A stretch of 64,000 bases of DNA from Actinomycetota bacterium (GCA_035718185.1 DASTHN010000090.1:1227-65226); one strand, 5' to 3'; counted from the stretch's first letter, positions 1 to 64,000 are shown. Made by a program: numbers and translations. Notes: generated by a model from the sequence alone, not told the origin.

Positions 1-1
1 G

Positions 2-103
2 CTCAAGGAGGAGATGGACGAGATCCTCGACGAGATCGACTCGGTCCTCGAGGAGAACGCCGAGGAGTTCGTGAAGAGCTACGTCCAGAAGGGCGGCCAG
101 TGA
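2..103 (+). CDS. pup: Prokaryotic ubiquitin-like protein Pup, C-terminal 33 aa (5' end lies outside the window)
   Basis: Direct translation of nt 2-103 gives [33 protein letters not shown]-stop. This is the conserved Pup C-terminal helix with the terminal GGQ. prcB follows immediately and overlaps the stop. Confidence 0.8.
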
Positions 104-900
104 GCCGCGAACCCCTGGACCACCCGCTCGGTGACCTGCCGATCGGGGCGAACCCCAGCTTCTTCGACCTGGTGGCCCGAACGCGACCCGAGGCCCTGCT
201 GCCGCACGGCTCGATCACCTCGGATGTGCCAGCGCCGCACGGCACCACGGTCCTCGGTCTCAAGTTCGACGGGGGCGTCGTGATGGCGGGCGACCGACGG
301 GCGACCTCGGGCAACTTCATCGCGGATGCGAAGATCCGCAAGGTCTTCGCGGCTGACGCCCTGTCCGCGATCGCCATCGCCGGCGTCGCCGGGCAGGCGG
401 TCGAGGTCGTCAAGATCTTCCAGCTGGAGCTCGAGCACTACGAGAAGATCACCGGCGACCGGCTGTCGCTCGAGGGCAAGGCCAACCGGCTGGCGCAGAT
501 GATCCGCGGGAACCTGCCGTCGGCCATGCAGGGGCTCGTCGTGGTGCCGCTCTTCGGCGGGTACGACGAGCGCCGGCGCGAGGGCCGGATCTTCTACTAC
601 GACGCCACCGGCGGACGCTGGGAGGAGGATGACTATCAGACGACCGGCTCGGGCGGACTGCCGGCGAAGAACTCGTTGAAGAAGCGCTGGCGCCCCGGGC
701 TCATGCGCGAGGAGGCGTTGCGCGTGGCCGTGGAGGCGCTGATCGACGCCGCCGAGGACGACGCCGCCACCGGCGGGCCGGATCCCACGCGCGGCATCTT
801 CCCCAACGTGGTCGTGATCACCGCCGACGGTGCCGAGGATGTCCCCGACGCGGACGTCGCCGCTGCGGCGCAGGCGGTGCTGCAGGAGCGCGCGCGATGA
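100..900 (+). CDS. prcB: 20S proteasome beta subunit PrcB
   Basis: 266 aa. Propeptide followed by [23 protein letters not shown] (catalytic Thr context). GTG start overlaps the pup stop. Conserved order pup-prcB-prcA. Confidence 0.9.
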
Positions 901-1586
901 GCTTCATGCCGTACGTGCCGCCCGAGCAGCTCATGAAGGATCGCTCGGACTTCGCGCACAAGGGGATCGCACGCGGCAAGTCCGTCGTCGGGCTCGAGTA
1001 CGGGGAGGGCATCCTGTTCCTGGCCGAGAACCCGAGCGCCACGCTCCACAAGATCAGCGAGATCTACGATCGGATCGCGTTCGCCGGGGTCGGGAAGTAC
1101 AGCGAGTTCGAGGAGCTGCGGATCGCAGGTGTCCGGCTCGCTGATATGCGGGGCTACTCGTACGACCGCGAGGACGTGCGGGCCAGGGATCTGGCGAACG
1201 CCTACTCGCAGGCGCTCTCGACCATCTTCACGCAACAGATGAAGCCGTACGAGGTCGAGATCCTGGTGGCGGAGGTCGCCGACGACGGCGGGCACAACGA
1301 GGTCTACCACATCCTGTTCGACGGAACGGTCAACGACGAGCACGGCGCGGTGGCGATCGGCGGGCACGCCGACACCCTCAACGCTGCCGTTCGCGAGGCG
1401 TACCGGGAGGGCTGGGACCTGGACACGGCCGTCCGCGAGGCCGTGAAGGCGCTCTCGGCAGCCGAGGAGCGGGCGATCGAGGCCACCTCGATCGAGGCCG
1501 GCGTGCTCGAGCGCTCGCGCCCGGGCCGCCGCAAGTTCCGTCGGCTCACCGAGGACCAGGTCGCCGCATCCCTCCAGGCGTCCTGA
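897..1586 (+). CDS. prcA: 20S proteasome alpha subunit PrcA
   Basis: 229 aa. Alpha-subunit-like sequence (GKSVVGLEYGEGILFLAENP...). 4-nt overlap with prcB. Confidence 0.9.
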   Translation: MSFMPYVPPEQLMKDRSDFAHKGIARGKSVVGLEYGEGILFLAENPSATLHKISEIYDRIAFAGVGKYSEFEELRIAGVRLADMRGYSYDREDVRARDLANAYSQALSTIFTQQMKPYEVEILVAEVADDGGHNEVYHILFDGTVNDEHGAVAIGGHADTLNAAVREAYREGWDLDTAVREAVKALSAAEERAIEATSIEAGVLERSRPGRRKFRRLTEDQVAASLQAS

Positions 1587-1628
1587 GGGGTTCCCCGCGG
1601 TCGGGGACCCCGGCCCTACACTCGACGC

Positions 1629-2987
1629 ATGGACCGCCGCATCTTCGGGCTCGAGAACGAGTACGGCGTGACGTGCACGTTCCGGGGCCAGCGACGCCTC
1701 TCGCCGGACGAGGTCGCCCGGTACCTGTTCCGCCGGGTCGTCCATTGGGGTCGGTCGTCGAACGTGTTCCTGGAGAACGGCGCCCGCCTCTACCTGGACG
1801 TCGGCTCGCACCCGGAGTACGCGACCCCCGAATGCGACCAGATCCTGGACGTGGTCGCGCACGACAAGGCGGGGGAGCGGATCCTGGAGGCGCTGCTGTC
1901 GGCCGCCGAGGTCCGGCTCCACGAGGAGGGGATCAGCGGACAGGTCTACCTGTTCAAGAACAACACCGACTCGGCGGGCAACTCGTACGGGTGTCACGAG
2001 AACTACCTCGTCGCCCGCCAGGGCGAGTTCGGCCGGATGGCCGACATCCTCATCCCCTTCTTCGTCACCCGGCAGGTGTGGTGCGGCGCCGGGAAGGTGC
2101 TCCACGGTCCCCGCGGGGCGCAGTTCTGCATCGCGCAGCGTGCGGAGCACATCTGGGAGGGCGTCTCGAGCGCCACGACGCGCTCGAGGCCGATCATCAA
2201 CACGCGGGACGAGCCTCACGCCGACGCCGAGCGCTACCGCCGGCTGCACGTCATCGTCGGCGACTCGAACATGAACGAGTGGACGACGTTCATGAAGGTC
2301 GGCATCACCGACCTCGTGCTGCGCATGGTCGAATCGAACACGGTGATGCGGGATCTCACACTCGAGAACCCGATCCGCGCGATCCGTGAGATCAGCCACG
2401 ACGTGACCTGCACGCGGAGGGTGCGGCTCGCGAACGGCCGCGAGCTGACGGCGATCCAGATCCAGGAGGAGTACTACGAGCGCACCGCGCGGTTCCTCGA
2501 CCGGCGCGGCGGGGACGAGCAGGCGCACCTCCTCCTCGGCGAGTGGCGCGAGGCGCTCGACGCGCTCACCGCCGGTGAGCCCGAACGCCTGGTCCGCAAG
2601 GTGGACTGGGTGGCGAAGTCGCTGATGATCGACCGGTACCGCGAGCGGCACGGTCTCGCACTCTCCTCGCCGAGGGTCGCGCTCCTCGACCTCGCCTACC
2701 ACGACGTCAACCGGACGCGAGGCCTGTACGCGCTGATGGAGAAGGCCGGCAAGGCCGAGCGGGCGGTCTCGGAGAAGGCGATCCAGCGCGCGATGCGCGA
2801 CCCTCCCCAGACCACCCGGGCGAAGCTCCGGGGTGACTTCATCCGCCACGCGAAGCAGAAGCGCCGCGATTACACGGTCGACTGGGTCCATCTGAAGTTG
2901 AACGATCAGGCCCAGCGCACCGTCCTGTGCAAGGACCCGTTCCGCGCCCAGGACGACCGGGTCGAGCAGCTCATCGCGCACATGTAG
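1629..2987 (+). CDS. pafA: Pup-protein ligase PafA
   Basis: 452 aa. N-terminal GLENEYG motif typical of the PafA/Dop carboxylate-amine ligase family. Located downstream of prcA, as PafA is. Confidence 0.9.
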
Positions 2988-3009
2988 GCCGGCCTAGGTC
3001 GAACGGTGG

Positions 3010-3768
3010 TTGCATCGGGCGGTCCCGGCGGCCAGGATTCCGGCCGTGGGGCGCAGCACCGTCTCCTCCGAGCGCGACCGCCGCCCGCCGCGCCGAGAGC
3101 TCCCGCCCGAGCTCGAGACGCCCGCGGACATCGGCCGCGTCGTTCGGCCGGTCCTGGTGGTCTTCGCCGTCCTCGGGCTGGTCGTCGCGGCACGCGCGGC
3201 GGCGCCGTCGATGACGCCGTCCGGCGGGCCGCTCCAGGACGCCTCTCTCTCGGGGCCGCAGGTGACGGGCGGCAAGCGGGAGGCGGCCAAGCCGGCCAGC
3301 TTCGGCTTCTTCCTCCCGTGGAACACCGCCGAGCACGAGGCGGTCCTCGAGCGCGTGGTCCCGATCGGGGCCACCGAGGGCATCCAGGTCGTCGGCGCGG
3401 GCGTGCTGGGACCCTTGGAGGAGGTCGTCGCGTTCGGGCCGGGCTATCCGCCTCAGGGCAGGCTCGAGCCCCCACCCGTCGACGGGTTCCGGATCCCGCC
3501 GGGCTCGGGCGTGCTCGACGGCTACCAGCTCGTGATCGGGGTCCAGGCGTCGGGCCCCGGCGTCCACTCGATCGCCGGATTCGCGATCGAGTACCGCGTC
3601 GCGGGGACCGAGTACCGGTCCGTCGCGCTCCAGGGCGTCTGGCTGTGCGTGCCGCGCGAGGAGAAGCCCGTCTGTCCCGAGCGCGAGGAGGCCGAGGCCG
3701 CCGTGACGGCGAGCCAGGAGGAGATCCGCGGGACCTTGCTCCGGGTGATCGCCGCCCCGCCGCGGTGA
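3010..3768 (+). CDS. Hypothetical secreted or membrane-anchored protein (start uncertain)
   Basis: 252-aa ORF with host-like GC3 periodicity. Hydrophobic N-terminal segment VVRPVLVVFAVLGLVVAARAAAPS, then a Gly/Pro-rich soluble part. No recognisable family by eye. Inserted between pafA and pafB. Confidence 0.45.
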   Translation: MHRAVPAARIPAVGRSTVSSERDRRPPRRELPPELETPADIGRVVRPVLVVFAVLGLVVAARAAAPSMTPSGGPLQDASLSGPQVTGGKREAAKPASFGFFLPWNTAEHEAVLERVVPIGATEGIQVVGAGVLGPLEEVVAFGPGYPPQGRLEPPPVDGFRIPPGSGVLDGYQLVIGVQASGPGVHSIAGFAIEYRVAGTEYRSVALQGVWLCVPREEKPVCPEREEAEAAVTASQEEIRGTLLRVIAAPPR

Positions 3769-3901
3769 GCGGCCTCGGGCCGCCCGCGATGAGCGAGGCG
3801 GACGCCGAGCGGGCGGGTCCGGTGACGGGGCGAGGAGGCCGACGAGACGGCACCCGCGACGTTCGGCTTCACCGCCGTCGCGATGGTGGCCGCGGCGGAC
3901 G

Positions 3902-5041
3902 CTAGCGGTTGAGTTCCCGGTAGCGGCGCGACCCGGCGGCCATCCTTCCGGCGAGGACCCCCGCAGCACCCGCGGCGAGGAAGAAGGGCGGATCGTCGCT
4001 CGGTGCGCGGCCCATCGAGTGGACCTCGACCTCCCTGCGCTCGAGCTCGGCGAGGGCGGGTCGGCCGTCCGCCTCCACGAGCTGGTGGCGATCCTCGAGC
4101 CGGGCGGACCGCAGGGAATCCCACACGACGGTGCGCTGGGGCTCGTCGAGGGTCGGGACGGCGACGTTGACGTCGGCGGTGCACACGTCGCGAAGGATCG
4201 TCACGGAGTGGTGCGACAGCCCGCGGTGACGCTCGCGCCGGTCGGCGAACGACACCCTGAGGGCTGCGACCGGCCGGCCCTCGAGCGTCCTGGCGGCCAT
4301 GAGCGCGTGGCCCGATCCGAGCGCGCTCACGCCCCACGTCGTGTCCGTGCCGAGGTTCCCGGGGCCGTCGGCCACGACGATGACCTCGGCCTGCAGGACC
4401 TCGCGAGCGGCGAGCAGGCCGGTCCAGATGGTCACGGCCTCGAGCCCGCCACCGAACGCCTGGCCGACGGTGATCCAGCCGTCGAGCAGCCCGGCCTCGA
4501 GCAGGCTCGGCACCAGTCGGGAGAACGCGCCGGCGAGCGCGGCGCCGTCGGTCATGACGTACACGACGCGGGCGTCGGCGCTCGCCTTGGCGCCCGCGGC
4601 GATCGGTCCGACCATCGAGTGCAGCGGCGCACAGACCACCGGGGCGTTCCGGAGCCCGCGAGCGCGCTCGATCGCCTCCCGGTGGGTCTCCTCGACGCTC
4701 GCGACCGCCGCCTGGAGCGGCGTGTAGCGCGCCTTCATGACTCGCCCGCCGTGCTCGAGGTCCGTGGGCGGGCCGCCCTCGACCGCCACGATCATGTGCA
4801 TCCCGCCGGTCCCCAAGCCCAGGTCGAGGGCGGTCGTGTTCAGCACCACCGCGTCGCCGGGGGCCACGGGGCCGGTGAGTCCCGGGTAGGCGAGCGCGGG
4901 AGCCTCTCGGCCCTCGACCTCGACGACCAGCTCGACCGCCCCTCGGCGCGCCGACACGATCCGCAGCACCGTCCCGCGGCGCAGGCGGACGAGCGATGGA
5001 TCCGGGCCAGTCGCGCGCACGCCCCGAGTATGATGCGGCAC
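3902..5041 (-). CDS. Conserved-hypothetical-like protein of about 360-380 aa (family not assignable by eye; true start probably internal)
   Basis: 379-aa ORF on the minus strand with coding-like composition (LNTTALDLGLGTGGMHMIVAVEGG...). Its annotated start abuts the pafB start, so a GTG around VRLRRGTV is more likely. Convergent with the upstream hypothetical gene. Confidence 0.5.
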   Translation of the reverse strand: MPHHTRGVRATGPDPSLVRLRRGTVLRIVSARRGAVELVVEVEGREAPALAYPGLTGPVAPGDAVVLNTTALDLGLGTGGMHMIVAVEGGPPTDLEHGGRVMKARYTPLQAAVASVEETHREAIERARGLRNAPVVCAPLHSMVGPIAAGAKASADARVVYVMTDGAALAGAFSRLVPSLLEAGLLDGWITVGQAFGGGLEAVTIWTGLLAAREVLQAEVIVVADGPGNLGTDTTWGVSALGSGHALMAARTLEGRPVAALRVSFADRRERHRGLSHHSVTILRDVCTADVNVAVPTLDEPQRTVVWDSLRSARLEDRHQLVEADGRPALAELERREVEVHSMGRAPSDDPPFFLAAGAAGVLAGRMAAGSRRYRELNR

Positions 5042-5043
5042 GC

Positions 5044-5997
5044 ATGCAGCCGCTCGAACGCCTGGTCAACCTCGTGGCGCTCCTGCTCGACGCCCGTCTG
5101 CCCCTGACGTTCGACCAGATCCGGGAACGGATGCCGGAGGCCTACGAGCAGCAGGACCTCGACACGGCGAAGCGGATGTTCGAGCGCGACAAGGGGATCC
5201 TCCGCGACATCGGGGTGCCGATCGAGGTCGTTGCGACCGACGTGTGGGAGAGCGAGCAGGGGTACGCCATCGCGAAGGACGAGTACTACCTGCCCGAGAT
5301 CGCCTTCACGCCGCAGGAGATCTCGGCACTGTTCGTGGCCGCCCACGCCGGCCGGGAGGGCTCTTCGGCCGAGGAGGCTGTTCGCAAGCTGCTCTATGGG
5401 GCGCAGGGCGGGATCCTCGTCGGGGTGAGCGGGTTCGCCCTCGCGACCGACGGCGTCTCGGACCGACGGCTGACGGCCGCCGCGGAGGCCGTCGCCGCCC
5501 AGCGGCGCGTGCGCTTCGGCTATCGAACCTCGCGTGGCGTCGAGGGCGAGCGCCGGGTCGACGCGTACGGTCTGGCCGTCCGCGGCGGCAGCTGGTACCT
5601 GGTCGGGCTGGATCGCGAGCGCGGCGAGATCCGCTCGTTCCGCCTGTCGCGCGTCTCGACCGACCTGGTCGACGAGGGCGAGGGTAGCGCGCCACCGGGG
5701 GGCTTCCGCGCGGCCGAGCACGTCCAGGTGGGTCCGTGGGGACCGGGCGAACCCCGTGAACGGGCGACGATCGCGTTCTCACCCGAGGTCGCGTGGTGGG
5801 CGACGAAGGGGCTGCAGGGTGCCGAGGTCCTGCGCGGACGACCCGACGGCTGGGTGGAAGTCGCCGTCCCGAACGGACCGGGGGAGGGACTCGCGTCCTG
5901 GATCCTGTCGTTCGGACCGGACGCCGTGGTCCTGGAGCCCGGTGACCTGCGGCGCGAGGTCGTGCGCCGTCTGGAGGCCACGCTTGCCCCCGGCTGA
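5044..5997 (+). CDS. pafB: WYL-domain transcriptional regulator PafB
   Basis: Starts MQPLERLVNLVALLLDARLPLTFDQIRERM... and contains KRMFERDKGILRDIGVPIEV. This is a close match to the mycobacterial PafB N-terminal HTH. ATG at 5044 is in frame within the ORF 4996-5997. Confidence 0.8.
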   Translation: MQPLERLVNLVALLLDARLPLTFDQIRERMPEAYEQQDLDTAKRMFERDKGILRDIGVPIEVVATDVWESEQGYAIAKDEYYLPEIAFTPQEISALFVAAHAGREGSSAEEAVRKLLYGAQGGILVGVSGFALATDGVSDRRLTAAAEAVAAQRRVRFGYRTSRGVEGERRVDAYGLAVRGGSWYLVGLDRERGEIRSFRLSRVSTDLVDEGEGSAPPGGFRAAEHVQVGPWGPGEPRERATIAFSPEVAWWATKGLQGAEVLRGRPDGWVEVAVPNGPGEGLASWILSFGPDAVVLEPGDLRREVVRRLEATLAPG

Positions 5998-6955
5998 GCG
6001 TCGCAAGCCCCCGAAGGCCTCCGAGCGGCTCCGCCGCCTCCTCGTCGTCGTCCCGTACCTCGTCCAGCACCCCGGGACCGAGCTGGCCGAGGTGACACGG
6101 CTGTTCGGGGTCCCCGAGGAGGCGTTGATCGAGGACCTGCAGCTGTTGTTCGTGTCGGGGCTGCCGCCCTACGGCCCGGGGGACCTCATCGACGTGGACA
6201 TCCAGGATGGACGGGTGTGGGTGCGGATGGCCGACTACTTCGGGCGTCCGCTGCGGCTGACCCGGAGCGAGGCCGTCGCCCTCTACCTCCGAGGGGCTGC
6301 GCTCGCGGCGATGCCGGACGTCCCCGAGGCGCCGGCGCTCGATTCCGCGCTCGCGAAGCTCGCCGAGGGGCTCGGACCGCAGACGCTGGGCGAACTCCCC
6401 GAGCGGGTCCAGGCGGCCGCCAGCGGCCGCACCGCCGAGACGCTGGAGGCGCTCCGGGCGGCCGCGGCCGCCCACGAGCGGATCCGGATCGAGTACTACG
6501 CGGCGTCATCGGCCTCCACGACGGTGCGCGAGATCGATCCCGAGGAGGTCCTCCACGCGATCGGCAACTGGTACGTGGTGGCATGGGACCATCGTTCGGA
6601 CGAGGAGCGGCTGTTCCGGGCCGACCGGGTGCGCACGGTGCAGAGGACGGGGGAGCGGTTCGACCCCCGGGGTCTCGCCGGCGCCGGCCGGCCGCTCTAC
6701 ACGCGGGGGGGGACCGATGCCCAGGTCCGGTTGCTGCTCGGGCCGGATGCGCGCTGGGTGGCCGAGTACTACGAGACCGAGGAGACCGTCGATCGCCCCG
6801 ACGGCAGCCTGGAGGTCTCGATGCCCGCGGGACGGCTGGAGTGGGCCGAGCGCCTGGTCCTGCGGCTCTCCGGGGCGGCACAGGTCGTGGGCCCGCCCGA
6901 GCTGAAAGACCGTGTTCGAGAGCTGGCGCGCAGGACCCGAGAACTATACGGATAG
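5984..6955 (+). CDS. pafC: WYL-domain transcriptional regulator PafC
   Basis: Contains RLLVVVPYLVQHPGTELAEVTRLFGVPEEALIEDLQLLFVSGLPPYGPGDLIDVD, which aligns with the PafC N-terminus. Overlaps the pafB end. Start is TTG 5984 or GTG 5942, not resolved. Confidence 0.75.
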   Translation: MPPAERRKPPKASERLRRLLVVVPYLVQHPGTELAEVTRLFGVPEEALIEDLQLLFVSGLPPYGPGDLIDVDIQDGRVWVRMADYFGRPLRLTRSEAVALYLRGAALAAMPDVPEAPALDSALAKLAEGLGPQTLGELPERVQAAASGRTAETLEALRAAAAAHERIRIEYYAASSASTTVREIDPEEVLHAIGNWYVVAWDHRSDEERLFRADRVRTVQRTGERFDPRGLAGAGRPLYTRGGTDAQVRLLLGPDARWVAEYYETEETVDRPDGSLEVSMPAGRLEWAERLVLRLSGAAQVVGPPELKDRVRELARRTRELYG

Positions 6956-7019
6956 GGTAGTCCCCTTCGGGCCGCCGAGCCTCAAGCGCCGTCCGGCCAC
7001 CGCCGATACAGCGGTTGAC

Positions 7020-7379
7020 ATGACCACCATCCGGACGACGTGCCCCCGCTGCGGGGAAGTGGATATGGGCCCCGAGTCGATCCTGCTGCAGGTCGTGCGG
7101 GGCGGCCGAGAGGGGACCTACCGCTTCACCTGCCCCACCTGCATGGACGACGTCGAGAAGCGGGCCGACCGCAAGATCGTCGCCCTGCTCGTCTCGGCGG
7201 GCGTGGACGTCGCCAGCCGCGGCACCACGATGACCGAGGAGCTGTTCGACCAGGAGTCCTACGTCGACCCGCGCCCTCCGCTGCCCGAGGCGCCCGCGTT
7301 CACGATCGACGACCTGATCGACTTCCACTTCGCGCTCCTGGACGACGCATCGATCCACGCGTTCTTCGCCAAGCAGTAG
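7020..7379 (+). CDS. Hypothetical small zinc-ribbon protein (CPRC...CPTC)
   Basis: ATG at 7020 within ORF 6912-7379 gives MTTIRTTCPRCGEVDMGP...TCPTCMDDVEKR, with two CxxC pairs and an acidic C-terminal half. No family recognised. Sits between pafC and tatA, where mycobacteria have nothing. Confidence 0.45.
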   Translation: MTTIRTTCPRCGEVDMGPESILLQVVRGGREGTYRFTCPTCMDDVEKRADRKIVALLVSAGVDVASRGTTMTEELFDQESYVDPRPPLPEAPAFTIDDLIDFHFALLDDASIHAFFAKQ

Positions 7380-7406
7380 GCGAGCGCCTTCGGCTACGAT
7401 GCCGGC

Positions 7407-7643
7407 ATGACCGGCCCCCTCCTCGCCGTCTCGACCACCGCCGTCGTCTGGCTGACCGTCGGTCTGGTGACGATGATGGCGGTGCTCGCGATGCTCGTGG
7501 CCCTGGTGCGCCAGGGGCTCCTGATCGGACGCTCGGTCCGTCGCATGAGCGACGAGTTCGCGCCGGTCCTGGCCGAGATACAGGCGCGCGGCCCATCGGG
7601 CCCGCGCGACGCTCGAGGCCGGAGCCGGTCCCCGCGCCGGTGA
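7407..7643 (+). CDS. Hypothetical small membrane protein (78 aa, one or two TM helices)
   Basis: MTGPLLAVSTTAVVWLTVGLVTMMAVLAMLVALV... followed by a basic tail. Coding-like GC3. No family recognised. Confidence 0.4.
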   Translation: MTGPLLAVSTTAVVWLTVGLVTMMAVLAMLVALVRQGLLIGRSVRRMSDEFAPVLAEIQARGPSGPRDARGRSRSPRR

Positions 7644-7700
7644 GCCGGCCGCTCCGAGCCCGGCGGTAGGATACGGGCGACCCCGACCGTCGAGGCGCAC

Positions 7701-8231
7701 GTGTTCAACATCGGACCCCAGGAGCTGCTGCTCATCCTGCTGGTCGCGCTCGTCGTCGTGGGACCGAAGCGCCTCCCCGAGCTCAGCCGAACGATCGGGC
7801 GCGGCCTGCGCGAGTTCCGCAAGGCGCAGGACGAGGTGAAGAAGACCATCAACCTCAGCCTCGACGAGAGCGAACCGACGAGCTCCGGCAGCCCACGGAC
7901 GGTGGGGACGGCCTCCGCCGCATCGGCCCCCACCGCCGAGCGGGGGGACGTCGCCACCGCTCCGGAGGCGGACGACGAGACGCAGGCCGACACGGCGGCC
8001 GACGTGGCCCGCACGCTCGGCCGTGGCCTGGCCGAGATCCGTCGGGCTCGCCGAGAGGTCCAGCGGACCTTCCGCGTCGACCTGACCGACGAGCCGCAGG
8101 ATCGTTCGAGCGCACCGAGTACCTCGGCCCCGAGCCGCGCGACCGAGACACCCGCCGCCGAGCCGTCGCCCGGCGAGACGCCTCGCGACCCGCAGGATCG
8201 CGCCCCCGCCGGCCCGGAGATGCCGGCCTGA
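7701..8231 (+). CDS. tatA: Twin-arginine translocase subunit TatA/E (long acidic Pro/Ala-rich C-terminal extension)
   Basis: N-terminus MFNIGPQELLLILLVALVVVGPKRLPELSRTIGRGLREFRKA is the canonical TatA TM plus amphipathic helix. Lies before tatC, as in mycobacteria. Confidence 0.85.
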   Translation: MFNIGPQELLLILLVALVVVGPKRLPELSRTIGRGLREFRKAQDEVKKTINLSLDESEPTSSGSPRTVGTASAASAPTAERGDVATAPEADDETQADTAADVARTLGRGLAEIRRARREVQRTFRVDLTDEPQDRSSAPSTSAPSRATETPAAEPSPGETPRDPQDRAPAGPEMPA

Positions 8232-8247
8232 CGGAGTCATCCACCGC

Positions 8248-9027
8248 ATGCGGCTGATCCCCGAGCGCTTCCGAAGGAAGCGTCGAGACCCCGAAGGGAC
8301 GATGTCGCTCGTGGAGCACCTCGAGGAGCTGCGCCGTCGGCTCGTGATCGCGGTGGTGGCGATCGCGGTCGGCTCGGTCGTCGGGTGGCTCCTCTACGAC
8401 ACCGTCATCGAGCTCCTCCTCGAGCCCTACTGCGACTACTGGGCCACCGTGCCGCCGCAGAACCGCCCGACCGAGGCCTGTTCCCTGTTCTTCATGGGGG
8501 CGGTCGACCCGGTGCTCATCAAGCTGAAGGTGGTGGTCTTCCTCGGCCTGTTCATCGCGTTGCCGGTGGTGCTGTGGGAGCTCTGGGCCTTCATCGTCCC
8601 CGGCCTCACGCAACGCGAGAAACGGATGGCGGTGCCGTTCGTGGCCAGCTCGGTGCTCCTGTTCGCGCTGGGGGCGTACCTGGCCTACGCCACCCTCCCG
8701 AGGGCGCTGGGCTTCCTCTTGGGGTTCGCGGGATCGGAGTTCGCCCCTCTCCTCACGGGTGACCGGTTCCTGTCGTTCGTGATGCTCGTGGCGCTCGCGT
8801 TCGGGCTGTCGTTCGAGTTCCCCATCGTGCTGATCTTCCTCACGCTGGTCGGCGTGATCTCGACCCAGACCCTGCGGACCTGGCGCCGATGGGCCTACCT
8901 CGCCATCGCGGTCTTCGCGGCGTTCATCACGCCGAGCGCGGACCCGTACACCATGCTCGCGATGATGCTGCCGATGATGCTCTTCTACGAGGCGGCTATC
9001 ATCGTGGCTCGACTCCTGAGGAAGTGA
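8248..9027 (+). CDS. tatC: Twin-arginine translocase subunit TatC
   Basis: 259 aa with six TM segments. MSLVEHLEELRRRLVIAVVAI matches the TatC N-terminal motif. An alternative start at ATG 8302 is possible. Confidence 0.85.
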   Translation: MRLIPERFRRKRRDPEGTMSLVEHLEELRRRLVIAVVAIAVGSVVGWLLYDTVIELLLEPYCDYWATVPPQNRPTEACSLFFMGAVDPVLIKLKVVVFLGLFIALPVVLWELWAFIVPGLTQREKRMAVPFVASSVLLFALGAYLAYATLPRALGFLLGFAGSEFAPLLTGDRFLSFVMLVALAFGLSFEFPIVLIFLTLVGVISTQTLRTWRRWAYLAIAVFAAFITPSADPYTMLAMMLPMMLFYEAAIIVARLLRK

Positions 9028-9037
9028 CGAGGGCAGG

Positions 9038-9754
9038 ATGGCGATCAAGGGCAAGAGCAAGCCGAAGGGGGGCGCGAAGCCGGTCACGCGCGGCCCGCGG
9101 CCGCAGTACGTGCCGGTTCGCACGCCGCTCCTGCAGCGCCGCGCCTTCTGGTACACCACGATCGCCGTCGTCGTGATCGCGAGCGCGCTCGGCATCTGGT
9201 ACGGGATCGCGCAGGAGCGGGAGTCCGACCGCGAGCGCGAGCTCCAGGCCTCGCTGCGCCGGACGGTGACCGACTACCAGAAGCAGATCGACCCGGTGCT
9301 CCTCACCGTCGGCACGGAGATCCCCGGCGGGTACGACACGTTCCCCGAGTTCGAGGACGCGCTGAACACCTTCATCGATGGGCAGGGCACGCCCACCGAC
9401 CTGCAGCGGGCGGCCGAGGCGACCGCGAAGGCGGCGGGGGCGGCGGCCGAGAAGCTGGAGGCGATCGACGCCGCCGGGCTGGTCGCCGGCAAGGGGTTCG
9501 ACGCGGAGGTCGCGCTGTTCGTCGTCAACGCGCGCTCCCGGATGGCCCAGGGTCTCCGCGTGTACGAGCACGCGGCCAAGCTTGCAACCGACGCCGCGGC
9601 CGCGGGCGGGGACCAGGCGATCGAGCTGGCCAAGCGCGCGAAGGAGGCTGCGGCCCTGGCGAAGGACATCTTCGCCGATGGCTATCAGGACTACATCGAG
9701 GTCCAGGTGCGCGCCGGCACCTACCAGCCCGTGATCGACACGGGACAGCCGTGA
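9038..9754 (+). CDS. Hypothetical membrane-anchored protein
   Basis: 238 aa. Basic N-terminus, single TM (FWYTTIAVVVIASALGIWYGI), then an Ala-rich helical domain. No family recognised. Confidence 0.5.
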   Translation: MAIKGKSKPKGGAKPVTRGPRPQYVPVRTPLLQRRAFWYTTIAVVVIASALGIWYGIAQERESDRERELQASLRRTVTDYQKQIDPVLLTVGTEIPGGYDTFPEFEDALNTFIDGQGTPTDLQRAAEATAKAAGAAAEKLEAIDAAGLVAGKGFDAEVALFVVNARSRMAQGLRVYEHAAKLATDAAAAGGDQAIELAKRAKEAAALAKDIFADGYQDYIEVQVRAGTYQPVIDTGQP

Positions 9755-10485
9755 CCCAGGGCCTGCTCCTCCTGCACGCCTGGCCGCTCGACGCTCGGAT
9801 GTGGGAGCCGCAGCTTCGGGCGTTGCCACCCGACCTGGCGGTCGTCGCCCCGAGCCATCCCGGCTTCGGAGGGACACCGTCGGCCGGACCGGTCATGACG
9901 ATGGCGGCCGGCGCGCGGAACGCGCTGTCCGCCCTCGACGCGGCGGGGATCGACCGGGCGGTCGTGTGCGGCCTGTCGATCGGCGGGTACATGACGTTCG
10001 AGCTGTGGCGGCGCGCCCGCGAGCGGTTCCTCGGCATGGTGCTCGCGAACACCCGGGCCGTCGCCGACACGCCGGAGGGGGTGACGGGACGCCTCGACCT
10101 CGCCGCGCGGCTGCGAGCCGAGGGCAACGTCCTGATCCAGGATCCTCCGAAGCTCCTCGCCCCCGATGCCCCCGCCGATCTGCTCGAGCGGGTCCGCGCG
10201 CTGATCGCGGACCAGTCGGCCGAGTCGATCGCGGCGGCGAGCGCGGGGATGGCCGAGCGCCCCGACTCCACCCCCGACCTGGCCTCGATCGACGTCCCCA
10301 CGCTCGTGATCACCTCGACCGAGGACCAGCTCATCCCGGCGGCGGTGAGCGCCGAGATGGCCTCGCGGATCCCGGGCTCCCGTCTTGAGACGCTCGAGGG
10401 TGTCGGCCACCTCACCAACCTCGAGGCGCCGGAGGCGTTCGACCGCTTGCTGCTCGGGCACCTCGCCGCCTGCGGGCTGGGCTGA
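9751..10485 (+). CDS. Alpha/beta-fold hydrolase
   Basis: 244 aa. GLSIGG nucleophile elbow (GxSxG) and a C-terminal HLTNLE histidine region. 4-nt overlap with the upstream ORF. Confidence 0.7.
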   Translation: MTQGLLLLHAWPLDARMWEPQLRALPPDLAVVAPSHPGFGGTPSAGPVMTMAAGARNALSALDAAGIDRAVVCGLSIGGYMTFELWRRARERFLGMVLANTRAVADTPEGVTGRLDLAARLRAEGNVLIQDPPKLLAPDAPADLLERVRALIADQSAESIAAASAGMAERPDSTPDLASIDVPTLVITSTEDQLIPAAVSAEMASRIPGSRLETLEGVGHLTNLEAPEAFDRLLLGHLAACGLG

Positions 10486-10527
10486 GGCCCACCCGGCCAT
10501 CCACGAGGGCGACCGTAGACTGACCCG

Positions 10528-13182
10528 GTGACCGACCCCACGCGCTTCGCGGCGCGGTATCCGTTCGCGCTCGACGACTTCCAGGTGCGGGCGATCGAGG
10601 CCGTGCATGCGGGCGAGTCCGTGCTGGTGGCGGCGCCCACGGGCTCGGGGAAGACCGTCGTCGCCGAGTTCGCGCTCGAGCGCGCGCTGGAGCGTGGCGG
10701 GAAGTGCTTCTACACGACCCCACTGAAGGCCTTGTCGAACCAGAAGTTCGGCGATCTCGTCGCCCGGCACGGGTCCGCGAAGGTCGGGCTGCTCACCGGG
10801 GACAACGCGATCAATGCGGAGGCGCCGATCGTGATCATGACCACGGAGGTCCTGCGGAACATGCTCTACGAGCAGAGCCGCACGCTCGAGGGGCTGATGT
10901 CCGTGGTCCTCGACGAGGTCCACTACCTCCAGGACCCGTACCGGGGCGCCGTCTGGGAGGAGGTCCTGATCCACCTGCCCCTGTCGGTCTCGGTGGTCTG
11001 CCTGTCCGCCACGATCTCGAACGCGGAGGAGTTCGGAGAGTGGGTCGGGACGCTGCGAGGTGCCACACGGGTCGTGATCGAGGAGCGCCGTCCGGTCCCG
11101 CTCGAGCACCACTACCTGATCGGCCGAGAGCTGCATCCCATGCACGTCGAGCAGGACGGCCACCTGATGCCGAACCCGTACATCGTCTCCCTGGACCGTG
11201 AGGAGGTCCGGTACAAGACGTACTACCGCCGCGGCTCGGGAACCGCGCAGCACCACCGGACGCCTCGGCCCCGCGAGGGGCATCGGCGCGTCTACGTCCC
11301 CCGCCGGGAGGAGGTCGTCGAAACCCTCGCGCAGCACGGGATGCTTCCGGCGATCTACTTCGTCTTCAGCCGGGCGGGCTGTGATCGGAGCGTCGAGTGG
11401 CTCATGGGCTCGGGCGTCAGACTCACCACCCAGGACGAGGCCGAGCGGATCCGCGACTTCACCGAGATGCGCGCCGCGTGGATGGACGAGGACGACCTGC
11501 GGACGCTCGGCTTCTACGGGTTCGCCGAGGCGCTCGCCGCTGGGATCTCGGCGCACCACGCAGGCATGCTGCCGGTCTTCAAGGAGACCGTCGAGGAGCT
11601 GTTCGAGGCCGGCCTCGTGAAGATCGTGTTCGCGACCGAGACGCTCTCCCTGGGCATCAACATGCCCGCCCGATCCGTCGTGATCGAGGATCTGTGGAAG
11701 TTCCAGGGCGAGCGGCACGAGATCCTCACGCCCGGCGAGTACACGCAGCTGACCGGTCGCGCGGGACGCCGAGGGATCGACGACCTGGGGCACGCGGTCG
11801 TCGTCTACCAGCGCCAGGTGCCCTTCGAACGCGTGGCCTCGCTCGCGTCGACGCGCACGTACGAGCTCACGTCGTCCTTCCGCCCCTCGTACAACATGGC
11901 CGTGAACCTGGTCCGGAACTACACGCGTGACCAGGCACGCCATCTGCTGAACTCGTCGTTCGCCCAGTTCCTGGCTGACCGTGGAGTGGTCGCGCTCGAT
12001 CGGCAGCTCGAGCGCTCCGCGGAGGCGCTCGAGGGATATCGGCGGCAGATGCGCTGTCACCTCGGGGACTTCCGGGAGTACTGGCGGCTCCGTGAGAAGG
12101 CGGCGGACATCCGTGAGGAGGCCCGCAAGGGCCGGGAGCGGACACGGTCGGACGCGGTGCGGTCCTCGCTCGGCGCCCTTCGCCCCGGCGATGTGATCTT
12201 CGTCCCGCGGGCCAAGCGGCGAGGGCTCGCGGTGGTCCTGTCGACCCGCGAGGGGCGGCCGACGGTGCTCGCACAGGACCGCAAGTACTTCCGCCTGTCG
12301 GCCCGCGACTTCGAGGACCCGCCCGTCGTGCTGACGAAGGTGCCGCTCCCCAGGTCGGGTGGAGCCCGAAGCGCACGGTACCGCCGCGATCTCGCGGCCC
12401 GCCTGGCCGCGCTGGACGTCCGGCCCCCGCGGCGGTCGCGAGGTGCGCTCGACGCGCGCGCCGAACGCGAGGCGTCGCGGTACGAGCGGCTCGCCGAGGA
12501 GCATCCCTGCAACGGCTGCCCCGACCGAACGACGCACGAGCGATGGGCCGTGCGCGCGAGCGAGCTCGAGCGGCAGATCCGCGGGCTCGAGCGCCGGATC
12601 CGCACGCGGACCGAGACGCTGGCGCGCCAGTTCGAGCGGGTGCTTGCCGTCCTCGAGGAGCTCGGCTATGTGGAGGGGTCCTCGATCCTGCCGAAGGGAC
12701 TCGTGCTCGCGCGGATCTACGGCGAGGGCGACGTGCTCGTCGCGGAGGCCATCGGGGAGGGGCTCCTCGTGGGGCTCTCACCCGCCGAGGCGGCGGCTCT
12801 GGTCTCGACGGTCGTGTACGAGTCGCGTGAGCGCGAACCCCTGCGTGGCGACATGCCCACCTCCGAGGTGGCCGAGCGCTATCGCCGGCTGCGGTCCACG
12901 TGGGCCAGGGTCCGGCGGACCGAGGACGCCCACCAGGTGGAGCTGTGCCGCGAGCTGGACGACGGATTCGCCGGGCCGGTGTTCCACTGGGCGGACGGCA
13001 AGCCGCTCGAGGACGTCCTGCGTGAGACGACGATGGCGCCCGGAGACTTCGTGCGGAACTGCAAGCAGCTGCTGGACCTGCTGCGTCAGATCGCCGAGGT
13101 CGCCCCGGCCGAGACCGGCGCCATCGCTCGCGAGGCTGCGATCGCCGTGAACCGGGGCGTCGTGGCCTACACGGGCGTCTGA
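10528..13182 (+). CDS. helY: Ski2-like DEAD/DExH-box ATP-dependent RNA helicase HelY
   Basis: 884 aa. Walker A AAPTGSGKT, DEVH box, and a C-terminal HelY-type domain. Conserved position after tatC, as mycobacterial helY. Confidence 0.85.
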   Translation: MTDPTRFAARYPFALDDFQVRAIEAVHAGESVLVAAPTGSGKTVVAEFALERALERGGKCFYTTPLKALSNQKFGDLVARHGSAKVGLLTGDNAINAEAPIVIMTTEVLRNMLYEQSRTLEGLMSVVLDEVHYLQDPYRGAVWEEVLIHLPLSVSVVCLSATISNAEEFGEWVGTLRGATRVVIEERRPVPLEHHYLIGRELHPMHVEQDGHLMPNPYIVSLDREEVRYKTYYRRGSGTAQHHRTPRPREGHRRVYVPRREEVVETLAQHGMLPAIYFVFSRAGCDRSVEWLMGSGVRLTTQDEAERIRDFTEMRAAWMDEDDLRTLGFYGFAEALAAGISAHHAGMLPVFKETVEELFEAGLVKIVFATETLSLGINMPARSVVIEDLWKFQGERHEILTPGEYTQLTGRAGRRGIDDLGHAVVVYQRQVPFERVASLASTRTYELTSSFRPSYNMAVNLVRNYTRDQARHLLNSSFAQFLADRGVVALDRQLERSAEALEGYRRQMRCHLGDFREYWRLREKAADIREEARKGRERTRSDAVRSSLGALRPGDVIFVPRAKRRGLAVVLSTREGRPTVLAQDRKYFRLSARDFEDPPVVLTKVPLPRSGGARSARYRRDLAARLAALDVRPPRRSRGALDARAEREASRYERLAEEHPCNGCPDRTTHERWAVRASELERQIRGLERRIRTRTETLARQFERVLAVLEELGYVEGSSILPKGLVLARIYGEGDVLVAEAIGEGLLVGLSPAEAAALVSTVVYESREREPLRGDMPTSEVAERYRRLRSTWARVRRTEDAHQVELCRELDDGFAGPVFHWADGKPLEDVLRETTMAPGDFVRNCKQLLDLLRQIAEVAPAETGAIAREAAIAVNRGVVAYTGV

Positions 13183-13221
13183 GCGCCGTCCGTTGACCTC
13201 GCGGGCGGTAGGATTCGCGCG

Positions 13222-14151
13222 ATGCCGAGTCCGTACGGACCCCTGACGGTGATCGTGAACCCCCATGCGGGCAAGCGACACGTCGGGGAGGAGATCCCGG
13301 AGCTCGAGCGGACCCTGCGCGCCCGCGACCTCCCCTACACGTTGGTGCGGACCGAGGGCAGGGGGGATGCGGTGCGGTTCGCCCGTGAGGCGCTCGAGGC
13401 GGGGAGCCGGTTCGTCGTGGCCGTCGGCGGTGACGGCACGGTCCACGAGGTCGTGAACGGGATGATGGGTCCGGACGGCGTGGCCATCGCGCCCGACGCG
13501 GTGCTCGGGGTCGTCGCCGCCGGCTCCGGGAGCGACTTCATCAGGACGTTCGGGCTGCCCGGGGACGCGAGCCGCGCCTGCTACCACCTGACGGGCGACA
13601 ACACGTACCCCCTGGACGTTGGGGCGGTCACGTACACGACCGTGTCGGGGGAGACCGACACGCGGTACTTCGTCAACGTCGCCGAGGCCGGTCTCGGCGC
13701 CGCGGTGGCCGCTCGGGCAGATCGCATGTCGCCGCGGTTCGGGCAGTCGAAGTACTTCTTCAGCTTCTGGCGGACCCTGCCGGGGTTCCGCCTCGCGACC
13801 GTCCGGGTGCAGGCGGACCGCCGCGTCTACGAGGGCCCCGCCTTCCTGGTGGTGGTCGGGAATGGGCAGTACTACGGGGGCGGGATGAAGGTCTCGCCCC
13901 GCTCGTATCCGGGGGACGGGGTGCTCGATGTCCTGATCTTCAAGGGTCCGAAGACGGACGCGTTCACGCTGCTGCCGAAGATCTACCGGGGCGAGCACAT
14001 CCCGCACGACCACATCGAGGAGCTGCGTGTTCGGCGCTCGCTCACGGTCGAGGCCGACCGGCCCCTGCCCATGGAGGCGGATGGCGAGATCCTCGGCGCC
14101 ACGAAGGCGACCTTCGATGTCGTGCCCCAGGCCCTGCGGATGAAGCTATGA
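13222..14151 (+). CDS. Diacylglycerol-kinase-family lipid kinase (DAGK_cat)
   Basis: 309 aa. VIVNPHAGK...VAVGGDGTVHEVVNG motif of the YegS/DagK-like lipid kinases. Confidence 0.75.
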   Translation: MPSPYGPLTVIVNPHAGKRHVGEEIPELERTLRARDLPYTLVRTEGRGDAVRFAREALEAGSRFVVAVGGDGTVHEVVNGMMGPDGVAIAPDAVLGVVAAGSGSDFIRTFGLPGDASRACYHLTGDNTYPLDVGAVTYTTVSGETDTRYFVNVAEAGLGAAVAARADRMSPRFGQSKYFFSFWRTLPGFRLATVRVQADRRVYEGPAFLVVVGNGQYYGGGMKVSPRSYPGDGVLDVLIFKGPKTDAFTLLPKIYRGEHIPHDHIEELRVRRSLTVEADRPLPMEADGEILGATKATFDVVPQALRMKL

Positions 14152-15245
14152 GCCTCGATGGATCGCGCGCCAGGATCGAGCGGGCAACCGCCCAGGCGGC
14201 CGAGGCCGGCCTGGCCGGGCTCTTGGTCACCCCCGGCTCGGACCTCGCGTTCCTGACCGGCTACGACCCGTTGCCGCTCGAGCGGATGACCCTGCTCGTC
14301 CTGACCCCCGATCGCGACCCCGTGCTCCTCGTCCCGGCGCTCGAGCGCCCGGCGGCGCTGACGGCTCCGGGTGCCGAGGCCCTCGACATCGTCGGCTGGG
14401 CGGACGGCGACGACCCCTACGCGGTCGCCGCCGGGCTGGTGTCGTCCGGACGGCTGGCGATCAGCGACCAGGCATGGGCGTCCCACGTGATCGGGCTGCA
14501 GCACGCCGCGCCGGAGGCGACCCTCACGACGATCGCATCGGCGATCCCGCTGCTCCGCGCCGTGAAGGACGAGGACGAGCTGGTGCGCCTCCGAGCGGCG
14601 GGCGCCGCCGCCGACGCCGCGTTCGCCGACATCGTCACGATGCGCTTCGAGGGCCGGTCCGAGCTGGAGGTCGCGGGCGACGTGGCGGAGGCGCTCCGGG
14701 CGCACGGCCACCAGACCGTGGACTTCACGATCGTGGGCGCCGGTCCGAACGGCGCCTCACCGCACCACGACGCCGGCGAGCGGACGATCGAGGCGGGGGA
14801 GGCCGTCGTGTTGGATATCGGTGGGCACATGGATGGCTACTGCTCCGACATCAGCCGAACCGTCGCGGTAGGCGAGCCGAGCGACGAGCTCCGCCGGGTG
14901 CACGCGATCGTGCAGGCGGCACAGCAGGCCGGCGTCGACGCCGTCCGTCCCGGCCTGCCGTGTGAGGAGGTCGACGCCGCCGCGCGTGCGGTCATCGAGG
15001 CGGCAGGCTTCGGCGAGCGGTTCATCCATCGGACCGGCCATGGGATCGGGATGGACGTGCACGAGCCGCCCTACATCGTGGCCGGCAACGCGACACCGCT
15101 ACAGCCGGGGATGACGTTCTCGGTGGAGCCGGGGATCTACCTGCCGGGTCGGCTCGGCGTCCGGATCGAGGACATCGTGGCGGTGACCGAGGACGGCGCC
15201 GAGCGCTTCAACCACGCCCCGCGCGGGCTGACGATCGTCCACTGA
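14148..15245 (+). CDS. pepE: M24 family Xaa-Pro aminopeptidase/dipeptidase
   Basis: 365 aa. Metal-binding motifs DIGG...DISRT, HGIGMDVHE and SVEPGIY typical of the M24B pita-bread fold. Confidence 0.8.
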   Translation: MSLDGSRARIERATAQAAEAGLAGLLVTPGSDLAFLTGYDPLPLERMTLLVLTPDRDPVLLVPALERPAALTAPGAEALDIVGWADGDDPYAVAAGLVSSGRLAISDQAWASHVIGLQHAAPEATLTTIASAIPLLRAVKDEDELVRLRAAGAAADAAFADIVTMRFEGRSELEVAGDVAEALRAHGHQTVDFTIVGAGPNGASPHHDAGERTIEAGEAVVLDIGGHMDGYCSDISRTVAVGEPSDELRRVHAIVQAAQQAGVDAVRPGLPCEEVDAAARAVIEAAGFGERFIHRTGHGIGMDVHEPPYIVAGNATPLQPGMTFSVEPGIYLPGRLGVRIEDIVAVTEDGAERFNHAPRGLTIVH

Positions 15246-15262
15246 GCGGGTCCGCTCGGGGA

Positions 15263-16651
15263 TCAGACCCTGGGGCGGACCTTGGTCCCCTCCGCGGTAT
15301 CCATGACCTCCAGCCCCAACGCCGCGAGCCGGTCCCGGATCCGGTCCGCCGTCGCGAAGTCCCTGGCCGCGCGGGCCGCGTCGCGGTCGGCGACGAGGGC
15401 GCGCATCTCGTCCGTGGGAGCCCAGCCCGCGACCGCGTCGCGCTCGAGGTCCAGCCCGAGCACCGCGTCCCACGCGGCGAGGAGCGCGTACCGCTCGGCG
15501 CCGGGCAGGTCGCTCGAGATGGTCTCGTTCAAGACCACCAGCGCCTGCGGCATGTTGAGGTCGTCGGCCACCGCCTCCCGGAAACGAGCGTCCAGCGCCG
15601 AGGCCGCGGCCGAGGGCGCCTGGGCGGGGCCGCCCCACTCGGCCATGCGCTGGCGTAGACGTTTCACGTGCTGGTCCGCGGCGCGCATCGCCTCCTCCGA
15701 GAAGTCCATCTCGCTCCGGTACCGCGTCTGGAACGTGAGGTACCGGAACGAGAGCGGATCGAAGCCCATCGCCTCCAGGTCCCCGATGCGCACGATGTTG
15801 CCGGTGGACTTCGCCATCTTCTGACCCGTGAGACGGAGGTGGCCGCCGTGGACCCAGATCGAGACGACCGGGTGGCCCACCGCCCCCTCGGACTGGGCTA
15901 TCTCGTCCTCGTGGTGCGGGAAGACGAGGTCGACCCCGCCGGTGTGGATGTCGAACCGCTCGCCCAGGTACTTCATCGACATCGCCGAGCACTCCACGTG
16001 CCACCCGGGGAAGCCGTCGCCCCACGGGCTGTCCCACTTCATGAGGCGCTTCGGGCCCGCCGTCTTCCACAGCGCGAAGTCGGCGTGGAACCGCTTGTCG
16101 GGATCGACCGCGACCTCCTGCCGGTGCCCGGCCCGCAGCTGCTCGAGGGTGTTGCCGGAGAGCTTCCCGTAGCCGGGGAACGACTGGAGGTCGTAGTAGA
16201 TCGTCCCCCCGACCTCGTAGGCGTGACCGGTGGCGAGGAGGCGATCGGTGAGCTCGAGCATCTCCGCGATGTGCTCGGTCGCCTTGGGATAGACGTGTGC
16301 CGGCTGGATACCCACCTTCGCCGTGTCGTCGAGGAAGGCCTGCGTGTACTTCTCGGCGATCTCGAGCGGCGTGAGGCCCTCGTCGGCGACGGCGATGTCC
16401 ATGCGGTCGCGGCCGGCATCGGAGGTGTCGTCGGTCATGTGGCCGACGTCGGTGATGTTCAGGACCTGGGTGACCCGGTAGCCCTCGAACTCGAGCCCGC
16501 GGCGGACGAGATCTGCGAGCAGGAACGTCCGGAGGTTCCCGATGTGCGCGTAACGGTAGACGGTGGGGCCGCAGGTGTACATGCGGACGTGCCGGTCGTC
16601 CACGGGGGCGACCTCGTCGACGCGCCGCGTGAGCGTGTTGAACAGACGCAC
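15263..16651 (-). CDS. cysS: Cysteinyl-tRNA synthetase
   Basis: 462 aa. MYTCGPTVYRYAHIGNLRT (HIGH region), KMAKSTGN (KMSKS), and a C-terminal DALR/anticodon-binding-like tail. Length favours CysS over MshC. Confidence 0.85.
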   Translation of the reverse strand: MRLFNTLTRRVDEVAPVDDRHVRMYTCGPTVYRYAHIGNLRTFLLADLVRRGLEFEGYRVTQVLNITDVGHMTDDTSDAGRDRMDIAVADEGLTPLEIAEKYTQAFLDDTAKVGIQPAHVYPKATEHIAEMLELTDRLLATGHAYEVGGTIYYDLQSFPGYGKLSGNTLEQLRAGHRQEVAVDPDKRFHADFALWKTAGPKRLMKWDSPWGDGFPGWHVECSAMSMKYLGERFDIHTGGVDLVFPHHEDEIAQSEGAVGHPVVSIWVHGGHLRLTGQKMAKSTGNIVRIGDLEAMGFDPLSFRYLTFQTRYRSEMDFSEEAMRAADQHVKRLRQRMAEWGGPAQAPSAAASALDARFREAVADDLNMPQALVVLNETISSDLPGAERYALLAAWDAVLGLDLERDAVAGWAPTDEMRALVADRDAARAARDFATADRIRDRLAALGLEVMDTAEGTKVRPRV

Positions 16652-16708
16652 GGCCGGCAGTCTATCGTCGGTTCCACCGCCGGTCCCGGCGGGGACCGGC
16701 CGGCCGGC

Positions 16709-17152
16709 TCACGGGACCAGCGGCCTACTCTCGAACGGGATCGAGAGCACCACGGTGGTGCGCGTCTGGACGGCGCCCATCTCCCGGAGACGTCGGATCA
16801 GGTCCTCGAGGCGTTCGGGGGTCCGCGCGCGCACCTTCAGGATGTAGTTCGCCTCTCCGGCGACGCTGTAGCAGTCCTCGACCTCGGGGAAGCTCTCGAC
16901 ACGCTCCGGCAGGTCGTCGGGCTGGCTCGGGTCGAGCGGCGTGACGGCGATCAGGGCGGTGACGTCCAAACCGAGCGCGTGCGGATCGAGCTCGGCGCGG
17001 TAAGCACGGATCACGCCCGCATGCTCGAGCTTGCGGACGCGCTCGTGGACGGAAGAGGGGGACAGGCCTGCGTGGCGGCCGATGTCCGCATAGGTCGCCC
17101 GGGCGTCCTCCTGCAGCGCCGCGAGGATCGCGAGGTCGCGCTCGTCCAGCAC
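16709..17152 (-). CDS. Lrp/AsnC family transcriptional regulator
   Basis: HTH plus RAM domain (VLDERDLAILAALQEDARATYADIGRHAGLSPSSVHERVRKLEHAGVIRAYRAEL...). GTG start at 17152 was chosen. The 208-aa ORF-track version has an R/P-rich, non-protein-like N-terminus. Confidence 0.75.
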   Translation of the reverse strand: MLDERDLAILAALQEDARATYADIGRHAGLSPSSVHERVRKLEHAGVIRAYRAELDPHALGLDVTALIAVTPLDPSQPDDLPERVESFPEVEDCYSVAGEANYILKVRARTPERLEDLIRRLREMGAVQTRTTVVLSIPFESRPLVP

Positions 17153-17288
17153 GGGGGCATCGTACCCCCGGCTCGGTCGGCGGAACGGCGAACCACCCGG
17201 CCGGCGGATTGTGGAGCGGGCTGGCGGCGTGCGAGCATCGGCGGGTCCGTCGCGGGCCCACCCTCCCTCGGGCCGGGGGAGGGGAGAG

Positions 17289-18011
17289 GTGCTCGAACGG
17301 CAGATCCGGCCGGTGCGGCTCGTGCCGGAGCCCAAGCCGGGCGGCGTCCGTGTGCTCGCGCACCTCGATCCGGTCGCGGCTGCGGGATATGCGGCGGCCG
17401 TCGCCCCGCTCGTGGAGGCGATCGAGTCCGCGCTGCTCCCGAACGTCGTCGCGAACCGGGTAGCCGAGGTCCGGACGCGGCCGCCGGCGATCCGCCTGGA
17501 GGCATGGGCGGGCGCACGCGGCCGGTTCCGGGTGCTCGTGGAGCATCTGGCCGCAACTGCCGGCGGGGCCCTCGTGACGGACGTGCGCGACTTCTACGGG
17601 TCCATCGCGCCACCGGTGCTCGCGCGAGCCCTGGACCGCGTCGGCTGTGGGGCGATGGACGTCCGGCGCGCCGTCGACGCCGTGCGACGGATGTCCGTTC
17701 ACGGCGTCCGGGGGCTGCCGATCGGGCCCGAGGCCTCGGCCGTGCTCGCCAACGCGGTGCTGGTCGCCGTCGACCGTGACCTGGCGTCCGCCGGGTTCCA
17801 ACACGTCCGTTGGGTGGACGACCTCGTCGTGTTCACACCGGATCCCGCGGGAGCCGGCGCGGCGCTCGAGGTGGTGACCCGAGCGCTCGCTCTGCTGCGT
17901 CTGCGACCCGCGCCGGAGAAGACCCGGGTGGTCGACGATGCCCGGTCGCTCGTCCTGGGGACGACGGTCGCCTCGGGTGCGCAGCCGCGCTCGGGTCGCG
18001 TCAGAGGGTAA
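17289..18011 (+). CDS. Reverse-transcriptase-like protein (RT motifs 1-7, no thumb/X domain), about 240 aa
   Basis: GTG 17289 is preceded by GGGGAGGGGAGAG. Motifs seen: RPVRLVPEPKPGGVRVLAHLDPV (RT1/2, IPK-GG-RxL type), TDVRDFYGSI (motif A), GLPIGPEASAVLANAVLVAVD (motif B'), VRWVDDLVVF (motif C with DD), LALLRLRPAPEKTRVV (motif 6), VLG (motif 7), then stop. Host-like GC3. Divergent from the Lrp gene and 12 nt upstream of the amidohydrolase ORF. Confidence 0.6.
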   Translation: MLERQIRPVRLVPEPKPGGVRVLAHLDPVAAAGYAAAVAPLVEAIESALLPNVVANRVAEVRTRPPAIRLEAWAGARGRFRVLVEHLAATAGGALVTDVRDFYGSIAPPVLARALDRVGCGAMDVRRAVDAVRRMSVHGVRGLPIGPEASAVLANAVLVAVDRDLASAGFQHVRWVDDLVVFTPDPAGAGAALEVVTRALALLRLRPAPEKTRVVDDARSLVLGTTVASGAQPRSGRVRG

Positions 18012-18023
18012 TCTCCGCATCGC

Positions 18024-19535
18024 ATGCGGACCCTGTACCGAGCCACCCTCGTCCGGACACAGTCGTACCCCCCGATGGGGGAGTGGGTGCTGGTCGACGG
18101 CCGCCACGTCGAGCGGGTAGGGGCTGGGGAGGCCCCCGCCGCCGACCGCGTCGTCGAGCTGCCTGGCACGACGATCGTTCCCGGATTCGTGGATGCGCAC
18201 GTCCATCTGACCGGCACGGGCATCCATCAACGGGCGCCCGACCTCGGACGAGCGCGGTCGGCATCCGAGCTGCTGGACGCCGTCCGCGCCGCCGTCCAAG
18301 ACCGCGAGGGCCCGTCGCTCGTCCACGGCTACGACGAGTCGACGTGGGAGCGGCGGGAACCGCCCACGGCCGAGGACCTCGACCGCGTGTCGGACCGGCC
18401 ACTGGCCGTGGTCCGGGTCGACGGGCACCTGTCGATCGCGAACCGGTCCGCGCTGCGCGAGGCAGGCGTTTCGGACCTGCCCGGTGTGGAGCGTGGCGAC
18501 GACGGTGAGCCCACCGGCCGCGTTCGGGCCCGGGCGAACGACGCCCTCCAGCGGTGGTTCGCCGCGAACCTGACCGAGCGCGACGTGGAGCAGCTCCAAC
18601 TGGCCGCCGCCGCGATGGCCGCCTCGCGGGGGGTCACGACGGTCCACGAGATGTCGCTGGTGCACGAGCGGGGGATGCGGGACCTGGAGGTGCTCCTTCG
18701 CCACCGGCATCGGCTCCCGCTCGACGTCGTGCCGTACGTGGGGACCAGCGAGGTCTCCCGGGCGATCGAGACCGGGATGTCGCGCCTGGGGGGCGACCTT
18801 CCGGTGGATGGATCCATCGGGGCTCGCACGGCCTGGGTGGTCCAACCGTACGTCGACGGAACGGGGTCGGGCATCGCCTACTTCGACGAGGACGAGCTCG
18901 CCCAGTACTTCCACGACGGCCACCTCGCGGGCCTGCAGGTCGGTGTCCATGCGATCGGCGACGCTGCGGTCGAGCAGGTGATCGCCACGTGGGAGCGCGT
19001 CTTCCGCTCCCTCGACTCGCGTGGCCGGCGGCACTTCCGCGCCCGACGTCATCGCATCGAGCACGCGGAGATGATCGGCCTGGATCTGCTCGAGCGTGCG
19101 GCGATGCTCGGGCTCGCCCTCTCCGTGCAGCCGAGCTTCGATGGGGCGTGGGGCCATGCGGGGGGTCTGTATGAGCAGGCGCTCGGCGCGGCGCGGGCCG
19201 CCGCGATGAACCCCTTCCGGGACATCCTGCAGCGCGGGGTCGAGATGGGTGCCGGTTCGGACTCGCCCATCACGGCGCTCGACCCGATGGCGGGCATCGA
19301 GGCGTTCGAGAACCACCACGACCCGCGACAGTGCCTGACGCGGGAGGAGGCGATCCGCCTCTGGACCACCGGCGCCGCACGCCTGGCGAACCAGGAGGAC
19401 AAGAAGGGGAGCCTCGAGCCCGGGTCGCACGCGGACCTCGCCGCGTACGAGGAGGACCCGTTCCTCGCCGCCGACCTGCGGTCCGTCCGCCCGGTGCTCA
19501 CGGTCAGCCTCGGGCGCGACGTGTACGCGTCGTGA
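18024..19535 (+). CDS. Metal-dependent amidohydrolase (Amidohydro_3-like TIM-barrel)
   Basis: 503 aa. IVPGFVDAHVHL (HxH metal site) and C-terminal SDSPITALDP (Asp site). An alternative start at ATG around 18075 (MGEWVLVDGR) is possible. Confidence 0.75.
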   Translation: MRTLYRATLVRTQSYPPMGEWVLVDGRHVERVGAGEAPAADRVVELPGTTIVPGFVDAHVHLTGTGIHQRAPDLGRARSASELLDAVRAAVQDREGPSLVHGYDESTWERREPPTAEDLDRVSDRPLAVVRVDGHLSIANRSALREAGVSDLPGVERGDDGEPTGRVRARANDALQRWFAANLTERDVEQLQLAAAAMAASRGVTTVHEMSLVHERGMRDLEVLLRHRHRLPLDVVPYVGTSEVSRAIETGMSRLGGDLPVDGSIGARTAWVVQPYVDGTGSGIAYFDEDELAQYFHDGHLAGLQVGVHAIGDAAVEQVIATWERVFRSLDSRGRRHFRARRHRIEHAEMIGLDLLERAAMLGLALSVQPSFDGAWGHAGGLYEQALGAARAAAMNPFRDILQRGVEMGAGSDSPITALDPMAGIEAFENHHDPRQCLTREEAIRLWTTGAARLANQEDKKGSLEPGSHADLAAYEEDPFLAADLRSVRPVLTVSLGRDVYAS

Positions 19536-19797
19536 GATCCGTGCGGACGATGGCTGACCTGCCCGTTTGACACCCGTCGGAGCCGAGGCTACCGTGACCC
19601 TGCGCGACCGCTTCGGCGGCTGCGCACGGAGGACCCAAGAGGCTGAGTAGAGAACGCAGCGCCCCGGCGCCGCGGCCCCAAAGGTCTCTTGGGTCCTCGT
19701 CTATCTTCCCCCCAGATCCCAGCAGCGGTTCAGGCGGGGTCCCTTGACGACACCGCACGCCCGCGAGCGCGTTGCGACACTTCGGTTCCGAGGGTCG

Positions 19798-19825
19798 TTG
19801 CAGGTTCGCGCACCGGCAGTACAAT
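19798..19825 (+). promoter_or_regulatory. Putative sigma-70-type promoter for the acidic zinc-ribbon gene: TTGCAG, 16-nt spacer, TACAAT
   Basis: Hexamers read directly. The -10 TACAAT lies 31 nt upstream of ATG 19856, in an otherwise 70%-GC context. Confidence 0.4.
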
Positions 19826-19855
19826 GCGCCGGCTGAACCGAACGGGATCGAAGCC

Positions 19856-20206
19856 ATGGAAGACATCGAAGACACGCTGGACGACGACGAGCTCGAGGAG
19901 CCCGAGGAGGCCTCCGAGGACATCGGGGACGCCGAGCCCACGGCGCCGGCCGTGCGACCGGCCGGTTCGGAGGACGTGGAGTCCATCCAGGATCTCCTGG
20001 TGAAGCAGGAGGCCCGCGCGGAGGAGGAAGAGGACGCCGAGGAATCGGTGCTCACCCTGACCCGCGACGAGCTCCGCGACGAATCGATGGCGGTGAAGGT
20101 GGTGCCGCCGCAGGCGAACGAGTTCACATGCCGCAACTGCTACCTGGTGAAGCATCGGAGCCAGCTGAAGGACAAGGCGAAGATGCTCTGCCGGGACTGC
20201 GCCTGA
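19856..20206 (+). CDS. Highly acidic small protein with C-terminal CxxC-x(n)-CxxC zinc ribbon (DUF4193-like)
   Basis: MEDIEDTLDDDELEEPEEASEDIGD...EFTCRNCYLVKHRSQLKDKAKMLCRDCA. This composition and C-terminus are typical of a conserved actinobacterial family. The ORF-track start at 19772 is probably too far upstream. Confidence 0.6.
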   Translation: MEDIEDTLDDDELEEPEEASEDIGDAEPTAPAVRPAGSEDVESIQDLLVKQEARAEEEEDAEESVLTLTRDELRDESMAVKVVPPQANEFTCRNCYLVKHRSQLKDKAKMLCRDCA

Positions 20207-22437
20207 GGCCGAACCCACCCGGACCCGCCGTTGCGCTGCTGATCGCCGCGTCGAGCGGTGCGCTCCTGTCGCTGTCCCTGCCGCCGGTCGATGCCGGATG
20301 GGTGGCGTTCCTCGCGCCGATCCCGTTCCTGTGGCTCGTGCGCGATGCTCGTCCGCTCCGGGGGCTCGGGCTCGGCCTGGCCTTCGGTGTGGCGTACTTC
20401 GGGCTCGTCCTGTACTGGATCCTGCTGTTCGGCGAGCTCGGGTGGACAGCGCTCGTCCTGGTCTCGGCGTGCTTCACCGGGGTCTTCGGGCTCCTCGCGC
20501 CAGTGCTGTGGCGCGAGGAGCATCCGGTCGCCTCTGTCTTGGCGCTGGCGTCGCTGTGGACGGTCCTCGAGGCTGCCCGCGGAGCTTGGCCGCTCGGTGG
20601 GTTCGCGTGGGGGCAACTCGGGAGCACGCAGACCGGGAACCCGGCGCTGCTGCGGCTCGCGTCGGTGACCGGCGTGTGGGGCATCTCGTTCGTGGTGATC
20701 GCCGTCGCCGGCCTGCTGCTCCTCGCCCTCGAGCGGGGGAGTGAGGCGCCCGCGCGGACCATCGCCTTGATGGGGGTCTGCATCGCCCTGGTGCTCGCCC
20801 CAGGCCTGCTCCCGCTGCCGGCGGCCGAGGGGCAGGCCATCGATGTGGCGGCGATCCAGGTGGACGTCCGCCAGGCGGAGCACCTAAGCCGCGACGCCGA
20901 GGACATCGCGGTCGCCCGGATGAACATCGACCTGCACACCCGGCTGGCCAACGATCCACCCGACCTCGCCGTCTGGGGTGAGGGGTCGCTCGATCCGGGG
21001 GCGTCCTCTGATCCGGCGACGATGCAGGAGGTGAGCTCGGCCGTTGCGGCGGTCGGCGCGCCGACGCTCGCCGGCGCGGTGCTCGACGATCCGGACGGCA
21101 GCCAGCACACCAGCGTGCTGCTGTTCGACGGGACCGGCGCGACGGTAGACCGGTACGACAAGGTGGTGCTGGTGCCGTTCGGCGAGTACGTGCCGTTCCG
21201 GGACAGGCTCGAGTGGATCGACGCGATCGACCAGGTTCCGGTCGACCGGGTGCCGGGGGAGACCCCCCATACCGTCTCGGTATCCGGACTGCCGGCGTTC
21301 GGGACCCCGATCTGCTACGAGAACAGCTTCCCGCGCGTGGAGCGAGACATGGCCCGCCGGGGAGCCACGTTCTTCGTCCTCACGACGAACAACGCCTCGT
21401 ACGGCATGACGGCCGCCTCCCGGCAGCACGTGCTGATGAGCCGGCTGCGCGCGGTCGAGACCGGGCGCTGGGTCGTCCACGCGGCGGTCTCCGGGATCAG
21501 CGCGATCGTGGACCCCCAGGGCGACGTGGTTGCCCACACCGAGCTGTTCGAGCCCGAGATCACGCGTACGCGGATCAGGGCCTCTCGGGCGACGACCATG
21601 TACGTCCGGCTGGGGGACTGGCTCGTGTGGGTCTGCCTGGCGGGGGTACTGGCGATGTTCGCGGTGCCACGTTCTCGCCGGGGCCCTGGACGTTCGGTCG
21701 AGGGCCTTGCCGATGCACCCCGCACGCTGGTCGTCCTGCCCACCTACAACGAGCGGGTCACGATCGGCGAGGTGCTCGACGGGCTCCTCGTCCTGGACGG
21801 GTCCATCCACATGCTGGTGGTCGACGACGGCTCGCCGGACGGCACGGGCGAGCTGGTCGCCCAGCGAGCAGCATCCGAACCGCGCGTCCGGCTCCTCGAA
21901 CGGGACGCGAAGAGGGGTCTGGCCAGCGCCTACCTCGAGGGCTTCCGACTCGCGCTCGAGGAGGGGTACGACCTGGTGGTGGAGATGGACTCGGACCTGT
22001 CCCACCTACCCGAGCAGCTTCCAGGGCTGCTGGAGGCCGTTCGCTCGCATCACCTGGTGGTCGGCAGCCGGTACGTGCCGGGGGGCTCGGTCACGAACTG
22101 GAGCCGGGCGCGCCTGGCGCTCTCGCGCGGCGGGAACCTGTATGCGCGCCTGTGCCTCGGCTTCCCGCTGCACGACGCGACGAGCGGCTTCCGCGTCTAC
22201 CGCCGCGCCCTGCTGCAGCGGCTGATCGCCCGCCCGTTCCGCTCCGATGGGTACGGCTTCCAGGTGGAGCTCGCGTACCGGGCGTGGCGCGAGGGCTTCG
22301 ACGTCGGCGAGGTTCCCATCACGTTCCGCGAGCGCGAGCACGGGCATTCCAAGATCTCGCGCCGCATCGTCGTCGAGGCGCTCTGGCTGGTGACGGTCTG
22401 GGGCCTCGGGGCCCGCCTCCGTGCCTCGGTGAGCTGA
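20128..22437 (+). CDS. ppm1: Two-domain fusion: apolipoprotein N-acyltransferase (Lnt, CN-hydrolase) plus polyprenol-phosphate mannose synthase (Ppm1, GT2)
   Basis: 769 aa. N-terminal multi-TM Lnt domain with the CN-hydrolase region (ICYENSFP). C-terminal GT2 domain (VVLPTYNE...VVDDGSPDGT...DSDLSH), as in mycobacterial Ppm1. The only standard start is ATG 20128, which overlaps the preceding gene by 79 nt. Confidence 0.8.
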   Translation: MPQLLPGEASEPAEGQGEDALPGLRLRPNPPGPAVALLIAASSGALLSLSLPPVDAGWVAFLAPIPFLWLVRDARPLRGLGLGLAFGVAYFGLVLYWILLFGELGWTALVLVSACFTGVFGLLAPVLWREEHPVASVLALASLWTVLEAARGAWPLGGFAWGQLGSTQTGNPALLRLASVTGVWGISFVVIAVAGLLLLALERGSEAPARTIALMGVCIALVLAPGLLPLPAAEGQAIDVAAIQVDVRQAEHLSRDAEDIAVARMNIDLHTRLANDPPDLAVWGEGSLDPGASSDPATMQEVSSAVAAVGAPTLAGAVLDDPDGSQHTSVLLFDGTGATVDRYDKVVLVPFGEYVPFRDRLEWIDAIDQVPVDRVPGETPHTVSVSGLPAFGTPICYENSFPRVERDMARRGATFFVLTTNNASYGMTAASRQHVLMSRLRAVETGRWVVHAAVSGISAIVDPQGDVVAHTELFEPEITRTRIRASRATTMYVRLGDWLVWVCLAGVLAMFAVPRSRRGPGRSVEGLADAPRTLVVLPTYNERVTIGEVLDGLLVLDGSIHMLVVDDGSPDGTGELVAQRAASEPRVRLLERDAKRGLASAYLEGFRLALEEGYDLVVEMDSDLSHLPEQLPGLLEAVRSHHLVVGSRYVPGGSVTNWSRARLALSRGGNLYARLCLGFPLHDATSGFRVYRRALLQRLIARPFRSDGYGFQVELAYRAWREGFDVGEVPITFREREHGHSKISRRIVVEALWLVTVWGLGARLRASVS

Positions 22438-22525
22438 GGCCTCAGGGGCTTGGCGGCCCGCTACGAACCGCCCATACCGCACATTATGGAAAGTTACGAT
22501 TGCGCGATGAGGCGACAGGACATGA

Positions 22526-22540
22526 GGTAGGCCGCCTACC
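22526..22540. promoter_or_regulatory. Perfect 15-bp palindrome GGTAGGCCGCCTACC (candidate operator) next to an AT-rich patch
   Basis: Read directly. Located in the 307-nt intergenic region upstream of the DUF11 surface protein, 40 nt downstream of the unusually AT-rich stretch ACATTATGGAAAGTTACGATTG. Confidence 0.4.
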
Positions 22541-22673
22541 CTCCCCCCCTGTCGGACGTCTGGGGTTGCTGTCGTCCTACGCTGCTGCGTAAAGTCCTGG
22601 TGAGCCCGCTTAGTTCGAAAGTCGCATGGGAACCCTTGGACCTTCGACGGATGGACTAGGGGAAGGCACGGCG

Positions 22674-22723
22674 TACCCTGGGGATCGGAGGGACATCCTG
22701 TCCCCCGTTGCGTCGTCAGGGTA
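22674..22723 (+). promoter_or_regulatory. Nested hairpins in the 5' leader of the surface-protein gene
   Basis: Outer stem TACCCTG/CAGGGTA encloses an inner hairpin GGGACA-TCC-TGTCCC (22690-22704). It lies 8 nt upstream of the strong SD AAGGAGGA and ATG 22745. Confidence 0.4.
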
Positions 22724-22744
22724 TCGCCCGAAGGAGGAGGGACC

Positions 22745-25700
22745 ATGAGCGGTTCGCGCAGGAATGGCCGGCGGCTGAGGAGGGCGGGAGCCACCTTCTC
22801 GCTGATCGGCCTGGTGATGACCGTGTTCCTCGCGATCGGCCAGGTCGGCCTCATCGCGGCGAACGCCGATGGCTGGTCCGACCGGTCGGGCGCTGGCTCC
22901 GCGTCCGCCGAGAGCGGACGAGGTGACGGGTTCACCGTCAAGGCCTCGGACGCCGTGTCCGAGAAGAGCTCCACCGCGAAGGGCGCGGTCGCGGCGCCCC
23001 TCGAGGCGGCCCGCGCTGTGGACGTCGGGGACATCGAGCTCGACTGGATCGCGGCGGGCCCGTACACGTACAACCACACGACCCTCGCCGGCACCGGTCC
23101 CGGCCTCCCCGAGTACGACGGCCGCGTGATCGACAAGTCGACCGGCGTGTTCGAGTCGCTGGAGGCGAGCGACTTCAACTGCAACGACAAGGTCGTCTAC
23201 TTCCTCGCGATCGAGATCGCGGACAACCCCGAGATCGACGCTCCGTCGACGATCTCCGTCGACCTGTCGTTCGACAACGAGGACGGCGTCGGGTTCCGCA
23301 CGTTCGACAGCCCGGCGGCGTTCCTGAACACGGACGACGCGGCGTACGACGGGGATGCCACGCTGACGGGGATCACGACCAACGCCCCGATCGCCGGCAA
23401 CCCCCCGCCCGGGAACCTGGAGATCTCGTTCGACGTCAACGACGTGGAACGCGGCGAGTTCATCGTCGTCCAGGTCGTCCCGATCCTGAAGTGCGGCGGT
23501 GACGGCGCGCCGAACGGCAACCTGCAGGCCCGCCTCGACTCGATGAAGATCGGGAACCAGAACGTCCCCGGCTCGGGCACGCAGACGATCCCGCTGAAGT
23601 CGGCTCGGCTGCTGCTCGAGCCCGACCTCACGATCGTGAAGAGCGGCCCGAGCGAGGTCGGGTTCGGCGAGACGGTGACGTATGAGGTCACGGTCGACAA
23701 CATCGGCTCCGGGCCGACGACGGACGACGTGATCATCACCGACTCCGTGACGGCCGAGCTGTCGAACGTCGCCGCGACGTACTCTCTGAACGGCGGCGCG
23801 GACCAGGCCTGTGCCGTCAACGGCAACGACGTCACGTGCAACGTCGGCATCCTTGACGCCGGCGACACGGTCGTCGTGACGATCACGGCAGAGGCGCCGA
23901 GCGACAGCTGCCCGACCGTCGTCAACACGGCGTCGCTGTCGATCGGAGGCGCGACGCAGGACAGCAACTCGGTCGAGACGGTCGTCACGGGCTGCGCGCC
24001 GGACCTGTCGATCGACAAGGAGGCCGTGAACGAGGCCGGGGCGCCGATCACCGAGGTCTCCCCCGGTGATAGCTTCAGCTACGTCATCACCCTCACGAAC
24101 GACGGCAACGAGAACGCCACCGGCGTCGTGGTCACCGATGACCTCGACGACACGCTCACGATCGACGCCGCCTCGTTCGCCATCGGCGCCGCGTCGGGCG
24201 CCTGTGACATCGACGGGACGGACAACTCGATCCGCTGTCCGCAGGACCCGGGCACCGAGACCCTGCAGCCCGGCGAGTCGATGGTTGTCACGGTCGACGT
24301 CACCACCGCGGCCGACGTCTGCGGTGCGCTCATCAACTCCGCGCACGTGGACTGGGCCGAGGACGGCTCGGGCGAGGGCCTGGACTCCGGCCTGGTCACC
24401 GTCGACGTGACCGGCTGCGCGCCGGAGCTGACGATCGCCAAGACCGGCCCGGCGACCGTGCCGTTCGGTGGTCAGGTGACGTACGAGATCACGGTCGAGA
24501 ACACCGGCAACGCGCCGACGGCGAACGCCGTGGTCATCACCGACAGCGTCCCAGCCGAGCTCGACAACGTGGCTGCGACCTACTCGTTCAACGGCGGGGC
24601 CGATCAGGCCTGCAGCGTCGTCGGCAACGACGTGAGCTGCAACGTCGGGGTCATGGATCCGGGCGACTCGGTCGTCGTGACCATCACGGCCGACGCGCCG
24701 AGCGACAGCTGCCCGAGCTTCACGAACCAGGCGTTCGTGGGTGATCTGGGCAGCAACGAGGTCGACACCGACGTGACCGGCTGCGCCGCGGATCTCGAGC
24801 TGCACAAGACCGGCCCGGCCACGGCCGAGGTCGGTGGCCTGGTGACCTACACGGTCACCGTGGAGAACAACGGCAACGCCGCCACGGCCGATCCGGTGGT
24901 CGTGACCGACGCCGTCGACTCGGACCTCTCCGGTGTGACCGCGTCGTTCTCGCTGAACGGCGGCCCGGACCAGGCCTGTGACGTGGTCGGCAACGACGTC
25001 AGCTGCGACCTGGGCATCCTGCAGTCCGGCGACAGCGCCGAGATCACCATCTCGGGCACGACGCCCACGGACATCTGCCCGGAGATCGTGAACCAGGCCT
25101 TCATCGGCGACCTGGGCAGCGAGATCGTCACGACGACGATCGACTGCCCGCCGCCCGGGATCGACCTGGTCAAGGATGGCGACGACATGGCGCACGTGGG
25201 TGACACCGTCACCTACACGTTCGACGTGAGCCTGACGCCGGACAGCCTGCCGCTCGAGAACGTCACGCTGACCGACCCGATCTGCGACACGGGCACGATC
25301 AGCGGACCCACGGGCGATGACGGCAACGCGATCCTCGAGCAGGGTGAGACGTGGAGCTACACCTGCACCCACGTCGTGACCGAGAGCGACCCCGATCCGC
25401 TGCCGAACACCGCTCACGTCTCGGGCTGGTTCGGCCAGACGGAGGTCACGGACGAGGACTCGCACGAGGTCGACATCCTCCACCCGGCGATCGAGATCGT
25501 GAAGCGCGCTCGTCCGCAGTCGGGCTCGCCCGGCGAGGTGATCACGTACCACTACACGATCACGAACATCGGTGACGTGGTCCTGCACGACATCACGGTG
25601 GACGACGACGTGATCGGTCACGTCTGCGACATCGCGGAGCTGCAGCCGAACGAGAGCACGGAGTGCACGAAGGACTTCAAGCTCCCGTCGGACGGCACGA

Positions 25701-25948
25701 TCAAGGTCACGAACGTCGGAACCGCCGAGGGTGAGGACCCGCTCGGCGAGACGGTGAAGGACGACGACACCCAGACGGTGGACGTGATCCTGGGGCAGAC
25801 CATCACGAAGACGCCCCCGGGTCCGATCGCCTTCACCGGCACGTCGTCGGTCATCCCGCTCGGCGCCCTGCTGCTGGTCTTCGTGACCGCGGGCACGGCC
25901 CTGCTGTGGGTGGGCCGCCGGCGCGGTCGCCAGACCTCGACGGAGTAA
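22745..25948 (+). CDS. Large cell-wall-anchored surface protein with repeated DUF11-type domains and a C-terminal LAXTG-like (IAFTG) sorting signal
   Basis: 1067 aa. N-terminal signal peptide. At least five repeats of the pattern DLxIxKTGP...VTYxITVxNxGNAxT...VVITDxVxxxL...C. C-terminus is IAFTG, then a TM helix, then RRRGRQ, which is the architecture of a sortase substrate (class E sortases use LAXTG). Confidence 0.8.
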   Translation: MSGSRRNGRRLRRAGATFSLIGLVMTVFLAIGQVGLIAANADGWSDRSGAGSASAESGRGDGFTVKASDAVSEKSSTAKGAVAAPLEAARAVDVGDIELDWIAAGPYTYNHTTLAGTGPGLPEYDGRVIDKSTGVFESLEASDFNCNDKVVYFLAIEIADNPEIDAPSTISVDLSFDNEDGVGFRTFDSPAAFLNTDDAAYDGDATLTGITTNAPIAGNPPPGNLEISFDVNDVERGEFIVVQVVPILKCGGDGAPNGNLQARLDSMKIGNQNVPGSGTQTIPLKSARLLLEPDLTIVKSGPSEVGFGETVTYEVTVDNIGSGPTTDDVIITDSVTAELSNVAATYSLNGGADQACAVNGNDVTCNVGILDAGDTVVVTITAEAPSDSCPTVVNTASLSIGGATQDSNSVETVVTGCAPDLSIDKEAVNEAGAPITEVSPGDSFSYVITLTNDGNENATGVVVTDDLDDTLTIDAASFAIGAASGACDIDGTDNSIRCPQDPGTETLQPGESMVVTVDVTTAADVCGALINSAHVDWAEDGSGEGLDSGLVTVDVTGCAPELTIAKTGPATVPFGGQVTYEITVENTGNAPTANAVVITDSVPAELDNVAATYSFNGGADQACSVVGNDVSCNVGVMDPGDSVVVTITADAPSDSCPSFTNQAFVGDLGSNEVDTDVTGCAADLELHKTGPATAEVGGLVTYTVTVENNGNAATADPVVVTDAVDSDLSGVTASFSLNGGPDQACDVVGNDVSCDLGILQSGDSAEITISGTTPTDICPEIVNQAFIGDLGSEIVTTTIDCPPPGIDLVKDGDDMAHVGDTVTYTFDVSLTPDSLPLENVTLTDPICDTGTISGPTGDDGNAILEQGETWSYTCTHVVTESDPDPLPNTAHVSGWFGQTEVTDEDSHEVDILHPAIEIVKRARPQSGSPGEVITYHYTITNIGDVVLHDITVDDDVIGHVCDIAELQPNESTECTKDFKLPSDGTIKVTNVGTAEGEDPLGETVKDDDTQTVDVILGQTITKTPPGPIAFTGTSSVIPLGALLLVFVTAGTALLWVGRRRGRQTSTE
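23630..25090 (+). repeat. Intragenic tandem repeats of about 360 nt (DUF11 domain units), about 75% nucleotide identity
   Basis: Segments near 23640-23920, 24440-24720 and 24800-25080 align visibly at the DNA level (for example ...cacggtcgagaacaccggcaacgcgccgacggcgaacgccgtggtcatcaccgac...). Confidence 0.6.
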
Positions 25949-25976
25949 GGCCTTTCACGGGAGAGGGCGAAGCGAC

Positions 25977-26016
25977 GAGGTCCCGGGTCGGATGACCCGG
26001 GACCTCTCGCTTTGGG
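25977..26016 (+). terminator. Intrinsic-terminator-like hairpin between convergent genes
   Basis: GAGGTCCCGGGTC-ggat-GACCCGGGACCTC (13-bp perfect stem) followed by TCGCTTTGGG. Located 29 nt after the surface-protein stop. Confidence 0.55.
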
Positions 26017-26041
26017 TGGAGGCCCGCCGGGCGGTGCCGAG

Positions 26042-26515
26042 CTACCCGTAGAAGATGACGGTGATCCACAGGGCGTCGTCCTCGCGGACGATGCCCACGG
26101 CCATGTGGTCGAACGACTTGCGCAGGATGTTCTCGCGGTGGAGCTTGCTGGCCATGAACGCCTCTTCAAGGCTCTTGAGCGAGCCTCCCACCCCGACGTT
26201 CTCGCCGCCGATCGACCAGTTCACGTCCCCGAGGGCCCTCCGGAGCTGTGCCTCCGTCGAGTGGAAGATGTAGCCCTTCCTGGCCATCGCCGCGCTGTGC
26301 TCCTTCGCGAACCTCGAGACGCGGGTTTCGAACCCGAGGGCCCGGCGATCGTGCTCCCGCCGGTCGTCGTTCGTGAGGTTCACCATCTGGACGCGGCGAC
26401 CCGTCCGCTGGCGCGCGTCCGCCCGGTCGGGGACGGTGCTGACCACCAGGAAACCCGCCATGAGCAGGGCGATCGACGCCGCGAGCGTCCCTCGGCCGAT
26501 TCGGAGACGTGCCAT
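26042..26515 (-). CDS. Secreted CAP/SCP/PR-1-like (YkwD-type) domain protein
   Basis: Signal/TM segment (GTLAASIALLMAGFLVVSTV), then HSAAMARKGYIFHS...GENVG...MASKLHRENIL, as in CAP domains. The internal ATG (MARLRIG) was chosen; the ORF track extends to 26596. Confidence 0.65.
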   Translation of the reverse strand: MARLRIGRGTLAASIALLMAGFLVVSTVPDRADARQRTGRRVQMVNLTNDDRREHDRRALGFETRVSRFAKEHSAAMARKGYIFHSTEAQLRRALGDVNWSIGGENVGVGGSLKSLEEAFMASKLHRENILRKSFDHMAVGIVREDDALWITVIFYG

Positions 26516-26749
26516 CTCGAGCCTCCCGACTCCGGGGTCCCGGTTGGGACTCGAGCCCGAGGCCCGGGTCCTTCGGCGGCCCGGCCACCTCCCCACGGAG
26601 GTCCGGCGCTTTGCGCCCCGCCGTCGCCAGCGGTTCGCCTTTTTCGGGACCGACCCTTTGTGCCTGTCACCTCCGTATCGGACGGGGCCAGCGCGGCCTT
26701 GAGGCCGAGATGGTCAGGAATGACTAGGCACCCGATCGGGGCCGGATGG

Positions 26750-28231
26750 CTACCAGCGAAGCTTCAGGTGACGGGCCGCTCGGGCCTCGTCCAGGCGTCG
26801 CACGGGTGTGGTGAGGGGCGCCTCGTGGAGCAGGTCGGGATCGCTGGCCGCCTCGTCGGAGGCCTGGAGCAGGGCCTCGGCGAACGCATCGAGCGTCTCC
26901 TTCGTCTCGGTCTCCGTGGGCTCGACCATCATCGCCTCCTCCACCACGAGCGGGAAATACACGGTCGAGGGGTGGAACCCGAGGTCGATCACCCGCTTCG
27001 CCACGTCCATCGCACGCAGACCGGTCCGCTCGCGCAGCAGCGCGGCCGTCGAGACGAACTCGTGCATCGGCCGGCCGTCCGGGTACGCGAGCGGGAACGC
27101 CCCCTCGACGCGATGGGCGAGGTAGTTGGCGTTCAGGACCGCCCGCTCCGCGACCTCGGTGAGACCGTCGCGGCCGTGCAGGAAGACGTACGCGTAGGCG
27201 CGAACCAGGACCCCGATGTTCCCGTGGAACCCGTGCATCCGGCCGATCGATCGCGGGCGGTCGGAGTCGAGATGGAAGGTCCCGGCGGCCTCGTCGCGTT
27301 CGACGATCGGGACCGGCAGGTACGGCACCAGCTCCTCGGTGACCCCGACGGGACCGGCTCCCGGCCCTCCCCCGCCATGGGGCGTGGCGAACGTCTTGTG
27401 CGTGTTGATGTGGACGATGTCGAAGCCCATGTCGCCCGGACGGCAGCGACCCAGGATCGCGTTCAGGTTCGCACCGTCGTAGTAGACGAGCCCACCGACG
27501 CCGTGCACGATGCTTGCGATCTCCTGGATGTCCTCCTCGAACAGGCCGAGCGTGTTCGGGTTCGTGAGCATCAGTCCGGCCACGTTCTCGTCCACGAGCT
27601 TCTCGAGCGCCGAGACATCTAGCGCGCCCCGTGCGTCGCTCGGGACATGGAGCGCTTCGTAGCCCGCCATCCGCACGCTCGCCGGGTTCGTGCCGTGCGC
27701 GGCGTCCGGGATGACCACCTTCGTCCGGGGGTCGCCGAGCTCGGTGTGATGACGGCGCATGATGAGCAGTCCCGTGAGCTCGCCGCACGCGCCCGCCGGG
27801 GGCTGCAGGGTGGCGCGGGCCATCCCGGTGATCTCGCAGAGGGCACGCTCCAAACGCCACAGGAGCTCCAGCGTGCCCTGGGCGGTGCGCTCCGGCTGGA
27901 GGGGGTGGACGCGCGCGAACCCCGGGAGAGCCGCCACGGCCTCGGCCACCTTCGGGTTGTACTTCATCGAGCACGACCCGAGCGGGTACACGCCGGTGTC
28001 CACCCCGTAGTTGAGCTGCGACAGACGTGTGAAGTGGGTGACGAGATCGCGCTCGGCCACCTCGGGCAGCGCGGGCGGTCGTGCGCGAGCGTGCTCGGCG
28101 GGCACCTCGGCCGCGGGGACGTCGAGTTCGGGCAGGCTCCATGCGCGCCGTCCCGGCCGCGACAGGGCCTTCAACGTGCCGAGCCCTGGCGGACCCTGCC
28201 GACGTACCGGCGCGCCGGTGGCCTGGGTCAC
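26750..28231 (-). CDS. gcvPB: Glycine dehydrogenase (decarboxylating) subunit 2, GcvPB
   Basis: 493 aa. HFTRLSQLNYGVDTGVYPLGSCSMKYNPK and the PLP-lysine region NTHKTF. 4-nt overlap with gcvPA. Confidence 0.85.
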   Translation of the reverse strand: MTQATGAPVRRQGPPGLGTLKALSRPGRRAWSLPELDVPAAEVPAEHARARPPALPEVAERDLVTHFTRLSQLNYGVDTGVYPLGSCSMKYNPKVAEAVAALPGFARVHPLQPERTAQGTLELLWRLERALCEITGMARATLQPPAGACGELTGLLIMRRHHTELGDPRTKVVIPDAAHGTNPASVRMAGYEALHVPSDARGALDVSALEKLVDENVAGLMLTNPNTLGLFEEDIQEIASIVHGVGGLVYYDGANLNAILGRCRPGDMGFDIVHINTHKTFATPHGGGGPGAGPVGVTEELVPYLPVPIVERDEAAGTFHLDSDRPRSIGRMHGFHGNIGVLVRAYAYVFLHGRDGLTEVAERAVLNANYLAHRVEGAFPLAYPDGRPMHEFVSTAALLRERTGLRAMDVAKRVIDLGFHPSTVYFPLVVEEAMMVEPTETETKETLDAFAEALLQASDEAASDPDLLHEAPLTTPVRRLDEARAARHLKLRW

Positions 28232-29550
28232 GCGAGAACCTCCTGCAGCGCGAGCGCGAACCGATCGATCTGCTCGCGGGTGCGTCGCTCGGTGACGGCG
28301 ACGAGCAACGTCCGATCGTCAGCCCGCATCGGAACGCCGGCGAGGAAGCCACGGTCGACGAGCGCGTCGCAGACGTCTCCCGCCGGCCGCGGGAGCCGCA
28401 GGGCGAACTCCTTGAAGAACGGCGCATCGGGGAACCGGAGCTCGACGCCGGGGATCCGGGTGAGCCGCTCCGCGGCGTAGGCGGCCTTGGCCGCGCACCG
28501 TCGGCCCAGCTCCACGATCCCCTCGGGCCCGAGCCATGCCAGGTATACCGCTGCCGCGATCGCCATCAGCGTCTGGTTCGTGCAGATGTTCGACGTCGCC
28601 TTCTCGCGGCGGATGTGCTGCTCGCGGGCCTGGAGCGTGAGCACGTAGCCGACCCTGCCGTCCACGTCGACGGTCTCGCCGACGATCCGCCCGGGCAGGC
28701 GACGTACGAAGTCGAGACGGGTCGCGATCACACCCAGGTACGGCCCGCCGAAGTTGAGGTGCTGGCCGAGGGCCTGACCCTCGGCGACCGCGATGTCGGC
28801 GCCCAGCTCTCCCGGCGGCGCGAGCACGCCGAGCGAGACCGGGTCGAACAGCTGGATCGTCGCCGCTCCCCCGTCGTGCGCGGCGCCGAAGAGGGCCCGG
28901 ACCGGCTCCAGGTTGCCGTAGACGTTGGGGTGCTGGACGACGACGCACGCGACGTCATCACCGACCTCGGGCCTTCCTCCCCTCCCGTCCCGCAGCTCGA
29001 ACCGCTCGGGCTCGTACCCCGCTCCCCTGCCGTACGTCCGCAGGGTCTCGACGTGCCGGGGGTCGACGCCGGCCGAGACCAGCACTCGACCGCGGCCCGG
29101 CGTGGAGCGGGCCAGGGCCACCGCCTCCGCCAGGGCGGTCGCACCGTCGTAGAGCGACGCGTTCGAGACGTCGAGAGCTGTCAGGTCGCAGACCATCGAC
29201 TGGTACTCGAACAGCGCTTGCAGCACGCCCTGCGAGAGCTCGGGCTGGTAGGGCGTGTACGAGGTGTAGAACTCGGACCGGCCGGCGAGGGCCCAGACGA
29301 CCGCAGGCACGTAGTGGTCGTAGGCGCCCCCGCCGACGAAGCAGACCAGGTCGTCGGCCCCACGGTTGCGGCCCGCCAGGTCGGCCAGGTCCTGCACGAT
29401 CTCGGGCTCCGAGACGCCCTCGGGCAGATCGAGCGGGCGGTTCAGGCGCACGGCCTCGGGGATCTGGGCGAACAGGTCGTCGAGCGACGCGAGACCGATC
29501 GCCTCGAGCATCGCGCCGACGTCCTCGTCCGTGTGGGGCGCGTACCGCAT
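28228..29550 (-). CDS. gcvPA: Glycine dehydrogenase (decarboxylating) subunit 1, GcvPA
   Basis: 440 aa. FVGGGAYDHYVPAVV...YTPYQPELSQG motifs of the P-protein N-terminal half. Confidence 0.85.
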   Translation of the reverse strand: MRYAPHTDEDVGAMLEAIGLASLDDLFAQIPEAVRLNRPLDLPEGVSEPEIVQDLADLAGRNRGADDLVCFVGGGAYDHYVPAVVWALAGRSEFYTSYTPYQPELSQGVLQALFEYQSMVCDLTALDVSNASLYDGATALAEAVALARSTPGRGRVLVSAGVDPRHVETLRTYGRGAGYEPERFELRDGRGGRPEVGDDVACVVVQHPNVYGNLEPVRALFGAAHDGGAATIQLFDPVSLGVLAPPGELGADIAVAEGQALGQHLNFGGPYLGVIATRLDFVRRLPGRIVGETVDVDGRVGYVLTLQAREQHIRREKATSNICTNQTLMAIAAAVYLAWLGPEGIVELGRRCAAKAAYAAERLTRIPGVELRFPDAPFFKEFALRLPRPAGDVCDALVDRGFLAGVPMRADDRTLLVAVTERRTREQIDRFALALQEVLA

Positions 29551-29600
29551 GCCTGCACGAGTCTAGCCCGTTGCGGGCTAGGCCCACGGGACGTCCGGTC

Positions 29601-29972
29601 CTACCCGGAGACGTCCTCCAGGCCGTACTTCTCGACGAGCGAGAGGTAGTCGCGCTGGTAGAAGATCTTGCAGTTGACGCCCGGGTACAGCTCCCGCAGG
29701 CGGCGCACCTTGCGGTTCTTCTTCGTCACGAGCTTCTGGTTGAGGGTCGTGATCTCGATGTACAGGTCGTATTGGGGCAGGAAGAAGTCCGGCGTGAAGC
29801 GCTGGACCACGTTGCCGTCGCGGTCCCACTCGAGGTCGAAGGACGTGGGTTCGTACTCCCACTCGATCTGATAGAAGTCCAGGAGCTGCGCGAACTGGCG
29901 CTCGCTGGCGTGGGCGAAGCGAACGGCGTCGCTCTTCAGGGCCGGCGTCGCGACCGTGGCTGCGTCGTTCAC
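29601..29972 (-). CDS. Conserved hypothetical protein (about 123 aa)
   Basis: GTG 29972 overlaps the MerR stop (GTGA). Protein is VNDAATVATPA...RFTPDFFLPQYDLYIEITTLNQKLVTKKNRK.... No family recognised. Confidence 0.5.
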   Translation of the reverse strand: MNDAATVATPALKSDAVRFAHASERQFAQLLDFYQIEWEYEPTSFDLEWDRDGNVVQRFTPDFFLPQYDLYIEITTLNQKLVTKKNRKVRRLRELYPGVNCKIFYQRDYLSLVEKYGLEDVSG

Positions 29973-30421
29973 GCGCCTCCGGCGGACGCGACCTTGCGAC
30001 CCCGCTTCTTCTGCTGCTTGGCGAGACTCCCCTCCAGATCGGTCCATACCTTGTCGACGGCGATCGCGAAGACGCCCTGGCCTTGGGCCAGCAGGTCAAC
30101 GACCTCGTCGGGCGAGGCCACCGCGTAGATCCGGGAGCCGTCCGAGACCAAGGTCGTGCCCAGGGGGGGTTCCTTCAGCTCGCGGAGCGTCCCCCAGGCC
30201 TTCCGGATCTGCTGGAGTCCCACGCCGGAGTCGAGCATGCGCTTGATCAGCTTGAGGAGCGCGAGGTCCTGGAACGAGTACAGGCGCTGGGTGCCGGAGC
30301 CGTGGGCGTCGCGGACCGAGGGACGTACGAGGCCGGTCCGTGCCCAATAGTCGAGCTGGCGGTAGCTGATCCCGACGATCCGAACGACGTCGGGCACACG
30401 GAAACCCTGCTCGGCCATCAC
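29969..30421 (-). CDS. MerR-family transcriptional regulator
   Basis: 150 aa. N-terminal HTH VVRIVGISYRQLDYWARTGLVRPS typical of MerR. This position (between the gcv genes and the DUF151 nuclease) matches the mycobacterial garA neighbourhood. Confidence 0.7.
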   Translation of the reverse strand: MMAEQGFRVPDVVRIVGISYRQLDYWARTGLVRPSVRDAHGSGTQRLYSFQDLALLKLIKRMLDSGVGLQQIRKAWGTLRELKEPPLGTTLVSDGSRIYAVASPDEVVDLLAQGQGVFAIAVDKVWTDLEGSLAKQQKKRGRKVASAGGA

Positions 30422-30566
30422 ATCTCCGTAATTACGCAGACGTAGGGTAGGCTAGGCGGCCGCGCCCCCCCTGTCAATCACCCGTCGGTCACCGCGCCGG
30501 CCCGGGTGGCCCCCCGCGGCTCGGAACGGGTACCATGCCCCCCCTCCCCGACCCCCCCGAGGAGGG

Positions 30567-31052
30567 ATGCACGTGCTCCGGAACCGCAAGGTCCGTCACG
30601 CGGCGCTCGCGGGCTCGCTCGCCGTCGCCCTGCTGACCACAGGTGTCGCTGCCGCCCCGGCCGCCGAGGCCGGCTCGCTCCGGACCAAGGTCCTGCACGC
30701 GATCAACCGCGTCCGAGCGAACCACGACCTCAACACCCTCAGCCTCAACCGGCCGCTCTCGGACGATGCGAGGGCCCACACCCGGAAGATGATCCGGCGC
30801 GGGAAGCTGTTCGACCCCAGGAACCTGGCCCAGCTGCTCGAGCCCTACAACTGGGACGTCATCGGCGCCGACGTCGTGGGCTGCCACTCCACCGTCCAGA
30901 AGATCATGAGGCAGTGGATGAGCGAGGGGCTCCACCGGGACATCATCCTGCACCCGGCACTCGAGAAGGCCGGGATCGGGGCGATCGCCACGTCGGGCAA
31001 GTCGGAGTGCGGCCGTGACAAGGTCTGGGTCACGGCGATCATGTACGGCTAG
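30567..31052 (+). CDS. Secreted CAP/SCP/PR-1-like domain protein (paralog of 26042-26515)
   Basis: Signal peptide (AALAGSLAVALLTTGVAAAPAAEA), then HAINRVRANH...GHS...HRDIIL...VWVTAIMYG. Same domain organisation and C-terminus (AIMYG versus VIFYG) as the other CAP protein. Divergent from the MerR gene. Confidence 0.65.
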   Translation: MHVLRNRKVRHAALAGSLAVALLTTGVAAAPAAEAGSLRTKVLHAINRVRANHDLNTLSLNRPLSDDARAHTRKMIRRGKLFDPRNLAQLLEPYNWDVIGADVVGCHSTVQKIMRQWMSEGLHRDIILHPALEKAGIGAIATSGKSECGRDKVWVTAIMYG

Positions 31053-31077
31053 CGGACCGGCGGCCGGCCCGACCGGG

Positions 31078-31557
31078 CTACTGGAAGTCCTCGGGGTTCA
31101 CGTTCTCGAGGAACTCGCGGAACTTCTCGAGCTCCTCTTCCTCCTCCTCCCCGCTCGGGATGAGGATGGAGGCCTCGGCCAGGACGTCCTCACTGGCGAA
31201 GATCTTGCAGCCCAGGCGCACGGCCAGCGCGATGGCGTCGCTGGGGCGAGACGAGATCTCGTACGCGTCCCCGTTGCGCTGCATGTTGATGACCGCGTAG
31301 AAGGTCCCCTCGCGGAGCTCGGTGATCACGATGCTGCTCACCTGAACCGACATCTCCTCGAGGATGGACTTCATCAGATCGTGGGTCATCGGCCGCGGCG
31401 TCACCACACCTTGGAGCGCCAGGGCGATCGACGCCGCCTCGGGCTGACCGATCCAGATGGGCAGGTACCGCTCCCCTTCGGATTCGCGCAGGAGCACGAT
31501 GGGCTGGTTCGAGGGGAGCTCGATCCGCACGCCGGCCAGATCCATCTGAACGATCAT
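31078..31557 (-). CDS. Bifunctional nuclease family protein (DUF151/BFN)
   Basis: MIVQMDLAGVRIELPSNQPIVLLRESEGERYLPIWIGQPEAASIALAL... then an acidic EEEEE tail. This is the Rv1829-type protein, conserved next to the garA/MerR cluster. Confidence 0.7.
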   Translation of the reverse strand: MIVQMDLAGVRIELPSNQPIVLLRESEGERYLPIWIGQPEAASIALALQGVVTPRPMTHDLMKSILEEMSVQVSSIVITELREGTFYAVINMQRNGDAYEISSRPSDAIALAVRLGCKIFASEDVLAEASILIPSGEEEEEELEKFREFLENVNPEDFQ

Positions 31558-31597
31558 CCGCACATCGAGCCTAGACCCGCCCCCCAGACCCGGCAAC

Positions 31598-32185
31598 CTA
31601 CGGGCGGGGCAGGGCCTCGGGCAGGTACGGCAGGAGCAGATCGGGGTCCTCGGCGAGCGCCGTCAGGTCCTGCACCGCAAGGATATCGGGAACGTTGCGG
31701 TACCGCTCTTGGAAGTCCAGACCGTAGCCGACGACGAACACGTCGGGGCACTCGAACCCGCGGTAGCGGATCGTCACGGGAGCGATCCGCCGGACGGACT
31801 TGTCGAGCAGCGCGCAGACCTCGACCGATGCCGGCTCTCGTGACTGGATCACGGAGATCAGGTACGAGAGCGTGAGACCCGTGTCCACGATGTCCTCGAC
31901 GACGATGACGTCGCGCCCGCCGACGTCCTGCTCCAGGTCCTTGACGATACGCACGCGCCCCATCGATTCGGTGGCGTCGCCGTACCGCGAGAGCGCCATG
32001 TAGTCGATGGCGAGCGGGAGACGGACCTCCCGGATCAGGTCCGCGAGGAACAGCGAGCCGCCCTTCAGGACCGAGACCAGGACGGGTGCGCGCCCCTCAT
32101 AGTCCCCGGTGATGGTGCGGCCGAGCTCCTCGATCCGGCGACGGATGTCCTCGCGCCCGAACAGGACGCTTGCGACCTCCGACAT
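31598..32185 (-). CDS. hpt: Hypoxanthine-guanine phosphoribosyltransferase
   Basis: ATG at 32185 (MSEVASVLFGREDIRRRIEELG...). PRPP-binding motif VIVVEDIVDTGLTL. Confidence 0.85.
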   Translation of the reverse strand: MSEVASVLFGREDIRRRIEELGRTITGDYEGRAPVLVSVLKGGSLFLADLIREVRLPLAIDYMALSRYGDATESMGRVRIVKDLEQDVGGRDVIVVEDIVDTGLTLSYLISVIQSREPASVEVCALLDKSVRRIAPVTIRYRGFECPDVFVVGYGLDFQERYRNVPDILAVQDLTALAEDPDLLLPYLPEALPRP

Positions 32186-32208
32186 CGGGCTCGATCGTAG
32201 CAGAGGGA

Positions 32209-33501
32209 TCAGCCGAACATGGCGTCGAGGACGACCCCGACGGCGTCCGCCACGGCCGAGCCGGCCCGAGCCCACCAGGGGCCCGGATCCGACGGCGGTG
32301 CGGGCGGTGGCACGTCCGTCACCACCAGATCGACGCTCCCGATCCGAAGCTCGGGGACCGAGACTCGGAGGGTCCCGACGACTTCGCCGGGGAGCGGCGG
32401 GAACGCCGCGTCCGGGTCGAGCACCCTGTGGCGCGTCACGTCGGCGTCGGTCGGGATGAGCGCGACGAGCGATCCGCTCGACGCGACCGGGACCTGACGT
32501 CCGTCGATCCGGACCTCGCCGAGGTCCTCACCCTCGGCGACCACCTCTCGGCGCTCGAACGCCGCGAACCCGTGGTTCAGGAGGGCCGCCGCGCTCGAGA
32601 AGGCCTCGCCCGACGCGCCGAGCACCACCGCCACGAGGCGGAGTCCTCCGCGCTCGGCCGTTGCGACGATGCACGTGCCGGCCCGGCTGGTGAAGCCGGT
32701 CTTCACGCCGACGGCGCCCGGATACAGCCACAGCAGCGCGTTGCGGTTCTGGACCACCCGCGGCGGGGAACCCGCCGGCGCCGGGATCTCGCGGGAGCGG
32801 GTGGCGACGATGCTGGCGAACCCGGGCTCGGCGTACGCGGCGCGGGTGATGGCCACCAGGTCCCGGCCGGTCGAATACCCGCGATCGTCCAGGCCGTTCG
32901 GCGAGGTGAACCGCGAGTTGCGCAGTCCGAGCTCACGCACGCGCGCGTTCATGTCCTTGACGAACGCCTCGACCGTACCCGAGACATGCTCGGCCAGGGC
33001 GATGGCCGCGTCGTTCGCGGACTGGAGCATGAGCGCAGCGAGCAGGTCGTCCACCCTGATCCGCTCCCCCGTCTGCAGCCCGAGCTCCGAGATCCCTGCC
33101 GTCCGGCCGTCGCCCGACGCCCGCGCGCTCACGGTCACGATGTCCTGGGGATCCGTGCGCTCGAGCACCAGGAGCGCCGTGACGATCTTCGTCACGCTGG
33201 CGATCGGGCGCCGACGGTCGGCGCCCCGCTCGAACAGGACCTGTCCGCTGTCCAGGTCGGCGAGGATCGCCGCGGGCGCCGCGATCCGGGGCGCCGGCGA
33301 GGCGGACACGGGGGTCCGAAGGACGCTCGGGAACGGCGACATCGACGTCTGGCCGTTCGGGAGGAGCACCGGCGTGGGTGGCGGGGTGGACGTGGAGATC
33401 TGCGCGCCGGCGAGGCCCGGCACGACCGCCAGGAGCAGGGCCGGGGTCAGGAAGGCCAGGACCGCCCATCCGGCCCGGCGGAGAGCGGCGCGACGGCTCA
33501 C
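32209..33501 (-). CDS. D-alanyl-D-alanine carboxypeptidase (S11 family, PBP5/DacB-like), secreted
   Basis: 430 aa. Signal peptide, SxxK active site (ASVTKIV), SxN (SANDAA) and KTG (VKTGFT) motifs. Confidence 0.8.
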   Translation of the reverse strand: MSRRAALRRAGWAVLAFLTPALLLAVVPGLAGAQISTSTPPPTPVLLPNGQTSMSPFPSVLRTPVSASPAPRIAAPAAILADLDSGQVLFERGADRRRPIASVTKIVTALLVLERTDPQDIVTVSARASGDGRTAGISELGLQTGERIRVDDLLAALMLQSANDAAIALAEHVSGTVEAFVKDMNARVRELGLRNSRFTSPNGLDDRGYSTGRDLVAITRAAYAEPGFASIVATRSREIPAPAGSPPRVVQNRNALLWLYPGAVGVKTGFTSRAGTCIVATAERGGLRLVAVVLGASGEAFSSAAALLNHGFAAFERREVVAEGEDLGEVRIDGRQVPVASSGSLVALIPTDADVTRHRVLDPDAAFPPLPGEVVGTLRVSVPELRIGSVDLVVTDVPPPAPPSDPGPWWARAGSAVADAVGVVLDAMFG

Positions 33502-33503
33502 GC

Positions 33504-34205
33504 TCAGGAAAGGTACTGGCGGAGGTTGGTCCGCAGCAACGCGCTCTTCAGCTTGCGCGAGGCCTTCGCGAGCTCGGTGAGGGAGCTCGTCGCCGTGCGA
33601 CGGGCGTCCGGGTTCCGCTGCCGGAGCTGAGGCATCACGATCGACTCGAAGAACGCGGCCTCCCGCTCGGCGAAGTGCTTGTACATCGTCAGGTGCCGCG
33701 GCTCGACGCCGAACCGGAAGAAGTCCTTCACGATCGACAGCACGATGTAGTCGTCGCCGTCGTAGTACCGGGCCGACTCCGGTCCGTGCGAGGTGACGAG
33801 ACCGAACGACTCCAGCTCCTTGATCCGTTCGCGATCGATGCCGGTGGCCGCAGACATCTCGTCGAGCGACATCTGCAGCCCCGTCGGGGGCTCCGCGAGC
33901 TCCTCGGCCGGCTCGGGCGCCTCCTCCGTTGTCGGTGCCGACATGTCCGACGTGCCGGCCTCCTGGTCGAGCAGCCGCTCCTTGATGACCTTGAGCGGGA
34001 GGTACTCGTCTCGCTGCATCTTCAGGATCGCGCGCAGGCGCTCCAGGTCCTTGGCGTAGAACTTGCGGTAGCCGGATGGCGTCCGCTCCGGCTCGATCAA
34101 CCCCTCGGACTCGAGGAACCGGATCTTGCTGATCGTGATGTCGGGGAACTCCGTCTTGACGGTGACGAGGACCTCCCCGATCGACTGGTAGTTGCGCGTG
34201 GCCAT
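33504..34205 (-). CDS. MerR-family transcriptional regulator (Rv1828-like)
   Basis: ATG at 34205 (MATRNYQSIGEVLVTVKTEFPDITISKIRFLESEGLIEPERTPSGYRKFY...), a MerR HTH. Immediately downstream of garA, as in mycobacteria. Confidence 0.8.
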   Translation of the reverse strand: MATRNYQSIGEVLVTVKTEFPDITISKIRFLESEGLIEPERTPSGYRKFYAKDLERLRAILKMQRDEYLPLKVIKERLLDQEAGTSDMSAPTTEEAPEPAEELAEPPTGLQMSLDEMSAATGIDRERIKELESFGLVTSHGPESARYYDGDDYIVLSIVKDFFRFGVEPRHLTMYKHFAEREAAFFESIVMPQLRQRNPDARRTATSSLTELAKASRKLKSALLRTNLRQYLS

Positions 34206-34210
34206 CCCTC

Positions 34211-34669
34211 TCACTCCCCCGCAGCGAAGAACACGAGCTTGAACCTGCCGATCTGGAGCTCGTCTCCCGATGCGAGCTTCGTCACGTCGACGCGTTCGCG
34301 GTTCACGTACGTCCCGTTCAGGCTCCCGAGGTCGTGCACGAACCATCCGTCGTCGCGGCGGCGCAGCTCGGCGTGCTTGCGCGAGACGGTCACGTCGTCG
34401 AGGAACACGTCGCTGTCGGTGTTCCGACCCGTGGTCGTGACGTCCGACTCGAGGAGGAACGTCGAGCCGGCGTTGGGTCCATGCTTGACCAGAAGGAGAG
34501 CCTGTCCGGACTGAAGCTCATCCTCCGGGAACGGGAACTCCTCGACCCCTTCACCCTCGACCTCGACCGGGGTAATCGCGACCGTTATCTCCTCATGGAG
34601 CGGAGCTCCGCAGTTCGAGCAGAACCGAGCCTCGTCCTTGTTCGGATGTCCACAGCGGCTGCAGTACAA
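34211..34669 (-). CDS. garA: FHA-domain regulator GarA/OdhI
   Basis: 152 aa. N-terminal zinc-ribbon-like MYCSRCGHPNKDEARFCSNCG, then a disordered linker and a C-terminal FHA domain (GRNTDSDVFLDDVTVSRKHAEL...GSLNGTYVN). Confidence 0.85.
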   Translation of the reverse strand: MYCSRCGHPNKDEARFCSNCGAPLHEEITVAITPVEVEGEGVEEFPFPEDELQSGQALLLVKHGPNAGSTFLLESDVTTTGRNTDSDVFLDDVTVSRKHAELRRRDDGWFVHDLGSLNGTYVNRERVDVTKLASGDELQIGRFKLVFFAAGE

Positions 34670-34838
34670 GCTCGTTCGCTCCCCAGCCCGGGCCTACTGA
34701 TGACGGTTGAGGTTGAGGGTCGGGCTAAACCCTCGACGGCCACTGGACGTTACCGCAGCCACCGAGCAGGGTCAACCGTGCGTGCGTGACACCGTGCGGG
34801 ACACGGAGCGGGTCGTGGGCGCCGTGAGGGAGACGGGC

Positions 34839-35228
34839 CTAGCCACCCTGCTCGACGAGCGTGCGGTACGCCGCCACGTCGAGCAGGGCGTCGAGCTCAG
34901 CGGTGTCGCTCACGGCGATGACGACGATCCAGCCGTCGCCATACGGGGCCTCGTTGACCAGTTCCGGGCGCTCGTCGAGCATGGCGTTGCGCTCCGCGAT
35001 CGTCCCGGACACCGGCGCGTAGACGTCCGAGACGGACTTCGTGGATTCCACCTCGCTGAACGCCTGATGCGCGGTCACGCTGGTGCCGACGTCGGGCACG
35101 TCCACGTAGACGACGTCGCCGAGCGCGTCCTGTGCGTGATCGGTGATGCCGACGCGTAGGCGCCCGTCACCCTCGTCGCGCACCCACTCGTGCTCGCTCG
35201 TGTACCGCAGGTCGTCCGGGAACTCCAT
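34839..35228 (-). CDS. gcvH: Glycine cleavage system H protein
   Basis: 129 aa. Lipoyl-lysine motif SEVESTKSVSDVYAPVSG. ATG checked at 35228. The 618-aa ORF-track version is an artefactual extension. Confidence 0.85.
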   Translation of the reverse strand: MEFPDDLRYTSEHEWVRDEGDGRLRVGITDHAQDALGDVVYVDVPDVGTSVTAHQAFSEVESTKSVSDVYAPVSGTIAERNAMLDERPELVNEAPYGDGWIVVIAVSDTAELDALLDVAAYRTLVEQGG

Positions 35229-35314
35229 CGGATCCTCCGTCTGGGATTCGTCCACCGCCGACCGTAGCATGCGCGCCGGTGGCCGGGGTGGCCGGTCGGC
35301 CCGCCCTGGTCGGT

Positions 35315-35896
35315 TCAGGCGGCCTCCGCAAGCGCGCGCCGCAGGTCGCCCACGTAGAGCCATGCCGCGACGTAGTACTCGACGATGCCGGCGGTGAAGC
35401 TCACCCAGCCGAGTGCGAGGGCGGCATCCTCGAGGGGGTACCCGAGGTTGCCCCACGAGATCCACACGACCGCGGTCATCAGCGTGAAGGTGGCGACCTT
35501 GCCGAGCGGTCGCACATCCAGACGGACCCGGCGTCCGACGAGCAGGCCCGCCCCAACCGCCAGGACGGCCGCGTCGCGCACCAAGATCAGCGTCGCGGCC
35601 CACCAGGGGAAGACACCGCGTACGGCGAGGGCCACCAAACCGGCGGCCATCGCGATCCGGTCCGCCGTCGGGTCCAGGACCTTCCCCAGCTCGGTCACCT
35701 GGCCGAGCCGCCGGGCGAGCAGGCCGTCGACCCAATCGGTGGCGGCGACGACGGCGAACAACGCGAGCCCCCAGAAGGTCGTGTCGGGGTCGACGATGAG
35801 CGCGACGAACACGGGGATGAGCGCGATGCGCAGGAAGGACAGGAGGTTGGGGACGGTGAGGACCCGCGACGAGGAGGCTTCGTCTGGCCGGCTCAT
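35315..35896 (-). CDS. pgsA: CDP-alcohol phosphatidyltransferase (probable CDP-diacylglycerol-glycerol-3-phosphate 3-phosphatidyltransferase)
   Basis: 193 aa. D(x2)DG(x2)AR...G(x3)D(x3)D motif (DWVDGLLARRLGQVTELGKVLDPTADR). Multi-TM. Confidence 0.75.
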   Translation of the reverse strand: MSRPDEASSSRVLTVPNLLSFLRIALIPVFVALIVDPDTTFWGLALFAVVAATDWVDGLLARRLGQVTELGKVLDPTADRIAMAAGLVALAVRGVFPWWAATLILVRDAAVLAVGAGLLVGRRVRLDVRPLGKVATFTLMTAVVWISWGNLGYPLEDAALALGWVSFTAGIVEYYVAAWLYVGDLRRALAEAA

Positions 35897-35926
35897 GGCG
35901 ACGGGGACCTCCGATCCATGATCGTC

Positions 35927-36004
35927 TGGTCGGGCCGGCCGGATTCGAACCGGCGACCTTCTGACCCCCAGTCAGACGCGCTAACCAAGCTGCGCCACGG
36001 CCCG
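35927..36004 (-). tRNA. tRNA-Pro (anticodon GGG)
   Basis: Reverse complement folds as a cloverleaf. Acceptor CGGGCCG/CGGCCCG, D-arm GCGC/GCGC, anticodon stem TCTGA/TCAGA with loop CUGGGGG (U33, G37), T-arm GCCGG-TTCGAAT-CCGGC, discriminator A, encoded CCA. Confidence 0.85.
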
Positions 36005-36061
36005 TGCGAGCGCATCGTAGCAGCCGCCGCACTGTGCCGAGAAGGCACGCGTCCGGCGCCG

Positions 36062-37354
36062 CTACGGGGCGCCGCGGCGCGACCGACCGGCGCGGAAGCG
36101 CAGGCGGATCGGCACGCCCTCGAGACCCAGCTCCCGTCGAAGGCGGTTCTCGAGGAACCGCAGGTACCCGGCATCCGGCGCCCGGCCGCCGAACAGGACG
36201 AACGACGGCGGACCGGTTCCGACCTGCGTCCCGTACCGGTACCGGACGGGTCCCGGGCGCTCGTCCTGCGCCTGGTGCAGCACCCGGTTCACCTCGGCGG
36301 TCGGCGTGCGCCGCATGTACCGCCGGTGGAGCTCGAGGAGCCGCTCGGGCAGACGGTGCACCCCCGTGCCGGTGAGGGCCGACGCGCGGAGCACCGAGGC
36401 CCGCGCGAAGCGCGCCACCTCCTCGCCGAGCCGCTTGAACGTCCGATCCCGCTCCTCGACCAGATCCCACTTGTTCGCGACCACGAGGAACGCTCGACCG
36501 ATCTCCATCACCCGGCTCGCGATCCGCTTGTCCTCGGCGGTGAATCCCTGTGGCGCCTCGAGGACGAGGAGCGCCACGTCCGCACGCTCGATCGCGCGCT
36601 CGGCGCGGAGCGTGCTGTAGTACTCGACGCCACGCAGGCGGGTCGGGCGCCGGAACCCGGCCGTGTCCACGAAACGCACGCGTGTGGTCGGCCACGTCAC
36701 GACGGCGTCGACCGAGTCGCGCGTGGTCCCTGCCTCCTCGTAGACGACCGAGCGCTCCTCGCGAACGAGCCGGTTGAACAGCGAGGACTTCCCGACATTG
36801 GGCCTACCGACGAGGGCGAATCGAGGTTCATCCTCAGGTCGAGTCACTCCCCCGGCGGGGGGCAGGAGGGCAACGATCCGGTCGAGCAGGTCTCCGGACC
36901 CACGACCATGGAGGGCCGAGACGACCACGGGCTCCCCCATCCCCAGCGCGTGGAAGGCCGTGGCGTCTGCCTCGTCGCGGTCGGTGTCGACCTTGTTCAC
37001 GACCAGGAGCACGGCGGGAGTCGCGCGTCGGAGCCTGCGTGCGAACCTCGCGTCCTCCTCGGTCGGTCCGGTCTGGACGTCGACGACGAGCACCACGACG
37101 TCGGCTGCCTCGGCTGCGCGCTCGGCCTGCGCCGAGACGAGCGCCTCGATCCCTCGTGCTCCGTGCAGGTACCCCCCGGTGTCCACGAGCCGGAACGAGC
37201 GGCCGCGCCAGCTGGTCTCCAGCTCGACCCGGTCCCGGGTCACGCCCGGGGTCTCGGAGGCGATCGCCTCCCGGCGCCCGAACAGACGGTTCGCGAGCGT
37301 GGACTTCCCGACGTTCTGGCGACCGACGATCGCGACCGTGGGGAGCTCGCTCAC
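36062..37354 (-). CDS. der: Ribosome-associated GTPase Der (EngA), tandem GTPase domains
   Basis: 430 aa. Two G-domains (GRQNVGKST...DTGG and GRPNVGKSS...DTAG) plus a KH-like C-terminus. Confidence 0.85.
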   Translation of the reverse strand: MSELPTVAIVGRQNVGKSTLANRLFGRREAIASETPGVTRDRVELETSWRGRSFRLVDTGGYLHGARGIEALVSAQAERAAEAADVVVLVVDVQTGPTEEDARFARRLRRATPAVLLVVNKVDTDRDEADATAFHALGMGEPVVVSALHGRGSGDLLDRIVALLPPAGGVTRPEDEPRFALVGRPNVGKSSLFNRLVREERSVVYEEAGTTRDSVDAVVTWPTTRVRFVDTAGFRRPTRLRGVEYYSTLRAERAIERADVALLVLEAPQGFTAEDKRIASRVMEIGRAFLVVANKWDLVEERDRTFKRLGEEVARFARASVLRASALTGTGVHRLPERLLELHRRYMRRTPTAEVNRVLHQAQDERPGPVRYRYGTQVGTGPPSFVLFGGRAPDAGYLRFLENRLRRELGLEGVPIRLRFRAGRSRRGAP

Positions 37355-38013
37355 GACGCTCCCGCCACGCGCCGGCGGACCTCGGCGAGCACGATCGCAT
37401 GGACCTCGTCCGGACCCAGATGGGTCGAGTCCACCTCGAGGTCGGCCTCGACGGGCGGCACGTTGCGCTCGTCCTGGGCGTCGCGCTCGGCGATCGCGGT
37501 CGAGACCTCGGGCGGGCGGGCGTCGCGTTCGAGCGCCCGGCGGGCCGCTCGCTCGCTCGCGCCCGCTTCGAGGACCACCCTGACCGTCGCGTCGGGAAAC
37601 ACGACGGAACCGATGTCCCGACCCTCCATCACGGCGCCGCTCGAGCCGAGACGGCGCTGCCTATCGCGGAGCACCGACCGGAGCGCGGGGTGAGCGGAGA
37701 CCTGCGACACGATGCGCTCGACCTCCGGGGAACTGAGCTCGGGATCCGGCGGTGCACCCTCGATGCGCAGCTCCGGAGGACGCAGGCCGAGGTCGAGGTC
37801 GAACCTGAGCGCGGCCGCGATCCGGGTGAGCGTCTCGGCGTCGCTCGGATCGACCCCGAGTCGGACGGCCTCGAGCGACACCGCCCGATACATGAGCCCC
37901 GTGTTCACGTATGGCAGGTCGAGCTCGAGGGCGAGGCGGCGCGCGAGCGTGCTCTTCCCGGACCCCGCGGGCCCGTCGATGGTCACGACCGTCGGCCGAC
38001 CGCCACCCTCCAC
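37351..38013 (-). CDS. cmk: Cytidylate kinase
   Basis: GTG at 38013 (VEGGGRPTVVTIDGPAGSGKSTLARRLA...), checked in sequence. 4-nt overlap with der. The upstream part of the ORF-track version is off-frame junk. Confidence 0.8.
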   Translation of the reverse strand: MEGGGRPTVVTIDGPAGSGKSTLARRLALELDLPYVNTGLMYRAVSLEAVRLGVDPSDAETLTRIAAALRFDLDLGLRPPELRIEGAPPDPELSSPEVERIVSQVSAHPALRSVLRDRQRRLGSSGAVMEGRDIGSVVFPDATVRVVLEAGASERAARRALERDARPPEVSTAIAERDAQDERNVPPVEADLEVDSTHLGPDEVHAIVLAEVRRRVAGAS

Positions 38014-38014
38014 C

Positions 38015-39372
38015 TCAATCTCCGATCCGAGCGCCGAGCGCGCGGAGGCTCTCGACGAAGCCCGGGAACGAGACGTCCGAGGCCTCCACACCCTCGACCT
38101 CGACCGCCGACCGAGCCGCGAGGCCGGCCACGCACAGGGCCATGACCATGCGGTGGTCGCCCCCCGGGTCGACCCGGCCGCCGTCAAGGCCGCCGCCCGC
38201 GACCACCAGGTCGTCGGTCTCGGCAGCCGCGTGGCCACCGAGCGCGCGGACCGCGCGCGCCAGCCCCCCGAGCCGATCGCTCTCCTTGACGCGGAGCTCG
38301 GACGCGCCCAGGAACCGGGTGTCTCCATCCGCGTGCGCCGCGAGGGCGGTCAGGACCGGCACCTCGTCGACCACGAGCGGCAGCTCGGAGGGATCGACCG
38401 TCGTGCCGCGGAGCCCCCGGCACGACAGGACCTCGAGCTGGCCGACGGGCTCGCCGAGCTCCGTGTCGTCGACGCGCGTGCGCGTACGGACGCCCATCCG
38501 CTCCATCACAGCCAGGAAGGCCGTGCGGCTCCGGTTGAGCCCCACCCTCTCTATGGTGAGACCTCCCCCCGTGAGGGCGGCGGCCGCCACCAGGAAGGCC
38601 GCCGAGGAGACGTCGCCCGGCACCCGCGCCGAGAAGCCCTCGTGCCGGAAGGCGTCCAGAGAGACCTCGCCGTCCTCCGTCACGCGGACGGGCGCGCCCA
38701 GGTGCGCGAGCGCCCGTTCCGTGTGATCCCGGGTCGGGACGGGCTCAACCACGGTCGTGGTTCCGTCGGCCGCGAGACCGGCCAGCAGCACCGCGCCCTT
38801 CACCTGGGCGCTCGGGACGGTGGGCGCGTGCCGGATCCCGTGCAGCTTCGCGCCGCGCACCGAGATCGGCGGGCACCCCTCGGCCGTCTCCACGGCGGCG
38901 CCCATCCGCCGAAGCGGGTCCGCGATGCGTTCCATCGGCCGTGCCCGGAGGCTCTCGTCGCCCGTCAACACCGTCTCGAACGGGCATGGGGCCAGGACGC
39001 CGGCCAGCAGCCGCATCGTCGTCCCGGAGTTGCCGCAGTCGAGCGGCGTCCGAGGAACCTCTAGTCCATCTCGACCCCGCCCGCGGAGAACGAGCGCGGT
39101 CGAGGGGCCTCGAGGTTCACCCTTGTTGAACGTGAAACCGTCAGCGTCCGCCATGACGCCAGCCTCGGAAGCCCAACCCTCCAGCGCATCTCGAGCCTCA
39201 GGCGCGAGCGCCGCGAGGCATCGGGCGGTCGAGCGGACATCGAGCGCAGGTGGAAGGTCATCCACCGAGCTCGACCCCTCGGCCGTCGCCGCCAGGATCA
39301 ACCAGCGGTGGGCGATCGATTTGTCCCCAGGGACGCGAGCCAGGCCCCGCACCGTTCCCGTCGGCTCGATCC
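38015..39372 (-). CDS. aroA: 3-phosphoshikimate 1-carboxyvinyltransferase (EPSP synthase)
   Basis: ATG at 39372 (MRVRIEPTGTVRGLARVPGDKSIAHRWLILAA...). LDCGNSGTTMRLL and RVKESDRL motifs. Confidence 0.85.
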
Positions 39373-39390
39373 GAACGCGCATCGTGGCCC

Positions 39391-40485
39391 TCACGCCAGA
39401 CGGAGGGCCTCGAACCAGCGCTCGCGCAGGATCTCCTCGGCCCGCTCGGCGGCGTCCGCCGCGACCGTCAGGTGAACCGTGCCGCGCCCGCCCTCGGGCG
39501 AGTGGACGATCTGCAGGTCCTCGATGTTGACGCCGGCCTCGCCGAGCGCCGACGTGAGGTCCGCAAGGACGCCCGGCCGGTCCGGGATCGGAACCTGGAT
39601 CACCGCGACCCCGGCTTTCACCTGCGGCTTCGCCGTGAGGGACAGCCGCGCGCGTTTGGCGTGCGCGAACGCCGCCTCCACCTCCTCGGCGTCGCCCTCG
39701 AGGACCATCCGCCGCAGGTCGAGGAGCCGATCGGCGTACAGCTCCAGGGCCCGCGCGATCTGTCCGCGGTTCGAGAGCAGGATGTCGGACCACAGGTGCG
39801 GGCTCGAGGCCGCCAGGCGCGTCAGGTCGCGGAACCCCCCCGCGGCGAGCAGCAGGATCTCGGGCTCGCCCGCCTCCTCCGTCGCCGCGAGCCCCATGAG
39901 CGCCGTCGAGGCGACCTGCGGCAGATGGCTGACGATCGCGACCAGTCGGTCGTGACGTTCGGCGTCCATCCGGACCGGGCTCGCGCCCACGCGCTCGATC
40001 CAGGCGGCGAGCCGGTCGGCGGCGCCGGGGTCGGTGCGGTCGGTACCGCAGAGCACCCAGACGATGCCGTCCAGGACCGCGGGCGAGGCACGGTCCGGGC
40101 CCGAGCGCTCGGACCCGCCCATCGGGTGGCTGCCGACGAACCGGGGCAGGTGCGCGGGATCCGCGTCGGCGAGCACGGCAGACATGACGTGCGACTTCAC
40201 GCTGCCCACGTCGGTGACGACCGCCTCCGGGGCCCCGGCGAGGGCCTGCGTCACCAGCCGGGCGAGCGATGGGATCGGCGTGCAGACGAAGACGATCGTG
40301 GCCCCGCGCACGCACTCGGCGAGCGACGCGGTCGGGGTCAGGCCCGACCGCTCCGTGGCCCTGGCCAGCGCGTCGGGATCGGCGTCGAAGCCCCGGACGG
40401 CGTCGCCCGCGCGGACGGCCGCCATCGCGAGCGAGGTGCCGATCAGTCCGGTGCCGATGATCGCGATGCGCTCAGCCGAGGTCAT
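39391..40485 (-). CDS. tyrA: Prephenate dehydrogenase with C-terminal ACT domain
   Basis: 364 aa. Rossmann IAIIGTGLIGTSLA, catalytic core HPMGG, C-terminal ACT-like region. Confidence 0.8.
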   Translation of the reverse strand: MTSAERIAIIGTGLIGTSLAMAAVRAGDAVRGFDADPDALARATERSGLTPTASLAECVRGATIVFVCTPIPSLARLVTQALAGAPEAVVTDVGSVKSHVMSAVLADADPAHLPRFVGSHPMGGSERSGPDRASPAVLDGIVWVLCGTDRTDPGAADRLAAWIERVGASPVRMDAERHDRLVAIVSHLPQVASTALMGLAATEEAGEPEILLLAAGGFRDLTRLAASSPHLWSDILLSNRGQIARALELYADRLLDLRRMVLEGDAEEVEAAFAHAKRARLSLTAKPQVKAGVAVIQVPIPDRPGVLADLTSALGEAGVNIEDLQIVHSPEGGRGTVHLTVAADAAERAEEILRERWFEALRLA

Positions 40486-40846
40486 CGCGCAGCGACTCCG
40501 CCCCGTCGAGGTACGCGGGGACGACCTCGGTCTGCGAGCGCTCGGTGTGGAAATGCACGAGGGTGCGGACGACGCGCGGCATCGCCCCGGCCACCGGGAT
40601 CTCGCGGGCGCACATCAGCGGGATCCCGCCGAGCCCCATGCGCCGGGCGGCCTCGGCCGGGAACGCCGCGACGAGGTCGTCCGTCGCCGTGAAGAACGCG
40701 CTCACGATGTCCTCCGGCCGTATCCCATTGCGCTGCAGGAGAGTCGCCAGGAGCCGCTCCGTGGCGGACAGGATGGCGTCGGCGGAATCCTCCGCCACCC
40801 GGATGGCCCCCCGGACCGCGCGAACCCGTTGCTCACCGCTCGGCAC
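40472..40846 (-). CDS. aroH: Chorismate mutase, AroH class
   Basis: 124 aa. VRAVRGAIRV...ILSAT...FFTATDDL...FP...AR resembles the B. subtilis AroH-type fold. Confidence 0.75.
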   Translation of the reverse strand: MPSGEQRVRAVRGAIRVAEDSADAILSATERLLATLLQRNGIRPEDIVSAFFTATDDLVAAFPAEAARRMGLGGIPLMCAREIPVAGAMPRVVRTLVHFHTERSQTEVVPAYLDGAESLRDDLG

Positions 40847-40897
40847 GGCGCCAAGGCTACAGGGCCGGGGCCCGCGTTCACCGGCGGGCGGAGCGGG

Positions 40898-41617
40898 CTA
40901 CAGGCCTGCGTCACGGTAGAGCGCCCGGACCTCGGCCGGGTCCAGCTCGCGCACCTCCCCGGCCCGTAGTCTGCCGAGGCGCAGCGGCCCGACCCGCACG
41001 CGGATCAGGCGCCGCACCGGGAGGCCGACCGCGGCGAGCATCCGGCGCACCTCGCGCTTGCGCCCCTCCCCCATCACGACGCGGACGGCGGCCCGCTCCC
41101 CCGATCTCGCGACCGGGCGAGCCGAGATCGCCACCGCCGTCCCGTCGTCGAGCTCGACGCCGCGGCGGAGGCGCGCCAGCTGCCGCTCGGCCGGTGTCCC
41201 CTCGACCTCCGCCAGGTACTCCTTCTCCACGCCGTGGCGGGGGTGCGCGAGACGGTTCGCGAGCTCGCCGTCGTTCGTGAGGATCAGGACCCCCTCGGTG
41301 TCGCGATCCAGCCGGCCGACGGGGAACACACGCGGACCGGGCGGCAGGAGCCGCCGCAGGTCCGAAGCCGCGTGCGGGTCGCGCATCGAGGTGGTGACCC
41401 CGGCCGGCTTGTGGAGGAGGAAGTAACGCAGCGCCGGGTTCGCGCTCACGGTGTGACCGTCGACCGTGATCCGATCGCGCTCGGGGTCGGTTCGATCGCC
41501 GAGGGTCGCGACGCGCCCGTTCACCGCGACCCGGCCGGCGCGGATCATGTCCTCGCACGCGCGGCGGGAGCCGAAGCCCGCCCTCGCGCGGGCGCGCTGG
41601 AGGCGCTCCTCCGCCAC
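40898..41617 (-). CDS. rluB: rRNA pseudouridine synthase (RsuA/RluB family) with N-terminal S4 domain
   Basis: 239 aa. Catalytic motif GRLDRDTEGVLILTNDGELANRL. Confidence 0.8.
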   Translation of the reverse strand: MAEERLQRARARAGFGSRRACEDMIRAGRVAVNGRVATLGDRTDPERDRITVDGHTVSANPALRYFLLHKPAGVTTSMRDPHAASDLRRLLPPGPRVFPVGRLDRDTEGVLILTNDGELANRLAHPRHGVEKEYLAEVEGTPAERQLARLRRGVELDDGTAVAISARPVARSGERAAVRVVMGEGRKREVRRMLAAVGLPVRRLIRVRVGPLRLGRLRAGEVRELDPAEVRALYRDAGL

Positions 41618-41622
41618 GAGAT

Positions 41623-42183
41623 CTATCCGGGATCCGCGCCGCCGGCGTCACCCTCGTCGGTGGCACCGAGGAGCGGTGCGAGCGGCGGGAGCGACGCGAG
41701 CGACGGCATGCCGAGCCGCTCGAGGAACTCGGGCGTCGTCCCGTAGAGCAGCGGTCGTCCCGGTCCCTCCTCGCGGCCGACCTCGGCGACGATCCCTCGC
41801 TCGACGAGCGCCCGGAGGACGCCGTCCGAGTTCACGCCGCGGATCGACGAGATCTGGTGTCGCGTGACCGGCTGCTTGTAGGCGACGATCGCGAGCGTCT
41901 CGAGCGCGGCCTTCGTGAGCCGCGTGTGGCGCGAGGCGAGCACGTAGCGCTCGACGACCGGGGCCGTCGCCGGCGCGGTCGTGAGGCGCCAACCGCCCGC
42001 GACGTTGCGGAGGACGAGCCCGGCGCCGCGTTCCTCATACGCGCGGGCGAGCTCGTCGCACAACGCGTCGGCCTCCCGCCGCTCGATCGCGAGCGCCTGG
42101 GCCAGCACGACACCGGCGACCGGCTCGTCGGTCACGAACAGCAGCGCCTCGAGGTCTCGGAGCATCTCGTCCCGGGCCTTCAT
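41623..42183 (-). CDS. scpB: Segregation and condensation protein B
   Basis: ATG at 42183 (MKARDEMLRDLEALLFVTDEPV...), a winged-helix ScpB pattern. The 370-aa ORF-track version is an off-frame extension. Confidence 0.8.
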   Translation of the reverse strand: MKARDEMLRDLEALLFVTDEPVAGVVLAQALAIERREADALCDELARAYEERGAGLVLRNVAGGWRLTTAPATAPVVERYVLASRHTRLTKAALETLAIVAYKQPVTRHQISSIRGVNSDGVLRALVERGIVAEVGREEGPGRPLLYGTTPEFLERLGMPSLASLPPLAPLLGATDEGDAGGADPG

Positions 42184-42923
42184 GCCGCGCCACCCCATCG
42201 GACCTCGATCTCCCCGAAGGTCTCCGCCTGCTCCAGATCGACCTTGCCCTCGCGGTAGAGCTCGAGGAGCGCGAGGAAGCGCACGACGACCTGGATCCGC
42301 TCGTCGCAGTCCGCCACCAGCTCGCGGAATCGCGCCGCGTGCAGGCGCTCGAGGTGATCCTGGACGGCCGCCACGGCCTCGGCCATCGTGTACCGGATCG
42401 GTGTCACGTGCGACAGATCCAGCATCGGCGGCGGCCGGAGCAGCGCGGCCGCGAGCCGTGCGAGGTCCGGCGCCTCGACCCGCTCCATCACGTCGGGGTA
42501 CAGGTGGGCGAACTCGGGCGGCGGCCCGGCGTCCCGGGGCACGTGCAGCGCCTCGAGCTCCATCCGCCGGCCCAGGTCCTCGGCGATCCGCCGGAACGCG
42601 GCCAGCTCGAGGCTCCGCGCGTACACGAGGTCCGGGGAGACGCCGAGCAGGTCCTCCTCGTCGATCGCATCGTGCCGGGGCATCAGACGGCCGACCTTGA
42701 GCTCGAGCAGGATCGCGCACACGGCGAGGAACCACGTGGCGTCCTCCAGGGTCCAGCCATCGGCCTCCTTCGCGTGCGCGAGGAAACGCTCGGTCACGGT
42801 CGCCACCGGGACGTCGCAGACGTCGATCTTCTGATCCAGCAGCAGGTCCGCGAGAACACGGAACGGGCCCGAGAACACCGGGAGCTCGACCGCGAATCCC
42901 GTGTCCGTGTCCTCCTCGCTCAT
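42180..42923 (-). CDS. scpA: Segregation and condensation protein A
   Basis: ATG at 42923 (MSEEDTDTGFAVELPVFSGPFRVLADLLLDQKIDVCDVPVA...). C-terminus LALLELYREGKVDLEQ typical of ScpA. Confidence 0.8.
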   Translation of the reverse strand: MSEEDTDTGFAVELPVFSGPFRVLADLLLDQKIDVCDVPVATVTERFLAHAKEADGWTLEDATWFLAVCAILLELKVGRLMPRHDAIDEEDLLGVSPDLVYARSLELAAFRRIAEDLGRRMELEALHVPRDAGPPPEFAHLYPDVMERVEAPDLARLAAALLRPPPMLDLSHVTPIRYTMAEAVAAVQDHLERLHAARFRELVADCDERIQVVVRFLALLELYREGKVDLEQAETFGEIEVRWGGAA

Positions 42924-43924
42924 GACACGTGCATCGCGGCCCGAACGGCCTTCATCGTCTCCTCGACGAACTGGCGAACCTTCGCCGCGCCGGCCGCGAG
43001 CACCTCCTCGGCCAGCCCCGGACGGTGCTCGAGCTCGTCGCGCCGCGCGCGGAACGGTCGGTAGTACTCGACCACACGGTCGGCGAGGTTCGTCTTGCAC
43101 TCCACGCACCCGAGCGCGCCGCTGCGGCAGTTCTCCTCCGTCCAGTCGACGATGTCCTTGGAGAACAACCGGTGGAGCGCGAAGATCGGACAGATCTCGG
43201 GCCGGCCGGGGTCGCCCATGCGGATCTTCTCCGGGTCGGTGATGAAGCGCCGGATGGTCGCGCGGATCGTCGCCTCGTCGTCGCGGACGTTGAGCACGTT
43301 GTCGAGGGACTTCGACATCTTCCGCCCGTCGGTCCCCGGGATGAGCGGCGCCTCGGACAACAGGGCCTGCGGCTCGACGAGCACGTCCCCGTAGAGCCGG
43401 TTGAACCGGCGGACGATCTCGCGCGAGAGCTCCAGGTGCGCCACCTGGTCCTCCCCCACCGGGACGAGCTCGCCGCGGACGATCGTGATGTCGACGGTCT
43501 GGAGTACCGGATACCCGAGGAGGCCGAAGTTCGCGATGTCCCGCTCCGCGTTGTCGCGGAGTCGCTCCTTGTACGTGGGCACGCGCTCGAGCCACCCGAG
43601 GGGCGTGATCATCCCGAGCAGCAGGGCCAGCTCGGCGACCTCCTTCACGTCGGACTGCCGGTAGAGCGTCACGCGCTCCGGGTCGATCCCCGCGGCGAGC
43701 AGGTCAAGGACGAGCTCGCGCGTGAACCCCGGGAGCTCGTCGGTACGGTCGAAATGGGTCGTGAGCATGTGCCAGTCGGCGATGAAGTAGAAGCACTCGT
43801 GCTCCTCCTGGAGCCGGAGCATGTTCTCGACGTTGCCGAACCAGTGGCCGACGTGCATCGGTCCGGTCGGCCGATAGCCGGTCAGGACGCGATGCTTGCG
43901 GTCGGTCTCCGTGGTCTCGCTCAC
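42920..43924 (-). CDS. trpS: Tryptophanyl-tRNA synthetase
   Basis: 334 aa. TGYRPTGPMHVGHW (HIGH-type) and KMSKS motifs. Confidence 0.85.
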   Translation of the reverse strand: MSETTETDRKHRVLTGYRPTGPMHVGHWFGNVENMLRLQEEHECFYFIADWHMLTTHFDRTDELPGFTRELVLDLLAAGIDPERVTLYRQSDVKEVAELALLLGMITPLGWLERVPTYKERLRDNAERDIANFGLLGYPVLQTVDITIVRGELVPVGEDQVAHLELSREIVRRFNRLYGDVLVEPQALLSEAPLIPGTDGRKMSKSLDNVLNVRDDEATIRATIRRFITDPEKIRMGDPGRPEICPIFALHRLFSKDIVDWTEENCRSGALGCVECKTNLADRVVEYYRPFRARRDELEHRPGLAEEVLAAGAAKVRQFVEETMKAVRAAMHVS

Positions 43925-43970
43925 GATGTCGGCAAGGATAGCGCGGGTGTCCGCGGGCCCCCGGGAGCCC

Positions 43971-44621
43971 TCAGCAGATAGCGATCTCGGTGCCGACGAT
44001 CAGCCTGGTCAGGAACTCGGCGAGGGCGCGCACGATCGCGAGGAGCGGTCCCGAGAGCAGGAAGAAGATCACCAGGATGAATAGGACCAGGTAGTGGTCC
44101 AGGTTCGTGTAGACCTCCCGGGCTCGAGGAGGCAGGACCGGCGCGAGCAGCTTCGCCCCGTCCAGGCCGGGCACCGGCATCAGCTGCAGGACGAACATGT
44201 AGACGTTGACGAGGAACAGGGCGTAGAAGAGCTCCCCGAGGTCCCCGCCGATGCCGGCACGGAGCGCGAGCCCCGCCGCGATCGCCAGGATGAGGTTCGC
44301 CCCCAGCCCAGCGAGGGTCACGATGGCCGCGTCACGCTTGGGGTTCCGCAGATGGTGGGGGTCCAGCGGCATCGGCTTCGCGTAGGCGAAGATCGGGAGC
44401 AGGCAGAAGTTCCCCGACGCCACGAGGACGAGCACGAGACCCGGCAGGATGAGGCTGCCGAACGGGTCGATCATCGGACGAAGGTTCAGGCCGAGCCGTC
44501 CCCACCGCCGGGGGCTCGGGTCGCCCAGGCGGTCGGCGGCGAACGCGTGCGCGTACTCGTGAAGGAACAGGCTCGGCACGAGGCCGATCGCCAGGAACAC
44601 GGCGAACTTCAGGCTCTCCAC
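43971..44621 (-). CDS. Site-2 protease family (M50) intramembrane metalloprotease
   Basis: 216 aa, multi-TM. HEYAH zinc motif (HExxH) and a downstream LDGAKLL (LDG) motif. Confidence 0.7.
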   Translation of the reverse strand: MESLKFAVFLAIGLVPSLFLHEYAHAFAADRLGDPSPRRWGRLGLNLRPMIDPFGSLILPGLVLVLVASGNFCLLPIFAYAKPMPLDPHHLRNPKRDAAIVTLAGLGANLILAIAAGLALRAGIGGDLGELFYALFLVNVYMFVLQLMPVPGLDGAKLLAPVLPPRAREVYTNLDHYLVLFILVIFFLLSGPLLAIVRALAEFLTRLIVGTEIAIC

Positions 44622-44645
44622 CCCGCCTCCCCTCGCCCCGCCGGG

Positions 44646-45965
44646 CTACCCGTACCAGCCGTGCACGAGCGGCACGGGCTCGACCCGGCTCTCGGACCAC
44701 TCGAGGGCGTCGAGCACCCGGGTCACGCAGGCCGCGGCCGCGGCTTCGTCCCGCGCGTGCACCGAGCCCAGATCCTCGCCGGCCTCGACCCGGTCCCCGA
44801 TCTTCGGCCGGAACACGATACCGACCGCGGGGTCGACCGGGTCGCCCTTGCGCTTGCGTCCCGCGCCGAGGTCCGCGCTCGCGCGGCCGATCGCCTCGGC
44901 CTGGACCGCCGACAAGAACCCGTCCGACGGAGCCGGGATCGGCCGGACCACGGGGGCGGCAGGCAGCGTGCCGGCCGGGTCGTCGACCACCCGCGGGTCC
45001 CCGCCTTGAGCCTCGACCATGCGGCGGAAGGCCTCGAGGGCGTCCCCTCCGTCGATCGCGTGCTCCGCACGGCTCCGGGCCTCCTCCGGCCCGAGCCCGA
45101 GGAGACGGACCTGGGCCTCGGTCGCGAACACGAGCACGGCCTCACGGAGACGGCCCCGGTCCCGCCCCTCGAGCAGCGCGACGGTCTCGATGACGTCCAG
45201 GGCGTTGCCGACTGCCGCGCCGAGCGGCTGGGACATGTCGGTGACCGCCACCCGGCAGGCCCGGCGCCAGTTCCGGGCCAGGGTCGCGCAGGCCTCCGCC
45301 AACCGCCCCGCGTCCCGCACGGTCTTCATGAATGCGCCGCTACCGGCCTTGACGTCGAGCAGGATCAGGTCTGTGCCGACCGCGAGCTTCTTCGACATGA
45401 CGCTCGAGGCGATCAGCGGGATCGACGGAACGGTCGCCGTGGCGTCTCGGAGCGCGTAGAGCTTGCCATCGGCGGGCACCAGATCCGCGGTCTGTGCGGC
45501 TACAGCGCAGCCGACCTCCTCGACCTGGCGCTCGAACGCCTCCGGGTCGAGATCGGTCCGCAGCCCCGGGATCGCCTCGAGCTTGTCGAGGGTCCCGCCG
45601 GTATGCCCGAGCCCCCGACCCGAGAGCTTCGCGACGGCCAGGCCGAGGGAGGCCGCGAGCGGCGCGAACCCGAGGGTCACACCGTCGGCGACCCCGCCCG
45701 TCGAGTGTTTGTCGACCTTCGGGCGCGAGATGCCCGCGAGCGGGATCGTCCGGCCCGATCCGACCATCGCGCGCGTGAGGGCGAGCGTCTCCCCGGCGTC
45801 CAGTCCTTGGACGAAGCACGCCATCAAGAACGCGGAAGCCAGGTAGTCGGGGACCTCGTCGCGGGCGTATGCGAGCACGAATCCCTCGAGGTCCCCCGGA
45901 GAGAGTGTCCCCCCGTCTCGCTTGACGGCGACGACGTCTCGGGGATCCGGGCTGCTCATCGACAT
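44646..45965 (-). CDS. deoA: Thymidine/pyrimidine-nucleoside phosphorylase
   Basis: 439 aa. KHSTGGVADGVTL phosphate-binding motif and a glycosyltransferase family 3 fold pattern. Confidence 0.8.
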   Translation of the reverse strand: MSMSSPDPRDVVAVKRDGGTLSPGDLEGFVLAYARDEVPDYLASAFLMACFVQGLDAGETLALTRAMVGSGRTIPLAGISRPKVDKHSTGGVADGVTLGFAPLAASLGLAVAKLSGRGLGHTGGTLDKLEAIPGLRTDLDPEAFERQVEEVGCAVAAQTADLVPADGKLYALRDATATVPSIPLIASSVMSKKLAVGTDLILLDVKAGSGAFMKTVRDAGRLAEACATLARNWRRACRVAVTDMSQPLGAAVGNALDVIETVALLEGRDRGRLREAVLVFATEAQVRLLGLGPEEARSRAEHAIDGGDALEAFRRMVEAQGGDPRVVDDPAGTLPAAPVVRPIPAPSDGFLSAVQAEAIGRASADLGAGRKRKGDPVDPAVGIVFRPKIGDRVEAGEDLGSVHARDEAAAAACVTRVLDALEWSESRVEPVPLVHGWYG

Positions 45966-46041
45966 GGTCTCCGGCCCTTCACCCGTCCGTTGATGCGTAC
46001 CTCACATAGACGTCGAGGCATCGCACAGGTCCTACCTCGGC

Positions 46042-47250
46042 TCAACCCTCGACCTCGACGGCCGGGTGGGACCGGATCCCGAGCTCGGAGGCGAAGCTCC
46101 TGCCGACGAGCGGCCACCTCACCCCTAGCAGCTCCGCGACCGTCGCCCCGAGGTCCGCGAAGGTCGAGCGCGTCCCGACGTCGTACGGCCCCCCCGGGAG
46201 ACCGGCCACGAGCAGTGGCACACGCTCGCGCGAGTGGTCCGTCGAGGGCGTGGTGGGGTCGCAGCCGTGGTCGCCGGTGAGCAGCAGGATGCCGCCGTCG
46301 AGCGCCTCGACCAGCTCCGGGACCCGGACGTCGAGCGCTCCGATGGCGTTCGCGTAACCCTGGGGGTCGTTGCGGTGGCCGTACTTGCTGTCGAAGTCCA
46401 CGAGGTTCGAGAAGACCAGCGACGGGGCGGCCCTGCGCAGGTAGCCGATCGTGAGGTCGATCCCGTGGTCGTTCGAGTCGGAGTAGGACGCTTCCGTGAG
46501 ACCGCGCTCGGCGAAGATGTCGCGGATCTTGCCGACCCCGTACGTCGCGACCCCCGCCTGGTGGCACACGTCGAGCAGTGTTGGCCCGGGCGGCGGCACC
46601 GAGAAGTCGCGCCGCTCGGGGCGGCGCCAGAACGAGCCCGGCTCGCCGTCGAAGGGGCGCGCGATCACCCTGCCGATGTTGTGGTCGCCGACCAGGAGCT
46701 CCCGCGCGATCCGGCACCATGCGTAGAGGGTCTCGAGCGGCGCGACATCCACGTGGCATGCGATCTGGAAGACGGAGTCGCCGCTCGTGTAGAGGATCGG
46801 CCGCCCGGTCCGCAGGTGCTCCTCCCCCAGCTCGGCGATGATCTCGGTCCCCGACGCCGCAACGTTGCCGAGCACCTGACGCCCGATCCGTCGCTGGAAC
46901 GGCTCGACGATCTCGGATGGGAACCCCTTCGGGTAGAGCGGGAACGGATGGTCGAGCACGATGCCCGCCATCTCCCAATGTCCGGTCGTGGTGTCCTTGC
47001 CGGCCGAGCGCTCGGTCAGCCGTCCGTGCCCCGTGCCCGTCACGGCGCGGGGCTCCACACCCTCGATCCGGGTGAGCGTCCCGAGCCCCAGATCGCCGAG
47101 GGTCGGGGCGCGGATGCCGCCCACCGCACGCGCACAGTTGCCGATCGTGTCGGAGCCAGCGTCGCCGTACCGGTCGGCGTCGGGCGCGTCCCCGACACCG
47201 AAGGAGTCACAGACGAGCACGAGGACCCGCGGGACGAGTGGCTCGCTCAC
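46042..47250 (-). CDS. deoB: Phosphopentomutase
   Basis: GTG at 47250 (VSEPLVPRVLVLVCDSFGVGD...), checked. C-terminal LLLTGDHGCDPT motif. Confidence 0.8.
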   Translation of the reverse strand: MSEPLVPRVLVLVCDSFGVGDAPDADRYGDAGSDTIGNCARAVGGIRAPTLGDLGLGTLTRIEGVEPRAVTGTGHGRLTERSAGKDTTTGHWEMAGIVLDHPFPLYPKGFPSEIVEPFQRRIGRQVLGNVAASGTEIIAELGEEHLRTGRPILYTSGDSVFQIACHVDVAPLETLYAWCRIARELLVGDHNIGRVIARPFDGEPGSFWRRPERRDFSVPPPGPTLLDVCHQAGVATYGVGKIRDIFAERGLTEASYSDSNDHGIDLTIGYLRRAAPSLVFSNLVDFDSKYGHRNDPQGYANAIGALDVRVPELVEALDGGILLLTGDHGCDPTTPSTDHSRERVPLLVAGLPGGPYDVGTRSTFADLGATVAELLGVRWPLVGRSFASELGIRSHPAVEVEG

Positions 47251-47603
47251 CGTCCCTCGCCCTTGCGCTTGCAGTCGATGCACAGGATGGCCCACGGGAG
47301 CGCCTCGAGCCGCTCGAGCCCGATCGGGGCGCCGCACAGCTCGCAGATCCCGTAGGTCCCGAGGTCCATCTTCGTGATCGCCCGGTCGACCCACCGGAGG
47401 TTCGCCCGGAGGGCCTTCATGACCGACAGCGTCCGGGCGCGCTCCGCGGCGGCATGGGCGCTGTCCGCGAAGCCGCGCTCGACATCGATCTCGGCGTCGT
47501 CGGAGTCGGGATCGCCACCCTGGTCCTGGATCTCCCGCCGGAGGTTCTCGCGCTGCTGCTCGAGGGCGGCGCGCAGCACCGCCTTCTTCGCCGCCGTGAT
47601 CAC
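47247..47603 (-). CDS. DksA/TraR-family C4 zinc-finger protein
   Basis: GTG at 47603 (VITAAKKAVLRAALEQQ...). C-terminal CELCGAPIGLERLEALPWAILCIDCKRK (CxxC-x17-CxxC). 4-nt overlaps with deoB and xerD. Confidence 0.6.
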   Translation of the reverse strand: MITAAKKAVLRAALEQQRENLRREIQDQGGDPDSDDAEIDVERGFADSAHAAAERARTLSVMKALRANLRWVDRAITKMDLGTYGICELCGAPIGLERLEALPWAILCIDCKRKGEGR

Positions 47604-48550
47604 GCCGGATCCCTCCTCCGTGCGGCCGCTCGGCGCGCCCGCGGGTGTGTGGTGAAGTAGACCTCGCGAAGGTGCTCGTTGGTGACCAGCGTATAGACCT
47701 GGGTGGTCGCGACGCTCGCGTGCCCGAGCAGCTCCTGCACGACGCGCACGTCGGCGCCGCCCTCCAGCAGGTGCGTCGCGAACGAGTGACGGAGCGTATG
47801 GGGTGTCACCCGCCGGTCGACGCCGGCGGAGGCGACCGATCTCGCCAGGATCCCGGCCACGCCCTGGCGGGTCAGCCGTCCGCCCCGAAGGTTGAGGAAG
47901 AGCGCGGCTCCGGAGCGAGCCTTCGCGAGCTGTGGTCTGGAGCGGGTGAGGTAGGCGGCGATCGCGTCGCATGCGTACCGTCCCAGAGGCACGTCGCGCT
48001 CCTTGCTTCCCTTGCCGAACACCCGGACGCTCCCCTCCTCCAGATCCACGTCGTCGATGTCCAGCCCCGTGAGCTCGGAGACGCGCAGGCCGGCCCCGTA
48101 CAGGGTCTCGAGGATCGCGCGGTCCCTCGCCCCGTCGACCGTGCCGTCGGGCGGGACCGCGAGGATCCGCTGGACGTCCTCGAGCGGCAGGGGGCGCGGC
48201 AGCGAGCGCGGCAGGCGCGGGCGGATCACGGCCGCGGCCGGGTCGCGCTGGGTCGCGCCCTCGCGCAGCAGGAAACGGTGGAACGAGCGGACCGCCGAGA
48301 GCGTCCGGACGACCGAGCTCGCCCGGTAGGGCCGCCCGTTGCCATGGGTCGACACCGAGAGCCGGGCAACGAAGGCCGCGACGGCCTGATCGTCCGCCTC
48401 ACGCGCGTCAGCGATCCCGCGGGCCCGAAGGAAGGCGCCGTACCGGTCCAGGTCGCGTCGGTACGCGCGCAGGGTGTTGTCGGCCAGGCCGCGCTCCACC
48501 GTCAGGTGGTCGAGGTATCGCTGGGTCTGGCTGCCGAGGGCGTCGGCCAT
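47600..48550 (-). CDS. xerD: Tyrosine recombinase XerD
   Basis: 316 aa. R...HxxR...Y catalytic pattern (TPHTLRHSFATHLLEGGADVRVVQELLGHASVATTQVYT). Confidence 0.85.
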   Translation of the reverse strand: MADALGSQTQRYLDHLTVERGLADNTLRAYRRDLDRYGAFLRARGIADAREADDQAVAAFVARLSVSTHGNGRPYRASSVVRTLSAVRSFHRFLLREGATQRDPAAAVIRPRLPRSLPRPLPLEDVQRILAVPPDGTVDGARDRAILETLYGAGLRVSELTGLDIDDVDLEEGSVRVFGKGSKERDVPLGRYACDAIAAYLTRSRPQLAKARSGAALFLNLRGGRLTRQGVAGILARSVASAGVDRRVTPHTLRHSFATHLLEGGADVRVVQELLGHASVATTQVYTLVTNEHLREVYFTTHPRARRAAARRRDPA

Positions 48551-48566
48551 GGACGACGCGTGACGA

Positions 48567-49691
48567 TCAGGTCAGCCCGTCGACCAGCGAGCCGAGATCC
48601 GACTGGTCCATCCCGTGGGCCTCGGCGACCCCGGCGTTCGTCACGTGACCCCGATAGACGTTCACGCCGAGCGCCAGCGCCGGATCGTCGCGGATCGCGG
48701 TCTCGAGGCCCTTCGACGCGAAGTCGATCGCGTACGGCAGCGTGGCGTTCGTCAGGGCGTACGTGGACGTCCGCGGCACCGCCCCGGGCATGTTGCCCAC
48801 GCAGTAGTGCACGACGTCGTGCTCGACGAACACGGGGTTCGAATGGGTCGTGACGTGCGCCGTTTCGACGCACCCACCCTGGTCGATCGAGACGTCCACG
48901 ATCACGGATCCGGCCCGCATCTCCCGCACCATGTCCTCGGTGACCAGGTGCGGCGCCTTCGCCCCCGGGATCAGGACCGCGCCGATCACCAGGTCGGCGT
49001 CCAGCACCAGCCGCTCGATCGCGAGCGCGCTGCTCATCACCGTCTGGATCCGGCCGGCCTGGATCTGGTCCACGTACCGGAGCCGGTCCAGGTTCTTGTC
49101 CACGACGACGACCGTGGCCTCCATGCCGGCGGCGATCCACGCGGCGTTCAGACCCGCCATGCCGGCGCCGATCACCACGACGCTCGCCGGCTCGACCCCG
49201 GAGGCCCCGCCCATCAGGACGCCCCGTCCGCCGAGCGGTCGCTCCAGGTACTTGGCGCCCTCCTGGGGCGCCATCCGACCCGCGATCTCGCTCATGGGGG
49301 CGAGCAGCGGGAGGCGGTGGTCGGGCAGCTCCACCGTCTCATAGGCGACCGAGGCGACCTCGGATTCGACGAGGAACTCGGTCAGGGCCTTGTCGGCTGC
49401 CAGGTGGAGATAGGTGAACAGCAGCTGTCCGGGCTTGAACCTCTGGTACTCCTCGGCCTGCGGCTCCTTCACCTTCATGATCATGTCCGCCTCGGCGAAC
49501 ACGGCATCGGCGTCGGGCAGGATGCGCGCACCGGCGGATACGAAGTCTGGGTCCGGCAGCGCCGAGCCGACCCCGGCGCCGGTCTCCACCACCACCTCGT
49601 GACCCGCCCTCGTGAGCTCACGGACGCCCTCCGGCGTGGCCGCGACGCGGTACTCGTTGTCCTTGATCTCCTTCGGGATCCCGACGATCAC
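48567..49691 (-). CDS. ald: Alanine dehydrogenase
   Basis: 374 aa. MIVGIPKEIKDNEYRVAATP...VVIGAGMAGLNAA Rossmann motif. Confidence 0.85.
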   Translation of the reverse strand: MIVGIPKEIKDNEYRVAATPEGVRELTRAGHEVVVETGAGVGSALPDPDFVSAGARILPDADAVFAEADMIMKVKEPQAEEYQRFKPGQLLFTYLHLAADKALTEFLVESEVASVAYETVELPDHRLPLLAPMSEIAGRMAPQEGAKYLERPLGGRGVLMGGASGVEPASVVVIGAGMAGLNAAWIAAGMEATVVVVDKNLDRLRYVDQIQAGRIQTVMSSALAIERLVLDADLVIGAVLIPGAKAPHLVTEDMVREMRAGSVIVDVSIDQGGCVETAHVTTHSNPVFVEHDVVHYCVGNMPGAVPRTSTYALTNATLPYAIDFASKGLETAIRDDPALALGVNVYRGHVTNAGVAEAHGMDQSDLGSLVDGLT

Positions 49692-49787
49692 GGCGGTCCT
49701 CCTCGGGGTCGGTCCACGGCGTCGGTATCGGCGCGGTGCATCCCCCAGCCTATCGGACCGACCGCGCGGAGCGCCCGGCGCGAGGGG

Positions 49788-50297
49788 TCAGCGACCGTGG
49801 CCTCGGGCGTCCGCCAGGAACAGGGCGAGCGCGGTCTTCGCATCCCGGATCCGCCCGGCTCGAGCGGCGGCGACCATCTGGTCGAAGGGTTGCCGGAGCA
49901 CCTCGACGCCCTCCTCCGGCGGGCCCTCGGGATCGGCCCGGGTCGTGGCGACGAACAAGTGGACGTACTCGTCGGTGTACCCGGGAGAGGGGAAGCACCC
50001 GCCGAGGAACTCGATCGACGCATGACGGTACCCGGTCTCCTCGAACAGCTCGCGCGCCGCGCACGACAGCGCATCCTCCTCGCGCTGGTCCAGAAGTCCC
50101 GCGGGTACCTCGACGAGTGACTCTCCGAGGGCGGGGCGCAGCTGGCGCACGAGCAGGACGTCGCCTTCGGGCGTGATCGGCACCACGGCGGCCGACCCCG
50201 GATGTCGCACGATGTCGTACTCGCCTTCCGGTCGGCTCTGGACCTCGACCCGGATGATCCGTCCTGCGTACGCCTGACGGGTGGGTGCCTGCTCCAC
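49788..50297 (-). CDS. NUDIX hydrolase (ADP-ribose pyrophosphatase-like)
   Basis: 169 aa. Nudix box GLLDQREEDALSCAARELFEETG. Confidence 0.75.
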   Translation of the reverse strand: MEQAPTRQAYAGRIIRVEVQSRPEGEYDIVRHPGSAAVVPITPEGDVLLVRQLRPALGESLVEVPAGLLDQREEDALSCAARELFEETGYRHASIEFLGGCFPSPGYTDEYVHLFVATTRADPEGPPEEGVEVLRQPFDQMVAAARAGRIRDAKTALALFLADARGHGR

Positions 50298-50307
50298 GAC
50301 TCCCTGC

Positions 50308-53472
<3,165 letters not shown>

Positions 53473-53476
<4 letters not shown>

Positions 53477-54417
53477 GGAGGGGGCGGCAGGGGCGCTGCG
53501 CCACCCTTCGCGCCGTAGTCGCCGCCCAGGCCGCTGCGCAGCAGCCGCTCGAGTCCCAGCACGAGCTCGGCGCCGCCGCGGCTCTGGTCCAGGTCGTCCA
53601 CGGTCACCAAGCCGTCGGCGCCGCCGTCGCGCAGCAGCGGGACGAACGGGACCTCGGTGCCCGCCGACTCCCCCGCCGCGACCGGCAGGCCCAGCTCGGC
53701 CAGCCGCTCGACGAGCGGGATCGCGAAGTCCTCGGGGGTCATGGCCGCGTCCGGAGCGCCGCCGCCGGCGAGCACGACCACCACCTGGTCGGGCCCGCCG
53801 ATCGTGGCGAGGGTCTCGTCGGAGATGCTGGCGTCGAGCGACGCCAGGTATCCGTCGCTGAGCAACATGTGCAGGAGCCCGGGATCGGGCGGGTCACGCC
53901 GTTCGTCGCTGGCGAGCCGGTCGGCGAGGGACTCGGCCGCGATCCGTGAGAGTTCCTCGGCTTCGGGATCCGCCACGGTGAGGACCTCGGCGAGCGCCGC
54001 CCGGCCGTCGCTGTCCTGCGGCGCCAGCGTGGCTCGGGCCTCGAGCACGACCGGCGTCGCACCCGCCTCCTGGAGGGCGGCACGGGTCTCGGCCACGACC
54101 TCGTCCTCGACCCCCTCCTGCGCCAGCACGACGACGTCGAGTCCGGTCAGCCGGTCCTGCGTGAGATGCGGGAGCGCGGCGTCGTTGAAGGCCTGCTCCG
54201 CCGCCAGCTGGTCGCTCAGCTCCCCGACCCGACCCTGGAGTTCGGTGATCCGTGTCCGCTGCTCGTCCACCCGGGTCTCGAGCGACTCGATCAGCCGGGG
54301 CTGGACGAAAGCGCTCCCGGCGAGGACGCCCAACGCGAGCGCCAGGAAGATCGCCACGATCGTCACCACATGCTGCCGCAGCGAGATCACAACAGCTCCC
54401 GCAGGTCGAAGAACCAC
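53473..54417 (-). CDS. steB: SteB/MctB-family protein (DUF3186-like, Rv1698-type), single N-terminal TM
   Basis: 314 aa. N-terminal TM IVAIFLALALGVLAG, then a long helical region. Sits directly downstream of the SteA-like gene and upstream of recN, as steAB does in Corynebacterium and mycobacteria. Confidence 0.55.
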
Positions 54418-55583
54418 TGCCGGACCTGGTCGAGCAGCAGGGTGACGTAGAGCCGGAGCGAGGGCGACACGAGGATCACGAGCGTCATCGCCAACAGCGC
54501 GCCGAGGACGAGCAGGACCGCGTCGCGTGTCCGGATCCGGGGCGAGTAGACGCGGGACACTCCCTTCGCGTCCATGAGGATCTCGCCCACCCGCAGGCGG
54601 ACGAGGAAGGTGCTCGACATCCCCTCCCGTCCCTTGTCGAGGAACTCCCTGAGGTTGCCGTGGCTGCCGACGGCCACGATCGTTTCGGCGCCCTTCTCGT
54701 GGGCGAGCAGGAACGCCATGTCCTCGCTCGTGCCCGCCGCCCGAACGACCTTGTGCGGCACCCCGAGGGCGTCCAGTCGAGCGCTGCCGGGGGCGCGACC
54801 GTCCGGATACGCGTGGAGGATGATCTCGGTCGGGGTGCGACGCCGGAACCGGCCCGCCGTTCGCAGCGCGAGCCGGAGGGCCTCGTCCGAGACGCTGTCC
54901 ATGTCGCCGAGGATCACGTCCGGGCGATACCCCGCCTCGATCAGGGCGTCGGCGCCTCCGTCCACGCCCACGAGCACCGGCCGCACGTCCCGGATGTACG
55001 GACCCAGCACGGCCAGGTCCTCCTTGTAGTTGTAGCCGCGCACCACGACCAGGACGGATCGGTCGGTCAGGTCGTGCTCGAGGGAGGGCAGGCCCGCCCC
55101 GCCGAATAGGAGGTCCCGCTCCCGTTGGATGTAGTCGACGGTGTTCCGGGCGAAGGTCTCGAACCGATCCGCGAGCCCCAACTGCGCCTCCGCCATGGCC
55201 TCACGGACGGTCGTCTCGCTCTGTCTGATGCCGATCCCGACCAGCCGCCCGTCCGCGAACACGCGGTCGCCCTCCAGGCGCAACACGTCCCCTTCGCGAA
55301 CCTTCCGCAGCAGGAGTCTCCCCACCGAGTCCACGAGCGGGATGCCCGCCTCGAGCAGGATGAGCGGGCCGAGGTTCGGGTACCGTCCGCCGATCGATCG
55401 GCCCGCGTTCACGACCCCCGCGACCCCAGCCTCCACGAGGCCCTCGGCGGACACCCGGTCGATGTCCTCGTGGTCGATCACCGCGATCTCGCCGGGGCCG
55501 ATCCGTTGGAGAAGTCGCTTCGTCCTGAGATCGACGCGGGCCAAGCCGGAGCGCGGCCGCTCTCGCCGCGGCGGGCGGCGCAA
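54387..55583 (-). CDS. steA: SteA-family protein (thiamine-pyrophosphokinase-like domain, Rv1697-type)
   Basis: 398 aa. N-terminus ARVDLRTKRLLQRIGPGEIAVIDHEDIDR, C-terminal TM. Conserved position between recN and steB. Confidence 0.6.
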   Translation of the reverse strand: MRRPPRRERPRSGLARVDLRTKRLLQRIGPGEIAVIDHEDIDRVSAEGLVEAGVAGVVNAGRSIGGRYPNLGPLILLEAGIPLVDSVGRLLLRKVREGDVLRLEGDRVFADGRLVGIGIRQSETTVREAMAEAQLGLADRFETFARNTVDYIQRERDLLFGGAGLPSLEHDLTDRSVLVVVRGYNYKEDLAVLGPYIRDVRPVLVGVDGGADALIEAGYRPDVILGDMDSVSDEALRLALRTAGRFRRRTPTEIILHAYPDGRAPGSARLDALGVPHKVVRAAGTSEDMAFLLAHEKGAETIVAVGSHGNLREFLDKGREGMSSTFLVRLRVGEILMDAKGVSRVYSPRIRTRDAVLLVLGALLAMTLVILVSPSLRLYVTLLLDQVRQWFFDLRELL

Positions 55584-55693
55584 GAGCCCTCGGGTCCTCG
55601 ACGTGGCCGTGCGATCCTCCCACAGGGGACTCCGACCGTCGGAACCCCGCCAGCCAAGCGTAATCGACGGCGACGCGGGCTCGGTAGGCAGTC

Positions 55694-57391
55694 TCAGCCC
55701 GCCCGGGCGGGGGGGCGGGACGCGTGCGGCGTCCTGGCCTTCGCGGCCTCCGCGAGGAGCTCCTCGGCGTGCGTGGCCGCCGCGTCCGTCCCCGGCAGGC
55801 CCGACAGCATCCGCGACAGCTCGGCCACCCTGCCGCCGTCGTCGAGTACCTCCACGGTCGTCTCGCCCGAACGTTTCCGGACGCGGATGTGTCGGTCCGC
55901 GAACGCCGCGATCTGGGGCAGGTGCGTGACGACCACGACCTGCCGACGCGCCGCCAGACGGGCGAGCCGTCTGCCGACCGCGACGCCCGCCCTCCCGCCG
56001 ATCCCCTGATCCACCTCATCGAACACGAGCGTGGGGATGTCGTCGAGGTCGACGAGCACGGTCCGGCACGCGAGCATGGTCCGGGACAGCTCACCACCGG
56101 AGGCCACCTTCGCCAGCGGCAACAGGGGCTGTCCCGGACCACCCGAGAAGCGGAACTCGGCGCGCTCGGCGCCGGTCGCCGCGACCTGCGCCACGGGCAG
56201 GAGGTCGATCCGGACCTGGCCGCCCTCCATCCCGAGATCCTGCAGCTCTCCGGCGATCGCCTCCGCGAGCCGCCCCACCGAGGCCCGACGCCCGGTGGAC
56301 ACCCGCTCGGCGAGGGCCGCGACGGCCTCGTCGGCCCGCTCGGCCTCCGCGACGAGGTGCTCGCGCTCCAGCCCCGCGCCGCCGAGGTCGGCCGCTCGGT
56401 CCCGAGCCCGCTCGAGGAACGCGAGGACCTCGGCCTCGCCCTCGCCGTACTTGCGCTCCAGGTCGCGGAGCGCCGCGATGCGCGACCTGATGTCCTCGAG
56501 CCTGGCGGGGTCCAGCTGGACCGCCTCCGCGTAGGCGCGGAGGTCCCGGCCGAGCTCCGCGGCCTCGTTCGCGAGGGCGTCGGCCCGTCGAGCCAGCTCG
56601 GCGGCACCCGGGTCGAGCTCCGCCGCGATCCCGAGGGCGGCCGCGCCCGAGGCCAGCGCATCGCCCGAGGCCAGCGCATCGCCCGCGGCACCCTCGCCCG
56701 TGATGCCCGCCTCGGCCCCTGCCACGAGCTCCAGCAGGCGCTCGGCGTGCGCCAGACGCAGCTGCTCTGCATCGAGTGCCGGTCGCTCCCCCGGCCGCGG
56801 CCCGACCGACTCGATCTCGCGGATCTGGTAGGCGAGCAGGTCGAGCTCGCGCTCACGCTCCCGGGTCTCCTCGTCCAGGTGCTCGAGCCGCGTGCGGATC
56901 CGGTGGAGCGAGGCCGTCTCTGCGGCCAGGGACTCCAGCGTGGCCAGGTGCTCGGCCCCGATGAACCGGTCCAGGAACGCCGTCTGCGCGGCGCTCGACA
57001 GGAGCCGGAGCCCCTGGTGCTGGCCGTGGACCTCGACGAGCCCGGCGCCGAGCTCGGCGAGCGCGGACACCGGCGCGAGCTGGCCGCCCACGCGGGCGGT
57101 GCTCCGCCCGTCGGCGGCCACCCGGCGCGCGAGGACGATCTCGTCGTCCTCGGCCCATCCCGCCTGGGTGGCGGCGGGGATGGCGTCGAACCGAGCCTCC
57201 ACCCGGGTCGCCGCCAGGCCCTGGCGGACGAGGGAGGCCGACGCCCGCTGTCCGAGCGTGAGCGCGAGCCCCACCGTGACCATCGTCTTGCCTGCGCCCG
57301 TCTCCCCCGTGAGCACGTTCAGCCCGGGGTCGAGCTCGAGATCGAGGTCCTCGATCACGCCGAGGCCGGTGATGTGCAGCTCGCGGAGCAC
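55694..57391 (-). CDS. recN: DNA repair protein RecN
   Basis: 565 aa. N-terminal Walker A LTGETGAGKT, long coiled coil, C-terminal signature and Walker B region (LVFDEVDQGIGG). Confidence 0.9.
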   Translation of the reverse strand: MLRELHITGLGVIEDLDLELDPGLNVLTGETGAGKTMVTVGLALTLGQRASASLVRQGLAATRVEARFDAIPAATQAGWAEDDEIVLARRVAADGRSTARVGGQLAPVSALAELGAGLVEVHGQHQGLRLLSSAAQTAFLDRFIGAEHLATLESLAAETASLHRIRTRLEHLDEETRERERELDLLAYQIREIESVGPRPGERPALDAEQLRLAHAERLLELVAGAEAGITGEGAAGDALASGDALASGAAALGIAAELDPGAAELARRADALANEAAELGRDLRAYAEAVQLDPARLEDIRSRIAALRDLERKYGEGEAEVLAFLERARDRAADLGGAGLEREHLVAEAERADEAVAALAERVSTGRRASVGRLAEAIAGELQDLGMEGGQVRIDLLPVAQVAATGAERAEFRFSGGPGQPLLPLAKVASGGELSRTMLACRTVLVDLDDIPTLVFDEVDQGIGGRAGVAVGRRLARLAARRQVVVVTHLPQIAAFADRHIRVRKRSGETTVEVLDDGGRVAELSRMLSGLPGTDAAATHAEELLAEAAKARTPHASRPPARAG

Positions 57392-57400
57392 GGCCGGATG

Positions 57401-58267
57401 CTATACCGGAGGTCCGACGCGGCCGGGATCCTCGCCGGGGAGGCCGAACTTCTCTCGGACGAGGGCATGGAAGTCGGGGACGTCGTGCGGCCGGACCATC
57501 CGGGCGGGGTTCGGGGCGCGTCCGACCCGGACGCTCGTGCCCACGGGCAGCTCGAGGCTCTCGCGCCCGTCGGCGGACAGCAGTCCGTCCTCGTCCCCGA
57601 CGACCTCGAGCGTCACGCGCTCGCCGGCCTCCAGCACCAGGGAACGGTCGAAGACCATGTGCGCCGCCACGGGCGTCACGAGCAGGCAGGGGATCGTGGG
57701 GGTGACGATCGGGCCGCCGCTCGAGAACGAGTACGCGGTCGAGCCGGTCGGCGTCGCGACGATCACGCCGTCGGCGGAGAACGTGGTGACGTAGATGTCG
57801 TCGACGTAGAGGGCCAGACGCACGAGGCGGTGACGCGCGCGCTTCTCGACGATGATCTCATTGAGGGCCCACTGCGGCTCGAAGGAGAGGGAGCCGCGCG
57901 GCTCGGCGACGACCGCCATCCGTTCCTCGATGGGAGCCGTGCCCGCCAGGACCGCGTCGAGCACGCCGATCGCCTCGTCCGGCTCGACCTCGGTCAGGAA
58001 CCCCAGCCGCCCCACCTTCACCCCGAACACGGGGCAGGAGCCGCGCGAGGCGACGTGGGCGGCGTGCAGGAAGGTCCCGTCCCCGCCCACCGAGACGACG
58101 AGGTTCAGACCCTGCGCGAACACCCGGTCGCGCTCGGGATCGTCCGTCCCCTCATCCCGGTACCAGCGGCAGTCGATGCCGCGCTCCTCCAGCCACCCGA
58201 CCAGGCGGTCGGCGGCGTAGTGCGCGGCTTCCCGGTCTGGGTGGACGACGAAGCCGACCCGCTTCAC
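57401..58267 (-). CDS. nadK: NAD kinase
   Basis: GTG at 58267 (VKRVGFVVHPDR...), checked. GGDGT motif (VVSVGGDGTFL) and NE/D short motif. Confidence 0.8.
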   Translation of the reverse strand: MKRVGFVVHPDREAAHYAADRLVGWLEERGIDCRWYRDEGTDDPERDRVFAQGLNLVVSVGGDGTFLHAAHVASRGSCPVFGVKVGRLGFLTEVEPDEAIGVLDAVLAGTAPIEERMAVVAEPRGSLSFEPQWALNEIIVEKRARHRLVRLALYVDDIYVTTFSADGVIVATPTGSTAYSFSSGGPIVTPTIPCLLVTPVAAHMVFDRSLVLEAGERVTLEVVGDEDGLLSADGRESLELPVGTSVRVGRAPNPARMVRPHDVPDFHALVREKFGLPGEDPGRVGPPV

Positions 58268-58295
58268 GCCGTCCCCCCGTCGATCCCGTCCCCCA

Positions 58296-59096
58296 TCACG
58301 CCGCTCCCACCATCCGACCCGCCGCCTCGAGCGCCTCGTCGACGTCCGGAGCGCCGGTCGCCTCCCCACGTGCGAGGTGCAGCGGGAACTCGACGTTGCC
58401 GGCCGGTCCGCGCAGCGGCGACGGCATCACCGCGATCGGCTGCAAACCCGCTGCGGCGCAGGCCTGCATGACACGCTCGATCGCCCCGCGCCAGACGGTC
58501 GGGTCGCGGACCACCCCGCCTCGGCCTACGTCCCGGGGGCCGGCCTCGAACTGCGGCTTCACCAGCAACACCGCATCGGCCCGGGGAGCGGCCACGCGGG
58601 CGAGCGCCGGCGCGACGAGCGTGAGCGAGATGAACGAGAGGTCCCCCACGATCAGGCTTGGCGCGTACGGCAGCGCGGCCGGCTGCAGATCGCGGACGTT
58701 CGTCCGGTCGAGCACGCTGACGCGGCCATCTTCGCGCAGCGACCAGGCCAGCTGCCCGTAGCCGACGTCCAGGGCCACCACGTGCGCCGCCCCCCGCGTC
58801 AGCAGGCAGTCGGTGAAGCCGCCGGTCGAGGCGCCAGCGTCCAGGCACTCGCGGCCGCGCGGATCGATCGTGAACCGATCCAACGCGGCGGCGAGCTTCT
58901 CGCCGCCCCTCGACACGAACCGGCGCGCGGTGCGGGTCAGGACGATGGCGTCCGCGGCGTCGACGAGCGTCGACGGCTTGGCCGCCGGGCGCCCGGCGAC
59001 AAGGACGAGACCGTCGCGGACCGCGGCCTGGGCTTGGGTCCTGGACACGGCGAGGCCCCGCCGGACGAGCTCCGCGTCCAGCCGGCGGCGCGTCAC
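58296..59096 (-). CDS. tlyA: TlyA family rRNA 2'-O-methyltransferase/haemolysin
   Basis: 266 aa. N-terminal S4 domain (RLDAELVRRGLAVSRTQA), then FtsJ-like methyltransferase (LDAGASTGGFTDCLL). Confidence 0.85.
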   Translation of the reverse strand: MTRRRLDAELVRRGLAVSRTQAQAAVRDGLVLVAGRPAAKPSTLVDAADAIVLTRTARRFVSRGGEKLAAALDRFTIDPRGRECLDAGASTGGFTDCLLTRGAAHVVALDVGYGQLAWSLREDGRVSVLDRTNVRDLQPAALPYAPSLIVGDLSFISLTLVAPALARVAAPRADAVLLVKPQFEAGPRDVGRGGVVRDPTVWRGAIERVMQACAAAGLQPIAVMPSPLRGPAGNVEFPLHLARGEATGAPDVDEALEAAGRMVGAA

Positions 59097-59106
59097 GGTC
59101 GCGGGA

Positions 59107-59508
59107 TCAGCCGGCGTCCCCAGCGGAGGCCGGCGTCGTGACGGACGTCGTGACGGACGTCGCGGCGGGCTTCGCGGTCGCGGCCTTCTTGGCTGCGGTC
59201 CGCTTCTTCGCTGTGGCGCGCTTCGGGCGGCTGCGCTCGAGCTCGCGCACGCGCTTCTTCAACGCGTCCAGCTCGTCCTTGCTTGCGAACCCCATCGAGG
59301 CCATCTGCGAGCGCACCTCGGTCCGGACCAGGTCCGAGATCCGCTGGCGGTTCTTGTTCGACCAGTCGAGGATGTCCTGCGCGGCCTTGGACACCTGCTC
59401 CTTGCCGGCGCCCTGCATGACGGACCGCGCGAGCTCTTGGGCCTTCGCCGGCGTCAACCTGCCGACCGCACCCTCCATGAACCTCCGGACGTCGCCGATC
59501 GTGGCCAT
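59107..59508 (-). CDS. Hypothetical protein with helical N-terminal domain and Lys/Ala/Pro-rich basic tail
   Basis: ATG at 59508 (MATIGDVRRFMEG...), checked. C-terminal KRATAKKRTAAKKAATAKPAA tail resembles histone-like or nucleoid-associated tails. No family recognised. Confidence 0.45.
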   Translation of the reverse strand: MATIGDVRRFMEGAVGRLTPAKAQELARSVMQGAGKEQVSKAAQDILDWSNKNRQRISDLVRTEVRSQMASMGFASKDELDALKKRVRELERSRPKRATAKKRTAAKKAATAKPAATSVTTSVTTPASAGDAG

Positions 59509-59617
59509 CGCATCTCCTCCTCGGGTCGTTCCCTCCACAGGATACGCCGCGTCCCGTCCGGCCCGCCGTCCGCTGCTACCCTTCGCCGGTGTCCACGCCG
59601 GAGCGTGAGAACGACCG

Positions 59618-60415
59618 ATGATCCCGATCCGCGATGCCAACCCGACGCGTCGCACACCGTGGGTGACGCTCGCGTTCATCGCGGCGAACGTCGCGGTCTT
59701 CGTGCTCTGGCAGCCGACCTTCGGCGGCGAGGGCGAGCAGGCGGGCTTCTTCTACTGCAATGCCGAGATCCCGTGGGAGGTCTCGAACGGGTCGAACCTG
59801 GCCGACGGGGGCGCCGCCGCCCGGCAGGCGATCGACGCCGACTCCCCCGGCCTCGGGGTCCCGATCCAGGGGTACGTCCAGAGCCAGTGCCCGGACAAGT
59901 CGTGGCTCCTGTCGGTCTTCGTCGCGATGTTCCTCCACGGCGGATGGATCCACATCGCCGGCAACATGCTCTTCCTGTGGGTGTTCGGCAACAACGTGGA
60001 GGATCGCCTGGGACCGCTCCTGTTCGTGGCGTTCTACGTCCTCGGCGGGCTCGCCGCGACCGGCCTGCAGCTGCTGTTCGACGCGAGCTCGACGATCCCG
60101 ACGGTCGGCGCCTCCGGCGCGATCGCCGCGGTGCTCGGGGCCTACCTGGTGCTGTTCCCGAAGGCTCGGGTCACGACGCTCGTCTTCTTCTTCATCATCA
60201 CGTGGATCGAGCTGCCGGCGTCGGTGGTGCTCGTCGGATGGTTCGTCCTGCAGGTATTCAGCGGGGTAGGTCAGCTGACGAGCGGTGTGGCCGGCGGTGT
60301 CGCCTACTGGGCGCACATCGGAGGCTTCGCGTTCGGCGCGGCGATCGTGTGGCTGTTCCTGCGGGGGCGCCGGCCGCCCGGCCCGGCGCTTCCGCCGCGG
60401 CCCGACTACATCTGA
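59618..60415 (+). CDS. Rhomboid-family intramembrane serine protease
   Basis: 265 aa, multi-TM. GASGAIAAVLGAYL (GxSG catalytic Ser) and the downstream AHIGGF catalytic His. Confidence 0.8.
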   Translation: MIPIRDANPTRRTPWVTLAFIAANVAVFVLWQPTFGGEGEQAGFFYCNAEIPWEVSNGSNLADGGAAARQAIDADSPGLGVPIQGYVQSQCPDKSWLLSVFVAMFLHGGWIHIAGNMLFLWVFGNNVEDRLGPLLFVAFYVLGGLAATGLQLLFDASSTIPTVGASGAIAAVLGAYLVLFPKARVTTLVFFFIITWIELPASVVLVGWFVLQVFSGVGQLTSGVAGGVAYWAHIGGFAFGAAIVWLFLRGRRPPGPALPPRPDYI

Positions 60416-61194
60416 ATCGGCGGGTCGGATAGCAGCGTGCCGACGTCGGGCCCCACGTAGGTCGGCCGGATCGGCGACTCCTGCGCGTCCCCCGCCGACG
60501 TCGCTCCCGAGAGCACGAGCAGCGAGTCCCATCCCAGGGCGACGGCCCCAGCGATGTCGGTCTCGAGGCGGTCACCGACGACGAGCGGATGCTGGCCGCC
60601 AACGCGTCGGAGCGCGGCTCGGTAGAGCGGCGGGTGTGGCTTGCCGACCACCTGGGGCTCGGCGCCGGTGGTCGTCGTGACCGCGGCGAGCAGCGCGCCC
60701 GCCCCCGGCCAGAAGCCGTCCGGTGCCGGGTAGGAGGGATCTGCGTTCGTGGCGACGAGCGTCGCCCCTCGTTCCACGAGCAGCGAGGCGGTCCGGAGCT
60801 TCGCGTAGGTCGCTTCCCGATCCCAGCCGACGATCACGTAGGGTGCCGCTGCCGGCTCGCCATCCAGGACACGCACGCCGGCACCGGCGAGGGCGCGCCG
60901 GATCCCCTCCTCACCGATCACGTAGGCCTCGGTCGCTCCGCGCTCGGCCAAGACGTCTGCCGTTGCGAGCGCCGAGGTCACGACCTCGTCCGGGCGGGCC
61001 TCGTAGCCGTGGCCCGCGAGCTTGTCGGCGACCTGCTCCGGCGTCCGGGCGGAGTTGTTCGTGACGAACGCGATCCGATGCCCGTCGGCCCGCAGGGCCG
61101 CCAGGGTCTCCGGCCCCCCCGGCACGGTCTGGTCCCCCCGGAACAGCACGCCATCCAGGTCCAGGAGCAGGGCGTCGTACCGCTCGGCGAGCAT
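60406..61194 (-). CDS. HAD-IIA family hydrolase (NagD-like phosphatase)
   Basis: ATG at 61194 (MLAERYDALLLDLDGVLF...), checked. Motifs DxDG, VTNNS, K...GDRLETD. Confidence 0.7.
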   Translation of the reverse strand: MLAERYDALLLDLDGVLFRGDQTVPGGPETLAALRADGHRIAFVTNNSARTPEQVADKLAGHGYEARPDEVVTSALATADVLAERGATEAYVIGEEGIRRALAGAGVRVLDGEPAAAPYVIVGWDREATYAKLRTASLLVERGATLVATNADPSYPAPDGFWPGAGALLAAVTTTTGAEPQVVGKPHPPLYRAALRRVGGQHPLVVGDRLETDIAGAVALGWDSLLVLSGATSAGDAQESPIRPTYVGPDVGTLLSDPPIQM

Positions 61195-61574
61195 CAGCCC
61201 GCGAGCCTGGCGAGCGCGGCCTCGTAGTCGTCCACGCCGGGGCGGAGCGCGACCGCCAGCCGCAGATGCCCGAGCGCGCGGTGGCGCTCGCCCGTCCGCT
61301 CGCACGCGAGGCCGAGCGCGAAGTGCGCATAGTCGTTCGCCGGGTCGAGCTGCACGGCCTTCGCGAACTCCCTGCGCGCGCGTCGCGCGCGTCCCGACAT
61401 GAACAGCGCCCGCCCGAGCGCCTCGCGGATCGACCCCTTCTCGGGTTCGAGCAGCTTGGCCCGCGAGAGCAGCATCGCCGCCTGATGCGGATGTCCTGCG
61501 CGCAGGAGGGCGGAGCCCCGAGCGAACAGCTCGTAGGCGGACTCGGTTCCGTGCTCCGGGTGTCTGCTATACAA
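61194..61574 (-). CDS. Tetratricopeptide-repeat protein
   Basis: 126 aa with two or three TPR-like helix pairs (AMLLSRAKLLEP...EALGRALFMSGR...AHFALGLACERTG). Confidence 0.5.
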   Translation of the reverse strand: MYSRHPEHGTESAYELFARGSALLRAGHPHQAAMLLSRAKLLEPEKGSIREALGRALFMSGRARRARREFAKAVQLDPANDYAHFALGLACERTGERHRALGHLRLAVALRPGVDDYEAALARLAG

Positions 61575-61579
61575 GGCGC

Positions 61580-62779
61580 GTGTCCCAGGTGTTCCCGTTC
61601 GTCGGGCTGCTCTTCGACCGCGAGAGCGTCGGTTCGCTCGACCTCGTCACCACCCCGCCCTATGACGTCGTCACGCCGACCGAGCAGCGCCGCTTCCGCG
61701 ACCTCAGCCCCTGCAACGTCATCCGCCTGGAGCTCGGCGAGGACCTCCCGGGGGACGGCGAGCAGGAGAACAAGTATAGGAGGGCAGCCGCGGAACTCGA
61801 TCGCTGGCGTGCCGACGGGACGCTCCGCAAGACCGAGCGTCCGTTCTTCTACGCCTACGAGATGCGCTTCCTCCTCCACGGCCGGCCGCGCAGGCTGCGG
61901 GGGGTGATCGGCGCCGTCGAGCTGGAGGACTGGGGCGGATCGATCCTGCCGCACGAGCGGACGATGCAGGGTCCGGTCGAAGACCGGCTCCGCCTCGTCC
62001 GAGCCGTGAAGGCGAACCTGTCCAGCATCCAGGCGGTGTTCCCGGGACCCTCGGAGTCCTTCGGCGCGGCGCTCGACGGGGTCGCCGGGGGCCCGCCCGT
62101 CGCGGAGACCACCGACGAGGCTGGTGTGGAGCACCGGATGTGGCTGCTGGACCCGAACGACGCCGACGTGACCGGATGGCTCTCCGGCGAGGCGCTCATG
62201 ATCGCCGATGGGCACCACCGGTACACGATGTCGCTCCTGTATCGGGACGAGATGCGCGAGCGCCACGGGCCCGGCCCCTGGGATCGCGTGATGATGCTCG
62301 TGGTCGACTCCGCGACCGAGGACCCACCGGTGCTCCCTTACCACCGGGTCCTGACCGAGGGTCCCGCGGGCGAGACCGGAACGCGGGTCCTGGATCTACA
62401 CGAGGTCCTCGACGCCGTCGACGACGAGGAGCTCGTGTACGGGCTCGTGACGCTGGACCATGGCGTGCTCTCGCACCACGTCGTGCGGCTCGAGGGCGAG
62501 CCGCCGACCGTCTGCAGGCTCCACGACGGACCGCTCGCCGGCCTCGACGACATCCTCCGGTTCACTCACGATGCCGTGGAGGCGGAGGACGCCGTCCGTC
62601 ACGGGCAGGGCGTGGCGGCCTTCATCCTTCCGAGGACGAACGCGCTGAGGATCCGGGCGGTGATCGACGCAGGCGGCGTCCTCCCCCAGAAGTCGACGTT
62701 CTTCTGGCCGAAGCCCCGCAGCGGCATGGTCATCCGCGCGCTGGACCTGGATGTCCCGGGAGAGCCCCGCCGAGGCTAG
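61580..62779 (+). CDS. DUF1015-family protein
   Basis: 399 aa. Central ADGHHRY and C-terminal FFWPKPRSGMV motifs recalled for this family. Family assignment is from memory, not from a search. Confidence 0.55.
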   Translation: MSQVFPFVGLLFDRESVGSLDLVTTPPYDVVTPTEQRRFRDLSPCNVIRLELGEDLPGDGEQENKYRRAAAELDRWRADGTLRKTERPFFYAYEMRFLLHGRPRRLRGVIGAVELEDWGGSILPHERTMQGPVEDRLRLVRAVKANLSSIQAVFPGPSESFGAALDGVAGGPPVAETTDEAGVEHRMWLLDPNDADVTGWLSGEALMIADGHHRYTMSLLYRDEMRERHGPGPWDRVMMLVVDSATEDPPVLPYHRVLTEGPAGETGTRVLDLHEVLDAVDDEELVYGLVTLDHGVLSHHVVRLEGEPPTVCRLHDGPLAGLDDILRFTHDAVEAEDAVRHGQGVAAFILPRTNALRIRAVIDAGGVLPQKSTFFWPKPRSGMVIRALDLDVPGEPRRG

Positions 62780-63093
62780 TCGTCCTCCGGCGCCTCCAGC
62801 TTCTTGATGCCCATCGCCACCACCTCCGTGAGGCTCCGAGCTCCGGCTCCGCTCCGGTAGAAGCGCCGGACCAGCTGGCCGTGGACCAGGACGTCGTCGC
62901 CCTTGGCGATGCCCTTCAGGGCGCGTTTCCCGACGTCCCGGTGCCATGCCGCGACCGGGAGGGGGAGGAGACGCTTGCCCGCCTCCGGAACGGAGAGCCT
63001 GAGCTCGGTGACCTCGTCGCCGGACGGCATCCGGCGCTCCACCGGATCCGCCGCGACGGTGCCCGCGAGGACGACGACGTTCACCGTCACCAT
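62776..63093 (-). CDS. Short single-stranded-DNA-binding (OB-fold) protein
   Basis: ATG at 63093 (MVTVNVVVLAGTVAADPVERRMPSGDEVTELRLSV...), checked. This is the SSB N-terminal OB pattern but it lacks the acidic C-terminal tail (105 aa). Confidence 0.55.
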   Translation of the reverse strand: MVTVNVVVLAGTVAADPVERRMPSGDEVTELRLSVPEAGKRLLPLPVAAWHRDVGKRALKGIAKGDDVLVHGQLVRRFYRSGAGARSLTEVVAMGIKKLEAPEDD

Positions 63094-63209
63094 CGGCCCT
63101 CCCTCCCTGTGTGGCGGCGACGGTAGCATCGCCCACCGACACGACGCGCGGCGACCGGCGTCGTCCACCGCGGACCCGCAACATCCCCACCGCCTTAGAC
63201 TGCGAGGCC

Positions 63210-64000
63210 GTGGAGCCCGTCACCTTCGAGATCTCGCCCGGCCTGACGGCGATCGACACCTTCTACGGGGGCCGCGAGCGCTACACCGCGGCCTACCTCC
63301 TGACCGCCGACGAGCCGGCGATCGTCGAGACGGGCCCGACGACCTCGGCCGAGCACGTGGTCGCGGGGCTCGAGCGCCTCGGGATCGGGGCGACCGATCT
63401 GGCCCACATCGTCGTGACGCACATCCACCTCGACCACGCGGGCGGCGTGGGCCGACTGACGCGGATCTTCCCGAACGTGACCGTGTGGGTCCACGAGCGC
63501 GGTGCGCCGCACCTCCAGGACCCGACGCGGCTCGTGGCGAGCGCGACGCGGCTGTACGGCGAGGCGACGATGGGATCCCTCTTCGGCCACGTCGAGCCGG
63601 TTCCCGCCGACCGGATCCGCGCGCTCGCTGACGGGGACCGGATCGAGCTCGGCGGGCGAGCGCTCGAGGCGCTCGACACGCCGGGACACGCGTCGCACCA
63701 CGTCGCGCTCGTCGACTCGGCAACGGGCGCCGTGTTCACGGGCGACGCTCTCGGGATCCACGTGCCCGACGTTCCAGCTCTTCGCCCCGCCACCCCGCCG
63801 CCGGACTTCGACCCCGATCTCACGGTCCGGAGCATCGAACGGATCCGCGAGCACGCCCGGTCGTCGATGGTGCTGTTCTCGCACTTCGGGCCGGTCGCGG
63901 AGGTCGACCGGATCTGCGACCTCGCGGTGCGGCGGACCCGGGGTTGGACGGAGGTCGTCCGGCGTGCCCTCGAGCGCACCGACGACCTCGACCAGATCGT
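63210..64000 (+). CDS. MBL-fold metallo-hydrolase (3' end outside the window)
   Basis: This plus-strand ORF is not in the supplied track. It translates to ...VVTHIHLDHAGGVG (HxHxDH motif)...LDTPGHASHHVAL...GDALG...FSHFGP, starting at GTG 63210. The minus-strand ORFs listed here are antisense artefacts. Confidence 0.6.
   Translation, partial: MEPVTFEISPGLTAIDTFYGGRERYTAAYLLTADEPAIVETGPTTSAEHVVAGLERLGIGATDLAHIVVTHIHLDHAGGVGRLTRIFPNVTVWVHERGAPHLQDPTRLVASATRLYGEATMGSLFGHVEPVPADRIRALADGDRIELGGRALEALDTPGHASHHVALVDSATGAVFTGDALGIHVPDVPALRPATPPPDFDPDLTVRSIERIREHARSSMVLFSHFGPVAEVDRICDLAVRRTRGWTEVVRRALERTDDLDQI

Follow-up and report, generated by a model that had tools for sequence, protein, structure and literature searches.

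The 307-nt spacer (22438-22744) between the stop codon of a fused lnt-ppm1 gene, which ends at 22437, and the ATG of the next gene at 22745 probably comprises two unrelated units that lie end to end: a dif site, followed by the ordinary promoter and leader of a surface-protein gene. The 28 bp at 22467-22494 are the predicted dif site of the chromosome and mark the putative terminus of replication within the window, i.e., the entire 64-kb stretch of DNA analysed here, which comes from a genome with a GC content of about 70%. A sequence-only reading had treated the spacer as a single structured leader with operators, a promoter, and a riboswitch-like or thermosensing element. All the strings it singled out are present where it placed them; its observation is partly confirmed and its interpretation partly supported.

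The conserved left neighbor of the dif site is the lnt-ppm1 fusion (20128-22437, + strand), which is the final gene of the left replichore. Its domain matches (Pfam LNT_N, CN_hydrolase, and Glycos_transf_2; TIGR00546 lnt) indicate an apolipoprotein N-acyltransferase joined to a glycosyltransferase (GT2) of the polyprenol-phosphate-mannose synthase type. The conserved right neighbor is gcvPB (26750-28231, - strand), which encodes subunit 2 of glycine dehydrogenase (Pfam GcvP2_C and GDC-P); an open reading frame on the + strand (26012-27622), considered as an alternative neighbor, was rejected as an antisense shadow of gcvPB. With the ppm1 fusion protein as anchor, 80 related loci were fetched from uncultured Actinomycetota genomes with protein identities of 54-85%. 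The closest relative (L001) shares 87% identity across the spacer; beyond this relative, blastn searches with the spacer recovered only two short conserved blocks.

The first conserved block is the 28-mer at 22467-22494 (+ strand), which consists of a left arm, ACCGCCCATAC (22467-22477), the center CGCACA (22478-22483), and a right arm, TTATGGAAAGT (22484-22494). This 11-6-11 layout forms an imperfect dyad, in which the CCATAC and TTATGG parts of the arms are complementary save one base; by analogy with Escherichia coli, the left arm would be the XerC side and the right arm the XerD side. Exactly one copy is present in 77 of the 80 related loci, always on the strand of ppm1 and mostly 3-110 nt past its stop codon; the three loci without it are contig ends, and none of the 80 carries two copies. 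A 28-bp position weight matrix built from the copies of the 77 relatives scores the site at 35.7 bits, followed within the 64 kb by the same site on the opposite strand (0.6) and a next-best score of -3.3, which makes the 28-mer unique within the window.

The sequence itself closely resembles dif sites described in other bacteria. The consensus of the lineage, AACGCCGATAATGTACATTATGTAAAGT, shares 25 of 28 positions with the proposed dif site of Frankia alni, CACGCCGATAATGCACATTATGTCAAGT (PMC3025954), and 20 of 28 with that of E. coli, GGTGCGCATAATGTATATTATGTTAAAT (PMC2731167); for the copy in the window, the identities are 21/28 and 17/28, respectively. Conservation is higher in the right arm, where positions 18-20 and 22 are invariant and 73 of 77 loci have T at position 21, than in the left arm; known dif sites show the same bias, which supports the assignment. 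Position 11 of the copy in the window is C instead of a near-invariant A, a change that is common only to the closest relatives. The 28-mer includes the first 14 nt (22481-22494) of a 22-nt AT-rich patch (22481-22502) that had been regarded as part of a promoter or operator. The patch is indeed far from random and belongs to a 28-mer conserved in 77 of 80 loci, but what is conserved there is the predicted dif site, and its regulatory role was not borne out. In 12 loci, ppm1 and gcvPB converge on the 28-mer, and their stop codons are less than 150 nt apart (down to 14 nt); these gaps contain no gene that could be regulated, so that the 28-mer cannot be a promoter or operator there. A coding sequence within the 28-mer (ATGGAAAGT...) was also considered and rejected, as it ends at a stop after 3-14 codons in several loci.

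Several signals of a replication terminus accompany the 28-mer. The maximum of the cumulative G-C curve of the window is at 23058, and a change-point was placed near 23000 (permutation p < 1/5000); the GC skew is +0.028 on the left and -0.017 on the right. Among the related loci with enough flanking sequence, the skew flips at the site, being higher on the left side, in 51 of 54 (Wilcoxon p = 7e-10); no flip was seen when the split was moved 3 kb upstream as a control. The predominant gene orientation changes as well: coding-like reading frames on the left comprise 5700 aa on the + strand and 841 aa on the - strand, and those on the right comprise 2342 and 8672 aa, respectively, with the caveat that GC skew and gene strand are partly confounded.

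A third signal is the polar heptamer GGGGGAG. In the window, it occurs nine times on the + strand and never on the - strand to the left of the 28-mer, and once on the + strand and 19 times on the - strand to the right (Fisher p = 1e-6). Across the related loci, 535 occurrences point toward dif and 52 point away, a pooled count in which homologous genes are counted repeatedly; taken locus by locus, the majority points toward dif in 77 of 77. A pooled ranking of 8-mers by polarity was confounded by homologous genes in the same way and was replaced by counts for the window only and by counts in genes on the opposite strand. In + strand genes located on the right side of dif, the related loci show a polarity of 25:0, which indicates that the motif tracks the replichore and not the coding strand. 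This behavior matches that described for FtsK-orienting sequences (PMC13277299). The first such motif of the right replichore, GGGGGAG on the - strand (CTCCCCC on the + strand), lies at 22541-22547 and points toward dif; it is a candidate FtsK-orienting polar sequence.

These observations are consistent with a conventional resolution system. FtsK at the division septum would pump the DNA in a direction set by the GGGGGAG motifs that converge on dif, with CTCCCCC at 22541-22547 as the first polar motif of the right arm. XerC and XerD would then bind the 11-bp arms and exchange strands across CGCACA, thereby resolving chromosome dimers.

The segment from 22566 to 22744 would contain the promoter and leader of the gene for the sortase-anchored surface protein. 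It begins with a sigma-A-type promoter pattern on the + strand, composed of the -35 hexamer TTGCTG (22566-22571), an 18-nt spacing, and the -10 hexamer TAAAGT (22590-22595), from which a transcript would start near 22602. These hexamers had already been proposed as promoter elements, and the comparison of the upstream sequences of about 55 loci lends weight to that proposal: 25 of 45 distinct related loci have the pattern TTGnnn-N17-19-TAnnnT at the corresponding position, compared with 0.8% of shuffled sequences; among the relatives, it mostly reads TTGCCC-N17-TACACT. Judged from a single relative (L076), the hexamers had seemed unconserved. A generic scan of the spacer for sigma-70 promoters and terminators listed nothing.

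The second conserved block follows at 22610-22659 (+ strand) and contains columns that are invariant in 22 loci. Its parts are TTAG (22610-22613), CGAAAG (22616-22621), CCTTCG (22641-22646), and ACGGATGGACTAG (22647-22659); together with its downstream extension, it reads TTAG-TT-CGAAAG-N19-CCTTCGACGGATGGACTAG-N14-TACCCT in the window. The block, about 70 nt long, has conserved counterparts in about 24 genome loci and about 34 metagenome contigs. All of them lie 93-1100 nt rightward of dif and precede the start codon of a surface-protein gene by 102-113 nt. It occurs once within the window, and a scan of metagenomes recovered it almost only from the same type of dif-adjacent locus, which led to the rejection of a regulon-wide element. 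A mini-ORF (ATG-NNN-TAG, 22651-22659) was also rejected; it is preceded by neither a Shine-Dalgarno sequence nor a leaderless promoter, and its pattern fits a weak -35-like hexamer, ATGGAC (22651-22656), within ACGGATGGACTAG.

Seventeen nucleotides after ATGGAC lies a second -10-like hexamer, TACCCT (22674-22679), of the form TAnnnT. Its second and sixth positions (A and T) are invariant in 22 of 22 loci, and its first T is conserved in 21. The hexamer keeps a fixed distance of 14-15 nt from a preceding GTAG and lies about 65-70 nt before the start codon; loci without the upstream promoter still have it, together with the conserved block. We read the block as a candidate regulator-binding region combined with a putative second, tandem promoter, whose transcript would start near 22686 and whose -35 hexamer (ATGGAC) is poor. 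The elements CGAAAG-N19-CCTTCG, GATGGACTAG, and TACCCT would thus form the region contacted by a putative regulator and the second promoter.

A hairpin is predicted at 22686-22707 (+ strand), at or near the 5' end of the transcript that would start at the second promoter. Its core, GGGACA-TCC-TGTCCC (22690-22704), is extended by a CGG/CCG pairing. About 38 of the 43 aligned rows retain the arms GGGAC/GUCCC, and RNAalifold with ribosum scoring recovers the hairpin from the alignment. In the sequence-based alignment, the arms hardly covary; the MAFFT alignment placed them out of register, and divergent loci maintain the hairpin with other sequences, such as GGGCG/CGCCC or GGGGAA/CUCCCC. The loop comprises about 3-5 nt in most loci and apparently 13 nt in one (L030, read by eye), and this variation argues for an RNA hairpin and against a DNA palindrome of the DosR type. 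The energy advantage over shuffled sequences is modest (mean z = -0.83, p = 4.5e-4 on the related sequences). By analogy with other leaders, the hairpin is most likely a 5'-proximal stem-loop that would stabilize the mRNA against decay dependent on its 5' end, rather than a sensor.

The sequence-only reading had described this hairpin as the inner part of a nested structure. The inner hairpin stands, as most relatives have kept it; the outer stem is favorable only in the window. The latter pairs TACCCTG (22674-22680), which overlaps the second -10-like hexamer, with CAGGGTA (22717-22723), which is not conserved. The z-score of its duplex is -2.3 in the window but averages -0.10 over 22 loci, and the stem is weakened in both L001 and L076. 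Locally, the nested hairpin has a stable fold (-38.1 kcal/mol, z = -3.5); the fold of the entire spacer is no better than that of shuffled sequences (z = -0.07). Downstream of it lies the Shine-Dalgarno sequence, GGAGGAGGG (22733-22741), 3 nt before the ATG at 22745. It is unpaired in the minimum-energy fold, in which the hairpin of -38 kcal/mol stands upstream, and this argues against the thermosensor that had been suggested; RNA thermometers sequester the Shine-Dalgarno sequence or the start codon in a marginally stable helix, and the hairpin here is very stable.

The 15-bp palindrome GGTAGGCcGCCTACC (22526-22540), a 7-1-7 inverted repeat located between the predicted dif site and the upstream promoter, is most likely a chance or lineage-specific feature with no conserved function. 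An equally good palindrome is present in 22% of the dinucleotide shuffles of the spacer, and the window contains 198 of them, which corresponds to 0.95 per 307 nt. The closest relative has TGTAGGCCATCTTCC at this position, with three uncompensated changes in the 3' arm, and in L076 the segment is deleted; its proposed role as an operator therefore found no support. The lack of conservation of both the palindrome and the outer stem upstream of orthologous genes is largely the outcome that the sequence-only reading itself had named as evidence against its proposal.

Several other explanations have to be weighed against the combination of a dif site and an ordinary promoter region. It is very unlikely that the 28-mer is not a dif site but a transcription-factor operator, a bidirectional terminator between converging genes, or an attachment site of an integrated element (IMEX) that carries the surface gene. 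Such functions would agree with its shape, an imperfect palindrome, and with its location next to a gene that is variable among the relatives; moreover, integrating elements are known to target dif sites (PMC2731167). However, an AT-rich stem of 6 bp would make a poor terminator in a genome with 70% GC, the 28-mer closely resembles published dif sites, and three independent polarity signals reverse exactly at this point. The integration of an IMEX at dif was rejected, because neither the window nor any of the related loci contains another dif-like site and no second or degenerate copy flanks the surface gene (the next scores are the 0.6 of the opposite strand and -3.3). Equally improbable is the original proposal that the AT-rich patch and the palindrome are operators and that translation is under the control of a riboswitch or RNA thermometer formed by the nested hairpin. 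In its favor, the strings exist, the nested hairpin is locally stable, and the promoter hexamers are conserved. Against it, the AT-rich patch behaves like a dif site and, in 12 loci, is located where the ends of two genes converge, the palindrome is at chance level and, like the outer stem, not conserved, and the Shine-Dalgarno sequence is not sequestered. An Rfam scan of positions 21900-23300 (E <= 10), as had been recommended, yielded three chance matches, all of them outside the spacer.

The possibility that 22610-22728 represents a cis-regulatory, riboswitch-like RNA within a 143-nt leader transcribed from the upstream promoter, with TAnnnT as a feature of the RNA, is unlikely but less remote. 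The conservation of the upstream promoter implies that the second block is probably transcribed, and several pairings are conceivable: one clade has a small hairpin in the 14-15 nt that separate GTAG from TAnnnT, a closing helix is possible between UUAGGA and UCCUAG in some loci and between UUAGGG and CCCUAG in others, and a few loci show pairings of the type GGCCTAC/GTAGGCC. However, the closing helix pairs only in about half of the loci and not in the window, where the small hairpin is also absent (0.0 kcal/mol). The arms of the inverted repeat (CGAAAG/CCTTCG) are invariant and show no covariation, and the interior of the repeat is not selected for pairing (mean z = +0.17). RNAalifold found no consensus structure for the block with either 22 or 45 sequences, and an unbiased helix scan returned only a trivial stack of 5 bp. 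A leader with a three-way junction was likewise rejected, because its elements (the closing helix, the mini-hairpin in the spacing, the repeat interior, and the GGCCTAC/GTAGGCC helix) fail either across the family or in the window. Together with the occurrence of the block in loci without the upstream promoter and the lack of an Rfam match, these results speak against an RNA element, and the comparison with relatives that had been recommended revealed no covarying stems across 45 of them. The absence of covariation and of a consensus fold indicates that the block is conserved as a DNA sequence, in agreement with a regulator-binding region and a tandem promoter.

The gene downstream (22745-25948, + strand) encodes a protein of 1067 aa with a signal peptide, DUF11/DUF7507 repeats, a domain of the isopeptide type, and a sorting signal at the C terminus, which consists of IAFTG, a hydrophobic segment, and RRRGR. 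This agrees with the adhesin-like surface protein that had been predicted; the designation "giant" is an overstatement for a protein that is merely large. The gene points away from dif and thereby opposes the prevailing gene direction of its replichore. Its homologs in related loci share the N- and C-terminal ends but differ in their middle parts, which range from 228 to 1154 aa and contain DUF11 repeats or other domains, and some genomes of the lineage lack the gene altogether. What the lineage conserves around this variable middle is the promoter, the leader, the signal peptide, and the sorting signal. The location of a variable, sortase-anchored surface gene with conserved ends directly beside dif throughout the lineage is mildly unusual.

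The sorting signal of class E sortases is LAxTG (PMC5148588). The protein encoded in the window resembles the substrates of these enzymes in its combination of IAFTG, hydrophobic helix, and basic tail with an N-terminal signal peptide, and its relatives carry L-, T-, V-, or I-AFTG; it differs in that the first residue of the signal is I instead of L. No sortase gene was found in the neighborhood examined. It is also quite unlikely that the position next to dif drives the turnover of the surface gene, for example, via elevated recombination and the activity of FtsK and Xer at the terminus. If this were the case, surface-protein cassettes would be exchanged with the conserved ends as homology arms, and the locus would be a terminus-linked hotspot for surface variation.

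The assignment places the predicted replication terminus and dimer-resolution site within a 64-kb fragment of an uncultured Actinomycetota genome. The dif consensus of the lineage and the candidate polar motif GGGGGAG should be useful for the orientation of contigs and for checking the assembly of MAGs. Dividing what appeared to be a single leader into two unrelated elements averts a false annotation as riboswitch or operator, and the conserved promoter block in front of a variable surface gene provides a modest lead toward a regulator.

The elements described here are further examples of well-known kinds, namely dif sites, polar motifs, tandem promoters, and 5' hairpins. The candidate site shares with XerCD dif sites the length of 28 bp, the 11-6-11 layout, and the imperfect dyad, with a better conserved TTATG core and right arm; it is single-copy in all sequence at hand and located at the switch in GC skew between converging replichores. 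It differs in the C at position 11 of the left arm and in its tight linkage to the ppm1 stop codon. Like KOPS and architecture-imparting polar sequences, GGGGGAG is short, G-rich, and strongly strand-polar, converges on dif from both sides, and is independent of gene strand. Unlike the KOPS of E. coli, GGGNAGGG, whose polarity in the window is weak (7:2 and 2:4), the candidate motif for recognition by FtsK is a heptamer.

Actinobacterial sigma-A promoters have a -35 hexamer of the form TTGnnn and a -10 hexamer of the form TAnnnT and occur in tandem in front of many highly expressed genes for surface or S-layer proteins. The upstream element of the spacer (TTGCTG-N18-TAAAGT; TTGCCC-N17-TACACT in relatives) conforms to this pattern, as does the second TAnnnT at its fixed distance from the start codon; the second element deviates in its poor -35 and in the unusually well-conserved block that precedes it (CGAAGG-N18-19-CCTTCGnCnGATGnnGTAG in the lineage). 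Boxes of the DosR/DevR type are palindromes of the form GGGAC...GTCCC, and the inner hairpin arms GGGAC and GTCCC resemble their half-sites. The similarity is a resemblance only, because the spacing of the arms varies among the relatives (4-7 nt, and 13 nt in one locus), which a dimeric DNA-binding protein would not tolerate. Stem-loops that stabilize the 5' terminus are known from bacterial mRNAs such as the ompA leader. The predicted hairpin shares with them its GC-rich composition, its location within a few nucleotides of the presumed 5' end, the exposed Shine-Dalgarno sequence downstream, and the association with a gene for an abundant envelope protein.

The interval between the proposed 28-bp dif site (22467-22494, + strand) and gcvPB (26750-28231, − strand) is highly variable in length: across the related uncultured Actinomycetota loci (L001-L080), it can be as short as 14 nt or exceed 5 kb; its equivalent in the window is 22745-26749. 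Wherever the interval is filled in these relatives, it carries at least one surface-protein gene. The promoters, the signal peptides (M-R-G-S-x-R-R...), and the xAFTG sorting signals of these genes are homologous, and the middle portions of the encoded proteins (228-1154 aa) are dissimilar among relatives. The genes are oriented opposite to the prevailing direction of their own replichore.

The leader of the surface-protein gene contains two copies of the 8-mer GGAGGGAC: the conserved hairpin has one as its 5' arm (22687-22694), and the other lies over the Shine-Dalgarno region (22736-22743). Either copy is a conceivable pairing partner for the C-rich 3' arm of the hairpin, but the local hairpin should be favored over pairing with the Shine-Dalgarno copy, and we saw no evidence of a switch. 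In one clade (L009, L020, L025, and numerous metagenome loci, for example L081-L118), an additional hairpin (GUUG...CAAC) immediately precedes the Shine-Dalgarno sequence, and a CCCG-loop-CGGG mini-hairpin lies between the conserved promoter-region motifs GTAG and TAnnnT; a sister clade has a GUUGUC/GACAAC version of the former. Neither the GUUG...CAAC hairpin nor the mini-hairpin is present in the window.

The gcvP genes near the terminus are flanked by two small proteins with a CAP (cysteine-rich secretory protein) domain (26042-26596, − strand; 30567-31052, + strand). A long ORF in the same region (26012-27622, + strand), which appeared conserved by tblastn but belongs to no family, was rejected as a real conserved gene because it is an antisense reading frame over gcvPB; at 70% GC, long ORFs are often such shadows. 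Upstream of dif, a reverse transcriptase-like ORF of 266 aa (17211-18011, + strand; Pfam RVT_1, 6e-10; PADLOC Drt8, 2e-29, and RT_UG23) spans only approximately the first half of these profiles (about 490 aa) and may represent a truncated defense-type reverse transcriptase. Its start overlaps an ORF on the opposite strand (16709-17335) that by eye resembles AsnC/Lrp-family regulators, and its 3' end lies just short of an amidohydrolase gene.

In the related locus L012 (OY969934.1, a 3,450,992-bp record labeled “chromosome: 1”), a dif-like site is located 58% of the way along the record, near 1.99 Mb and roughly opposite the record start. Across the window (1-64000), the strand polarity of the heptamer GGGGGAG is near-perfect and reverses exactly at 22467-22494; the heptamer is a candidate FtsK-orienting motif of this lineage. 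The Escherichia coli motif GGGNAGGG shows only weak strand polarity in the window.
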